A stretch of 64,000 bases of DNA from Octopus vulgaris (Eukaryota), in assembly GCA_951406725.2 (NCBI GenBank), contig OX597817.1, positions 131,812,001 to 131,876,000 of the forward strand. Direction: 5' to 3'. Shown here one piece after another: positions 1 to 64,000 of this stretch. The translations under genes and the position numbers were made by a program. Position 1 is the first letter of the stretch. Each line of letters opens with the position of its first letter. The notes below the pieces were generated by a model. That model was not told the DNA's origin and made no database searches. It saw only the letters and a program-made list of their open reading frames with translations.

Positions 1-160
1 GTTTACGTTCTGAGTTCAAATACTGCCGAGGTTGAGTTTGCTTTCCATACTTTCGGGGACGATGAAATGAGTGTTATTTAACCAGTGGAGATCGATGTAA
101 TCGACTACTTCCACCTTCGCCCAACCCCCATGAGATTGCTGGCCTACCTAAAGTTAGAAA
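1..160 (+). mobile_element. SINE family A, 5'-truncated by window edge
   Basis: TACGTTCTGAGTTCAAAT..GCCGAGGT..TTTCGGGG..GATCGATGTAATCGACT matches the family-A copies at 394-629, 19456-19677 and 54893-55125. Confidence 0.8.
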
Positions 161-393
161 AATTTCATAAACACGTAAGATATAGAACATTTTGTTTGAT
201 TGCTAATAAATTTGTGACGATTTTAAGATAAAGTACTTATCTTCGATCCTTAGTCGTGGCGTCAAATTCGCTCATTGTCAGCTTAGTCTTCAGTTCGTTA
301 GAAATTTATGCAATTTCTAATAATATTATCCGGTCGTATAAAAGCTTAAATGAAAATGAAGTTTGTTATTTCAGATAAAGGCTCAATACAATA

Positions 394-629
394 TTTATTT
401 CTTTATTGCCCACAAGGGGCTAAACACAGAGGGGAAAAACAAGGACAGACAAACGGATTAAGTCGATTACATCGACCCCAGTGCGTAACTGATACTTAAT
501 TTATCGACCGCGAAAGGATGAAAGGCAAAGTCGACCTCGACGGAATTTGAACTCAGAACGTAACGGCAGACGAAATACCGCTAAGCATTTCGCCCGGCGT
601 GCTAACGTTTTCTGCCAGCTCTCGGCGCC
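394..629 (-). mobile_element. SINE family A (tRNA-derived head, Meta/Sauria-like central domain), near full length
   Basis: Minus strand reads GAGCTGGCAGAAAACGTTAGCACGCCGGGCGAAATG..GAGTTCAAATTCC (A/B-box like), then CTTTGCCTTTCATCCTTTCG..GTCGATAAATTAAGTATCAG and tail GGGCAATAAAGAAATAA; more than 12 copies in window. Confidence 0.9.
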
Positions 630-1012
630 TTTGATTGCTCTATGTAATTAATGTTATCCATATGTATGTACATGTTTGTGTGTATCTGTACATGTGGTAG
701 AGTTATAGATGTATGAACATCACACATACACACACACACACACGCGCACACAAACACATAAACACACACACGCACTCACACATTCACTAATAAGCTCGCT
801 TCCCTCACCACATATCATACATTGGGTTAATGCTGGTTTCCTCCTTCTGTCTTGCGAATTGACCTCACAAGTCTTTCGCTACCCTGCAGCTATGAAAAGA
901 ACCATATTCCCAAGCTTACAGGCAGCGTGATCGAACATAAAGCCACGTGACTTTTTAATAAAGTTTTCCACCCCAAAGCTATGCCTATACCTATAAATAT
1001 TATTTATTTTGT

Positions 1013-1328
1013 TTTCTCTGCCTTAGCGAAGGTGGAGGTATTGTTTTCAGTCGCGTTTGTTTGTTTGTCCGTGGACAAGTTATCTCATGAACGGCTGGAT
1101 GGATTCAAATGAAACTTTCAGGGATGTTTGGCCTCGTGGTTGGCGCGAAATGATTAGATTTTAGGATCGATCCGGTACTGGACAAGGATTCTGGTTTATT
1201 TTTCCGGTTCTTTTATTTAAGTTTTGAGAGCGGTTGGGTTCATTTTAAAAATCCAGTCCGGGTAATTGTTGAGAGGTCGTTGGTGTTGTCTTGGTGAAGG
1301 TTTGCGCTCTCTGAGTGCTCTGCTTCTT
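1013..1328 (+). mobile_element. Helentron/DINE-1-like non-autonomous element (HINE type)
   Basis: 5' CTCTGCCTTAGCGAAGGTGGAGGTATTGTTTTC, short (GTTT)n, GGATGGATTCAAATGAAACTTT, 3' TTGGTGAAGGTTTGCGCTCTCTGAGTGCTC (sub-terminal inverted repeat plus 3' hairpin), the typical HINE layout. Confidence 0.65.
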
Positions 1329-1929
1329 ATGTTTCTATTGTTATCATACGCAAGCAAATGGTTTCTAGAATAACCGAAGATTCCAATTGGAACATCTGTT
1401 TTACTCTTCTAAAAGTTAGCTAGCTGTCTGATAATAAAGAAATCGCTATTTGTAAAGACCTTATTATTCTTAAGAAAGAAAATCCTTGACAGTAACACCT
1501 AAGTCTCAGCCAGTTTAGCCATCGTCAGATTGACATCTCAATCTGAAAATTCGAAGTCACTGTCAGAAATATTCTTGTTTAAAGATAAGAAACTTGTACT
1601 CAACAAAATTATAACCCAGCAGAATAATGCAAAATTATTTTTTTAAAAATTACAACTGAATATAAACAAACATTCACATATTTGTAAAGACTCTGTTTTC
1701 AACTATTTGTTTCACTTCTTCGGGCCTTCTTGCCAGAGCAAAACCTTTGGAGATGAAAGTCGAGCTGAACAAAGCCTCAACATCAATGGCGTCAAGTGAT
1801 CTAAGAAACATCCAAACAATTTGTTTTGATGGCACTCCCCGTTTCCCGTGAGAACCACCGCAATGAGGGGGTGAATGAAATCAAGAGAATCAAATATGTT
1901 GAGCTGGTGGATATATACAAAAGCAATGG

Positions 1930-2176
1930 GTAACAGGCTAAGTTATGGGGACGTAAACAACAACACCGGTTTTCAAGCGGTGGGGATAGACCTACACACA
2001 CATGTATATATTCGTCGGACTTCTTTCAATTTCCCGCCTACCAAATCAACTAGCACAAGGCTTTATTCTACCCGAGGTTATAGCAGAAGACACTTGCCCA
2101 AGATCACACGCAATGGAACTGAACCTGGAACGACGTGGTTAGAAAGCAAGCTTCTTATCACACAGCCTCTCCTGCT
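1930..2176 (-). mobile_element. SINE family B, degenerate, short internal microsatellite
   Basis: Minus strand GCAGGAGAGGCTGTGTGATAAGAAGCTTGC..CCAGGTTCAGTTCCATTGCGTG..TTGGGCAAGTGTCTTCTGCTATA matches the family-B head. Confidence 0.8.
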
Positions 2177-2487
2177 ACATCTAACTTTTCTTTTTATATT
2201 AAATTATTAAATTGTTGCATTAAAATCGTGGTTATGTTAAAAACGTCTTTGATTCTTACATTGTAGCGACTTCAGAATGTCAGAATTTGGGGCTAATGGA
2301 AACGGTTTAAATTATCCCCTTTCTGTAGAGATAGAATATACTGGGCTTCCCTTACTTGAGCTTATTTTCGGCGTGCCTATGAAAAGAATTCACTATTAAG
2401 CATATGAATTGTTGAGAAGCGAATAGTGGCGGAATTTGGCTGTGATAAGAATCGGTGATCGATTTGTAGGTATCCGTTTAGAAACAA

Positions 2488-2657
2488 TAACCTCACAAAA
2501 ACATCACATCGCAAACAATGACCATTAAGATTGTATCTGCTGCGACTTACGATAACCATTAACCTCACCGAAACACAACATCGTATGCAGTGGATATCAA
2601 GATTGTATCTGCTGTGAATTGCAATAAATATTAACCTCACAAACATATCACATCACG
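2488..2657. repeat. 72-bp tandem repeat, ~2.3 diverged units
   Basis: TAACCTCAC at 2488, 2560 and 2632; AAGATTGTATCTGCTG present in two units. Confidence 0.85.
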
Positions 2658-3620
2658 TCAGCGACAATCAATAGAAATATCGTTCGGAATTCCAACAGAC
2701 ATCGCATCACAAACAATGAACGTTTTACGGTGAAGATGCCCCAGAATTTTGATATGTAACAGGACTTTAAGACTTGCTTATTGCAAAAACAGAAAAGTCA
2801 AGCGAAGCTCGAAATTCAAATCAACAACTCTCTGTACATGCCTAACTAGTAAGACTTCTGTTGTTATTCTTAATCAAAATTTAAATGATACTTAACATAT
2901 GATCATTTTTTCTGGCGACTATCAAAACTGACGTAAAACTACCTCAGGTTCTGAGGAGATAAATTTATACTAAATGTAGATGTATTTTATATTATCGCAT
3001 CACATGTTCATCCTTGGCGACTGAACTGCCACATAGATATTTTCAACCACACCAGAAAAATAGACCTGTTCTATGGCTGGCAAACAGTTACTCACCACAA
3101 TAATAGAAATATTAGTAAAAGCACTAGTAACGATTCTTCAATATTTTGTCCCTTTCTTTCTCTTCCCTCTATTCTACAGTGGCTATTGAACCTCTCTGAC
3201 AGGAAATTGCATACCCAAAGCTCACCATATTGATTCACCCCTTTGTGGTGGTTGTAAAGCGAGTTTCTTAACAACACCATCACGCCTACGCCTATGTCTA
3301 TATTTATGGATACAACAGTTGTCGTACTTGGAATATTCCGTTGTCTATATTTATTATTTCGATTCTTCGCCTTATTATATGAATTGATTGATCTTTGAAA
3401 TTATGTTCTTGTAATATTTTAGCTAAAATTTATAGAAAATTATATAGTTTAAAAAGTTTGTTTTCTTTTCACCTATATAAGGATCTGGTTAGAAGTTCGA
3501 AATGTGAAGCTTCATCCCTCGTGGGTCTCCGAAAACCGAACGTAAAGAAACGTAAATAAATATCAGTTCTTTACTCACTGCACCATCAATTCTCCAGCAT
3601 CCTTGTTATTCTAACATATA

Positions 3621-3945
3621 CTAGCTGACCACGTGCCGTCAATAATGACGGCTAATCGTAGTATTTTACGTATAAGGTACAAAACATAGTACATAATTAG
3701 GACAAATACAAACATTCACATAATTCCCTTGTACACTCTCACACATACACACATATATACTCACACAGATTTGAAACGCTGACTTTTCCACCCCTTCCTT
3801 TCTCTCATGGCTATTACTTTCTACGACTGCCTCTCATTCAGGGCTATTACTCTCACTACTTCACCTTCATAAAATTACGATTTTCTCTCCTCCACCACGT
3901 GCGGCGTGATTCTGGACAAGTATATATATATATATATAAATATAT

Positions 3946-4011
<66 letters not shown>

Positions 4012-4039
4012 CCATAATACTCATTATTATATTAGGAGA
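3621..4039 (-). mobile_element. Non-autonomous Helitron
   Basis: Minus strand begins A|TCTCCTAATATAAT and ends with hairpin GCCGTCA-ttat-TGACGGC about 10 nt before CTAG|T; inserted in an AT site without TSD. Confidence 0.7.
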
Positions 4040-4569
4040 TCCATTTTTGTTTCATAATTAATGCTGATACATCGTGATAACGAAAATTAACAGCGGTATT
4101 CGTTAGGAGGTAATATCTTATGGACGTGAAGTGTATTTATATATTAACAACAAACAAAAATCGTCCGGCAACGGTGACAAGAATTCCAGGTGCGCATTTC
4201 TGCCTCATTGAACTTTATCAATAACATGCAAGTACTACAAACCGTATGCGTAGAAGCAATCCCCCTCCCCCTCTTGCTACTAATGTAGGAAACAGTCAAC
4301 AGGCTATAATAAAAAGAAACAGCGCATCTAGCATCACCACCACTATTGCTGGACGATTTTCTTCTCTTATTCATATATTTTCGAGCTTTCAAACAACGTG
4401 AGAGTATATGTAAGTATATGACAAATTATCTCCGAGCGAATACCCCATATAATTTTCCTTTCCGCGACATATCTGCATTAAGTATGATACAAAAATTGCT
4501 ATTTTCAACCTAAAACCGCTTCTGCTGTATAAAAGAGGTCTTTACTTACCTTTCATCATTGATCTTTTT

Positions 4570-5036
4570 CTTGTTTCAGTAATTAGACTACGGTCATGTT
4601 GGGGCACCTCCTTGAAGAATTCTTTGTTAAAATGAATCGACCATAGTACTTAGTTCCTTAAAAATCTGGTATTTATTCTATGAGTATCTTTGCAGAATCG
4701 CTAACTTACGAAGACATAAACACATCAACATAGATTGTCAAACAGTAGCGGGGAACGTGCACAGGCAGAGACAGACACACTAACACACGCACATACACAC
4801 ACAAACGCACACACATACAAACGAGCACACACACACGTGCGCATACACACACACGTGCGCATACACACACACAAACACACACATACACGCACACATATAT
4901 AAGACGGGCTTGTTTCAGTTTCCGTTTACCAAATCCACTCACAAAGCTTTGGACGATTCCAACCTATAGTAGAAGACAGCTGCCCAAAGTTCCACAAAGT
5001 CAGACTGAACCCGGTACCACGTGGTTGGAAAGTAAA
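4570..5036 (-). mobile_element. SINE family B with internal (CA)n-type microsatellite
   Basis: Head remnant (CCAACCACGTGGTACCGGGTTCAGT..TTGGGCAGCTGTCTTCTACTATAG..GGATTTGGTAAACGGAAACTGAAAC) and tail (TTGACAATC..AAGTACT..CCCCAACATGACCG..ACTGAAACAAG) on minus strand. Confidence 0.85.
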
Positions 5037-5038
5037 CA

Positions 5039-5100
<62 letters not shown>

Positions 5101-5105
<5 letters not shown>

Positions 5106-5320
5106 GTGTGTGTGCGTGTATGTGTGTGTAACTGTTCCCCACCACCGCAGGAAACCAGTGTTGGTGTGTTTAGGTCCCCGTAACGTAGTGGTTCGGCAAA
5201 ACGGACCGACAGAATAAGCACCAGCATTAAAACAAAAGCGAAAACAAGTGCTGCGTCGATCGTTCCATTAAAATTCGTCATGGCCACAGTATGTTAACTG
5301 AAACAAGTAAAAAATAAACG
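5101..5320 (+). mobile_element. SINE family B, 3' half
   Basis: GTGTTGGTGTGTTTAGGTCCCCGTAACGTAGTGGTTCGGCAAAA..ATGGCCACAGT..ACTGAAACAAGTAAAA. Confidence 0.8.
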
Positions 5321-5852
5321 AAAAGATTAAAAAAAAATCTCTGCAGCAGAACATTTTTTTCAGGGTCGCCGTTTAACTACCGAAGAACTTCAGACACTGA
5401 AACACAATTTCCGGAATATCGAGAAAAATCTTGTTTGCTTAGAACTGAAGCATTACGCAGGGTCTGAAATTTATAAATATCTGCTAATCCTAAATTTAGC
5501 TGGTTATCGATTTTTAAGATGTTATAGCTTAAATGCTGGGACTATATAAAATCCGAAACAATCATTTATAGTATAGTTCAATCAGGCACTGGAAAATAAA
5601 CCAGACGTTATTCAACTGGAATTTCAATAATTTTCAAATAAAACGTGGTGGAAAAAACTGGTAGTGCGCCGACCTAAATGACATGATTTCTTATATTTAA
5701 TTATCTGCCTTTATGAAATGTGATGAAACTTTTCTGAATTTGATTGCGAGGCTCAACGTGAAGAGGACAGTCAAATAACACAGAGACGGCTGTGTGCTAC
5801 GTTTGTTTCGCAACCAGGTAGATCCGACTTGAGATACACAACGGAATACACA

Positions 5853-6309
5853 TTTAACATTCATAGATGACTAAAAAAACTTCACTGCAAACTTAAAATT
5901 GAATTCTTCTTTTTTCTAAAATTAAACTGTATGAATCTAAATAGTTGGAATCCTAAATAGTATGAATCCCAAATAGTAGTAATACTAAATAGTATTAATC
6001 CTATGTCCCTAAAGAAACTATTCGGTTCACCTTGATTATCTCACTTCCATTTCTTAATATATAATTAGTCTAAGATATCTTTACAAAATATATTTAACCA
6101 AATAGGAACGAATATACCATACTGGTTTTAGTTTAACACTCATAGATGATTAAAAAACTTCATTGCAAACTTAGAATTAAATTCTTCTTTTTTATAATGT
6201 TCTCCAATACTAAGTAGTATTAATCCTATGTCCCTAGGGAAACTATTTGGTTCATCTTGATTATCTCACTTCCATTTCTTAATATATAATTAACCTAAGA
6301 TATTTTTAC
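5853..6309. repeat. Local direct duplication (5853-6084 vs 6132-6309) inside a probable highly decayed CR1-like LINE remnant on the minus strand (extending to ~7000)
   Basis: Shared TTTAACA.TCATAGATGA..TTCTTCTTTTT and TAGTATTAATCCTATGTCCCTA..TTGATTATCTCACTTCCATTTCTTAATATATAATTA; first copy carries extra ~16-bp GAATCCTAAATAGTAT units. The LINE origin is weak inference from fragmentary peptides. Confidence 0.6.
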
Positions 6310-7218
6310 CTAACTAATTAACTTTTAACCGCATGTAGTAAATTTTATTTCCAACAGATCCTATATTTTAATTCATTAATATCAACTCACTATCCATGAA
6401 ATTTGAATAATTTACTCTTCTAAATTACCTCTCTTCATATTATAAAATATCACATTCTACTAAACCTATGAATATCTTCCTTCTTTGATTTTCCCTCTTC
6501 CATCTTTCTTAGTATATATTTTGACCCCTAATATGTTCACTTGATTAATAAGGCTTTTCCCCCCAGTTAATAAGTACTATGCCTACTCATAATAATGATA
6601 GTCTTTTTCTCCAAATTGAATAAATTTTAGATTTATATTTTTTCCTTTATTCTAACATGTCAAAGTACTTGGAACTTATAGACCAACTGTTGTGATGATG
6701 TGCATAGGGTTTGTAAGGTCTCTGCATTCTCTGTGAATGTTATTGTGACCATTTGACATTGAACTAGTTCTGCTAACGCCGAATCTGTTCATCAAATAGT
6801 AGTAATTGGCATTTAGTTGTGACAATGCTGTTTTCTACATAAATTCCTTATATGGAGCTCTGACATCCCCTTTACTCCATTTCTATAATTAGAAAATCTT
6901 TATTGTCTCCTTTCATTTGTTCCTCCCTCTCAGAACCTTACAGTAGTCTGGAACAACTGAATCTTAGTCAGTCAGTTGATGGGCTCCACTACCTCAAATG
7001 TTCTTAAAATTTAAATCCACATCTTTGTCCATATATCTACCTTCTCTATAATGCTGCCACTTGATATGAAAATGTTAATATTAATGGAAAACCTGTATAA
7101 TTGGCTGATGAGTGCTCGGCATTTTAAAACTGTTGTAATACTTACAACATTTAATAAAATGATGTAGTACGAAACGATCGTACAAAATTACCGGAGTCAT
7201 TCTTGTTGCTTATTTTGA

Positions 7219-7294
<76 letters not shown>

Positions 7295-7346
7295 ACATAT
7301 AAGGGACGGCCATAATAGGACATCCGACTCACTAGAAAGAGCAGAT

Positions 7347-7399
<53 letters not shown>

Positions 7400-7400
<1 letters not shown>

Positions 7401-7686
7401 TTTTATGTGTTTCAGTCATTTGATTGCGTCCATGCTAGAATACCACCTTTAGTCGAACAATTCGAACCAAGGACTTATTCTTTGTAAGCTTAGTACTTAT
7501 TCTATTAGTCTCTTTTGCCGAACCGCTAAGATATGGGGCCGTAAACACACCAACATCGGTTCTCAAGTGATAGTGGCGCAACAAACATAGACATATAAAT
7601 ACATTGACACACACACACACACACACACACTCTCTCTCTCTCTCTCTCTTACACACACGCACACACACAAACACATATGTATATCC

Positions 7687-7717
<31 letters not shown>

Positions 7718-7885
7718 TAAGACGGCTTCTTTCAGTTTCCGTTTATCAAATCCAATCAAAAGTGTTTGGTCGGCCCGATGCTATAATATAAGACACTTGC
7801 TCAAGGTGCCACGCAGTACGCCTGAACCCGGAACCATGTGATTGGGAATTGGGAAGCAAGGTCTTACCACACAGCCTCTCCTGCG

Positions 7886-7888
<3 letters not shown>
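7400..7888 (-). mobile_element. SINE family B, full length, internal (TA)/(TG)/(GA) microsatellite
   Basis: Minus strand GGCGCAGGAGAGGCTGTGTGGTAAG..CATGGTTCCGGGTTCAG.. head, microsatellite core, then CCGATGTTGGTGTGTTTACGG..TTAGCGGTTCGGCAAAAGAGAC..GACTGAAACAC tail. Confidence 0.9.
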
Positions 7889-7934
<46 letters not shown>

Positions 7935-8885
7935 TTTAATATACACAGTATCAATGTAAGAACTGCTAATTGCTACTTGGTGTGAAGACACGTATCTTCA
8001 CATTAAGAAACAATTAGATAAAAGCTATAGAAGATAAAAACTAAAAACCTGTTGAGTAGCGTCCAAAAGGCCAGTAGCGATCGTTCTGTATAGTGATTGT
8101 ATATATAAACATATACGATTAATGCTGCATTGGGAATGGCAATGGGAATTCTGTTGTTGTGAGGCTTTTCTTAGTACCTGAAAAGAAGGGATGCGCAATC
8201 GCTTGCCAGGTGGCACAGAGCCTAGGGACATAGTTTATTTAATGAATTACAATTTCGTCACTCCCATCCAGCATCCAGCTTAAGTCTGAATCCATATAAA
8301 AATTCACCTGTGTCTATATAAAAATTCCACGGTAGTCTCCACGGAAAAGTTTCAGAAATTTTGTCTAGCGCATATGCGGTTATGTCCCTTTTCGATTAGA
8401 GTAAAACTATTCCAAGCACATCTTAGTTTTTCTCATTCTTCAACGGTCAATAAAATCAGTATTAGTTAAGTATTTTGGTCGATCATCTCGTCTGGAACTC
8501 TCGCGAAATTGTGGAATTTTGCCTACACTAGTGATCAATATATACATAATGATTAAATACAAGACAACTAACTGTGAATAAGTTAATTCGTTTTACTATA
8601 ATACTATGAAACAATTCGATAAAATATTTGACCCTCTTTTATATTTGAACAATATAAATTATTAACCCTTGTTCCGACCAAATATGTTTCGTTGGTGTTT
8701 TATTATAAATGAAAATAATGAAAACAATTCATCTATAGCCAAGATTGATTCAGCAAAATACATTCACGAAATTATATAAATTCGAAGATAACACCCCACC
8801 ACACACACATATGCATATTCTTTAGCTAAAAAAATCATTCAGTTAATTGAGTAAGGCATCTAAGATGATGCGGCTGATTGAGAAT

Positions 8886-8940
<55 letters not shown>

Positions 8941-8999
8941 ATACACACACACACGCACACACCATACGCATACATATATACCTACATACAAGGTTACAT

Positions 9000-9390
9000 A
9001 CATTGCAAATTAGCTGTCCAGCGGATGATATAAAACTGAAGATCAGTGAAAAAGTGAATAGCTATGATGAACTATTCAGAAATATGCAGTTACTCTATCC
9101 AGATTAAACATTCAGATTTATTACCTGTAATTATTGGGGTCCTGGGATATATAACACGCTGCCTAAATACCAATCTTGAGAAATTAGTATACTCAAAATC
9201 AGAAAGGGAAAAAGCTAATTTGAAGACAACAGATACGATCCATGACCTGAAATGTAAACATTTCTATGACTTTCCAGAAGTTTATCATTTAAATATACAT
9301 GAGCGTGTCTAGATATGCAAGTATATGCATGGGAATACATGCATAATACAAAACATACAAATCTGCACGTATGTTTACATATATACATAC
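9000..9390 (+). mobile_element. 3' fragment of an RLE-type non-LTR retrotransposon (restriction-like endonuclease C-terminus)
   Basis: Frameshifted peptides LQISCPADDIKLKISEKVNSYDELFRNMQLLYPD and PVIIGVLGYITRCLNTNLEKL resemble the E..P..K..Y and P.(I/V).GALG motifs ending RLE domains. Confidence 0.7.
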
Positions 9391-9614
9391 ATACATATTT
9401 GTGTGTGTGTATGTGTATGTCTGTGTGTGTGCATGAACGAATACGCGCATAAATATATATTTGTGTATGTGTACATATATATTACATGCTCACATATACC
9501 CCCCCCCCCAACACACACACATACACATACATGTATATGTTGAAGCACGTTTATGTGTAAAAAGAAAATTTTCAGATGAGGAAACTCTCTCTCTCTATCT
9601 CTCACTCTCTCTCA

Positions 9615-9683
<69 letters not shown>

Positions 9684-9789
9684 CATGCGTATGTGTGTGT
9701 GTGTTTGTGTGTATGTATGTGTATGGGCGTGTGTGTATATATATATATGTACATATACATATATATATATATATGTGTATATATATGTG

Positions 9790-9823
<34 letters not shown>

Positions 9824-9894
9824 TATATAGATACATACATACATACATACATGCTTATATACATGCATACATACATACATACATACATACATAC

Positions 9895-10338
9895 ATGGTG
9901 GCTGCCCCCTCGTTATCGAGTAAGGCCATTGCACGAAGCTTAATCAATGTTGTTATCGTGCAATGCCTGTGCAAGAAGATTTTTTTTAAGTGAGGAAAGT
10001 TATCCCAGTTACCTGAGTTACCTTCTCCTAGAAGGATGCCCTAACAAAGGCTAGGAGTCCTTCACTCCCAATGGTTTAACCGCGCGTTCGGTATTCAGTC
10101 CGATTATTTCTATGTCCCCGCGCATGATACAGCCTTAAGACATTTATTGGATGGCCGTTGACTCCAAGAGTTCCTCCGCCCTTTGACGGCTTCTGTTTTT
10201 CATACCGCAGGGTGTCCAATAAACACCCTCCTCACCAAGCAAGCTTGGTGGGGTTGCCGGTTTAGTTGCCGACTACCCGACCATGCAACAGGTTGTACTG
10301 GGTTACATGTCACCAGTAGCACTCGAAAGTGAGCTGAC
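9895..10338 (-). mobile_element. Non-autonomous RTE-derived element (5'UTR-like body plus RTE-like 3' tail), flanked by (CATA)n
   Basis: GC-rich 440-bp island between microsatellites; minus strand has GGGCATCCTTCTAGGAGAAGGTAACTC and ends CTCGATAACGAGGGGGCAGCCACCAT(GTAT)n; the 19-nt tail recurs at 58325-58343. Confidence 0.55.
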
Positions 10339-10362
10339 ATACATACATACATACATACATAT

Positions 10363-10417
<55 letters not shown>

Positions 10418-10454
10418 TAGATAGATAGATAGATAGATCGATAGATAGATAGAC

Positions 10455-10507
<53 letters not shown>

Positions 10508-10861
10508 TATACATACACACAATATATATATAGGGTGTCTATAAAGTCCACATATATTTTAAAATACTTGTAATGTGACTCTGTATCCGTATATGAGTAA
10601 GAAGGGATGTTACAGCGGTGAACAATGATGGTGACGTTTAGTCTCAGGTTTCAACATTTTCTCAGGCAATCGAAGAAAAAAAGGAAAGAGATGTTTTATA
10701 TTTATTTAGGCGGAGATAAATTAATTTAAAATTTAAAAATATCAATTGCCAATCACTTTCTCAATGAAAAATTCCCTTTTGATGTACCTGGACCTTAAGT
10801 GTGTAAGGCTATGAGTTTTTAGTCATTAGTCTGATTGTTACATGATGACACCCCAAAAATA

Positions 10862-10931
<70 letters not shown>

Positions 10932-11089
10932 ATATATATACATTTAGTGTCGTTAAGTACATTGCAAATTTGAAACAGACGCATTCACGAGTCTAGTCTT
11001 TGCTCAGTCATCAAAGAATTTGAAATAATTTAAATCATAGTTTTACTGCTTTTAATTGTGACCTTTTCCTCACAAGCAAAATATTTTGA

Positions 11090-11772
<683 letters not shown>

Positions 11773-12441
11773 AGTGTGTGTGTATGTATGTATGTATGTA
11801 TGTATGTATGTATGTACATGTATCCTTTTTTTTAATAACATTCCTTGTTATATGGATTTTTATAATCATCTCTGCAGTTTCCCTGCCGCAACTTCTACGT
11901 GCTGCATATCTGCATATTTTCAATCCGAAATTCTCGTCTGTGTCTTTTGAAATAATTTTACGCATTCTTTCACGTCCAACCTTTTTTACTTTCACTCTTT
12001 TTATTGACTTTCACTTTCCCTCTGAACTACACCAGTTTTATGTAAAATAACGTTTTTTTCTCTCTACAGTTTTTATAGAACCCATTTGTACATAACCTTT
12101 TATCCTCTTTTGCAATTCTCCGTTTTGCAAAATTCCCTCCTCGTGCTTTTTTCTATTTCAAAGTCATTCTCTTCCTCTTCTCTCTGTCTTTTTACATATA
12201 CTTTCACGCTCAACCCTTTTTCGGATATTATACCTACATTTTTTATCCTTCACTACTCATTAATTTTTCAACGTTTTATCGACTTTGTAACTTTTCCTCT
12301 GAACTTCTGCCTATTCTATTTTCTCATCTCCTACATCGTTTTTCATTCGTTTTTCTATCCCCCCACCGCCACTGCACGCCTTCTCTCACTTTTATCACAA
12401 CCCTCACAACTTCGATTCTCTCATCAACTAATCACCAGGAA

Positions 12442-12572
12442 CCTTTGGTTTCATATTGGGTGAGGTATCTCTCAACATTTATTCAAGTCTGTAACTCGGA
12501 GACGAACAGCAACGCTCCAAGTTACAGATTCGAATAACTGTCAAAGACGTCTCTCCCAACATGAAATAAAGG
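12442..12572. repeat. Imperfect inverted repeat (~58-bp arms, short loop)
   Basis: CCTTTGGTTTCATATTGGGTGAG..TCTGTAACTCGGAG pairs with CTCCAAGTTACAGA..CTCTCCCAACATGAAATAAAGG. Confidence 0.85.
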
Positions 12573-12664
12573 GCAGTCAGGATGCCCCACAAATAAGGAA
12601 TACTTATCCATCAACGTGGTGTTGTGCACTCATTCTCACAGTTCGATATTAACATATGACCTTT

Positions 12665-12945
12665 TGGTAAGGGAGTTGCATTCACGATCGGGAGATCGTG
12701 GTTTCAATTCCTAGACCGGATGGTGCGTTGTGTTCTTGAGCAAAACACTTCATCTCACGTTGCTACGCGATCACTTCGGCACCTGACGCGTGGCACACCG
12801 TGCTCCTGCTCAGACAACGTCGATTTGATGGAGAGAGTGAGCTAATGTGCGGCACGATTATTTGATCACTATAAACAAATCACTTGTGCAGCCCGTTCGA
12901 AAAACGCCGAACGTTCATACGTCGTCTTCGATAGGAGAGTCCGTC
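12665..12945 (+). mobile_element. tRNA-derived SINE, family-C-type head with a distinct body
   Basis: TCACGATCGGGAGATCGTGGTTTCAATTCCTAGACCGG (B-box like) then GTTGTGTTCTTGAGCAAAACACTTCATCTCACGTTGCT shared with family C. Confidence 0.7.
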
Positions 12946-13211
12946 ATATATATACATACATATATATATATAAGCCAGTGAACAGCAATTGATGAAACCA
13001 GCATGACTTTGAATCCCTTTAACAATTCATAATAGTGACTTTTATTCCTCTTAATTCGACCTCAGTTCATCTAATTGTATATATTTATCGCTACTTTTCA
13101 TAAAAAAAGCCTTTATTATTTTAATATCCAATGTGCATTTCCGCTTTTTTCTTCTTACTTTCCCCATATATCTACCACGTATGGTTTCTTTTTCTCTTTG
13201 AAACCAATTTC

Positions 13212-13262
<51 letters not shown>

Positions 13263-14307
13263 TATATGTGTGTACATGTGTGTGTGTGTATGTATATATA
13301 TATATATATATACATCATACATACATATTTCCATACACGCATACATACATACATACATGGTATGTTAGATATTTGTGTGTTAGACAGAGAGGCAGAGGGA
13401 GATGCCGTGCGTTAGTATCTCTACCATAGTATGTATTACTACCAGCAGTATCCATATTCTGATATGCATTAAGATATTAATCTCAATTGATAAGCCCGTA
13501 CAAATCTCTTTTAATGGTAATATCGCTTTCGGTTGACAATATTTAATGGGAAACTGCCAAAACCTATTGTATTTCAAACGACAGTCTTATAAATAGGGTC
13601 AAGAGACTTAAGTCTTAGGTCATAAAGGTGATCTGAAAAGCTTTTAAGTTTCCAAGTTGATAATACACCATTCAATATATCAAGAATGTCTATAAACAGT
13701 ATCTACTTCGGCATTCCTCTCTAGAGATACATTTTTTCGTCAGACTCCTTGAAAACAATAGGAAATATCTTTTATAAAGAAAATAACTTTATATAGACGC
13801 ATGCTGCAAATGATATCTCATATCATATCTATAATTGAAAGTTAAGTGTTAAATAAATGATTTTTCTCTTAACTTCTTACTTTTCATATTTCCCGGTATC
13901 ATAGCTAAACTACGTTGAAATCCAGGACTTAAGATGGTTTTCGAATAATTCGCATTTGTGATAACTTATGTTAATTGTATTCGTATGAAAAATGTATATT
14001 CCAGAAACGGAGGTATTTTCTTATATAACAAATGCGACTACGAAAAGCTACTTTTATACGTACACATAAAAATGAGTACGTACTTGAACGCACACATACA
14101 TACGCATTTATGTATATACGTACATATGTGTGTGTATGTGTGTGTGTGTGTATGTATGTATGTAATTTATTTGTGGGTTAAAATAGCTACCAATAGTTTC
14201 ATGTGAAACGATGTTCACAATTGTTCAGGCGTGCCACATGGAAGTATTGTTATTCATCTCCATTTCGAATGGTATGACAGCAGCACGTTTGAACAGTTGT
14301 ATAGATC

Positions 14308-14634
14308 TCTTGACATGAAAGTAATGGCAGCCTTGTTAATCTGCAAATAAAGAGTATTAATCCAGCAATGTAGCGTAGTAGAGTAGAGTGTAGAGTCCCC
14401 ATTCTCTTTCTTCGATATTTGCCTAGAGTAAGTTAGATAAAATTGTATTTAATTGTAAGAAAATTCTAATGTCTTGACATGAAAGTAATGGCAGCCTTGT
14501 TAATCTGCAAATAAAGAGTATTAATCCAGCAATGTAGCGTTGTAGAGTAGAATGTAGAGTCCCCATTCTCTTTCTTCGATATTTGCCTAGAGTAAGTGAG
14601 ATGAAATTGTATTTAATAATAAGAAAATTCTAAT
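14308..14634. repeat. Recent 164-bp tandem duplication
   Basis: TCTTGACATGAAAGTAATGGCAGCC..AAGAAAATTCTAAT at 14308 and again at 14472 with only a few substitutions. Confidence 0.95.
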
Positions 14635-15629
14635 ATCATGACAAATTGTTTTGTAACTTGAAAACATGTAAAGAATTTATACTATTATGTTTAATAAACA
14701 ATAAATCACCGACATGGCTGTATCATACTATATATTCTATACGTTTTGTGGAATAAAACATTAATGAGCTTTTTATGAGTACTACCAGATTACTTAAATC
14801 CATATATTGTGATTTAAATTTATACACACACGCACGCTCACGCACACACACCCACTCACGCACACTCACACATACACACATTCACAAACACACGTGTGCG
14901 CATGCATGTACGCACATGCGTATATATAAGTATCTATCCTTGCATTTGTTTATTCTTGTCGAATGCAGAACAGCTGTAAAGTCACCTTTACTAAATCAGG
15001 TGAAATCACCCCAATAAACGCCAAAAAAATGTGTCCACTGTGCGACAAGATAGGTCGATAGATAGACAGATAGCCAGGTAAATAATGATAGAGAAGGACA
15101 GATAGATGATGAATACGTGTGTCTGACAAATCCTCAGCAGCTACCGCTATATAACATACATGCGCTTGTTCACACAGCGCTCGAACTACGACTGTAGTTT
15201 ATGCAGAATCACAGAGTCTTTCTCTTTAGTTTCTCAATATGCTGCAATATCAATGGAGCAGAAAGATTTCATTGCCTTTCTAAAACCATCCAACCACGAC
15301 TCTTCATCTGATAAAGCAACGCAATTAACACTGCCATTACCAGTTCATTTATCGCTGAAATATTATAACACTTTATAATGTGATTTTGCTATGTCAACTA
15401 ATCAACGGTGTTAGGGGTGTATATTTTATGGGAATCGAGGGAATTATGGATCACCCCCTAAAACCTTTATAGAATTATAGATTTGAAATATGAATTAATC
15501 AATAGTTCTTTTGTCACTTTTGTCAACTTAGTGATGCAAGCTATTCTATATTACTGATAAATACTTTACACGTATCATAGAAATTACATTAGTCATCGTA
15601 AATGCCTGCATTGATAATTCTTTCTTTTT

Positions 15630-15635
15630 AATTAT

Positions 15636-15717
<82 letters not shown>

Positions 15718-15729
15718 TACTATCACCAT

Positions 15730-15764
<35 letters not shown>

Positions 15765-15787
15765 CCAGGTGCAGCAGCAGCAGCAGT
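15630..15787. repeat. Compound (TAT)n-(TAG)n-(CAG)n microsatellite
   Basis: Directly visible. Confidence 0.95.
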
Positions 15788-15889
15788 GTGTTCCATATGT
15801 GAAATCGTTGCATGCTTTCATACATTGATTAGATCGAAAGAGTTGACTTTCAGTTAGAATATTTCAAGGGTTATAGGGTTTTATTATAT

Positions 15890-16590
15890 TTTATTTTATT
15901 TTATTTTTGTATAGCTTTGTCTGAAACAAGGCCTGAAGCCATCGTAGCATAAGGGATTACAAAAGGAATGAAAGAAGTGGGTGGGGATACACTTTCAAAG
16001 ATGTCGATTGACAGAAAGCTTAAAGGACCTAATATTACAGACAAGACGAAAACAAGAAGACAGCAAATAGTCTGGATGCGCTTGAAGCGATTACAATTAG
16101 ATGGATGTGTATAAAATTTGGTAGTTCAGCAGAATGCATGCTCTCGCAGGAGAGGTCGCGCTTAGAAGAAACATACAGTGTATCTAAGTCGGTGGTTGTT
16201 GTGCATTATTGAGAGTCCTTGCCAGTCAGTAGATGGTATTATATTCTATGCTATTAAAGAAGATATAGGATATGTGATATACGGATATCAGGACTGTTGC
16301 TATGGTAACGGAGCTTCAGCATGCAGAGTAAAGCAGCTTGGCTCAAAGTTGACCCTCAACTCTGTCGCGCATGCTCCCTAAGTTCTTGCTCACTTCTGTT
16401 GCTTATGGGATTGCTTGGAAGTAAAGTGAGTCGAGTAGGATCGTGTCGAAAATTGGGTCTGCCACAAACCCAGGATCTACCTGATTGTATAGAGGAAGGC
16501 GAACACGTTTTGAAGCGGTCATAACTGTTGCTGAATATTGAGTCTGTGGCTATAAACTTCGAGACTAAGGCTGTATTCGCAGTCGAAAAC
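15890..16590 (-). mobile_element. Highly decayed CR1/Jockey-like LINE 3' portion
   Basis: Minus-strand peptides KFIATDS (degenerate YADD region) and CSAELPNFI, ending in a (TAAAA)n-like tail; many stops. Confidence 0.4.
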
Positions 16591-16599
16591 CCCAACTAA

Positions 16600-16810
16600 A
16601 TTACAAAACGTCGAAGAAATCCAAAAAATGCGACGAGGCAGCAGCTTGTAATCCCCAAAAAGGATTTCCAGGAATGCTTCCATCAACTGAAATGATGGTG
16701 AATAAAGTGCGTGGCTTCAGAGAGTGACTACTTCGAAAACGATTAAATGACGATTTAATAGGTGTTGTAGTTTTCTTTTTATAGCACCTGTCTCGATACA
16801 TTTTGAATCA
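16600..16810 (+). mobile_element. mariner transposase C-terminal fragment
   Basis: Frameshifted LQNVEEIQK..ATRQQLVIPKKDFQECFHQLK..NKCVASESDYFEND* matches the mariner C-terminal W.KCV...GDYFE motif. Confidence 0.75.
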
Positions 16811-16919
16811 AAAATTAAGAATTTTCCAAAGTTTGTAATTCTGCCACGTTAGATGTCAACGGCAAGATATTTGTCTTAGTAGCTCGATCAGTCTCTTATA
16901 TGCAAATGTAGGCTACTTC

Positions 16920-17260
16920 CAAGCAGCAACTGGTTATGTCAAAGAGAAACATAGAAAGATCCACGCAAAGAATATCACAGCGAGAGCATATCCCAAACAA
17001 CGAAATTTGAGAACAAACTGGAGCGAACGATGTGATAGCAGAATACTGAAAGCAGAAATTCTGCTACATCAGACACGTTACTATGTTTACAGATAACAGA
17101 TGGAGCCGTGCAGTCATTGAGTGGTGCTCAAGAGATTGAAAAAAGAAAGACTCCTCGGAAAACTTGGAAGACAGTGGGTAGACAACAAAGTCACACAATC
17201 CAGGTGTAAATGGAAGAGGAGATCGCAGTCAAAGAAATCTGGTAAAGAATTGTTACCAGC
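16920..17260 (+). mobile_element. RTE-clade LINE ORF2 C-terminal fragment
   Basis: KRNIERSTQRISQREHIPNNEI*EQTGANDVI..KQKFCYIRHVTMFTDNRWSRAVIEWCSRD..LGKLGRQWVD matches the RTE MER..G....D.I.NEEIR..T....WAGHVAR..D.RW....EW.PR...GRP..RW.D pattern. Confidence 0.85.
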
Positions 17261-17442
17261 TACGTACTGGATTGCTCATGTTCAGTCCATAGCAAGAACC
17301 TTTGCATGTTCTCTACATCAAACATAGTCTGATGTGGAGGCCATGAATTTGAGATTGAGATTATACTGGTTTGATGAGTCTCCTGTGCCACACTGGCTGA
17401 GCATGGCTTTGGCACAAGTCTACACTTTTTATACTCTTAGTC

Positions 17443-17608
17443 GTTAGTCTATTACATCGAGCCCAGTCAACTGGTACTTGTTTTGTTGACCCCGAAAGAA
17501 TGAAATTAAAAGTAGACCACAACAGAATTTGAATTTAGGCCGTAAGGTCAGAAGTAATACCACTAAGAATTTCGCCCGGTGTTCTAACGATTCTGCCAGC
17601 TCACGGCC
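17443..17608 (-). mobile_element. SINE family A, degenerate
   Basis: Minus strand GGCCGTGAGCTGGCAGAATCGTTAGAACACCGGGCGAAAT..TTCAAATTCTG..TTTCGGGGTCAAC..AAGTACCAG. Confidence 0.85.
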
Positions 17609-19040
17609 TTGCGGAACTTCTACATGTTGAGGTTTCTTCGAACCCGCAAGAAAGTAATTCACTGCATTTTGTCAGGGAGAAAATATCTTGCTGTAGACAA
17701 ATAGGTGTAAATACATCGAGTCAGTCACTGAGCTAATACCCTGATCGATATAAAGATAAACAGAGATAAATGGAGATAAATAAAGATAAAGAGATTATTG
17801 TTCGATAACCACGCTTCGTATTCTCGTTTCTACTCAACGACATCTGAACAAGTGAATTATAATTCCGTATCCACTTACACACTGTCAAATTTATGATGAA
17901 ACGAGAAAGTGCAACAGCTATTAAGAGCTCCTTCAGTTACCAAAACTTATAGTATTTCGTTTAATAAACAAGAGTCCAAAGAGGTCGGTTGATAGTACTT
18001 CATCTTGATGTTATTGCCGAATTCAACGAGAAAATAATCGCCTCCTTTACGATTTGTCAGTAATGTTGAATCAGTAATGTGTGAGTGACTCAGCTATCCG
18101 ACTGAATACTAACACGCTAGAGTACCCATTGCTACAGATTAAGAAAGGAAAGATAACGATGTGTTATTAGTGAAGTAACAGACATTCTGTGTATTTTACC
18201 GAGAATGGAAGCATGGTCATGGACAGAGCAGGAAGCTAATTCCACGCTACAGCGCTCCCAACATTTCAAAACTTACGCTGACCATTTTCCTTATCTAATC
18301 TTTGATTTCTAGTCCACCACTCATCATTGATAATATTGATACGAATGTTGCATGACTCCATTCATGTCAGAACTTGCTGAGAGTATTGTAGTCGTAACAA
18401 AAATCACAAGACTCTTTACGCTAGAGTTCACCGGAGAGAAAAAGAGAAAGAAAGAAAGAGAGTGAGAGAGAGAAACTAAGAGAGAGAGAGAGAGAGAGAG
18501 AGAGAAGGAGAGAAAGAGAGAGCTCCACACCAAATAGTTAACTGTTTCAATAAATTTCCGACATTCTAATTTTATTTTATCTTTTATTTGCTCTTTGCAT
18601 TCTGTTACCGTTTTTGCTATTTTTAATCTTTTAAACAAACTTTCTTTCTCATTCACCCTCTGTCTGTCTACCTGTCTGTCCGTTAGTCTCTGTCTCTGTC
18701 TCTCTCTCTCTCTCCTTTCTTTTTTCTCTGTTTTCTCTATTTCAATGTCTCATAATTTTTTTTTTTCTGTCTGTCTTGAATGGTATTTCTGAAACAAATG
18801 GGGAGCTAAATCAGTTTTCTTTTAAAACATTTCCAGAAACTTCGAAGAAACAACATTAGCTTTTCAGTGGCAACGTTTTAGTGAAACTGCAGACGATATT
18901 TCATTGTATCTTGTTTTCCTTATTCCATTTATTTTTGGCAACAGACGTTACAAATTTTGGTGCAGCAAATTAAAACGATCACACACACTCATGCGCATAA
19001 AAGCATATGTGTGTGTACATATATATGTGTGAGTGTGTGA

Positions 19041-19352
19041 AGGCGCGTGGCTTAGTGGCTAGGGCATTCGGCTTCGGACCGTAAAGTCGTGATTTCAATT
19101 CCTGGCGACGCGTTGTGTCCTTGAGCGAGACAGTTTATTTCACATTGCTCTCGTCTACTCAGTTATCAAAAATGAGCAGTACCTGTATTTCAAAGGGTCA
19201 GCCTTGTCACACTTTGTATCATGCTAAATCTCCCTGAGAACTACGTTAAGGATACACGTGTCTGTGGAGTGCTCAGCCACTTGCATGGTAATTTCACGAG
19301 CAAGCTGTTCCGTTGATCGGATCAGCTGGGACACTCGTCGTCGTAACCGAGA
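19041..19352 (+). mobile_element. SINE family C (tRNA-derived), full length
   Basis: GGCGCGTGGCTTAGTGG (A box)..TTTCAATTCC (B box)..GTTGTGTCCTTGAGCGAGACA..CAGCCTTGTCACAC..GCTCAGCCACTTGCA..CGTCGTCGTAACCGA; other copies at 35275-35630 and 55282-56010. Confidence 0.9.
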
Positions 19353-19378
19353 CAGAGAGCTCCTTTAAATATGTATGT

Positions 19379-19451
<73 letters not shown>

Positions 19452-19455
19452 TGAA

Positions 19456-19677
19456 GGCGGCGAGCTGGCAGAAACGTTAGCGCGCCAGGCGAAATGCGTA
19501 GCCGTATTTCGCCTGTCGTCACGTTCTGAGTTCAAATTCCGCCGAGGTCGACTTTGCCTTTCATCCTTTCGATAAATAAAGCATCAGTTTCGCAGTGGGG
19601 TCAATGTAATCTACTTAATCCCTTTGTTTGTCCTTGTTTGTCCCCTCTGTGTTTAGCCCCTTGTTGGTAGTAAAGAT
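19456..19677 (+). mobile_element. SINE family A, near full length
   Basis: GGCGGCGAGCTGGCAGAAACGTTAGCGCGCCAGGCGAAATG..GAGTTCAAATTCCGCCGAGGTCGACTTTGCCTTTCATCC..TTTAGCCCCTTGTTGGTAGTAAAG. Confidence 0.9.
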
Positions 19678-19690
19678 ATATATATATATA

Positions 19691-19875
19691 CATGTGATCT
19701 CTTGAGCACCACCAGCAAAAGTAGTTTTTTCCTCTGTCTTCCCTTCTCGGGATCTTTCCTTCTCCTTGTTTCCGACGAAGAGCTCCGCTCGAAACGTTAA
19801 ACCCTCCTTCCCTTCTTTAATTGTTCCACGTCCTCGCGTTGCTGAGTTTTTTTCTGTGTTTTCTTGTTTGGATTA

Positions 19876-19880
<5 letters not shown>
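19691..19880 (+). mobile_element. Short (TA)n-embedded element, family H1 (putative Penelope pLTR or retrozyme-like)
   Basis: Flanked by (TA)n on both sides; homologous copy in opposite orientation at 24925-25150; contains a hammerhead-like motif. Confidence 0.7.
19768..19802 (+). ncRNA. Minimal type-I hammerhead ribozyme-like motif (U4C core variant)
   Basis: GTTT-CCGACGA-A-GAG-ctccg-CTC-GAAA-CGT-T-AAAC: stem I GTTT/AAAC, stem II GAG/CTC, palindromic ACGT stem III; predicted cut after 19798. Confidence 0.65.
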
Positions 19881-19925
<45 letters not shown>

Positions 19926-20290
19926 GTCTGTGTGTGCGTGTGTGTACCGTCCAGTGATGTGTGTATGAAAGCGCAAGAGTTCATGGTGAAGGAGATGGTC
20001 TCAAATAAGAAGGTTCTGCGTTCGGTTACTGTATCCTGGAGTGCGTTCTTTTCTTGAGCCAGATGTTTTATTTTGTTTTTGCTGTAATTCGGTTTTCCAG
20101 ATTGAAATAGGTTTCAGCCGAGTGTTGTTGCTGTCCCCTGTCCACCTCCTACCGTCTGGCACATCGTAGGTAGAGGGTTGTGGACAAAAAGAAAGATGTC
20201 TATGTTATTTCCCGACGACATAAGAATGTACTTCTCAATATAGTGCATATTAGCAAGTAAAAGTCACTTGAAGGTGACGGCTGTACTTTG

Positions 20291-20348
<58 letters not shown>

Positions 20349-21302
20349 ACACACACACAGACACATACACACACGGACACAAACACACACACTGCATTAG
20401 CTTGGATATATGCTATTTGATGTAAACAATATTGACAGACATCAAACAAAGAGACAGTTTAATAAGAAATTCCATTTTACTCAAGCTACAGTTTACAAAA
20501 TGTTTTCTCTTCTTTGCTTGACAAATTATTTAAAGCTATTTTTTCTTAATGTTAAGTCAGAAAAATGAAAACAAAACATTATTTAAAACTTTCATTGTTG
20601 AAAGCCAGGAATTAATGTGAAAACAATGAACAATAACTTCGGGAAAAATCTAGTAATTATGACATTAAATGTGATAAGATATACATATAAGATCAAATGA
20701 CTGAGGACAATATTTGTCTAAGCTGGCAGAATCGTAAGTAACGCGAGGTCAAATGCTCAGCGACATTTCGTTTGTCCTAACGATCTGAGTTCAAATCACC
20801 CCGAAATCGACTTTGCCCTTTATCGTTTTGCAGTCGATGAAACAAGTACCAGCTGACCATTGAGGTAACTGACTTACTAGATTTGTACTTAAATTTGAAG
20901 TAAATATTTATCTGAATTGAACGAGAAGTGATTGTGAGAAGTATTGGTAATTCATAGACTATTAAATAAAATTATACATACATACATACATACATACATA
21001 CATACATACATACATACATGCATACATACATACATACATATGCACACAAACATAACTACTTATGCACGCACATAAATATGCATGGATACCATCGATACAT
21101 ATACATACAGAGCCAGGCACAGAAATATTATTTGACACAATAGTTACCCTGCATTTATTGGCAATCATAATAGGAGCCACTCTTTCTATCTTCACTCACT
21201 CTCACCCCCCTCTCTCCCTGTGCCTCTCTATATAGTTCCCATTCTACAAAGAAATGTTTCACTTCGCAACACTCACACATCGGTTTTATTACCGGAAGTG
21301 AA

Positions 21303-21633
21303 GGCGCATGGCTCAGTGGTTAGAGCGTCGAGCTTACAACCGTGAATTTGTGAGTTCGAATCCCGGACCGGGCTGCGTGTTGTGTTCTTGAGCAAGTCAC
21401 TTTATTTCACGTTGCTCCAGTTCACTCAGCTGTAGAAATGAGTTGCGACGTCACTGGTGCCAAGCTGTATCGGCCTTTGCCTTTCCCTTGGTTAACACTG
21501 TTGGCATGGAGAGGGGAGGCTAGTATGCATGGGCGATGGCTGGCCTTCCATAAAACAACTTTGCCCGGACTTGTGCCTGGGAGGGTTACTTTCTAGGTGC
21601 AATCCCATGTTCATTCGTGACCGAAGGGGGTCT
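21303..21633 (+). mobile_element. tRNA-derived SINE with intact Pol III boxes and an RTE-like tail
   Basis: TGGCTCAGTGG A box, GTTCGAATCC B box, shared GTTGTGTTCTTGAGCAAGTCACTTTATTTCACGTTGCTCCAG domain, 3' CCCATGTTCATTCGTGACCGAAGGGGGTCT. Confidence 0.85.
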
Positions 21634-21753
21634 CCGAATGTACCGGGAATTTCTGCACCAGTATACTTCCCAATTTTACCTCCAGAGAGAGTTAGCTAGA
21701 AGTTAAGGCTAAGTGCTCCATTGGTAACACATCGATAACCAACCCTATCCAGG

Positions 21754-21809
<56 letters not shown>

Positions 21810-21867
21810 CCTACCTACCTATCTCTCTATTTCTCTCTCTTTATCTATCTATCAATCTATCTATCTG

Positions 21868-21966
<99 letters not shown>

Positions 21967-22050
21967 CTCTTTCAATCTCTCTCTCTATCTCTCTATCTGT
22001 CTTTCTACCTACCTACCTACCTAACTCTCTCTCTCTCTCTCTCTGTCTAT
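21754..22050. repeat. (CTAT)n/(CT)n compound microsatellite
   Basis: Directly visible; similar tracts at 10416-10505 and 45738-45960. Confidence 0.95.
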
Positions 22051-22476
22051 CAAAACACGCCCATGTTTACAAGAATACAAACACAACTACATGTATTAAT
22101 TGATACACGCATCTATGTACGCAAACGCACTCTCACACGTACACGCATACGCACATACACATATCTCTGGGATTCATCCATTCGCTGACAGCCATGGTTA
22201 CATATATAAATGCATATACTATAAACGCTCTACTTCATACCTATAGAATGAGACAAGTAGCAACAAGTATGGCGAAACCATCACAAGTTTCCCGACAAAG
22301 GAAGGCCGTTATTTTATTGAACCACAATATCAATAACTCCTTCTATTGAATTCAGATCTTACAAATGCATCACCCCCACACACATATTCAACAAAGAGTC
22401 CATTTACTCAGTGTCATGCGGAATAAATTAAACTCAAAGATTTCCTCTTGAGAATGCTTAGTTATTTTATAAAAAA

Positions 22477-22859
22477 CTAGCAGTATCGCCCGGCGTTGCT
22501 CAGGTTTGTAAGGGAAATAACTATAAAGCATTTTTAGAGAGTTATAGCCAAAAAATAGCCAAAAAATGGAAAAAAATTATGGTAAATTTTTTTTGAGAGT
22601 TAAAAAAGGTGGAGTTGCGTCCCTAGACAGTTTGCCGTTTGTGTTTCTGATTCTCGACCCCATGTCAAATTTATCGATCTTTTTCAGAACTGGGGGAACT
22701 TTACAAAATTTTCGCTGCGTTAGTTTTGAATTATGACATTGGGCTATGTGTGTGTCAAGTTTCATCAGAATCGGTTGAAAGCCGTGGTCAGGGTGAGGGT
22801 ACAAGCAAACAGACACACAGAAACACGCACAGACAAACTGCCGTTTATATAGAGAGAGA
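22477..22859 (-). mobile_element. Non-autonomous Helitron, intact termini
   Basis: Minus strand A|TCTCTCTCTATATAAACGGCAG...CCTGAGCAACGCCGGGCGATACTGCTAG|T: 5' TC, 3' GC-rich hairpin plus CTAG, AT target site. Confidence 0.85.
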
Positions 22860-23296
22860 TGAATCCTGCGTAAAATACAACGTTATGCATCAAGCAAAAC
22901 TTATTATGATATGGAGAATCATATTGTCGAAAATATAAACCCTTTACTAAAGGGTAACCTTAACCCGAACCCTAACCCGAAAGGTAAGGATTGTAAGAAA
23001 TTTTAACATGTAACAGGAAACTGTTGCTAAGTGGAATAATCGGCTGGTTGTTCCTTCGATGAGAACAATCAAATATTCTTTAAATCTTGAAGTTTGGTGG
23101 TACAATAAAAATAAATGAAGAAAACCCTCAGAAAACGAAAAGAAAGTAGTTTCGAAAATTGTTGATGTGTCTGAGAATGCGAAAATTGAGGATCCCTGTG
23201 CAAAAAAGGCATTGCATTTTTCACTAATTTTTCACACATTAAACAAAAACAAAGCAGAAATATTGTACTCGTTACGTTCTCTATAAGTGATATTAA

Positions 23297-23493
23297 AAAT
23301 GCTCAGCGGTATTTCGGCTGCCGTTACGGTCTGAGTTCAAATACCGCCGAGGTCGACTTTGCCTTCATCTTTTCGGGGGTCGACTAAATAAGTACCAGTT
23401 ACGTACTGGGGTTGATGAAATCGACGTAATCCCTTTGCCTGTCTTTGTTTGTCCCCTCTATGTTTAGCCCTGTGTGGGCAATAAAAAAATAAA
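23297..23493 (+). mobile_element. SINE family A, 5'-truncated
   Basis: AAATGCTCAGCGGTATTTCG..GAGTTCAAATACCGCCGAGGTCGACTTTGCC..AAGTACCAGTTACG..GGGCAATAAAA. Confidence 0.9.
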
Positions 23494-23859
23494 TATTACT
23501 CCCCCCCAAAAAAAAAACAGCATAAAGTAAAAGCAACGCCAGCAATTGTTTCATTCATTTTCCCAGAATGCAAAGGCATCGGATTCTCGTCTGAGTATGT
23601 GGCTGGCTTGAAAAGGCCTCAAAAGGCCAAAGTGCATCTCACGCTCTAGGTGACCCCTGTTGGTACGAACTTTTGTCTCTCTCTCTATGATATTTATCAT
23701 GTTTACAACACAGCAAGTTCATAATATATACAGCAGAAAAATTATAACAATAATTATACAAACACCACAAATGCTACAGAAAGGGCTTTGCAGCTATCAA
23801 GCAGAGTCAAATGGAGTAAGTTCTAATGGACGTAGCAGGGGCCCAGACCCGCACACCTG

Positions 23860-24023
23860 TCTGAGGCTTCTTTCAGTTTCGGTCTACTAAACCCACTAAC
23901 AGGGCTTTGGTCGGCCCGAAGTTATAGTAGAAGACGCTTGCCCAAGGTGCCATGCAGCGGGACTGAAGCCAGAACCATGTGGTTGGAAAGCAAGCTTCAT
24001 ACCACGCAGCCACTCCTGCGCCT
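23860..24023 (-). mobile_element. SINE family B, head only
   Basis: Minus strand GGCGCAGGAGTGGCTGCGTGGTATGAAGCTTGC..CATGGTTCTGG..TTGGGCAAGCGTCTTCTACTATA..GAAACTGAAAGAAGCC. Confidence 0.85.
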
Positions 24024-24080
24024 GTATATTTACATTCCAGTAACTTAGTTGTTCGGTTAAAGAGACTGATTAAAGAGAAC

Positions 24081-24562
24081 TTTGACGAAAGTTTTTTAAT
24101 GGATTTGAAGGCACCTGAAAGAAGCCTGTCAAACATAAGTACCTATATAATTGTGTTTATGCGTGTGTGTGTGTGTGTATGTGTGTGTGTGTGTGTTTGT
24201 GTGTGTGTGTGCGCGTGTGTGTGTGTGTGTGTGTGTATGTGTGTGTGTGTGTGTGTGTTTGCGTGCGAGCGCGTGTGTCTTTGCGTTTGTGTTCGTCTCC
24301 TTACCGCTTGACATTTGTTAGCATTGTTTTACTTTTTCACTTGTTTCAGTCATTTTGACTGATAGAATAAGTACTAGGCTTACAAACATTAAGTCTTAGG
24401 GGCGATTTGTTTGACTAAAGGCAGGGGTCCAGCGCGGCAGCAGTCAAAATGACTGAAACTAGTGAAAAAGTTAAACAATACTAACAAATGTCAAGCGGTA
24501 AGGAGAGGAACACAAACGCAAAGACACACGCGTTCGCACGTAAACACGCACACACACACACA

Positions 24563-24609
<47 letters not shown>

Positions 24610-24693
24610 GCACATAAACACAATTATATACGTACTTATATATGACAGGCATCTTTCGGGTGCCTTCAAATCCATTAAAAACCTATCGTCAAA
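24081..24693. repeat. Long inverted duplication built from a family-B SINE (arms ~24081-24361 and ~24441-24693)
   Basis: ORFs 23979+ and 24481- translate almost identically ([21 protein letters not shown] vs [21 protein letters not shown]); arm ends TTTGACGA and TCGTCAAA. Confidence 0.9.
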
Positions 24694-24924
24694 CTGGGGC
24701 TAGAGCGAAAGAAACTAACCCAAGGTTGCGCAAAATGGGAGCCTTCGGTAAACGTCTTCTAGTGTACCCATGTGACCTGGAAGCAACTAACTAACTAACT
24801 AACTTACCACAGTAATATCTGCGACTATATGTATGTATGCATGCATGCCTGCCTGACTGTATGTATGTGAGTGCATGTGTGTGAAAGTATGTTTATATAT
24901 ATATATGTATAAATATATATATAT

Positions 24925-25147
24925 AAAATTAATCCAAACAAGAAAGCACAAAAATAAAAACACAACAACGCGAGGACGTGGAACAAATATAGTATTGTTG
25001 GACGCTCAGGAACGAAGGAAAGAAGGAGGGTTTTAACGCTTTCGAGCGGAGCGAGATCTTCGTCGGAAACATAGGAGAAGGAAAGACAGAGGACAGAGGG
25101 AAGGCAAGACAGAGGAAAAAAAAAAATCCCCAACGGTACACACGCGG

Positions 25148-25150
<3 letters not shown>
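24925..25150 (-). mobile_element. Family H1 element (second copy) with disrupted hammerhead at 25030-25070
   Basis: Minus strand GTTT-CCGACGA-AGA-tctc-GCTCCGCTC-GAAA-g-CGTT-AAAAC; shares TTGTTCCACGTCCTCGCGTTG..TTCTTGTTTGGATTAA with the 19691 copy; (TA)n flanks. Confidence 0.7.
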
Positions 25151-25188
<38 letters not shown>

Positions 25189-25302
25189 TATATTTTTGTA
25201 CATATACATATAAATATATACATTTATTTATATATATACATTCATACACACACACGTATGTATATGTATGTATGTATGTGTGGGTGTGTGTATGTAAAAT
25301 AC

Positions 25303-25700
25303 TGGCATGTCTATGTGGTAAGAAGTTTGCTTCCCAACCACATGGTTTCGGGTTCAGTCCGGTGCGTATTACCTTGGGCAAGTGTCTTCTGCTAATGTTG
25401 AGCACAGCACTATGACCAGAATTGGATAGGCGGAAACTGAAGGAAGCTTGCCGTATAAATATGCGTGTCTATGTATATTTCTTTGAGTTCTTCTCTCTCG
25501 CCTTGACAACCGATATTGGTTTGTTTACGTCTGCGTAACCTAGGGGTTCGGGAAAAGAGACCAGTAGAGGAAGTACCAGGCCTGAAAGGAGAGAGAACCT
25601 GGGTCAATTCGATTGACTAAAAATTCTTCAGTGTGATGCAACCAGCATTTCACGCCGGGTAATGATTGACACAAGAAAAACAATATCAAATATAAAAGAA
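25303..25700 (+). mobile_element. SINE family B, degenerate
   Basis: TGTGGTAAGAAGTTTGCTTCCCAACCACATGGTTTCGGGTTCAGTCC..CTTGGGCAAGTGTCTTCTG..CCTTGACAACCGATATTGG. Confidence 0.85.
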
Positions 25701-25933
25701 GATAAGAAAGAGGGCTGGTTTCAAACTTTTGGCCTTCTAGCATCCGATTGTATCCGAGGAGCGCTAACAGACCGAAATTTCGAAGTCACTATCATCCTTC
25801 CGTATATAAAAGAATAATAAATATATTCTTTACACAGAATCATCGAGTATTTCTTTAGTCTAATGTCAAATTGCCTTTATTACCAATTGACAGAAAAACA
25901 AACATTTATATACACACACAACAATATGTAGGC

Positions 25934-25971
<38 letters not shown>

Positions 25972-26046
25972 GTATATATATATACACATAAATATATATA
26001 TAAATATATATATATGAATATATATATATAAATATATATATAAATA

Positions 26047-26091
<45 letters not shown>

Positions 26092-26579
26092 CATATATAT
26101 ATATACGCACATATACATACATACATACATACACATATATGTACCTGCGTATCTGTATATTCGTCTTAGTCCAGTGTCGGTATAGAGAAACTGGCAACAA
26201 GCTTGGAGCAAAATCAAACACTACTATGACGTCATCGTATTTCTATGGCCCCTGTACAGATACATATACTGAATGGCTGATTGATTGCTGTGTTTTATGT
26301 TAGATCAATATACACAATTAGGTTATTGATTTCTATTGAATGTATAAGGTGGATATTGTTAGAGTCTGTGGAAATGAATATTGTAGGATCAGGCAATAGG
26401 ATTTAATGAAGCAAGCAACCAAAGGGAAGGGGGAGGAGTAAAACGAGCAAAACGCACTCCTCGACACACACAACCACATACATGTGCTTATCTATCTATC
26501 TATATATATATATATATATATACATATATACATATATACATATATATATATGCATATATACATATACATACGCACACAT

Positions 26580-26652
<73 letters not shown>

Positions 26653-27350
26653 ATATATGTCATATATAGTTGCGTGCGCGCGCTCGTGTGTGTATGTGTT
26701 GGTGTGTAACAGTTCTGCGTTGAAAGAAATGTGTGTATAAAAAAGAAGCAACAAAAAATACCATACATACATTCATACATACATGCATGCGCACATATGT
26801 CTGTTTATATATGTGTATACATATACGTGTATGCGCATATGTATGTTAATATATATGTTTGTGTGCGTGTGTGTTTGTGTATATTTACATTCGTATATAT
26901 GGTTTTCAAGTTTGTATTTTTTAAATATGTAAGCATTTATATACAGATGTATTTACACACGCAGCCACACACATACATATATACATATATGTATATGAGT
27001 CTGTATATGTGCGTGCGTGTGCATATTGACATTTTCTCGTCCATATTGATTTACGCAGGGATGTTAAAAAAGTATCTGTATTCGTGTATAGAACAATGAT
27101 TCGTAAAGATAAAAATATTCGACATGGAATGGACCTAGAACGATTGATGGTGTTTACCAGGGAGTGACTCTCGATCAGAGATACGAAAACACACAGCATC
27201 AATTCCATACCGAAAATTTGTAAACAAAATTCTAAATTCTCTCTCTTTCCTTCTCTGAGTCTCGTTTCTCATCCTCCTCTCTCTCTCCCTGTCTCTCTGT
27301 CTCTGTTTCAGAGTATATATTTTTTATACAAACATATCTTTCAACTCAGA

Positions 27351-27463
<113 letters not shown>

Positions 27464-27519
27464 TATATTTCTTTATTTTATAGTTGTTGCTTAAAGTAAT
27501 AGGATGGTAGATTCTTAGG

Positions 27520-27746
27520 CAGTATATTAATGCTTCACCATATCGCGGTTCACCTATCACAGTTTATTATTAAAGCTTATGTCAATTCCTCTGTGGAGTT
27601 GTTTTGCATTTATAATACAATAAATATATACAAATTATAGAAACAATAAAACAAAACTTACAGAAGAGTACTATTTCTACTTCGCGGATTTTCACCTATC
27701 GCGGAGGTCTTAGAACGTAACCCCCACGATAGCCATGAGATTACTG
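27520..27746. mobile_element. pogo/Tigger-like MITE (reverse orientation relative to the 59820 copy)
   Basis: Reverse complement of 59820-60045 (CCATATCGCGGTTCACCTAT..TTAAAGCTTA..TTGTTTTGCATTTATAATA..CTTCGCGGATTTTCACCTATCGCG..GATTACTG|TA). Confidence 0.8.
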
Positions 27747-28519
27747 TATTTATAATTTTAGCACTGTTAGTATCCTGCATAAATGGTACTGCCTAGGCAT
27801 CGAAACCACAGCGAAATCCGTTTGCTAGCTGATGATGGGAAAACACGTGTATTATTTATATCTTGGGTGTTGTTGTACTGAGTTGTCCCTTGTTGTAATG
27901 TGGGGACATTTTGTGGATTCGTATATTGTGGGATCGCTTACACTGGTCTTGATTGTTTGTTCTTCATAATGTAATCTAGTTATGTTTGGACAACGCTTCA
28001 AAATTGGTTTCTAATTTTGGGTGATTCTGTGGCATACACGCACATACGCCCACACATACACACACATAGATAGATGGATGTATACACGAATATTTACATA
28101 TATAGACCTATTACATGTGACCTATTACATGTGTGCGTGTGTGTCTGTGTGTGTGAAAATGTGAAATGAGGGCAATTATATGAAAGCTAATTTAACACCT
28201 GAGCATTAGCTGATAATTTGGTTCAATAACGAGGGGTGAGTGAAAAGCATTATCTGTTTCATATTGACTGGGGGGTCGTATAACTACTAATTCATTCAAT
28301 TATATAAATAACCTTTAGTCAAAAATTGGAGGTTTATTCAATGGTGCCTAACAAGGTTTCTGCAAACTGGAAACTCAGGTAATACCAGTATAGTGGAAGA
28401 TAGCCAAGCAGGTTTGGGTCGAGAGTGCAAAGCGCCAAGCTTCAACGTCCAAATAAATTCCACAAGTAAATATTTGGTTTTGCTCGGAGGCACATGAGTA
28501 ATATACGCAAATATATACA

Positions 28520-28708
28520 CAATGTTGGCACAAGGCCAGCACTCTCGACGAATTGGCTGAGTCAATATTATCGACCCTATTATTTGAATGGTAGTTTGAT
28601 TTATCGACCCCTGAAACGATGAAAGACGGAGTTTAATCTCAGAATATAAAGATGGAAGAAATGCCGCTAAGCAATTTTCCACACGCGCTTACGGTTCTGT
28701 TAGGTTGC
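28520..28708 (-). mobile_element. SINE family A, degenerate
   Basis: TTTATCGACCCC.GAAACGATGAAAG..CTCAGAATATAAAGATGGAAGAAATGCCGCTAAGCA..TTCTG. Confidence 0.7.
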
Positions 28709-28876
28709 CTTATATACATACATACACACATACATACTGTATGTATGTATGTATGTATGTATGTATGTATGTATGTATGTATGTATGTATGTATGTGTGT
28801 ATGTATGTATGTATGTATGTATGTATGTATGTATGTATATATGTATGTATGTATGTATATATATATATATATATAT

Positions 28877-29224
<348 letters not shown>

Positions 29225-29456
29225 AGAGACTGAGGGACGAGATGGAGAGAGAGAATATGTGATCTAAACGAATAGATACGCTGGTCATCCATTAGGTTCC
29301 AACTTCACAGCTGAGGCTGGGGCAAGGGATCTAGATTAGGCTTCCGAGTTAGCAGGTATATATTAGAGGAAAAAGGACAAGAAAAACCAAGCAGGACGAC
29401 AGGACGTGTTTCTCAAGTCATTTAGAATATTTAAGTAGGGTAAGGTGAATTTGAAA

Positions 29457-29530
29457 TCTTACAGCTGTTTCTGGGATATCCCAAGCGATAGGCTAGCATG
29501 ACCGTACACTGGGTATTACGTCATCAGAGC
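29457..29530 (-). ncRNA. Hammerhead-like motif with canonical core and long stem II (degenerate)
   Basis: Minus strand GCT-CTGATGA-cgtaatacccagtg...cttgggatatccca-GAAA-CAGCTGT-A-AGA; palindromic stem III ACAGCTGT; only 2 clear bp in stem I. Confidence 0.45.
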
Positions 29531-29602
29531 TAATGTGAGTATGTATAAAAGATCTAGACAGGGAAATAATGAGTGATACACAGAAAGTCTCAATATACAT
29601 AC

Positions 29603-29666
<64 letters not shown>

Positions 29667-30289
29667 AAAAAATGAAGTTCGAAAATGCTGCTATATTATA
29701 CAATTTTTAATTTTTATATATACATTATAACATGTTTCAGTTCCTGAAATGAACCTTATCAAAAAAAGTTATATATAAAAAAAGACATTTCTTCATTTTA
29801 TATATATATATATATATATATACATGTGTATATGTATATGTATACATATATACATACATGTTGACGTACATATATATCAAAATATAGCGCGTAAGAAGCG
29901 TAGGTAGTTACAATTCTATGTGATGCATACAAAGAACACATGGATGAGATTAATATAAACACACAAAAGGTGTGATTTTGTAATGAAACCAATAATTGGA
30001 AAAGGAACAGTTCAAAGAAGCCTTGTTTCTGGCATAGATTGAGACTTTCTGTGTATCATTAATTACCTTTTTGACTGACATTTATTCTCATCACTCTTGC
30101 GAAGCGTTAATGTGGGCTCAACTAAGTTTCTTTCTTTCCTCAACCTGAATACTGCCGCCCAACAAAATTCGTTTCTGAGTTCCTATCAAGTGTGTACCTG
30201 GCTTTCCATGAGTCATGCGTAGACTGACGACCGTGTTATGAACTTTAGACCAGGCAGAAAAAAAAAGAAAAAGTTGTCGCAGACGTGAC

Positions 30290-30680
30290 TATCTGGTAAG
30301 AAGTTTGGCTTTCCAACAAAATGGTCGCAGGTTCAGTCCCACTGCGTGGAACCTTGGCCAATTATCTTCTACTATAGCTCCGGACCGAATAAGGTCTTGT
30401 GAATAGATTACATAAATGGAAACTGAAAGAAGCCCATCGTGTACATACACACACACACACACATATATATATACACAGTGTATGTGTGAGTGTTTAACCC
30501 CAACCACCACTTGACAACCGGTGTTGGTGTGTTTATGTCCCTTATCCTAGCAGATAGAGTAATTACTAGGTTTTGCAAAATATAGTACCGGGGCGATCGT
30601 TTCGACTAAAGTCCTTCAAAGTGGTGCTCCAGCACGGCCGAAGTCTAATGACCGAAAGAAATGAAAGATAAAAGATAAAA
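30290..30680 (+). mobile_element. SINE family B
   Basis: TGGTAAGAAGTTTGG..GGTTCAGTCCCACTGCGTGG..GAAACTGAAAGAAGCCCATCG-(CA)n(TA)n-CTTGACAACCGGTGTTGGTG..GTGCTCCAGCACGGCCG. Confidence 0.85.
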
Positions 30681-31421
30681 AGAAGAGAAATACTCCGTGG
30701 TCTGCAGCAGTTGTGTGAGTCTGGGAATCTGGCATATCCATATGTTGGCTGTAAGTTTGTTGTCCGATAAAATAATACGAAATGAAAGCTAAATTAGGAG
30801 CGAAAGAGTCATTAATTATATTTAGTTATGCAATCATTAGAAATATACGAGAAATCAAACAGAAACTGATATATTCTGTGAATAAAGAATGACCAGAGAT
30901 ATTAAAATATAATCTGGCACAAAAGACTACAACTGTGACATTTTCAGGATAGCAATCGTCAAATACCAATGCTTATAGATCAAACACAAAAATGCATAAT
31001 CAATGGAACAAAACACACTGCCAAAGGAATGAGTAGTTACAATAGCAACAAAGTTAGCACAGACCTGGCTTTACATGTAAATACAGTCAAAGAGGGTGAG
31101 TGAGAGGGAGAGAGGGAGAAAGAGAGAAATAATACTCATTTATTGTATCTCTGATATAAAAAAAAAAGGGAATACATTACATCATTGTGCCAGATAAGTA
31201 ATGAGCGAAAACAAAGTCTTAGCTGTGAGGTATTTGGCAACCATGTCGATTCTGGTTCAATCGCACTGCACGGCACTTTGGGCAAGTGACTTGTATGATA
31301 GCCTTGTGAGTGGATTTAGTAGACGGAAACTGAAAGAAAATCATCGTATATATATGCGACTGTCTGTATATATCTATGTATATATGTATGTACGTATGTA
31401 TGTATGTGTGTATGTATGTGA

Positions 31422-31501
<80 letters not shown>

Positions 31502-31512
31502 ATATATGTATA

Positions 31513-31548
<36 letters not shown>

Positions 31549-31809
31549 CACACATATATATATATATATATATATAGATAGTGTGTGTATGTGTGTGTAT
31601 ATGTGTTTGTGTGCGCGCGCGTGTGTGTGTGTGTGCGCGTGTGCGCGCGCTCTTATATGCACGGATGCTTTACTGCTATTGATCAGATTAGAGCTTCTTG
31701 CAGTGTAATCATTCAGTCTTCTTCAGGCAAAGTGGTGTGGTTTCTACTGTACTTTCCAGCAGTGTCCGTTAAGATATACGGAACAAATATAAGAAAAATA
31801 ATAATAAAT

Positions 31810-31995
31810 GCACGCCGGGCGAAATGCTTACCAGTATTTCGTCTGTCTTTACGTTCTGAGTTCAAATTCCGCAGAGGTCCACTGTGCCTTTCATCCTTTC
31901 GGGGTTGATAAATTAAGTACCAGTCAAGTACTAGGGTCGATCTAATCGACTGGTCCCCTCCCCCAAATTTTCGGGCCTTGTGCCTAGAGTAGAAA
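31810..31995 (+). mobile_element. SINE family A (alternative tail)
   Basis: GCACGCCGGGCGAAATGCTTA..TTTCATCCTTTCGGGGTTGATAAATTAAGTACCAG..TTTCGGGCCTTGTGCCTAGAGTAGAAAA. Confidence 0.9.
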
Positions 31996-32304
31996 ATATA
32001 TATTCGGCACCATTGTCCCATGTTGTAAATTCATAGTTATTTTGCTGCAGAGTGTCGTACTTTTATGGCCGATATTGTAGTTGGGTTCACAAAGTTTGCA
32101 ACTTCCACATTTGCAATCAAATTTATAAATTACACTAGTAATTAGCAGATTTTTTTGGAATTCACATACTTAATGTTTCCCATTGGTAAGAGGGTTTGTA
32201 ATATTTTGTAAAATGTTGGTTTTTGAATTTGCCTTTTTGAAACCGTATGCTGAAAGCGAAACTTTTCTAATTTGGGATGAACGCATTCGAAGAAAAGAGC
32301 AACG

Positions 32305-32339
<35 letters not shown>

Positions 32340-32719
32340 ACACACACACACAAACACACATACACACACGCGCGCGCGCACACACACGCGCGCGCGCGCG
32401 CACACACACACACGAGCGCCTCTGCTTGCCACTATAACAAACACAAGTAAGATAATATCAATAGTCCAATGGGAAATCAAGAGAATCATTAAAATGCCCA
32501 GAGTAGTGTGACGAAAAATGTTGAACAAATTGACTATTAATTAATTAATTAGTTAATTAATAAATTAATTTTCAAGTAAAGTGAAGTGAACTACAGCCAG
32601 TGGGTTGGATCTTTCTTATTGGCAGTGTGACATTCTAAAATATAGCAAAATTTTAATTTCAGTAATTTTGGAATAAATTATTAGTGTTAATTGACGCTTT
32701 AATATCACGGATTTCGGAG

Positions 32720-33010
32720 GGCGGCGAGCAGGCAGAATCATTAGCGCGCCGGACGAAATGCTTAGCGGTATTTCGTCTGCCGCTACGTTCTGAGTTCAAA
32801 TTCCGCCGAGGTCGACTTTGCCTTTCATCCTTTCGAGGTCGATTAAATAAGTACCAGTTACGCACTGGGTATGATATTGTAATGAAACCAGTCAAAAAAA
32901 AAAGAAGAAAAGGAAAAAGTTGTCGCAGCTGTGGCTGTCTGGTAAGAAATTTGTTTCCCGTCTTTGTCTGTCCTCTCTATGTGTAGTCTCCTCTGGGCAA
33001 TAAAGAAATA
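32720..33010 (+). mobile_element. SINE family A with short internal insertion
   Basis: GGCGGCGAGCAGGCAGAATCATTAGCGCGCCGGACGAAATG..AAGTACCAGTTACGCACTGGG, then tail GGGCAATAAAGAAATAA. Confidence 0.9.
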
Positions 33011-33339
33011 ACTATTATAAATATTTGTCTCCTCTTTTGCGATGTTTTCAACAATAATTTCATCTAGTCTCTACTTAGTTTCATTTAATTTTATATAATA
33101 CACTTTATGTGTAGTTTCTATGTTTTAAGTAGGTGTGGTGTCCAATGTATTCGTTGCCTCATGTTTGTGCTTTTTATTGGTCTATGACTTGAATACCAAC
33201 ATTAAGCGTGTGTTTTATATTTGAGATATATCTTTAGTGCATCCATTGCAAAGAACATAGTGGCTCTCTTAAACCACTGATTGTAATAGTGTGAGCATTC
33301 ATTACCTACATGGAAGAATATGCATTTATTAATCTTTTC

Positions 33340-33545
33340 TATTATAGGCAAAAGGCCTGATGTTTGGGGGAAGGGATTAAGTCGATTACATCGACCCTAG
33401 TCCGTAACTGGTACTAATGTTATCGACCACGATAGGATGAATGGCAAAGTCAACCTCGGCGGAATTTGAACTCAGAACGTAACGGCAGACGAAATACCAC
33501 AACCCATTTCGCCCAGCACGTTAACGATTCTGCCAGCTCACCGTC
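33340..33545 (-). mobile_element. SINE family A
   Basis: AAGTCGATTACATCGACCC..GGCAAAGTCAACCTCGGCGGAATTTGAACTCAGAACGTAACGGCAGACGAAATACC..TCTGCCAGCTCACCG. Confidence 0.9.
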
Positions 33546-33821
33546 TTAAGATACATTTATTAATGCCATTCTTCTGATCGGGTTTAACGCTTCCGCTATT
33601 TACATTTTTTTTTATCTAAATGTTTATGTCTAGACATTGAGTGAGTCAGAGTGACCACTAGATATAAAAGCATAGTTCTCAATGTTGTGTCTAAGCACGG
33701 AGATGTTTCCGTGGTTTCCTCAATCTACATTATTCCTTTTTTGACGTCTTCCGATCTATCCATTGCGAGGAATGCGTCGCTCACATACAGACTATATGCA
33801 TTGTGTAGTTGTGTCCTTGTA

Positions 33822-33881
<60 letters not shown>

Positions 33882-34465
33882 GCTTGTGACTGTGCTGTTG
33901 TTTTCCTGTCTATTCACAACCGTCGGTATCCAGCAGACCCACACTGAAAGATATTTCAATCACGACAGTTCCGTTTTCTTCATTGTTATAATATATCTCG
34001 GACTGGGAGTGCTTTACATTTGCTAATTCAAGTAAAGCCAATGACCACTTTTCTTATTGAGAAGTGAATACGTGTGAGAATTCGAAAACAAGCTCAGAAA
34101 CTCAGAGATTTGCAACTATTACAGGCATAGGTAGAAGGAAAAGTTCCTGTTGAAACGTTAGGGAAAGCCAGATCACAGTCATTTACCATTTTCTTCAGAT
34201 AAGGGTATCCTGTTTTCGGTTAACGAATGCCTAAGAACTTGTGATATTACATAGAGCATCGAAATGTATTATGTATAAACGTTGTTACGTCATAAGCTAT
34301 GTGGCTCCTCGAAACAGCTGTCACGATAAGACAATCACATGACTTTCGTTTACTTCGTTTCTTTATTTCGTGCTTTGTATTTTACATTTCATGTCATTAT
34401 ATACATTAAGCCGACTTCTGTTTATCTGCCTTTTTCCTCATATATTGCTCTCTCTCTCTTTCTCT

Positions 34466-34511
<46 letters not shown>

Positions 34512-34519
34512 GTGTGTGT

Positions 34520-34740
34520 GTTTGTGTGTGTGCATTAGTGTGTCTGTGTTTGTCCCCTCACCATCGTTTGACAACCGATGTTGGTGTGTTTACGTCTCCG
34601 TAACTTAGCGGTTCGGCAAAAGACACTGATAGAATAAGTACTAGGCTTCGAAAGAATAAGTTCTGGGGTCAATTTGTTCGACTAGAGGCGGTGCTCCAGC
34701 ATGGCCACAGTAAAATGACTGAAACAAATAAAAGAATAAA
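34520..34740 (+). mobile_element. SINE family B, 3' half
   Basis: TTTGACAACCGATGTTGGTGTGTTTACGTCTCCGTAACTTAGCGGTTCGGCAAAAGAC..GGCGGTGCTCCAGCATGGCC..ATGACTGAAACAA. Confidence 0.9.
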
Positions 34741-35274
34741 CGAATATACATACACATGCACATATACATAAAGGCTTATGTAAGGATATATATGTATGCA
34801 AATATGTGCGTGCGCGTCTGTTTGTGTGTGTGTCTGTGTGCATGTGTGTGTGTTTGTGTGCGACATTGTGTGTGTATGTATAAATCAACGGTTGTTTGTA
34901 TCTGATTTTGCTTATTATAAAAAGTTGGTTTAGGGAAGCGAAATAGCAGCGCCGTTGCAGCTTTGTTTATAAATGTCTCAAGCTCGAATTCAGCGTATCA
35001 AAACTTCAACTGTCATTCTTCAGAAACCGATAAATTATAAACCGAAGATAGCAAAAAAATCTAAATAATCGATTAACACCCGTAACTCAAAAATCTCATG
35101 GTTCTGCTTAAATTAAAAACAACCATCAAGGGTAACCACATGGCAGAATTTTTTGAACGTCAGCAAATACATTACGGTACTGTTACAGCTTCGTGTATTC
35201 TACGTTCAAATTCAGCGATAAAACACGTATCAAATGCAACACCAGCTTACTTGATATTTTTGTAACATAATGTG

Positions 35275-35630
35275 ACACTCCGTCGGTTGCGACGACGAGG
35301 GTTCCAGCTGATCCGATCAACGGAACAGCCTGCTCGTGAAATTAACGTGCAAGTGGCTGATCACTCCACAGACACGTCTACCCTTAACGTAGTTATCGTG
35401 GAGATTCAGCGTGACACTGAGAGTGACAAGGCTGGCCCTTTGAAAAACAGGTACAACAGAAACAGGAACAAAGAGTGAGCGAAAGTTGTGGTGAAAGAGT
35501 ACTGTATGGTTCGCTACCACCCCCTGCCGGAGCCTCATAATGCCCTGTCTGGGAGACGAAACCGCGATCCTACAACCGCGATCCTACAACCCCGAATTTG
35601 CTGCCTTAACCAATGGGCCATTCCGCTTCC
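35275..35630 (-). mobile_element. SINE family C variant
   Basis: CACTCCGTCGGTTGCGACGACGAGGGTTCCAG..CTGCTCGTGAAATTAACGTGCAAGTGGCTGA..GACAAGGCTGGCCCTTTGAAA; tRNA-like head at ~35540-35630. Confidence 0.85.
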
Positions 35631-35689
35631 ATGTTATAATATACACTAATTTCCACTAATGTACAGGTATCTGTATTTCATTTAATTAT

Positions 35690-36060
35690 TTAAATTCTGC
35701 CGCGGTCCACTTTGTCTTTTTTTTGGGGGGGGATCGATAAAATAAGTACCAGTTGAGCACTGGGGCGATGTAATTAACTTACCACCATCCTACAAACTTG
35801 CTGGTTTTCTGCCAAAATTTATAACCAATATTAATTTAAGACGATGAGCTAGCAGAGTCGCTAGAACGTCGGACAAAATGCTTAGCGGCATTCCGTCCGA
35901 TTTTATGTTTTGGGTTCAAATTCCACCGCAGTCGATTATGCATTTCATCCTTTCTGGGTTGACAAAATAAGTACCTGTTGAACAGTCGGGTGGACGCTAT
36001 CCAACTTAACTCCTTTCACCCGGTTTATCTGGCAGTGTTCCAAAATTTGAAACCAATATT
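35690..36060 (+). mobile_element. Two tandem degenerate SINE family A copies (35690-35830, 35838-36060)
   Basis: Both contain TCAAATTC/TAAATTC..AAAATAAGTACC..CCAAAATTT.AAACCAATATT. Confidence 0.8.
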
Positions 36061-36915
36061 TATTTCATTTGGTGTATGTTGACCAATGTGAACCCAACCC
36101 CCACTCCCTTTTTTTTTTTCAGAAGAGTCAGTAGTCCGGAAAGGCTTTGGAAAAGTTCCGGAAAATCGATGATGTACTGAGATCGATATTTGCATTTAAC
36201 CCTTTCTCGCAGAATTTCAGTCTTATCTAACTATTTTAGAAACAGTTATTAATACGTGATTATATTTGTCTGTCAGTGTAGGTTTTCTGCGGAGATTTTC
36301 ATCTCCTCTGTCTTTCACCATTTATAGTAATTCAGGATCTCCGTCAGTTAGCTATGATGACGCTGTCATCCCCTTCACTAGTCTCTTGTTCAAGGTTGCT
36401 GACATTTTCGTTTTATTCTTTTTGCTTCTCCCCGTCTCTCTGTGATTCTCCGTCTGCCTCTTTCGCTCTGTCTCTCTTATGCGTTGCCATCAGTCGTAAG
36501 TAGTAAATTTTTACTTACGTCAGTCGTCGAAGTGCGTAAATAGAACTCTCCAGTGTTGAAAACTGAATCAAAGTAGTAAATGGAGAAATTACCCAGTGTC
36601 ACACGGCGAATATTGATGAGTGAATATTGACGTGAATCTTTGAAGAACTGCTATTATTATCTTTCACAGATCTAATGTTAGAAACTATGTAGAAAAATCA
36701 GAAAGGAAGGGGTGACAGTGATAAAAAATCAGCAGAAATGGAATTCCACAAATAGCTTTGACATTCCAAGCCACCAGCTTAAAGGTGTTGACGTCATTAG
36801 TGTTTCAAGATGATAAAAATAAAGTAACTTCTCATGTTATGAGTTGAAATAAGCATAAAACGTCAGAGAGACCACGGCGTGTGTATCAGGCATGAAATAT
36901 GTTTACATGGGTTTA

Positions 36916-36982
<67 letters not shown>

Positions 36983-37059
36983 GAGTCTGTGTGTGCGTGT
37001 ATCTGTCTGTATGTATTATGACGTATATGTATGTATATATGTAAGTGTGTATGGTGAAT

Positions 37060-37096
<37 letters not shown>

Positions 37097-37242
37097 GTTG
37101 TTTGTGAGTGTATGTACATTCACACACACACAAACACCTACCCATTAACACACATATATATATATATGTATGTGTCTGTGTATTATATATACGTGCGTGT
37201 GTGCGACTTCGTGCGTATGTATGTATGTGTGCGTGCGTGCAC

Positions 37243-37285
<43 letters not shown>

Positions 37286-37937
37286 CACATGCTTTTTAGA
37301 AACGTTCTTTTATAAATTCTGGGAGATCATTCATGCATGAATTAATGAATCTTATGCTACATATTTCCTGATACATAAAAAAACAAACCCGCACACACGC
37401 ATATTCTCTGATATATGTATATCGATTTTTAGTTGTGTTTCTATGAATGCATGTATATATCTTCATGTATATGTGAGGGGAGCGGTCGTGTATCTATAGG
37501 TGTGTATACTATTAATAAGTATTCATTTCCTGTGTAGGGAACGCCGTAAATTTCCGGCCTGTCTTGATTGCGACACCATTTGAGTTCCTTATTATATCCT
37601 CAGAACGTACACAGCTAACGTCCTTCGTAAAGGGCAGGAAAGCCACCCACTCACTCTCTCACTGCTATTTTATTAATATATTGAAATGCGGTGATTGCAG
37701 TTAGTGGAAAAAGAAATTAATAATATTTTCTAATATTGCTATTCTACGTCATAAGTAAGACACTTATTTACAACACATGGCCGAAGTCGATGGGGTTTGC
37801 TGCCGTTTAGTTTTGTCTGGCTTCTGAGGGATGAAAGCTAAACAGATTGAACTATCTGCTAGCTTAGTCCTTTGACTCACCTACATACTGTGCGAAGAAA
37901 TTTGAGCACTGCTAATTAGCTCGAACCAAAAATGCAT

Positions 37938-37993
<56 letters not shown>

Positions 37994-38034
37994 ATATACA
38001 CACACAAACACACACACACACATATATATATTTA

Positions 38035-38406
38035 CAGGCGCTGCGTGGGTGTGGTAAGAAGCTTGCTTCACAACCACATGGTTCCGGGTTCAGTCCCACT
38101 GCATGGCACCTTGGGACAATGTCTTCTACTATAGCCTCGGGCCGACCAAATCCCTATTTATATATATATATATATCACCATGATAGACCGCTAGCCACTA
38201 AACCATTTTTTATTCTCTCTCTGTTTATTTTCTCGTGTTCCTTTCTGTTGAAGAGCGTAGGATCGAAACGTAAAAGACTTTCTCACCTTCCCGAACGTTA
38301 AACTAATAAATCTGTTTGTTGTTTACACACATGTCTTTACTTTTTTTGTAAATTCCGACTATATATATATATATATATATTGATTGATAGAGAGAGAGAG
38401 AGAGTG

Positions 38407-38458
<52 letters not shown>

Positions 38459-38690
38459 TTATCTATATGTGTGTGTGTGCATTTGTGCATGTGTATTTGT
38501 CTCCCCAGAATCGCTTGACAACCGATGTTGTGTGTTTACGTCCCCGTGACTTAGCGGTTCAGCAATAGAAACCGATAGAATAAGTACTAGGCTTACAAAG
38601 AATAAGTCCTGAGACTGATTTGTTCGACTGAGGGTAATGCTCCTGCATACCCACAGCCAAATAACTAAAACAAGTAAATGCATAAAGAAT
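38035..38690 (+). mobile_element. SINE family B interrupted in its microsatellite core by an H2 element
   Basis: Head at 38035-38150 (GTGGTAAGAAGCTTGC..CATGGTTCCGGGTTCAGTCCCACTGC) and tail at 38480-38690 (GCTTGACAACCGATG..GATAGAATAAGTACTAGGCTTACAAAG). Confidence 0.85.
38176..38361 (+). mobile_element. Family H2 element with hammerhead-like motif at 38241-38276
   Basis: CTTT-CTGTTGA-A-GAG-cgtagg-ATC-GAAA-CGT-A-AAAG (stem I CTTT/AAAG); (TA)n flanks. Confidence 0.7.
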
Positions 38691-38721
<31 letters not shown>

Positions 38722-39094
38722 AAAACCTTACTTGGAAATGGGTGCGTGGCGTTCAATCAAATAATAATATGTATATATATATATATATATGCATATATGG
38801 GTACAGGACGTCACCAACAGCCAACAGCGTGAAATACGAAAGCAAATGAGTTAAATACGCAAACAACCAGAGAAACTAATGGAAAACAGGAAAAGTAACA
38901 TAAAGAACGACCCTTCATCAGTTGATGGCTGTCTATCTACTCCTCATTTCGAGCATCGGGCGACAATATGAGTCTTTGAAGACAATTTCTCCCATAAGTA
39001 CCAAAATATAATTTGGGATTTATGGAGGGTCAAAGTTGTGAACAAAAATAGGATAGTGGAAACCTTCAAGGAAACTAATCGAAAACAAACATGA

Positions 39095-39154
39095 AGGGTC
39101 ATTAGACCAGAACGAGGGTCATTAGACAAGAACGAGGGTCATCAGACCAGAACG
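39095..39154. repeat. 20-bp minisatellite x3
   Basis: AGGGTCATTAGACCAGAACG-type unit at 39095, 39115 and 39135. Confidence 0.9.
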
Positions 39155-39169
39155 CTGGAGAAATATTTT

Positions 39170-39690
39170 CAGGGTGCGTTATATATTTGAGGACAGATTC
39201 ATGCTGACTATGGCAGCTTTCATAGAATCTTTTGCGTTATGGGCGTGTTCATTGACCTGCTTCTCAACAACGCTCCACAGGTAATAGTCCACGGAATTGA
39301 GATCTGGGGAATTAGAAAATCAAACGTTTGGTTTTATGTGATCACGAAAACTTTTAGCCGCCCATTACTGTGTGATAGTTCAGAGTCTTACTGAAGCACA
39401 TATGGCCTTCCATTGCAGACACTGTCTATCCAGAGCTTAACAATTATTTTCAGGGCCTAAATGTAGGTAGCAGATTTAACTTTAAGGCTTTGTGGAAAGA
39501 AATAAGGTGGCATCACATGTCCTTCACTGCTGACAACCCCTAAATCCATGACAGTTTCAGGAAATTTTGTATGCATAGCGCTTGGGACTTCAGAAGCGTC
39601 TGCACACAACCATCTTTCATTTCTTCTGTTAATATTTGATCTTGGTCGAATTTTTTCTCGTTAGAGAAAAGCAAAATCAAATCTTCCGCT
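39170..39690 (-). pseudogene. maT/DD37D-like Tc1-mariner transposase fragment
   Basis: Minus-strand peptides FSNEKKFDQDQ, MHTKFPETVMDLGVVSSEGHVMPPYFFPQSLK and SNSPDLNSVDYYLWSVVEKQVN; frameshifts prevent counting the D-D spacing. Confidence 0.8.
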
Positions 39691-39916
39691 AGATTTTTCG
39701 TGCATAATAAAACCAAGAAAAGGAGTAGAGGGAACTTGTGGTGGGGAGCAAGAAATCCACCGTCTCGGAGAGAGGGATTCTCCAAGGGCAGGTTGACAAG
39801 AAAGAAATTAACGAGAGGTTGCAGAATCCTGAGATCATATAAAACTATAACCTACTGTTAGAAAATTACTATTTTCAAATCTCACAACGAGAGATATTCA
39901 GTAACAATAATTTGGA

Positions 39917-40265
39917 GTAAAGATTGTTAGTCAACACAGCATGGCAGTCCTAGTTTAGGACGAATGTTGCTGTAATTTAGCCCCAAGAGACATCGTCTCC
40001 AACTGGCTATACGACAGAATGTGTGTCCTTATATTTTTCAACAAGGGGAACTAGCGCCCCCACTCAGCACAAAACAATAACCCACAAATCGCGATACACA
40101 GATATTGTCTTGGGCTGAGTGGGGGTGCTAGATTCCCTTGTTCGAAAATATAAGGAATGAGATTGTGTCATATAGCCAGCTGGAGTCAATGTCTCCTGGG
40201 GCTAAATTACAGCAACATTCGTCCTAAATCAGGACTGTCATGTTATGTTGGCAAACAAATTTTAC
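39917..40265. mobile_element. Foldback/MITE-like palindromic element (~160-bp arms, ~23-nt loop)
   Basis: TTTAGGACGAATGTTGCTGTAATTTAGCCCCA is perfectly complementary to TGGGGCTAAATTACAGCAACATTCGTCCTAAA; pairing continues to CTAGCGCCCCCACTCAGC/GCTGAGTGGGGGTGCTAG. Confidence 0.9.
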
Positions 40266-40378
40266 CCTATAATCTGCTGTGTCTCTAATTTCTACTGTAA
40301 TCTTTTCCCCGAATATGTCACATGTATGCATGTATGTATGTATGTATGTATGTATGTATGTATGTATGTATGTATGTG

Positions 40379-40427
<49 letters not shown>

Positions 40428-40440
40428 ATATGTATGTATT

Positions 40441-40478
<38 letters not shown>

Positions 40479-40481
<3 letters not shown>

Positions 40482-41758
40482 GGATGCTCGGAAAGTTCGT
40501 GCCGATTTTTAAAGGAGAGAAAGGTCAATAAATACTTGCCATTACATTTTGTATCAACCAAAAATTAGCCATTTTGTTGCATAATGTCTCTCCATCTTTC
40601 CTTTAACTTGAAAATACCCACTTCTCAGAATCGAGGTGGTTTCATGGCAAAGAACTCATCAAGGTATCTTTTTACGTCATCCAAGGAATTGAAGTTGTTA
40701 CCATTAAGACTATCCTGCAGAGACCTGAATAAGTGGAAATCCGAAGGAGCAATATCTGGTGAATATGGAGGGTGAGGTAACACATCCCAGCTGAGCTGCA
40801 GCAATTTTTGCCTGGTTCCCAAAGAAACGTGCGGTCTTGCATTATCGGGTTGGAAAACAACACCCTTCCTGTTGGCCCATTCTGGACGTTTCTCTTGAAT
40901 TGCTGCCAGTAACGCGTCCAGTGGTGTGCAGTATTTCTCAGAATTAATTGTCTGGTTACTGGGGAGAAGCACATAGTACACAATTCCTTTCCAATCTCAT
41001 CAGACACAAATTAAGACCTTTTTAGAGTGAAGGCCCGCTTTTGGGGTGGCTAAGGCTGACTGATGTCGCTTACTCCAGGATCACTTTCTCAGAACATTTC
41101 GGTAGATAATCCATTTCTCATCACCTGCCACAATTTGCTTTAAAAAAAGGCGCGTTTTCATTCCGTTTATAAAGCGAATCACAGATGGAAATGCGATCCA
41201 AAAGGTTCTCACTCAACTCATGTGGTAGCCAAATATCGTAGCGATTTGTGTACCCAAGCTTTACCAGGTGCTCATGAACAACGGATTTTGATAGGTTGAG
41301 GCTTTCTGCTAATTCTCGGGTTGTGCAAGGTGGGTTATTCTCAATTAATGACTTGATTTGGTCATCATCTATAGTGGATGGTTTGCTTGATCGCTCTTTA
41401 TCAATAATGCTACAATCTCCAGCTCGGAACCTTGCGAACCACTTCCGTACAGTTCTTTCAGATAAAGAAATATCACTGTAAACTGCACATATTTCTTTGT
41501 TTGTTTGTGAGGCATTTTTCTCTTTACGGAAAAAGAAAAGCATCAAGTGCCGAAAATGAACTTTCTTATCTTCCATTTGAAAGGGTTACAGAATTAACAC
41601 AGGTTATAGGAACATAAAACTTCTATCACAAAAAGATAGCTTAAACTGTGCTCTAAATGGAGGTGTAGTCAAATCCTATTTTATGGACTCAACCATGTTC
41701 TAAAATTAGTCGAAAATTAAGCTACTATAAATCGGCACGAACTTTCCGGACAACCCAT
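40479..41758 (-). mobile_element. Full-length mariner DNA transposon (~1.28 kb)
   Basis: TIRs TTGGGATGCTCGGAAAGTTCGTGCCGATTT and AAATCGGCACGAACTTTCCGGACAACCCAT; left end abuts (TA)n. Confidence 0.95.
40560..41576 (-). pseudogene. DD34D mariner transposase pseudogene (mellifera-subfamily-like)
   Basis: MEDKKVHFRHLMLFFFRKEKNASQ..TVRKWFARFR (HTH), WLPHELSE, GDEKWIIY, PDNARPH and YSPDIAPSDFHLF with 34 residues between the 2nd and 3rd Asp; frameshifts and stops. Confidence 0.95.
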
Positions 41759-42304
41759 TTAAATCGGTAATTGTTTCTGGTGTTAAAATCTTCATTTTTG
41801 ACACATTTTCACTTTAACAATTTTCGGCTACAATTTAGAATTTCCATTCAAGCCTAACAGACTCTTATATCGGAAGCAGACAATAAACCGAATCAGGTGA
41901 TCTCAGAAAACGATAAACTTGAGAAGTGGTGAAGTTGATCATTTGAACTGACCGATCAATGAATGGCACGAGGATCGATTTCGGTAATCATTTCATTGAG
42001 CAAATCGATTCCTTTACAGAATAGACGAATTTAGCGATAAACATGTTATCAATTCAAATTGACCCGTAGCAAGTGTATATTATAGTATCAACAGAACTCC
42101 AGTGTGTACTTGGTGATGGATGGTCGGTGTTAATATTTCCTACAAGATGGCTCCCTTGTGTTTTTCCAATAGCCAATCAGTGGAGAAAATATCGATTATT
42201 TCACTTCATCTTTTCTTCCTCCTCCTTTCCCCTATGAGTATCTATGTGTTTGTTTAAAGTTATGAAAGGAGAAAGGAAACCAGTTTAGATATAGTTGCTT
42301 GAAT

Positions 42305-42485
42305 TTGGGCATTTAAACTCGGTGATGTCGGGTGTTCTTGAACAAAACAATTTATTTCAAGTTGCTCTTGTCTATTTAGCTGTGGAGTAATCCTGTGGTC
42401 AACTAGCGTCCTGTACAGGGGTACGTTGTAATGTCGGTCTTATATACACCATAAAACCCGGAGAACCGGCCCTATGAGTCCCAAA
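42305..42485 (+). mobile_element. Degenerate SINE with V-domain-like body
   Basis: GTGTTCTTGAACAAAACAATTTATTTCAAGTTGCTC, then ATCCTGTGGTCAACTAGCGTCCTGTACAGGGG..CCCGGAGAACCGGCCCTATGAG, resembling V-SINE CCTGCGATGGACTGGCGTCCCGTCCAGGG. Confidence 0.55.
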
Positions 42486-43134
42486 AATTGAGATAGTAAT
42501 GTCCAGGAATTACTATTTAAAACAACGTAGAGGCCACCGGCATACATAAGCGAGTATGGCTTGGTAGCATGCTCTGTGCTGTTATAGGCACTTCTTTAGT
42601 CCCGTCACTGCTCTCCTTTCCCCTTGGCCCCAGTGGTAGTTTCAGGATGTTACAGCTGAGGGGTAAAAGAGTTGGGTAGAATTGCACTCGGTTGCCATTC
42701 ATTGCAGCAGAACACTATAGCAAAATTACAAGAAAAGGAGTCTTTGCTAGAAGAGACAACGAACCGTCTGGTCAAGAAACTGAACCCAGAATTTTATGAA
42801 CATACTGGGATTTATTCAATTCAGGGCCCTTGAGCTTACATAAAAAAATCCCTGACTAATAATAAGTATTTGCATAACTCGATGCAATTGCTGTTGTCGA
42901 TAAGTTTATAACGAAAGATGTTCCAGAAGAGACCATTATGTCCTTATTGCATAAGCACTGCATTTAATAATGCATCGTTGTTATTTTACAATATTTGAAT
43001 GACATTGTAGAAGGCTTTGGCTGCTATTTCGAGGATGTTGAGGAAATTACGTAGAAGAGTTTTAGTAGGTGAATAATAAAAGTGTGCCGTCTAAGATCTG
43101 GTTGTTATTTCGAGGATATTTTTGTTGTTGTTGT

Positions 43135-43608
43135 TCACTTGTTTCAGTTCTTAGTCTTCGGCCATGCTGGGGCATCGGCTTGAAGAAATTTTAGTCGAAG
43201 AAATCGACCACAGTAATTATGTTTTTGCAAAGATCAGTACTTATTCTATCGTTCTCTTTCGCCGAACTGCTAACTTTTGGGGATGTCAAACACACTAACA
43301 CCGATGATCAAGAGGAGGTGGAAGGCAAAGACACACACACACACACACATACACACAAACATACGCGTATATATATATAGATATATATAGATATATATAT
43401 ATATATAGATATATATATATAAATATATATTTATATATATTTACGACTGACGTCTTTCAGTTTCTGTCAACCAAATCTGCTCACAAGGCTTTGGTCGCTC
43501 TGATGCTATAGTAGAAGATACTAAGCCAAGGTGCCACACAGTGGGACTGAACCCGCAACCATGTGTTTGGGAAGCAAATTTCTTACCACATAGCCACTTC
43601 TGCACCTG
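43135..43608 (-). mobile_element. SINE family B, full length
   Basis: Head CCAAGGTGCCACACAGTGGGACTGAACCCG..TTCTTACCACATAGCCACTTCTGCACC (read on +) and tail CACTTGTTTCAG..GGCCATGCTGGGGCA..AGTACTTATTCTATCG. Confidence 0.9.
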
Positions 43609-45736
43609 TCTAGAAAAGCACGTGCAGAAGGTGGCGTAGCTGATATAATACGGGCGACGTCTAAGATTTGGTTGCTATTTCTAGGATGTCTACGAAATCA
43701 TGTAGAGGGGTTTTATTAAGTAAAGAAAGTGTGACGTCCATGCTTAAGTGAATTGAAATTTGATTCATGCGGATATTGTCAGGTAATTACTTGTTGATCG
43801 CACACATTGCTCGTTTCTTTTCAGTTCTAATGTAAAATGTTGATTGCCTATACATTAGACATCACCGATAATGTTGTTCCTTCAATCAGTTCCTGTTACA
43901 CATGAAATAAATCACTGGAAATTCTTCTATAGAAGTTCTCTTAACTACAATAATTATTCTTGACTTGGCCTTTCAACCATTTCAACACAAGAAATAGATT
44001 TTTCCGTCCTTTTTCTTATTTATTTATTTAGATATTTATTTCCTATTTTATCAATGCCTCTCTGTCACATCTATCTCTTGTCCTCACCGTAACATACCCA
44101 CTTTTCCCACTTTTCCCACTTTCCCTCTTTCTTCATATCTTTCCATCTTTTCATCGCTCTCTCCATTTTATTAATCTGTCTTTCGCTTTTTCCTCTCTTG
44201 CTCTTATTCTCAGTTCCTCTACGGTTTTAAAGTTCCTCACATCTTTCCATATCGCTTCTCTTAATTTCTTTGAGTTAGTCAATAAGAAAACGAACTTGTT
44301 TAACACCAGGTCGTTCCTGATCCGGCAAACTTATGATCAAAGACTAACTAACCTTGAACGTCCGATTATTTTGCATAAACAGTGCATTAAACAATAATAT
44401 TTGTCCTTCATTCCACACACTCCGCCATTTTTTAAGAAGACAATACACAAATATTTCAAGGAGATTTAAGAATATACATACATAAATACATACGTACGTA
44501 CACACACGCGCGCGCGCGCGCACACACACATTATATATATATATATAGACACACATACACATTGCACAAATCATGAACAGGCGGTTATATATATGTATGT
44601 ATGTTTGTAAGTATGTACGAATGTATATACACATAGAGAGGGAGAGAGAGAAAAAGCTGTGGAAATCTAACGTTATTTATGGGAAATTATAAAGAATTTT
44701 ATAAAATTAAACATAATGTATATTTCCCTATAATTATCAATAGAAATAATTATACATTTATATTATTTGTGTTTATATATTTATTTGTTTCTTTATTTTG
44801 TATATTTGTTAGAGAATGTTTTTGAGCATCGCTCAACTTCTCACTCTCTTTCTTTCTTTTTTCTCCCCTCTCTCTCTCCTTCTCTCTGTACGCACACGTA
44901 TGCACATCTGTGTATGTATGTACTTATCTACAATTCTTCCTCATTGAGTGTATATATATATATATATATATATGCAAGTTTGTGTATGCATGTGTTTATG
45001 TTTGAGCGTGTATATGTGTGTGTGTGTATGTATATGTATTTATAAACGACTACACATATATACATATACATATATATATGTATGTATATAGATATATATA
45101 TATATATATACAAAGATATATATGCATTTTTGTGTACATGTATATATGTGTGTATATATACGCACGTGATTGTATTTACGTGAGAATGTATGCCTGTATG
45201 CGTGTGTGTGTGTGTGTGTGTACTTATGCGTGTGAATGTGTATGCGCAATTGTGATCCTGTGTGCATTGTAGAATGTGTGTTTGTGTCTGGGCGTGTGTA
45301 GTAGATGTTGCTAATTTTAGGATTTATACTTTTAAAGTATGTCAGGATATTATAGTGCAGAGCCGATGGAAGAGAAGCAGAAAATAAACTAAATCGCAGA
45401 ACATTGAAGGTGAATTAGGTAAGACAGAGAGAGAGAGAGAGAGAGAGACAGAGACAGAGAGAGAGATGGGAGGGAGAGAGATTGAGAGGGAGAGAGAGAG
45501 GTGGAGAGGAGAGTGACGCAGAGAATTCAAGACAGAATGGAAATGATTGAGGCTGCAAGATAAATTGGCAAAATTCTGTATCAAATATGATCTTACTAAT
45601 AAAATATCGAATTTGTGTTGTATTTCAATAGGCTCTATTATACTATATGTATATTGAATGAGCTGAAAAATGCCAGAAACACGTGATCACATGCACAGAC
45701 TGGTAGACAGAAATCTAAATGTAATATGTAAGCTCA

Positions 45737-45871
<135 letters not shown>

Positions 45872-45884
45872 GATCGATCGATCG

Positions 45885-45955
<71 letters not shown>

Positions 45956-45962
45956 CATCTCT

Positions 45963-46370
45963 ATCACCAAACTGGAACACATACTCTTCCGCTTCTCGTG
46001 GAAGGGAAGGGTTCCGATGGTTAGGCGATCCATTTGCTGTCAACGACCGCTAAATGGAGGGTAGACATGTCGTGGTCGATCATGCGCAGACATGCGGTGA
46101 GACTGCGACATCTCCAGCGCTTCGTAGACTACAGTGAACAGGTGTGGTTGCCGTTTGTGCGACGCGCTTTTCCGCAGCTCGTCACCTTGGTCGAACTGCA
46201 GTCGTGGATCAGAGACCGAGGCTAGGCGAATGGCAAAGCGAGTGTCGCGTTGCTTTCAAACTTGTGCGACTTCATAACAACAAAGGATTAGTGAAGGGGA
46301 GGTGCGATGACGTTCTCGGGCAGAATCTGGGCGTCGACGAGGAACAGATTCTGAAGGGATATACATAATA
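45963..46370 (+). mobile_element. Tx1/L1-clade LINE ORF2 fragment
   Basis: [33 protein letters not shown] / DMSWSIMRRHAVRLRHLQRF matches the post-RT F.W.G....V........P...GGLG motif; GC-rich island. Confidence 0.8.
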
Positions 46371-46454
46371 TACCAGAAACCGCTGTAAGACTACTCTATT
46401 ATAAATGTCCTGAAGTTTCCTCACAGCCTTGACTTTGTTATCTCATTCTGTCTA

Positions 46455-46493
<39 letters not shown>

Positions 46494-46853
46494 GATACAT
46501 ACACACACACACACACAACGCACACACACACACACATACACACACACACACACATATATATATATGTATATATAGGTCTGTCTTTTGATGCTGTATATGC
46601 ATGTTTAATTTTGTTGCATTTGTTTTATTCACTGTCCTGTACATTTGTTAGCTATTCCCAATGGTTTTTCTCCACTAGCGCCACCAAATGTAAATAATAT
46701 TTAACGTTAAAGGCGCGAAATTGTAATGATATTTTCGACGTTGACTGCTGAGGAATAAGCTACGAATGTTCTATTTGTTATAATTTTGTCGTGTCTTGGC
46801 AAAGTCATTCTCTTTAAGTGCTTTATTATTTAACACAGTCACTGGTAAATTTC

Positions 46854-46974
46854 AACTCATTTACTTATTTATTTATCCTAAAATGTTCGATGCATCTTCC
46901 AACATTTTCAATAGTTGCTTGAAAGGGTTGAAAGGTGTAACGAAAAAATTTTACGAAAAATAAATAAATGAGTT
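46854..46974. repeat. Imperfect inverted repeat (~55-bp arms)
   Basis: AACTCATTTA..CCTAAAATGTTCGATGCATCTTCCAACATTTTCAA pairs with TTGAAAGGGTTGAAAGGTGTAACGAAAAATTTTTACG..TAAATGAGTT. Confidence 0.75.
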
Positions 46975-47014
46975 ATATTTTTGAAATATATATATGTGTA
47001 TATATATATATATA

Positions 47015-47098
<84 letters not shown>

Positions 47099-47367
47099 CA
47101 CACATACATATATAGGACACATACATTTAAGGACACTAGGCTAGTGATAGCTTTTTATTTGTATAGTCACGTGTGATGCTCTGAGCGCTCCAACGAAATA
47201 TCTGCTGCGTCCGCCTGGTCTCGAATGGTCCAAGCTTTAAATGAGTTGTAGGGGAAGCGGAGAGCAAAAATAGCAACACGTGAATTTATAACAAATTGTG
47301 AGGACAGAAATGGAGCTTGTGATTTCATATAAGAATATATATTTATATATCAGTTTTCTTCATGTTA

Positions 47368-47510
47368 GCGTGGCTGTGTGGTAAGAGGGTAGCTTTCTAA
47401 CAGCACGGTTCTGGGTTTAGTCCGACTGTGTGTCACATTGTCTTCTACTATGGCCTCAGGCCGGTCCTTGTGAGAGGATTTCGTTGATGGAAACTGAAAG
47501 GAATCTGTTG
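47368..47510 (+). mobile_element. SINE family B head
   Basis: GTGGCTGTGTGGTAAG..GTCTTCTACTATGGCCTCAGGCCG..GGAAACTGAAAG. Confidence 0.75.
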
Positions 47511-47659
47511 TATATAGGGGATGCACACTGGCACTGGACCGGAAAGCAAGGTTGCTAAGCGAACTTCATTAGCACAATTCGGTGCCCGTGCAACAATCTG
47601 TCTATATGTGTGAGGTGTGTTTATGTGTGTGTGTGTGCGTGGATAATGTTTACTGATGG

Positions 47660-47720
<61 letters not shown>

Positions 47721-48402
47721 CTTTTCTATATTTTTTTCTGAGGGGCCCTGAAGTAAACTGTGATTTGAAACGCTAGTGCCAAGTCCGTAGGGTTTATATC
47801 ACACGCACACAAACACATGTACACACGCCCGCACACACACACACACATACACATATATATTGTGACAGAAAAAGTGAGGAATTGAGACAGAGAAAAATAA
47901 ATAAATAAATAGATAAAGAAAAACAGAAAGAAAGGAAGAAAGAACGAAAGAACGAAAGAAAGAACGAAAGAAAGGAAGAGAAATTTTGTTTCAGTTACTT
48001 ATCTTGACAGAAGATCTCGCGGAGATGAATATGAAGTTGTGCAGATTCTTTGGCAAATCTCCAAATTCGTTGTCTCCAATCAAATCATCTCGTATTTGTC
48101 GTCTCGCTTCAGGAAACAGGTGTATGCTTCTTGATTAAAAAAATATAGAACCATTATAATCCGATGAATTGTAAATCCACTTCTTTTGTGTGTTCAGCTG
48201 AATATTTTCCAAAGTGCTTATTGTTCTTAAGTATTGCTTATTTTGGTATTCAGTACGTGTTAGGGAGGTCATTGACGTTTGTTTTCCTCTCCACCACACC
48301 GAACATATTTGTCAAAATAGCTGATAGCCGTGGTTGTATGTATGTATGTATGTATGTATGTATGTATGTATGTATGTATGTATGTATGTGTGTATGTGTG
48401 TA

Positions 48403-48466
<64 letters not shown>

Positions 48467-48692
48467 TTAATATTGGGGAATTTGTTTCCGAGTCCACAGG
48501 GAAGAGAAATTCAATCTAGCAATATCGATAGATTTATTGTCATGAAACGCGCGTAGTCTATCTAATGTATGTGAATCCGATTATTAATTGAAGGTATTAA
48601 GTTGATAATATTTAATATTATATACCTCTATCACAAATAACGTCGTTCAATGTTGATTGAGTAGCTTGAAGGTGGTTCTGTCTCTTAGAAGA

Positions 48693-48757
<65 letters not shown>

Positions 48758-49061
48758 TTCGAAATATAGATTCAGATGAATATGGTACATAAGTTAAAGG
48801 CACCAGAATTTTGTATGGTATTATCCATATAAATCAAATGGGGTGATTATAATCAAAATAAGCAACAAGGATATCCAAGTTAGTATAGTACAATTGTTTC
48901 ATGCTACTTCATTTTATTAAACACTGTAAGAATTACATCAGTTTTAAAATGTCGAACAATCTCCAGCCACATATAGAATTTATCAATTAAACTGACAATG
49001 CGCATTCTTATACATACACACACACACACACACACACATACACACACATACACACACACAT

Positions 49062-49094
<33 letters not shown>

Positions 49095-49279
49095 CATCTT
49101 GGATGTTAACCCTGCGACGAGCCAGTACCCCGTTCAATGTGGGTTGGTGTTGTAGTCTCAGTACTTATTCGATATTTAACCCGAGTTAAGCTCCGGCGTT
49201 TTAACACCCCGGGCTCATGACGGCCAAGTGACCCAACCAAAATTTAAGATACAAATTTGCAATATGAATTTTTTATACA

Positions 49280-49493
49280 CAGTAGTCTCTCGACCACCGC
49301 GGGTGTTGCGTTCTAAAACCTCCCACAGAAATAATTAAAATCTAAAAAAAATATAAATACCCATCGGCCGCAGAAACCCGCGATATACTGAGGATTCCGT
49401 GATATAAAATCGCGATGTACTGAATGCGTGATGGGTGAACCGCGATGCACTGAGTTCGCAATAGGTGAACCGCGATATGGCGACGGATTACTA
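49280..49493. mobile_element. pogo/Tigger-like MITE relative with internal (CCGCGAT..GAA) subrepeats
   Basis: CAGTAGTCTCTCGACCACCGCG..GGTGAACCGCGATATGGCGACGGATTACT; termini resemble 59820-60045. Confidence 0.7.
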
Positions 49494-49651
49494 TAATTCT
49501 ATAATGTTACATAATTTCTATCTATCCCTATAGAGATACTATCTATCCCTATAGAGATACCATGCTCCAGCATGGTCACAACCTTAGGCCTCAAACGTAT
49601 GAAAGAATAGTCCTATAACATTTACTATACAACTAGAATTTGATATAGTAA

Positions 49652-50111
<460 letters not shown>

Positions 50112-50363
50112 GTTTTACTTTTTAAATATGTTCCGATCAAAAATCCGCCATGTTTTATCTCAGCTTACACCCGACGAGATATTTTCTCCTAAATTACCAA
50201 TACTACACTAAGCTGAATGAATCAACACTAATTATTTTGTTCCTGCCTGTTTATAATGAAATACATTTTAATTAGATTTTGTTATAAATTCATGGAAAAG
50301 AAAAAAAAAAACAGTATTTGTTGATGAATGTTATTGATTGTTTACTCTTTCTGTATGTTTCAG

Positions 50364-50473
50364 ATAAACTTTATGGCGATCATTCAGGACACACTGGTCT
50401 TATAAATGGAATACCAGTAAAACCATTATTCCTCACTGATTAATATCACCAGTGAATTGTTTTCAATTATTCG
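50364..50473 (+). other. Candidate spliced exon (non-coding or terminal coding)
   Basis: Acceptor TTTACTCTTTCTGTATGTTTCAG and donor TCG|GTGAGT; stops in all frames; longest frame KLYGDHSGHTGLINGIPVKPLFLTD*. Confidence 0.3.
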
Positions 50474-50894
50474 GTGAGTTGTACTGCCTCATTTTATCTA
50501 CTTTACAAAAGGTCGACGAGCCAAAGATGACGTTTTTTATATCATTGTTACAGGGCATCGCCATTGTTGTTAACCCCGAATCATCTCTGATTAAGATAAC
50601 GTATCCTCATTGGCATTTCAACCGTGACTATCCTGTCTTTTCGTGTCCATGTAGGATTTATCGATTTATTTAATGCTTTCTTTCCATTTCTAAGGCAAAA
50701 GAGTGTGATTTGAGGGAAGTTCGGTTGTTATCTTTGGCGTGCCGTTTGACCTTAGCATCAGTAATACGGGAGTGCAACTATCCAATATATATGTGATGCT
50801 TGTAATCAGCAGATTGCAAGGTACTGTCGAGTTGGGTGAAACATCATAATCCAATTGGATTAGCAATAAAAGTTAGCATTGGTTGTTCTCATAG

Positions 50895-51041
50895 GTTCTG
50901 GATTCACACCCACTGCATGGCACCTTGGGCGTATGTCTTCTACTACAGCATCGGGCCGACCAAAGCTCTGAGAGTGGATTTGGTAGACAGAAGTTGAAAG
51001 AAGTCCGTCGTATTAATATACATATGTGCGTGTGTGTGTGC

Positions 51042-51075
<34 letters not shown>

Positions 51076-51095
51076 ATGCGTGTGTGTGTGTGTGT

Positions 51096-51160
<65 letters not shown>

Positions 51161-51345
51161 AACTGCTTGACAAAAGGTGTTGGTGTGTTTATGCTCTCGT
51201 AAATTAGGGGTTCGGCAAAAGGGACCAATACAATAACTACTAGATTTAAGAACATAATAAATACTGGGGTGTATTCCGCTCGACGAAAATTCTTCAAGGC
51301 AGCGCCCCAGCATGGCCTCACTCTAACGACTGAAACAAGTGGAAA
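50895..51345 (+). mobile_element. SINE family B with long (TG)n core
   Basis: CCACTGCATGGCACCTTGGGCG..GAGTGGATTTGGTAGACAGAAG-(TG)n-GCTTGACAAAAGGTGTTGG..CCCCAGCATGGCC..GACTGAAACAAG. Confidence 0.85.
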
Positions 51346-51560
51346 AACGTCCAAAAGAATCGAGAAAAAATAAATAATTCTCAGTAATGAAGTCGTTTCC
51401 AGTGTCAGTAATTTACCAATAAATATTTGAACGATATTGAAATGTGAAGAAAATATGGAACAAATAACGAAGTGGACTCTGTTGAAGATACGTTACTTTT
51501 ATTGTTGATATTTTAATCTTCATAAATAAACCATATATAAAGACAGGAATTGGATACAGA

Positions 51561-51935
51561 AGGCGGCCAACTGACAGAATCGTTAGCAGTATTTCGTCTG
51601 CCGCTACGTTCTGAGTTCAAATTCCGCCGAAGTCGACTTTGCCTTCCAGGTCGTTGAAAGAAGCACTAGATCGCACTGGGGTCAGTATAATAGACTATCT
51701 CTCTTCCCCCAAAATGTTCAAGGCCTTGTACCTAGAGTAGAAATAATTATTGATTGGATACAGCAGGCGGTGATCCGGCAGAATCGTTAGCACACCGGGC
51801 GAAATACTTAGCGGTATTTCGTCTGCTGCTATATTCTGAGTTCAAATTCCGCCGAGGTCGACTTTGCCTTTCATCTTCGAGATCTATGAAATAAGTACCA
51901 GTTACGCACTGGGGTTGATATAATCGACTAGCCCC
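51561..51935 (+). mobile_element. Two tandem SINE family A copies (51561-51748, 51765-51935)
   Basis: Both preceded by TTGGATACAG.AGGCGG; both contain GTATTTCGTCTGC..TTCTGAGTTCAAATTCCGCCGA.GTCGACTTTGCC. Confidence 0.9.
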
Positions 51936-52578
51936 CCCCCCCACCTTCTTTCAAAATTCTTATATCTGTTAAATTGAACAAAATGTGATGTTCTCAACCT
52001 GACTCCTTATACACTTACAATATGAAGCATTTGCTATACACAGTAAGAAAACAACTCTAAGTAGCATAATGTTTATGAATAACGCATTTATACTCTGGAA
52101 AATTCTTCACAAAAATAAACGATTAGTGATGGAAGCAACAGCTGTAACACACTGCAGCGGGGCAGTAAACACTTACACAACCATATTAACCACAAATAGG
52201 ACTAAACATCTGTTATAGATGAATGAGTCTTAATATTCAAGTTCAGCCGCAAATGACTACAACATTACCGAAGGGACAGTAAGCCAGACGTCAGAAACAC
52301 TTCGAGCTGCAGATGAGACCACGAAGATCAGCATAGGTTGATGCTGGATTTAAGAAGTTTATTGTTTCAAATACAGAGCAACGAATTCTTATGAAGGTAT
52401 AAAAGTATTACAAAAACTTGATGAAATAGCATTAAATCACTGAGTTAGTTTTCATGCATTTCTAAAAGAAGAGCTGTTTGTACAAACACGTGCATACGTA
52501 CGCTTACATACATATATTAAAAATAGATATAGATACATACATGCGCATACACCCTCCACTTGCATATATATATATATG

Positions 52579-52664
<86 letters not shown>

Positions 52665-52668
52665 CATG

Positions 52669-52713
<45 letters not shown>

Positions 52714-52765
52714 ATATATATATGTATATACATACATGTATGTATATATATATATATATATATAT

Positions 52766-52849
<84 letters not shown>

Positions 52850-53183
52850 ATGTAAAAAAATACATTCAGTATAAGTGAAGGCATACTCAATATAAAGATG
52901 GTTTTCAAAGAATAGAAATATATATATTATAGAAATATCTATGCCTTAATATATTTTAAGTTCCTTGAATTTAATAATTTCATGATATGTGTGTGTATGT
53001 ATGTGTTTGTGTGTGTGTGTGTGTACATGCGTGTTTGTCTTAATGTATACGTGCACACATACAAAAGTGAGTGTACATACACACATATGTTGTAGGTATA
53101 TATGTATATATACACACGTTATTTTTGGAAATATTATGTCAACACTATGTGTGTGTGTCGGAGTGTATACATACATATATACA

Positions 53184-53249
<66 letters not shown>

Positions 53250-54019
53250 AACATTAACATTATGCATATACGAACATAAATACATATGCGTCTTCGATTA
53301 CTTGCGATTTCCAATATCCAAATCAGAGAACACCAATGATGTTCTTTCCCAAATATATATCATTTGTAATAGTTTTTAATAACAAAAGAAAAATCTGATT
53401 TGACATCAATCCAGATCAAATTATTAGTCCAATATATGGCATGTATGCATAAAATCGAACTGATCGATGTCCTTGTTATCTAATCCTGTTATCATTTATT
53501 CTACAGAAAACCTCTTCTGCTGCCAGTACAGCCATTTATTCTAATCGCTCTTTGATCGTATACAAAGATATACGTTTGTAATATCTTCAATATAAAAAAT
53601 TCTTTCACTGAAATAAAAAGCAAATACCATATTACTTGATTTGGCATTCACACATTGAGAATATGGCAATGGAATAAATTACAATGTATTGTAGCTTAGA
53701 AGAATGCCGTAATTCTATACTCTTGGACAATAATTTCAAAATAGTCCGACTACTTATTAATGATTGCTACTGTTATACGAAACTATGGCAGATGACGTAA
53801 GCGTTGCTTTCTTTAGCTGATTTGATTTATACTTCAATCAAACAAATCGCTCTTTCTACTTAAAATAATTTTTATTCATTTCAAAATTAGTTTCAGTATC
53901 TGTTCAGCTTTCCTCAAATGTAATTATTTAAAACAGACTATAAAGGAAAATGATTTATTTGCTATAGGTAATTTATCATGGAAATCTCAATAAAAGATCA
54001 AGAATATTAATTTAGATAA

Positions 54020-54208
54020 TTAGTTTGTTTCCCAATCACAACCTTCTGAGTTCCGTCCCACTGCGTGTCACCTTGTGCAAGTGACTTCGGGCCGACAAAA
54101 GTCTTGTGAGTGGATTTAGTAGATGAAAACTGAAAACGTGTAGATGAAAATGTGTCGTATCGTCGTATGTGTATGTGTGTGTGTATGTGTGTGTGTGTAT
54201 GTGTGTGC

Positions 54209-54276
<68 letters not shown>

Positions 54277-54480
54277 AAAAACTATGTGTGCCTTTGTACC
54301 TGTATTTCTCCATCTCCACCGCTTCGCTGCCAGTGTTGGTGTGTTTAAGTCACCGTAACTTAGCGGTTCGGCTAAAGAAACCGATAGAATATGTACGAGG
54401 CTTTAACAAAAATTAGTACTGGGGGCGAGTCATTCGACTAAAATTCTTGGCCGCAGTCTAATGACTTAATTGAATAAAGG
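54020..54480 (+). mobile_element. SINE family B
   Basis: GTCCCACTGCGTGTCACCTTG..TTGTGAGTGGATTTAGTAGATGAAAACTGAAA-microsatellite-GTTGGTGTGTTTAAGTCACCGTAACTTAGCGGTTCGGC. Confidence 0.85.
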
Positions 54481-54892
54481 AAAGAAACCCCTCCAGATTG
54501 CTTTTACTGAATGTTGAGAGTTGGTTTAGATCTTTTGTTTCGTTATGGTTTCAGCAGAGAACGATGAACATCAGCCTTGACCATTTTTAGAAAACTCCCA
54601 AGACTGGGTGGAACAATTCAGAGACGTGATTGAAGTGTTTTCATCGAAGGAGGCACTTCGAAAATTACTCAAATGCCAAGTGATCGAGTTACCCAGGAAA
54701 CGCGTCACGTTGACCACTACAAACGATTGTTTATTCTTGTTTCGATTGAATTAGACTTGAAGACGGTCCCTTGGCAAAGTTGTTGGAACCTCGGCCAAAT
54801 GTCTTGCAGGATTTATTCTGATAAGGAGACTCCCCAAAGTTGTCTACTCAACTTTTTAGCCTTTCAGTATATCAATATATGTGAAGGTGCGA

Positions 54893-55272
54893 GGCGCCGA
54901 GAGCTGGCAGAAACGTTGGCACGCCGGGCGAAATGCTTTGCGGTATTTTGTCTGCCGCTACGTTCTGAGTTCAAATTCCGCCAAGGTCGACTTTGCCTTT
55001 CATCCTTTCGGGGTCGATTAAATAAGTACCAGTTACGCGCTGGGATCGATATAATCGACTTAATCCCTTTGTCTGTCCTTGTTTGTCCTCTTTGTCTTTA
55101 GTCCCTTGAGGGTAGTAAAGAAATAGGTATTTCGGCTGTCTTTACGTTCTGAGTTCAAATTCCGCCGAGGTCGAATTTGCTTTAAATTAAGTACCAGTTG
55201 CGTACTTGGGTCGATCTAATCGACTGGCCCCTCACCCAAAATTTCGGGCCTTGTGTCTAGAGTAGAAAAGAA
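54893..55272 (+). mobile_element. SINE family A full copy (to ~55125) followed directly by a 5'-truncated family A copy with the alternative tail
   Basis: GAGCTGGCAGAAACGTTGGCACGCCGGGCGAAATG..GTAGTAAAGAAATA|GGTATTTCGGCTGTCTTTACGTTCTGAG..CCTTGTGTCTAGAGTAGAAAAG. Confidence 0.9.
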
Positions 55273-55281
55273 TATATGTGA

Positions 55282-55630
55282 TGGCGCATGGGTATGTAGT
55301 TAGGGTATTCGGCTCACGATCGTAAGTTTGAAAGATCGATACTTCACGGCGTGTTGTGTTCTTGAGCAAGACACTTTATTTCACTTTGCTCCAGTTCACA
55401 CAGCTGGAGAAAAAAAATAGTTGAGCCTGTATTTCAAAAGGTCAGCCTTGTCAGGTTCTGTGTTACGCTGAATTTCTTTGGCTGTGTGGTAAGTAGCTTG
55501 CTAACCAACCACATGGTTCCGGGTTCAGTCCCACTGCGTGGCATCTTGGGCAAGTGTCTTCTGCTATAGCCCCGGGCCGACCAATGCCTTGTGAGTGGAT
55601 TTGGTAGACGGAAACTGAAAGAAGCCTGTC

Positions 55631-55694
<64 letters not shown>

Positions 55695-56010
55695 ATGTGT
55701 GTGTTTGTGTGTCTTGACAACCGATGCTGGTGTGTTTACGTCCCCGTCACTTAGCGGTTCGGCAAAAAGAGACCGATAGAATAAGTACTGGCTTACAAAG
55801 AATAAGTCCCGGGGTCGATTTGCTCGACTAAAGGCGGTGCTCCTGCATGGCCGCAGTCAAATGACTGAAACAAGTAAAAGAGTAAAAGAGAGAGTATAAA
55901 GGGTACCTGCGTATGTGGTTTGCTCAGCCACTTGCACGTTAATTTCACAAGCAGGCTGTTCCGTTGAACCGACCAACTGGGACCATCATCGTCGCAACAG
56001 ACGGAGTGTC
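55282..56010 (+). mobile_element. SINE family C interrupted by a young family B SINE (55478-55893)
   Basis: Family C 5' part ends TTACGCTGAATTTCT and resumes AAGGGTACCTGCGTATGTGG..GCTCAGCCACTTGCACG; the insert is a near-complete family B. Confidence 0.9.
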
Positions 56011-57164
56011 AGTTGCCGTGTGATGTCAACATATACCATACTCTAGCAATTTTATACTGACGCTGATATACTCGCCTCACCACTCTCTCTGTTTTTGTCT
56101 TTCACTTCATCGAATTCCGCTGTTCTGCTGTGAGCAGGCTTACGGGTATAGGAACCACCTACAGCGTTCTTTTCCTTTTTCAAGAAAGGTGGTTGGATTG
56201 AGTGAGCAGCTAATTAATATCACTATATATTGGTTTGTCAGATAAATTCGTTAACTGTGTTAACAGGAGTCGCTCTACATTTCCTTATAGAGGTGACTTG
56301 TTCTAATTAAAGTCACTCTATGTTTCTTTAAACTGTCGTATACGAACTAAACTAGAATCACTTTGTTTTTCAGTGAGTAGCTGTAGTAACTAGTATCAAA
56401 GTCATTCAATATTTCGTTGAGTAAATTTGTGCTAATTACAATCACTGTCATTTTTTTTTTATCTTGAGCTGCTGTGAGTTAACTAGCGTTACTATACATT
56501 TCACTAACTAGTCTCATTACGTGTATCTCCCGATCAAGAGGAGATATCATTATCATTATCAGAAATCAAAGCTGTGACTTGTTAGTAATTTAAATTGGCT
56601 AAGTAATTGAGACGGATGAAAGAGAAGAGTTTACAGAATAACGAATCCAAAAATTTATTATAGATAAGATTTTACTGTCGTTTTATGTTAAAGTTATTTT
56701 CTTTGACCTACCTCAGTTATCGTACCCTTCCCCTAAATTCTTATTCAGATATTTACTAAGAACTTTGCATTGATTTCTTTTAGCTGCTATTTTTCAAAGT
56801 GATTTCTTCTGCCTTCTGTAGGAAATGGGATTATGCTCGGTGGTAGAGGTCTTTCTCTGGTAATTAAATTACGCTAAGGGAGTTTCTCGGGTCGAAATCG
56901 AATAAGATTTATGATCGTCTAATTACAGATCATTTCAATCTATCATGCCAGGAACATATCTCGAATGCCGATATAAAATCAATAATAATAGCCAAACTTT
57001 TTTCAAAAACAGCACAAGAATATTTGAGTCAAGAGATTCCTGCCAAAAATGTAATGTATTTCTGTATTTCACTCAAAGCCCACAAGGAATGGCTTTACAC
57101 ATGTGATGCAGGATGGGTAAACTATACGCTTGAGCATACATACATCTTTTATGTTTCATCATGT

Positions 57165-57327
57165 ATTTGTTTCAGTCATTTGACTAGCAAATAGATCCAA
57201 GAACATAATCTATCGATCTCTTTTGCCGAGCCGCGAGTTTACAGGAGCATAAACAGCAACACCGGTTCTAATCGGTGCTGGGGGACAAATACAGACGCAA
57301 AGATACATATACTTAGATACATACATA

Positions 57328-57369
<42 letters not shown>

Positions 57370-57525
57370 ACGGGCTTCTTCCAGTCTTCCAGTTTCTGTC
57401 TACGAGATCCACTCACGAGGCTTGGTCGGCCCGAGGCTAAAGGAGAAAGTCGCCCAAGGTGCCGCGCAGTGGGACGAAACCCTGAAACATGTGGTTGGAA
57501 AGCAAGTTTCTCACCACACACCTAC
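57165..57525 (-). mobile_element. SINE family B
   Basis: TTTCAGTCATTTGACT..TCTTTTGCCGAGCCGC..-(TA)n-..CCAAGGTGCCGCGCAGTGGGACGAAACCC..GTGGTTGGAAAGCAAG. Confidence 0.85.
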
Positions 57526-57912
57526 ATACAAACATACATACATATATATATATACACATACATACCTCACATAAATACACACATACATATATATATACTC
57601 TCTCTATTTCTCCCTCCCCCCTCTCTCTCTGCATATATATATATATGATTATATAAATAAACATCATTACACACACGCGCACAGACATACCTACAAACGG
57701 AAACAGTCATGTATTGAAAATATCTAAAAAGAGCTGATTTTCAAGCACAGATATATAAACATCGCATAGCTGTGATAAGCCCCATTCATTTCAAATTGAA
57801 CCAATAGAAAACACCTTTAATTACTTTCCCATACAAACAGTTTTGAAATATTACCGCTCAAAGCATTCAATAGAAAATCCCTATATATACCAAAACACAA
57901 ACTAAAATTCTA

Positions 57913-57943
<31 letters not shown>

Positions 57944-58108
57944 ACAAAATCACCTATAACCCACCCACGAACTTACCAGAAACACATTAATAACACTCCA
58001 GTAAATAAGATTGCAAGAAATGCAGACAGCGTGCCACAGAGATAAGTCATACTACCAATGAAAAACAAACAATAAACACAAGAACAAGACCGCCCCACAT
58101 ACACCAAA

Positions 58109-58229
<121 letters not shown>

Positions 58230-58486
58230 CATCGTCTTTGTATCGTCCTTGCTCTTTTGTATCGCCTATCTGGATGTTTTGCGTTCTTGTCCCATTTTGT
58301 ATTCTATATATATACACATTATTATGGCTGCCCCCTCGTTATCTTAACTGTTACTGGTGCTGTTACTGGCCCAGCTAAAGATCTACAATGTCTTGTACAA
58401 ATTGGCAACTAAAACCTTTACTGGTAATGGGCGGCTGTAGTTGTAACTGGGCTTCATGTACCTTTGTATGTCGTATATATATATTT

Positions 58487-58547
<61 letters not shown>

Positions 58548-58683
58548 TATATATTATATATATATACATATATATATATGTATGTATATACGCACACACT
58601 CCAGAAATACAGATCGTAACATTTTCAGCAGAAGGTCGCTTTGGGCTGGAACTCGAGTGCGTGACAAAATATCAGCTTCAGTT

Positions 58684-58823
<140 letters not shown>

Positions 58824-58825
<2 letters not shown>

Positions 58826-59766
58826 TATCTTGCACAAAGAAATGAAAGACTGCCATCAACATGTGAGCTGTTGCTGTAGTCTGCTATAGTGCACCCATCC
58901 TGAAATGGACACAAGCGAAGATTGACCGATTCAATCGCACTAGCGGAAAGACAATGAAAATGCATGGTGCCCCCCAGGCTAAGTCGAATGCTCACAGGAT
59001 CTACATGAAGAGTGGTAAGGGTGGACATGGGCTGATTAGGGTATGGGAGTGCATCAACATTGAAAGAAGGAATGTGGCAGAATATTTGGTAAACAGCAAG
59101 CAAGACCTGCTACAATATGCTGCTAATGCAGAAGGGTTTAACAAAAATGGACTTGAGAGTTCTCATGAATTCCAATCAAGAGCAGCCAACGAGAGAGAAG
59201 AAACCTTATTCCGCATGGAATTGCATGGCCGATTCCACCGTGAAACCAACAAATTAAAAGACCATCATGGAGATGGCTCGACAAGGGTGACCTAAAACAG
59301 AATATCGGAATATTGGAAGCGTAATCATCACTACCCAGGGCCGCCAGACTTTGAATACCAACTCAGTGAAAAGTATATATACCACACAAGTGCAACGGAC
59401 CACTGCAGAATGTGTTGGAAGAGGGTCGAAAGTGTGATGCACATTGTTAGTGCTTGAGAAAGTCTTGCGCAGAAAGAGTACAAGCGTAAACACGACATGG
59501 TAGCCCCAAACCTCCACTGGCTACTATGCCGCAAGTATTGATGTGAGGTTACGGGTGCTTGGTACCAACATACACCGGAAAAGGTACTGGACAAAAAGGG
59601 GAAAGCAAAAATCCTCTGCGACTTTGATTTCCAGACGGACAAGATATTAGAACATCGAAGGCGGGATATAGTAACATTTAGGAGGGACAAACAAGAGTGG
59701 CTACTGATTGATGTGTTTGTGCCAGGAGATCAACATATATCATCATGAAAGAAAGAGTAAATGTTG

Positions 59767-59772
<6 letters not shown>
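58824..59772 (+). pseudogene. R4/Dong-like RLE non-LTR retrotransposon, 5'-truncated (RT thumb, CCHC knuckle, endonuclease)
   Basis: RIYMKSGKGGHGL, LHGRF, WLDKGDL, CRMCWKRVESVMHIVSA*..EYKRKHD, WYQHTPEKVL, ILCDFDFQTDKILEHRRRDIV..LIDVFVPGD; several stops and frameshifts. Confidence 0.9.
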
Positions 59773-59819
<47 letters not shown>

Positions 59820-59821
<2 letters not shown>

Positions 59822-60045
59822 GTAATCCATCGCCTATTGCGGGTGATACGTTCAATAACATCTTCGCGATAGGTGAAAATCCGCGAAGTACAAACAGTAC
59901 TGTATAATATTTTTTTTCTATTATTATTTTTACAATTTGTTTATATTTATTTTATTATAAATGCAAAACAACACCACGAAGGAATCAACGTAAGCTTAAA
60001 TAATAAACAGCAATGGGTGAACCGTGATATGGCGAGGGATTACTG
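59820..60045. mobile_element. pogo/Tigger-like MITE
   Basis: TIRs CAGTAATCCATCGCC and GGCGAGGGATTACTG, AT-rich interior. Confidence 0.85.
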
Positions 60046-60226
60046 TGTATAAAAGACCTCTACCCTCATGTATACCTTTACATTGCACACACACACATAC
60101 ACACATACACACACATGCTTGCACACACACATATATTTGTATGAATCTATCCATCTCTATATGTATATGTGTATGATGTATGTATGTATGTATGTGTATA
60201 TATATATATCTATATCTATCTATTTA

Positions 60227-60268
<42 letters not shown>

Positions 60269-60549
60269 CAAACATACATACATATATAGATTTATATGCA
60301 TTTGTATAGACATATGTATATGTGGGTGGGTGTGCGGTCATATCTATCGCCTGCATCATTAATTGGATGAAGGTAATTAGTGACGAATAATGTTGATTTT
60401 ATGAGATGAGTCGCAAGTCAGAGTTTCTGAAGAGAAAGGGGAGCAAGCTGAATTTGTCCAGTAACTTATTGAATGTTAATCTCTTAATCTCAAACCTTGG
60501 GAGATGAGAAACAAAGTCAACTTAATGAAAATATTAATTCATAGCTAAG

Positions 60550-60600
<51 letters not shown>

Positions 60601-61714
60601 GGGGAGAGGGAGAGAGAGATTGAAAATAGCCTAAAACTGTAAATCCATTCCGTTATATTCCTGTTGATTTTATGCCATCCGGATAAATTTAATATAAAAA
60701 TACAATTATTAACCAATCTATCCGTGATAAGGAATCAAAGCAGTATAAATACCTAAACGGGTTAAAATACAATTCTCTACGGTAATTAACAATTACAATA
60801 CCAACTTGAGAAAGACAAGCAAGGAATTTAGTGTAAAATTGAAAGTAGTTGAGTTGAAAACATCTGAAGAATATTCCGCGGCATAATGGCAAGGCAATTT
60901 CTTCTGTTTTCTGAACAATGACATGCGTTTTAACGTTTGGAGCCAAATAGCTTGAGCCAAATTAGTAAGACATTTGAAACTTCGTATTATTTATGTTGGT
61001 AGTGGGGGGGCATGCGCTATTGCAGAGAGTTTCTGCATACACTGTTTGTCGGTCTATTCCCGGGTCATCCTGAGCGACCCGTCGAGCAGAGTTATAGTCA
61101 GTCTCCATATCTACGAGATGCTTCTTTATCTGTCGTGACCATGTGGCATGTCATCGACCAACTCGAGCCGTCAACCCAACCGGATCTTCAGTGAAGAGAA
61201 CATGATAGCGCAAAGTGCTACTCGAGGCAACAAACAGCGTGAGCTGGCGTTCCTGATTAATACATGTAACAGGACACATCCCAGTTTCTGAGTAGAGTCG
61301 TTGGTTGGATATAACAAGGTTACTTTCTACTGGCAAGAGGCCAAAAATTTTTGGAGTGGGGTGAAGTCCATTACATCGATCCCAATGCTCAGCTGGAATT
61401 AATTTCATTGATGCCAAAAAACGATACAGATGCGAATATATTATCAGACCAGAAAACCCCAAATGTTCGCGAAGCGATAAAAGCACCGTATTATATAGTA
61501 CTGCCATGTCTTCTAGCATATTCCGCTGCGCCAAAGTGTGGCATCTGGCTAACCCGGCAGATTGTTTAATCAAACCGTCTACATCAGCGACATTTTGACT
61601 TGAGTAAAAGTTTTGCCTTATGTACCATCAAATACATTATGTACCAATCGTATTCATACTTTTTTTTAATTTTAAAAACTCTATTTTCCTTATTTTTATA
61701 AACCAGACTCGAGT

Positions 61715-61980
61715 AGGCACAGGTGTGACAGTGTGGAACGAAATTTGCTTCTCCATCTCATGGTCCCAGGTTCGGTCCCACTGCGTGGTATCTTGTTCAA
61801 GTGTCCTCTAATATAGCTTACCGAAAGTTGGATTTGGTAGACAGAAACTGAACGAAGCTCGTCGTCGTATATATATACATATAAAAGTACCAGGCGTAAA
61901 GAAATAATTGCTGGTGTCAATTCTATAAGGCGGTGCCCCAACATGGCCGCAGTATAATGACAAAAACAAGTAAAAGATAA
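61715..61980 (+). mobile_element. SINE family B, internally deleted
   Basis: CATGGTCCCAGGTTCGGTCCCACTGCGTGG..GGATTTGGTAGACAGAAACTGAACG..AAGGCGGTGCCCCAACATGGCCGCAGT. Confidence 0.8.
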
Positions 61981-62316
61981 AATATACCCAAAGCAATGCA
62001 TTTTTCATTTAACCTTAGACTGAATGTCAATATTTTAAGTGCTTGCGTCACATTTTATGTGGAGAAAAAAAAAAAAAAAAAAACTATATCGGTACTAAAC
62101 GATAGCAGCTTGTTTACACATAGCGTCCGGTCATTGACCCCACGAAACATCTGTTATACATTAATTGCGCGAGACAATAATCAATAAACTGTTACAAACA
62201 TTACATACACAGAAATAGCCAGAACGATTTCTGCATTTAAAAAATTTTGTTTTTGATTATTTTAGCATATTCTTCCGAGGCAATCAACCGACGTTTATAG
62301 TCACCCAAATGGTTTT

Positions 62317-62384
<68 letters not shown>

Positions 62385-62937
62385 GAGTGAGAGAGCAGTT
62401 CATGCCATCAAAGTGACACTGGGGTAAAATATACGAAGCCCAGTATACCCATCATGACTACCCGTCTGATAAAGGTACACCAGGCACATGCATCACAACC
62501 ACGTGTGCGCGACATGGTGATCTCATATCAAGATAAACAGCACATGACCTTGCAGGTGGGGCCCAGTTAGAAATTTCTTCGGGTTGAGTAGCCCATACCG
62601 CTCAAAAGGTCCCTGAATAAGGGTTGTTTAAGGATGTTGAAAGAACCACCCATGTTTCCAGAGGTGAACTATTCAAACCCCAAAGAATCCCTCTCAACAC
62701 ATGGCTATGATGCTCCCCCACTACTTCTGCTCGTGATCAGAGATGCACATATCGTCAGCCACTAAGGGACATGCTCAAATGGTTAAGGTCAAACAACTGA
62801 CAAGCAAATCTGTGGTATTGAGCAGAATATTTGCTGTAGCCATCTTTTATACCAAGACAAAACAATGTACATGATAACACTTCCAATCAGTTAAGATCAG
62901 AAGCCATGAGAGCCACTGCCTGGTACTGCATCAGGGC

Positions 62938-62939
<2 letters not shown>
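62385..62939 (-). mobile_element. 555-bp non-coding element inserted in (TAA)n
   Basis: Sharp boundaries with (TAA)n on both sides; its terminal ~95 bp recur at 63634-63728, again abutting (TAA)n; no ORF. Confidence 0.75.
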
Positions 62940-63000
<61 letters not shown>

Positions 63001-63004
63001 GGGA

Positions 63005-63160
63005 GTGAGGTGGCAGAATCATTACCGCTTTGCGGCATTTCGTCCGTCTTTACGTTCCTAGTTGAAATGCCACATAGATCGACTCTACCATTCATTCCTT
63101 CGACGTCGCTAAAACAAGAACCGGTTGAGCGCTGGGGTCGATGTAATCGACCGGCCTCTC
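63005..63160 (+). mobile_element. SINE family A, degenerate
   Basis: GAGGTGGCAGAATCATTA..GCGGCATTTCGTCCGTCTTTACGTT..GCTGGGGTCGATGTAATCGAC. Confidence 0.75.
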
Positions 63161-63164
63161 CTTT

Positions 63165-63519
63165 GTTAGGTAACAATCAGCCCCTTTTGCTATCATTCCC
63201 AAGGCACCTATGACAACAGGTATTGTTTTCGTCTTCAGGTTCCACATTTTGCTGATTTCTATTTCAAGATCTTTATATTTGGTCAGTTTTTGGTAGGTCT
63301 TGACAGATACGTTTATATCGATTGGGACAGTCATATCAATGAGGAGGGATATTCTTTGTTTGAAGTCTTTCAATATGATGTCTGGCCTACTTGCATCTAT
63401 CTTTCTGTCAGTTTGAATGGGGAAGTTCCAGAGGAGTGAGATGTGGTCCATTTTCAAGCACTGGAGGTGGTTTGTGTTCCCACCAGTTTTTTTCATGGGG
63501 CAAATCCAGGTTTTTGCAG

Positions 63520-63520
<1 letters not shown>
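63165..63520 (-). pseudogene. R4/Dong-like RLE endonuclease fragment, 5' end joined to (TAA)n
   Basis: WWEHKPPPVLEN / ISLLWNFPIQTDRKIDASRPDIILKD..LIDMTVPID..KLTKYKDLEIEISKMW..IPVVIGALG: intact PD..D and K..KY motifs. Confidence 0.9.
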
Positions 63521-63618
<98 letters not shown>

Positions 63619-63633
63619 GTTATTATTATTATT

Positions 63634-63728
63634 GAGTGAGAGAGCAGCACATGCCATCAAAGTGACACTAGGGTACAAATATACGAAGCCCAATATATCC
63701 ATCATAACTACCCATCTGATAAGGGTAC
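63634..63728 (-). mobile_element. Truncated second copy of the (TAA)n-targeted 555-bp element (3' end)
   Basis: GAGTGAGAGAGCAG..ATGCCATCAAAGTGACACT..AATATACGAAGCCCA..CTGATAA.GGTAC matches 62385-62480. Confidence 0.85.
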
Positions 63729-64000
63729 GCAACCTCCACTTTAAGCTGAAGATCAAGATTGGTTTTTGGTATTAATACTGTTTCAATCGCAATTAATAAT
63801 TTTTTTATCAAGTCCACTGGCTGTTTTCCCCCACCAGTGCCCGAATAGAAACTGAGATTTTCTATATCGCTGACGGGAAAGTCGGCTGTTATTGCGCTGC
63901 TGGAATCTTTTACTGAGGATCTTGTAGCAAGTTGAAATCATGCGAGTGCTTTTATGCTCCACGAGCACGTATGAGATATTCGTTCAATCTAAACAACACA

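Follow-up and report, generated by a model that had tools for sequence, protein, structure and literature searches.

Minimal hammerheads have already been published from the pLTRs of metazoan Penelope-like elements (PLEs; PMC4209133). As far as the available text of that paper goes, they share with the motif described here, which we assign to a repeat family called H2, the pLTR location, a stem I of 4-5 bp, an extra nucleotide that sits between 9 and 10.1, a G10.1-C11.1 pair, a palindromic 15.2/16.2 without a stem III, a U-rich upstream region and an occurrence mostly as solitary, truncated copies. One variant of the core, U3-A8, is described among them. Position 6, however, is A in 44 of 44 rows (of 56) of their Fig. 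S3, in a collection made with a core-requiring descriptor, whereas it is U in H2.

Core-variant hammerheads do occur naturally, including the A6C form of phage Bcep176 and a viroid U4C form (PMC3088659, available text). The Bcep176 ribozyme resembles the H2 motif in bearing a substitution at position 6, but it is a single phage sequence of low activity, whereas in H2 at least 15,954 copies belonging to an autonomous, recently active retroelement have A6U as a fixed feature. The Poseidon PLE of the anole (PMC11167929) likewise has a hammerhead in the pLTR, with the RT start downstream and insertions that keep the motif uncut. The Poseidon motif overlaps the ORF start, whereas the H2 motif lies approximately 790 nt before the ATG of its ORF, and the H2 protein contains a CxxC linker. 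C3 and G8 mutants of the Poseidon motif were tested, and the available text of that report describes no change at position 6. The EN+ PLEs Neptune and Nematis (PMC8557442, in part) resemble the H2 element in having an RT followed by a C-terminal GIY-YIG domain, a CX2-5CxxC linker, (TA)n targets and pLTRs. The function of PLE hammerheads is treated as an open question in the available text of both reports (PMC8557442, PMC11167929).

Elements and motifs of these two kinds are already known. The literature searched contained no family-wide A6U core, although surveys of PLE hammerhead variants may already list A6U, and nothing relevant on an octopus Penelope hammerhead.

A hammerhead-derived motif in the octopus genome

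The window, a microsatellite-rich stretch of 64,000 nucleotides of the Octopus vulgaris genome, contains a discrete repeat of 186 bases at 38176-38361, flanked by (TA)n tracts, together with a second H2 copy (80% identical to the first) and two copies of a sister family, H1. The features are as follows.

38176..38361, plus strand: H2 copy, read as the 5′-truncated 3′ end (pLTR and tail) of a Penelope-like retroelement, between (TA)n tracts
28877..29064, minus strand: another H2 copy, of the A7 subfamily; its motif spans 29005-28970 with U6 at 28998, and the 3′ strand of its stem I is AAAT
19725..19884, plus strand: copy of sister family H1; U4C core CCGACGA at 19772, motif 19768-19802
24925..25150, minus strand: copy of sister family H1, decayed, with insertions in stem II and after GAAA; U4C core at 25066
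38241..38276, plus strand: minimal type I hammerhead-like motif, which apart from position 6 agrees with the consensus of PLE min-HHRs in Fig. S3 of PMC4209133
38241-44 and 38273-76, plus strand: stem I of this motif, CTTT and AAAG
38245-51, plus strand: core, with U6 at 38248 and N7 at 38249
38252, plus strand: extra A
38253-64, plus strand: stem II, in which a C>A change at 38262 disrupts one pair
38265-68, plus strand: GAAA
38268-71, plus strand: ACGT palindrome
38272, plus strand: H17

An earlier, sequence-only reading of the window had reported T at hammerhead position 6 in both H2 copies (38241-38276 on the plus strand and 29005-28970 on the minus strand), and we confirmed this. Its drawing of stem II as 3 bp with a 6 nt loop was wrong; the stem has 4 bp, GAGC/GCTC, closed by a GTAG tetraloop. 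The proposed shift in stem I from GTTT/AAAC in H1 to CTTT/AAAG in H2 is indeed compensatory, but amounts to a single base pair changed on both sides and not to the double change that had been claimed. The downstream TTCCTGAGCGT motif said to be common to the families was found in the H1 copy at 24925 and in the H2 copy at 29005; at this site the 38176 copy reads TTCCCGAACGT. Neither H2 copy in the window is intact, because the C>A change at 38262, which is near-private (present in one other of 36 aligned rows), breaks a pair of stem II, and the 29005 copy ends in AAAT rather than AAAG. An alternative register with TTGAAGA as the core (C3U) was rejected, as it puts U4 on a four-base column and loses stems I and II. 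Judged on its sequence, the H2 motif is a hammerhead-derived variant and not a canonical member: it lacks A6, and retains the remaining core, the stems and the palindrome at 15.1-16.1. An Rfam search of the window gave no hammerhead family among the best 150 of 248 rows.

U6 is fixed in family H2

Exact matching of a 26-base pattern across the whole genome returned 15,954 copies with U6 and none for a reversed control, which shows that the motif is not a chance occurrence. When position 6 was allowed to vary (n=16,568), T accounted for 15,954 matches (96.3%), C or G for 430 and A for 184. Three samples selected in other ways told the same story: T was found in 33 of 36 aligned rows, with three C and no A; in 25/25 motifs among 30 loci chosen by their endonuclease alone; and in 84 of 85 copies, with one A, chosen by a downstream flank word (98 copies, of which 85 had an alignable motif; truncation, deletion or a different type accounted for the other 13). 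U6 is, as had been supposed from two copies, a family trait, and the H2 consensus carries it where a canonical CTGANGA would have pointed to decay.

Decay of a canonical family was rejected on the same grounds, as U6 is present in nearly all genome matches and in nearly all endonuclease-selected, long-ORF and flank-selected copies. A hidden A6 master subfamily found no support: on a flank-only tree of 119 copies, the 31 A6 copies need 24 changes and are scattered, like background mutants. The proportions of the minority bases C:A:G, approximately 374:184:56 when C and G are apportioned from the first 100 listed rows, match a background of 17:10:3. Five A6/T7 copies that cluster in an older H2 subfamily on the flank-only tree are the sole hint of a small, old A6 lineage. 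U6 in unrelated families was also considered and rejected: of 655 matches, 100 were listed, and almost all of those are mutated H2 copies, so that U6 is essentially confined to H2. Among the assembled contigs of four runs (organisms B-E), no position-6 variant of at least 3% was listed; N17 varies in them, but N7 is likewise unlisted, which makes this weak evidence.

Older H2-like copies in two loci (L267 and L268, 1501-1527) have U6 and a UUCG loop II in place of GUAG, and may form an old subfamily of small size.

The rest of the motif is constrained

Across the 85 flank-selected copies, the remaining fixed core positions (C3-G8, U4, G5, A9, G12, A13, A14 and A15.1-U16.1) are each conserved in 78-85 copies, and the other motif positions, U6 included, show the majority base save for scattered, largely CpG changes. 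Two positions vary, in both cases by subfamily: N7 (T28/A26/C18/G13) and N17 (A66/T16/G2/C1, hence A or T in 82/85). With four duplicates removed, a second allele reaches at least 15% in 2 of 36 motif columns versus 58 of 148 flank columns. The subfamily-level Fisher p of 2e-5 to 2e-6 for this difference is overstated by the non-independence of subfamilies and by low-complexity flank columns that are hard to align, and understated by flank columns that the selection pattern itself fixed. The two variable motif columns are N7 and H17, the free core positions of the hammerhead, and this restriction is the strongest sign of continuing selection on a hammerhead-derived RNA structure.

The stems point the same way. 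Seven of nine stem pairs are changed on both sides between families in 15 hand-picked copies, and 87% of cells are paired in this multi-family set versus 9-43% in slid controls, figures uncorrected for relatedness. The earlier claim that the structure is under selection is borne out by these two lines of evidence, the lower variability of motif columns and the covariation of stems.

Both bear on the possibility that the motif is a dead relic, preserved by a DNA-level role (an internal promoter or a pLTR endonuclease site) or simply by too little time for change. In favour of this, Naiad PLEs are reported to thrive without canonical hammerheads (PMC8557442, available text), and pLTRs carry promoters (PMC6765202, available text). 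A relic would nevertheless have little reason to vary solely at N7 and H17, or to change seven of its nine pairs on both sides, and we regard this explanation as improbable.

The host is a Penelope-like retroelement

The earlier reading described the repeat and left its host element unnamed. A DNA search with the 38176 repeat (3292 first-look candidates, 40 scored) brought up longer relatives, in which a low-complexity spacer and, beyond it, a GIY-YIG-like frame precede the repeat. Searching with the GIY-YIG-like peptide yielded 14,353 candidates; 150 of these were scored, and 20 with long frames were fetched. The motif lies downstream of the ORF in 20/20 of these loci, with U6 in all 20, and on both sides of the ORF in five, 4.3-4.6 kb apart, so that full-length copies have U6 in both pLTRs; direct pLTR repeats surround the ORF in 5/20, with 282-904 aligned bases and 0-37 mismatches. 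The single-ORF frames of three loci (L067, L068 and L069) are 1098-1119 aa long and contain YIDD, SLYIGQTG and DKG (DKS in L067). The L069 frame matches RVT_1 (E 1e-7, above the cut-off) and, C-terminal to the RT, GIY-YIG (E 0.0055, below the cut-off), and its pLTRs have no mismatches over 631 aligned bases, with three gaps. The CX2-5CxxC linker between RT and EN reads CSRPRCRTC in L068 and L069. At E<=1e-20 there were 380 protein homologues; those listed have RVT_1 and some also GIY-YIG, those named come from diverse animals, and identity reaches 54-57%.

We identify the element as an EN+ Penelope-like element because its full-length copies combine the RT/GIY-YIG frame, the motifs, the linker, the pLTRs and these homologues. 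H2 copies are 5′-truncated with a fixed 3′ end at microsatellites, and by its sequence the repeat at 38176-38361 is the 5′-truncated pLTR end of an abundant, recently active element of this kind. The linker and the (TA)n targets make the H2 element Neptune-like, although the linker is shared with Nematis (PMC8557442, available text).

Non-LTR retrozymes are non-coding tandem arrays of hammerhead-bearing monomers of 150-400 nt. This identity was rejected, as H2 copies are stubs that derive from a coding element and lie scattered; no tandem array of hammerhead-bearing monomers was found at the locus.

Two of the long-ORF loci have further features. L067 is a full-length element with pLTR motifs at 3282 and 7662. 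Its pLTRs come from different subfamilies, with 37 mismatches over 282 aligned bases, which suggests recombination or insertion into an older copy. At L068:937-3141, on the minus strand, a 734-aa frame beside the PLE resembles an unrelated reverse transcriptase of the LINE type.

Sister families are mostly canonical

The sequence-only reading had proposed core variants in two diverged families. This holds for U6 in H2, but H1 is not uniformly variant, as large H1 subfamilies with canonical CTGACGA exist. The 30 loci that come nearest to the H1 copy of the window contain 30 H1 motifs, 27 of them U4C and three canonical, and canonical-core motifs number 7,650 in the genome against 11 for controls, most of them H1. 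A second family thought from four copies to carry G6 proved to have A6 in 71/76, in keeping with the mostly canonical CUGA of the sister families. No ORF was found upstream of H1 copies in the fetched H1 loci.

This abundance of canonical motifs is relevant to the earlier suggestion that cleavage is rescued in heterodimers, in which H2 RNA would be cut in trans by a canonical H1 CUGACGA, joined through the ACGU palindrome and a 3-bp stem I. Partners would be plentiful, and both ACGU and UUU/AAA are common to H1 and H2. The sole direct support is a chimera (L099:1420-1620) whose upstream flank and 5′ strand of stem I are from H1 and whose loop II and downstream flank are from H2, with its crossover inside the motif. 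Of 300 copies examined, 252 could be classified at both flanks, and this was the one chimera among them; a single chimera can come from microhomology. The fourth stem I pair of such a heterodimer would be a G-G mismatch. More tellingly, the active site of a type I dimer is made of the CUGANGA and GAAA of one strand, so that H1 could at most cut the H2 substrate strand, an unlikely rescue if the dimer model in the available text of PMC4209133 applies. The H2 enzyme half (C3-A9, G12-A14) would then be predicted to decay, but it is conserved as well as the substrate half, and the retention of H2's own core goes unexplained. We consider heterodimer rescue very unlikely.

In several canonical H1 copies the terminal pair of stem I is G-U. 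Another PLE family, which is older (L347-L376), has a canonical core with stem II GGAY/RTCC and stem I CC/GG, and some of its copies are linked to fragments of RT/EN that share 30-47% identity with the H2 protein.

Predicted fold of the U6 monomer

Unaltered natural copies were folded with a nearest-neighbour model, in which differences of only 1-2 kcal/mol separate a mean predicted P(6-15.1) of 0.79 in 65 U6 copies from 0.00 in 21 A6 copies. The predicted helix comprises U4-G16.2, G5-C15.2 and U6-A15.1; by subfamily, the U6-A15.1 pairing ranges from 0.31 in G7 to 0.98 in the U7 subfamilies, the youngest among them. The ACGU palindrome is predicted to be free at 0.40 in U6 versus 0.74 in A6 copies. 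H1 is predicted to hide ACGU in a different register, in canonical and U4C copies alike, so U6 copies are not alone in having a closed monomer. The idea that U4C in H1 reinforces a U6-type helix was rejected (predicted P about 0.01), as were a downstream GAGCG word as second substrate strand or anti-stem-II switch, in part for want of conservation across subfamilies, and a splice acceptor created by U6, the TAG being present in the A7 subfamily only.

The predicted fold allows a reading without catalysis. U6 may have abolished cleavage, with the motif kept as a rod-shaped RNA signal for RNP assembly or RT recognition, built from stem I, the helix 4-16.2/5-15.2/6-15.1, a tandem G-A loop and stem II with its GUAG loop. 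The predicted rod, with its near-complete pairing in U7 subfamilies, would account for fixation of U6 over drift, and loop II GTAG is invariant across H2 subfamilies. The anole PLE inserts normally in vitro when its hammerhead carries catalytic mutations (PMC11167929), and CUGA mutants have low activity (PMC9901934), as far as the available texts describe. Against this, the rod needs none of C3, A14, U16.1 or the restriction of N17 to A/U, all kept at the subfamily level, although with about 39% of flank columns varying such conservation could still arise by chance (roughly 0.2). Moreover, the rod is weak in the G7 subfamily, and the anole template tolerates 5′ truncation to +20, without the 5′ half of the core (PMC11167929, available text). 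Such a signal is possible, though we would not call it probable.

A proposed damped, protein-dependent ribozyme

The explanation that we tentatively prefer to a non-catalytic rod, a DNA-level or neutral relic and heterodimer rescue, while giving it slightly less than an even chance, is that the U6 motif acts as a ribozyme of strongly damped activity, for which cleavage would require dimerisation and the help of the element's own protein. U6-A15.1 pairing would close the monomer into a rod and hide the ACGU palindrome needed for dimer stem III. U6 would also weaken the CUGA U-turn, so that most transcripts would remain uncut and be used as templates. Reverse transcription would start approximately 90-105 nt downstream of the motif, at the TA-rich end, producing thousands of short stubs. 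Residual cleavage, after GUA or GUU, would take place when two pLTRs and the RT-EN protein meet, and would keep C3-G8, G12, A14, U16.1 and the H17 rule under selection.

Two precedents are consistent with a damped ribozyme: the natural A6C hammerhead cleaves slowly yet detectably (PMC3088659, available text), and the anole Poseidon hammerhead is described as cleaving only with the element's protein, and this cleavage as dispensable for in vitro insertion (PMC11167929, available text). Pairwise hammerhead mutagenesis counts against it, as the CUGA-turn mutants covered in the available text of PMC9901934 have low activity, the C-G swap excepted. U6 may even bring activity to nil, because PLE min-HHRs are already slow with a canonical core (PMC4209133, available text), and a closed rod alone would explain most of the core conservation.

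Uncut insertions also weigh against cleavage. All H2 insertions keep the motif and end approximately 90-105 nt downstream of it at a TA-rich end, and 5′ pLTRs run through it uncut, extending 155-800 nt upstream; their templates were therefore presumably uncut or religated. No clear accumulation of 5′ truncation points was seen at the cut site: by hand counts from the first 100 rows listed, 6/31 distinct H2 loci have the 5′ junction there versus 4/31 at another TA, and the corresponding H1 control gave 1-2/24 at the cut site and 10 at a nearby AT (first 100 rows listed), but the junctions are dominated by TA microhomology and so say little about cleavage either way.

A more specific proposal, that U6 is a selected switch by which U6-A15.1 locks the monomer until the RT-endonuclease opens it, gating cleavage to the assembled retrotransposition particle, seems to us rather unlikely. 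If this switch proposal is true, H2 would be the first natural family-wide A6U hammerhead, protein-gated and tuning how much Penelope RNA is cut versus copied. Whichever explanation holds, a very abundant PLE family altered an 'invariant' core base and kept the remaining motif through several expansions, beside canonical sisters. Naturally occurring copies with U6 and with A6 from the same subfamilies, together with intact ORFs, provide a matched set for separating cleavage from fold, and descriptor searches that require CUGANGA miss very large families.

Other repeats in the window

An inverted repeat of approximately 210 bases occupies window positions 24296-24506, where a chance match to a plant miRNA model scored far below the gathering score. 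Just upstream of the 38176 H2 copy, at 38037-38150, lies a short interspersed repeat that, by resemblance, we take to be a tRNA-derived SINE, and a relative of it is present near 25305-25400.
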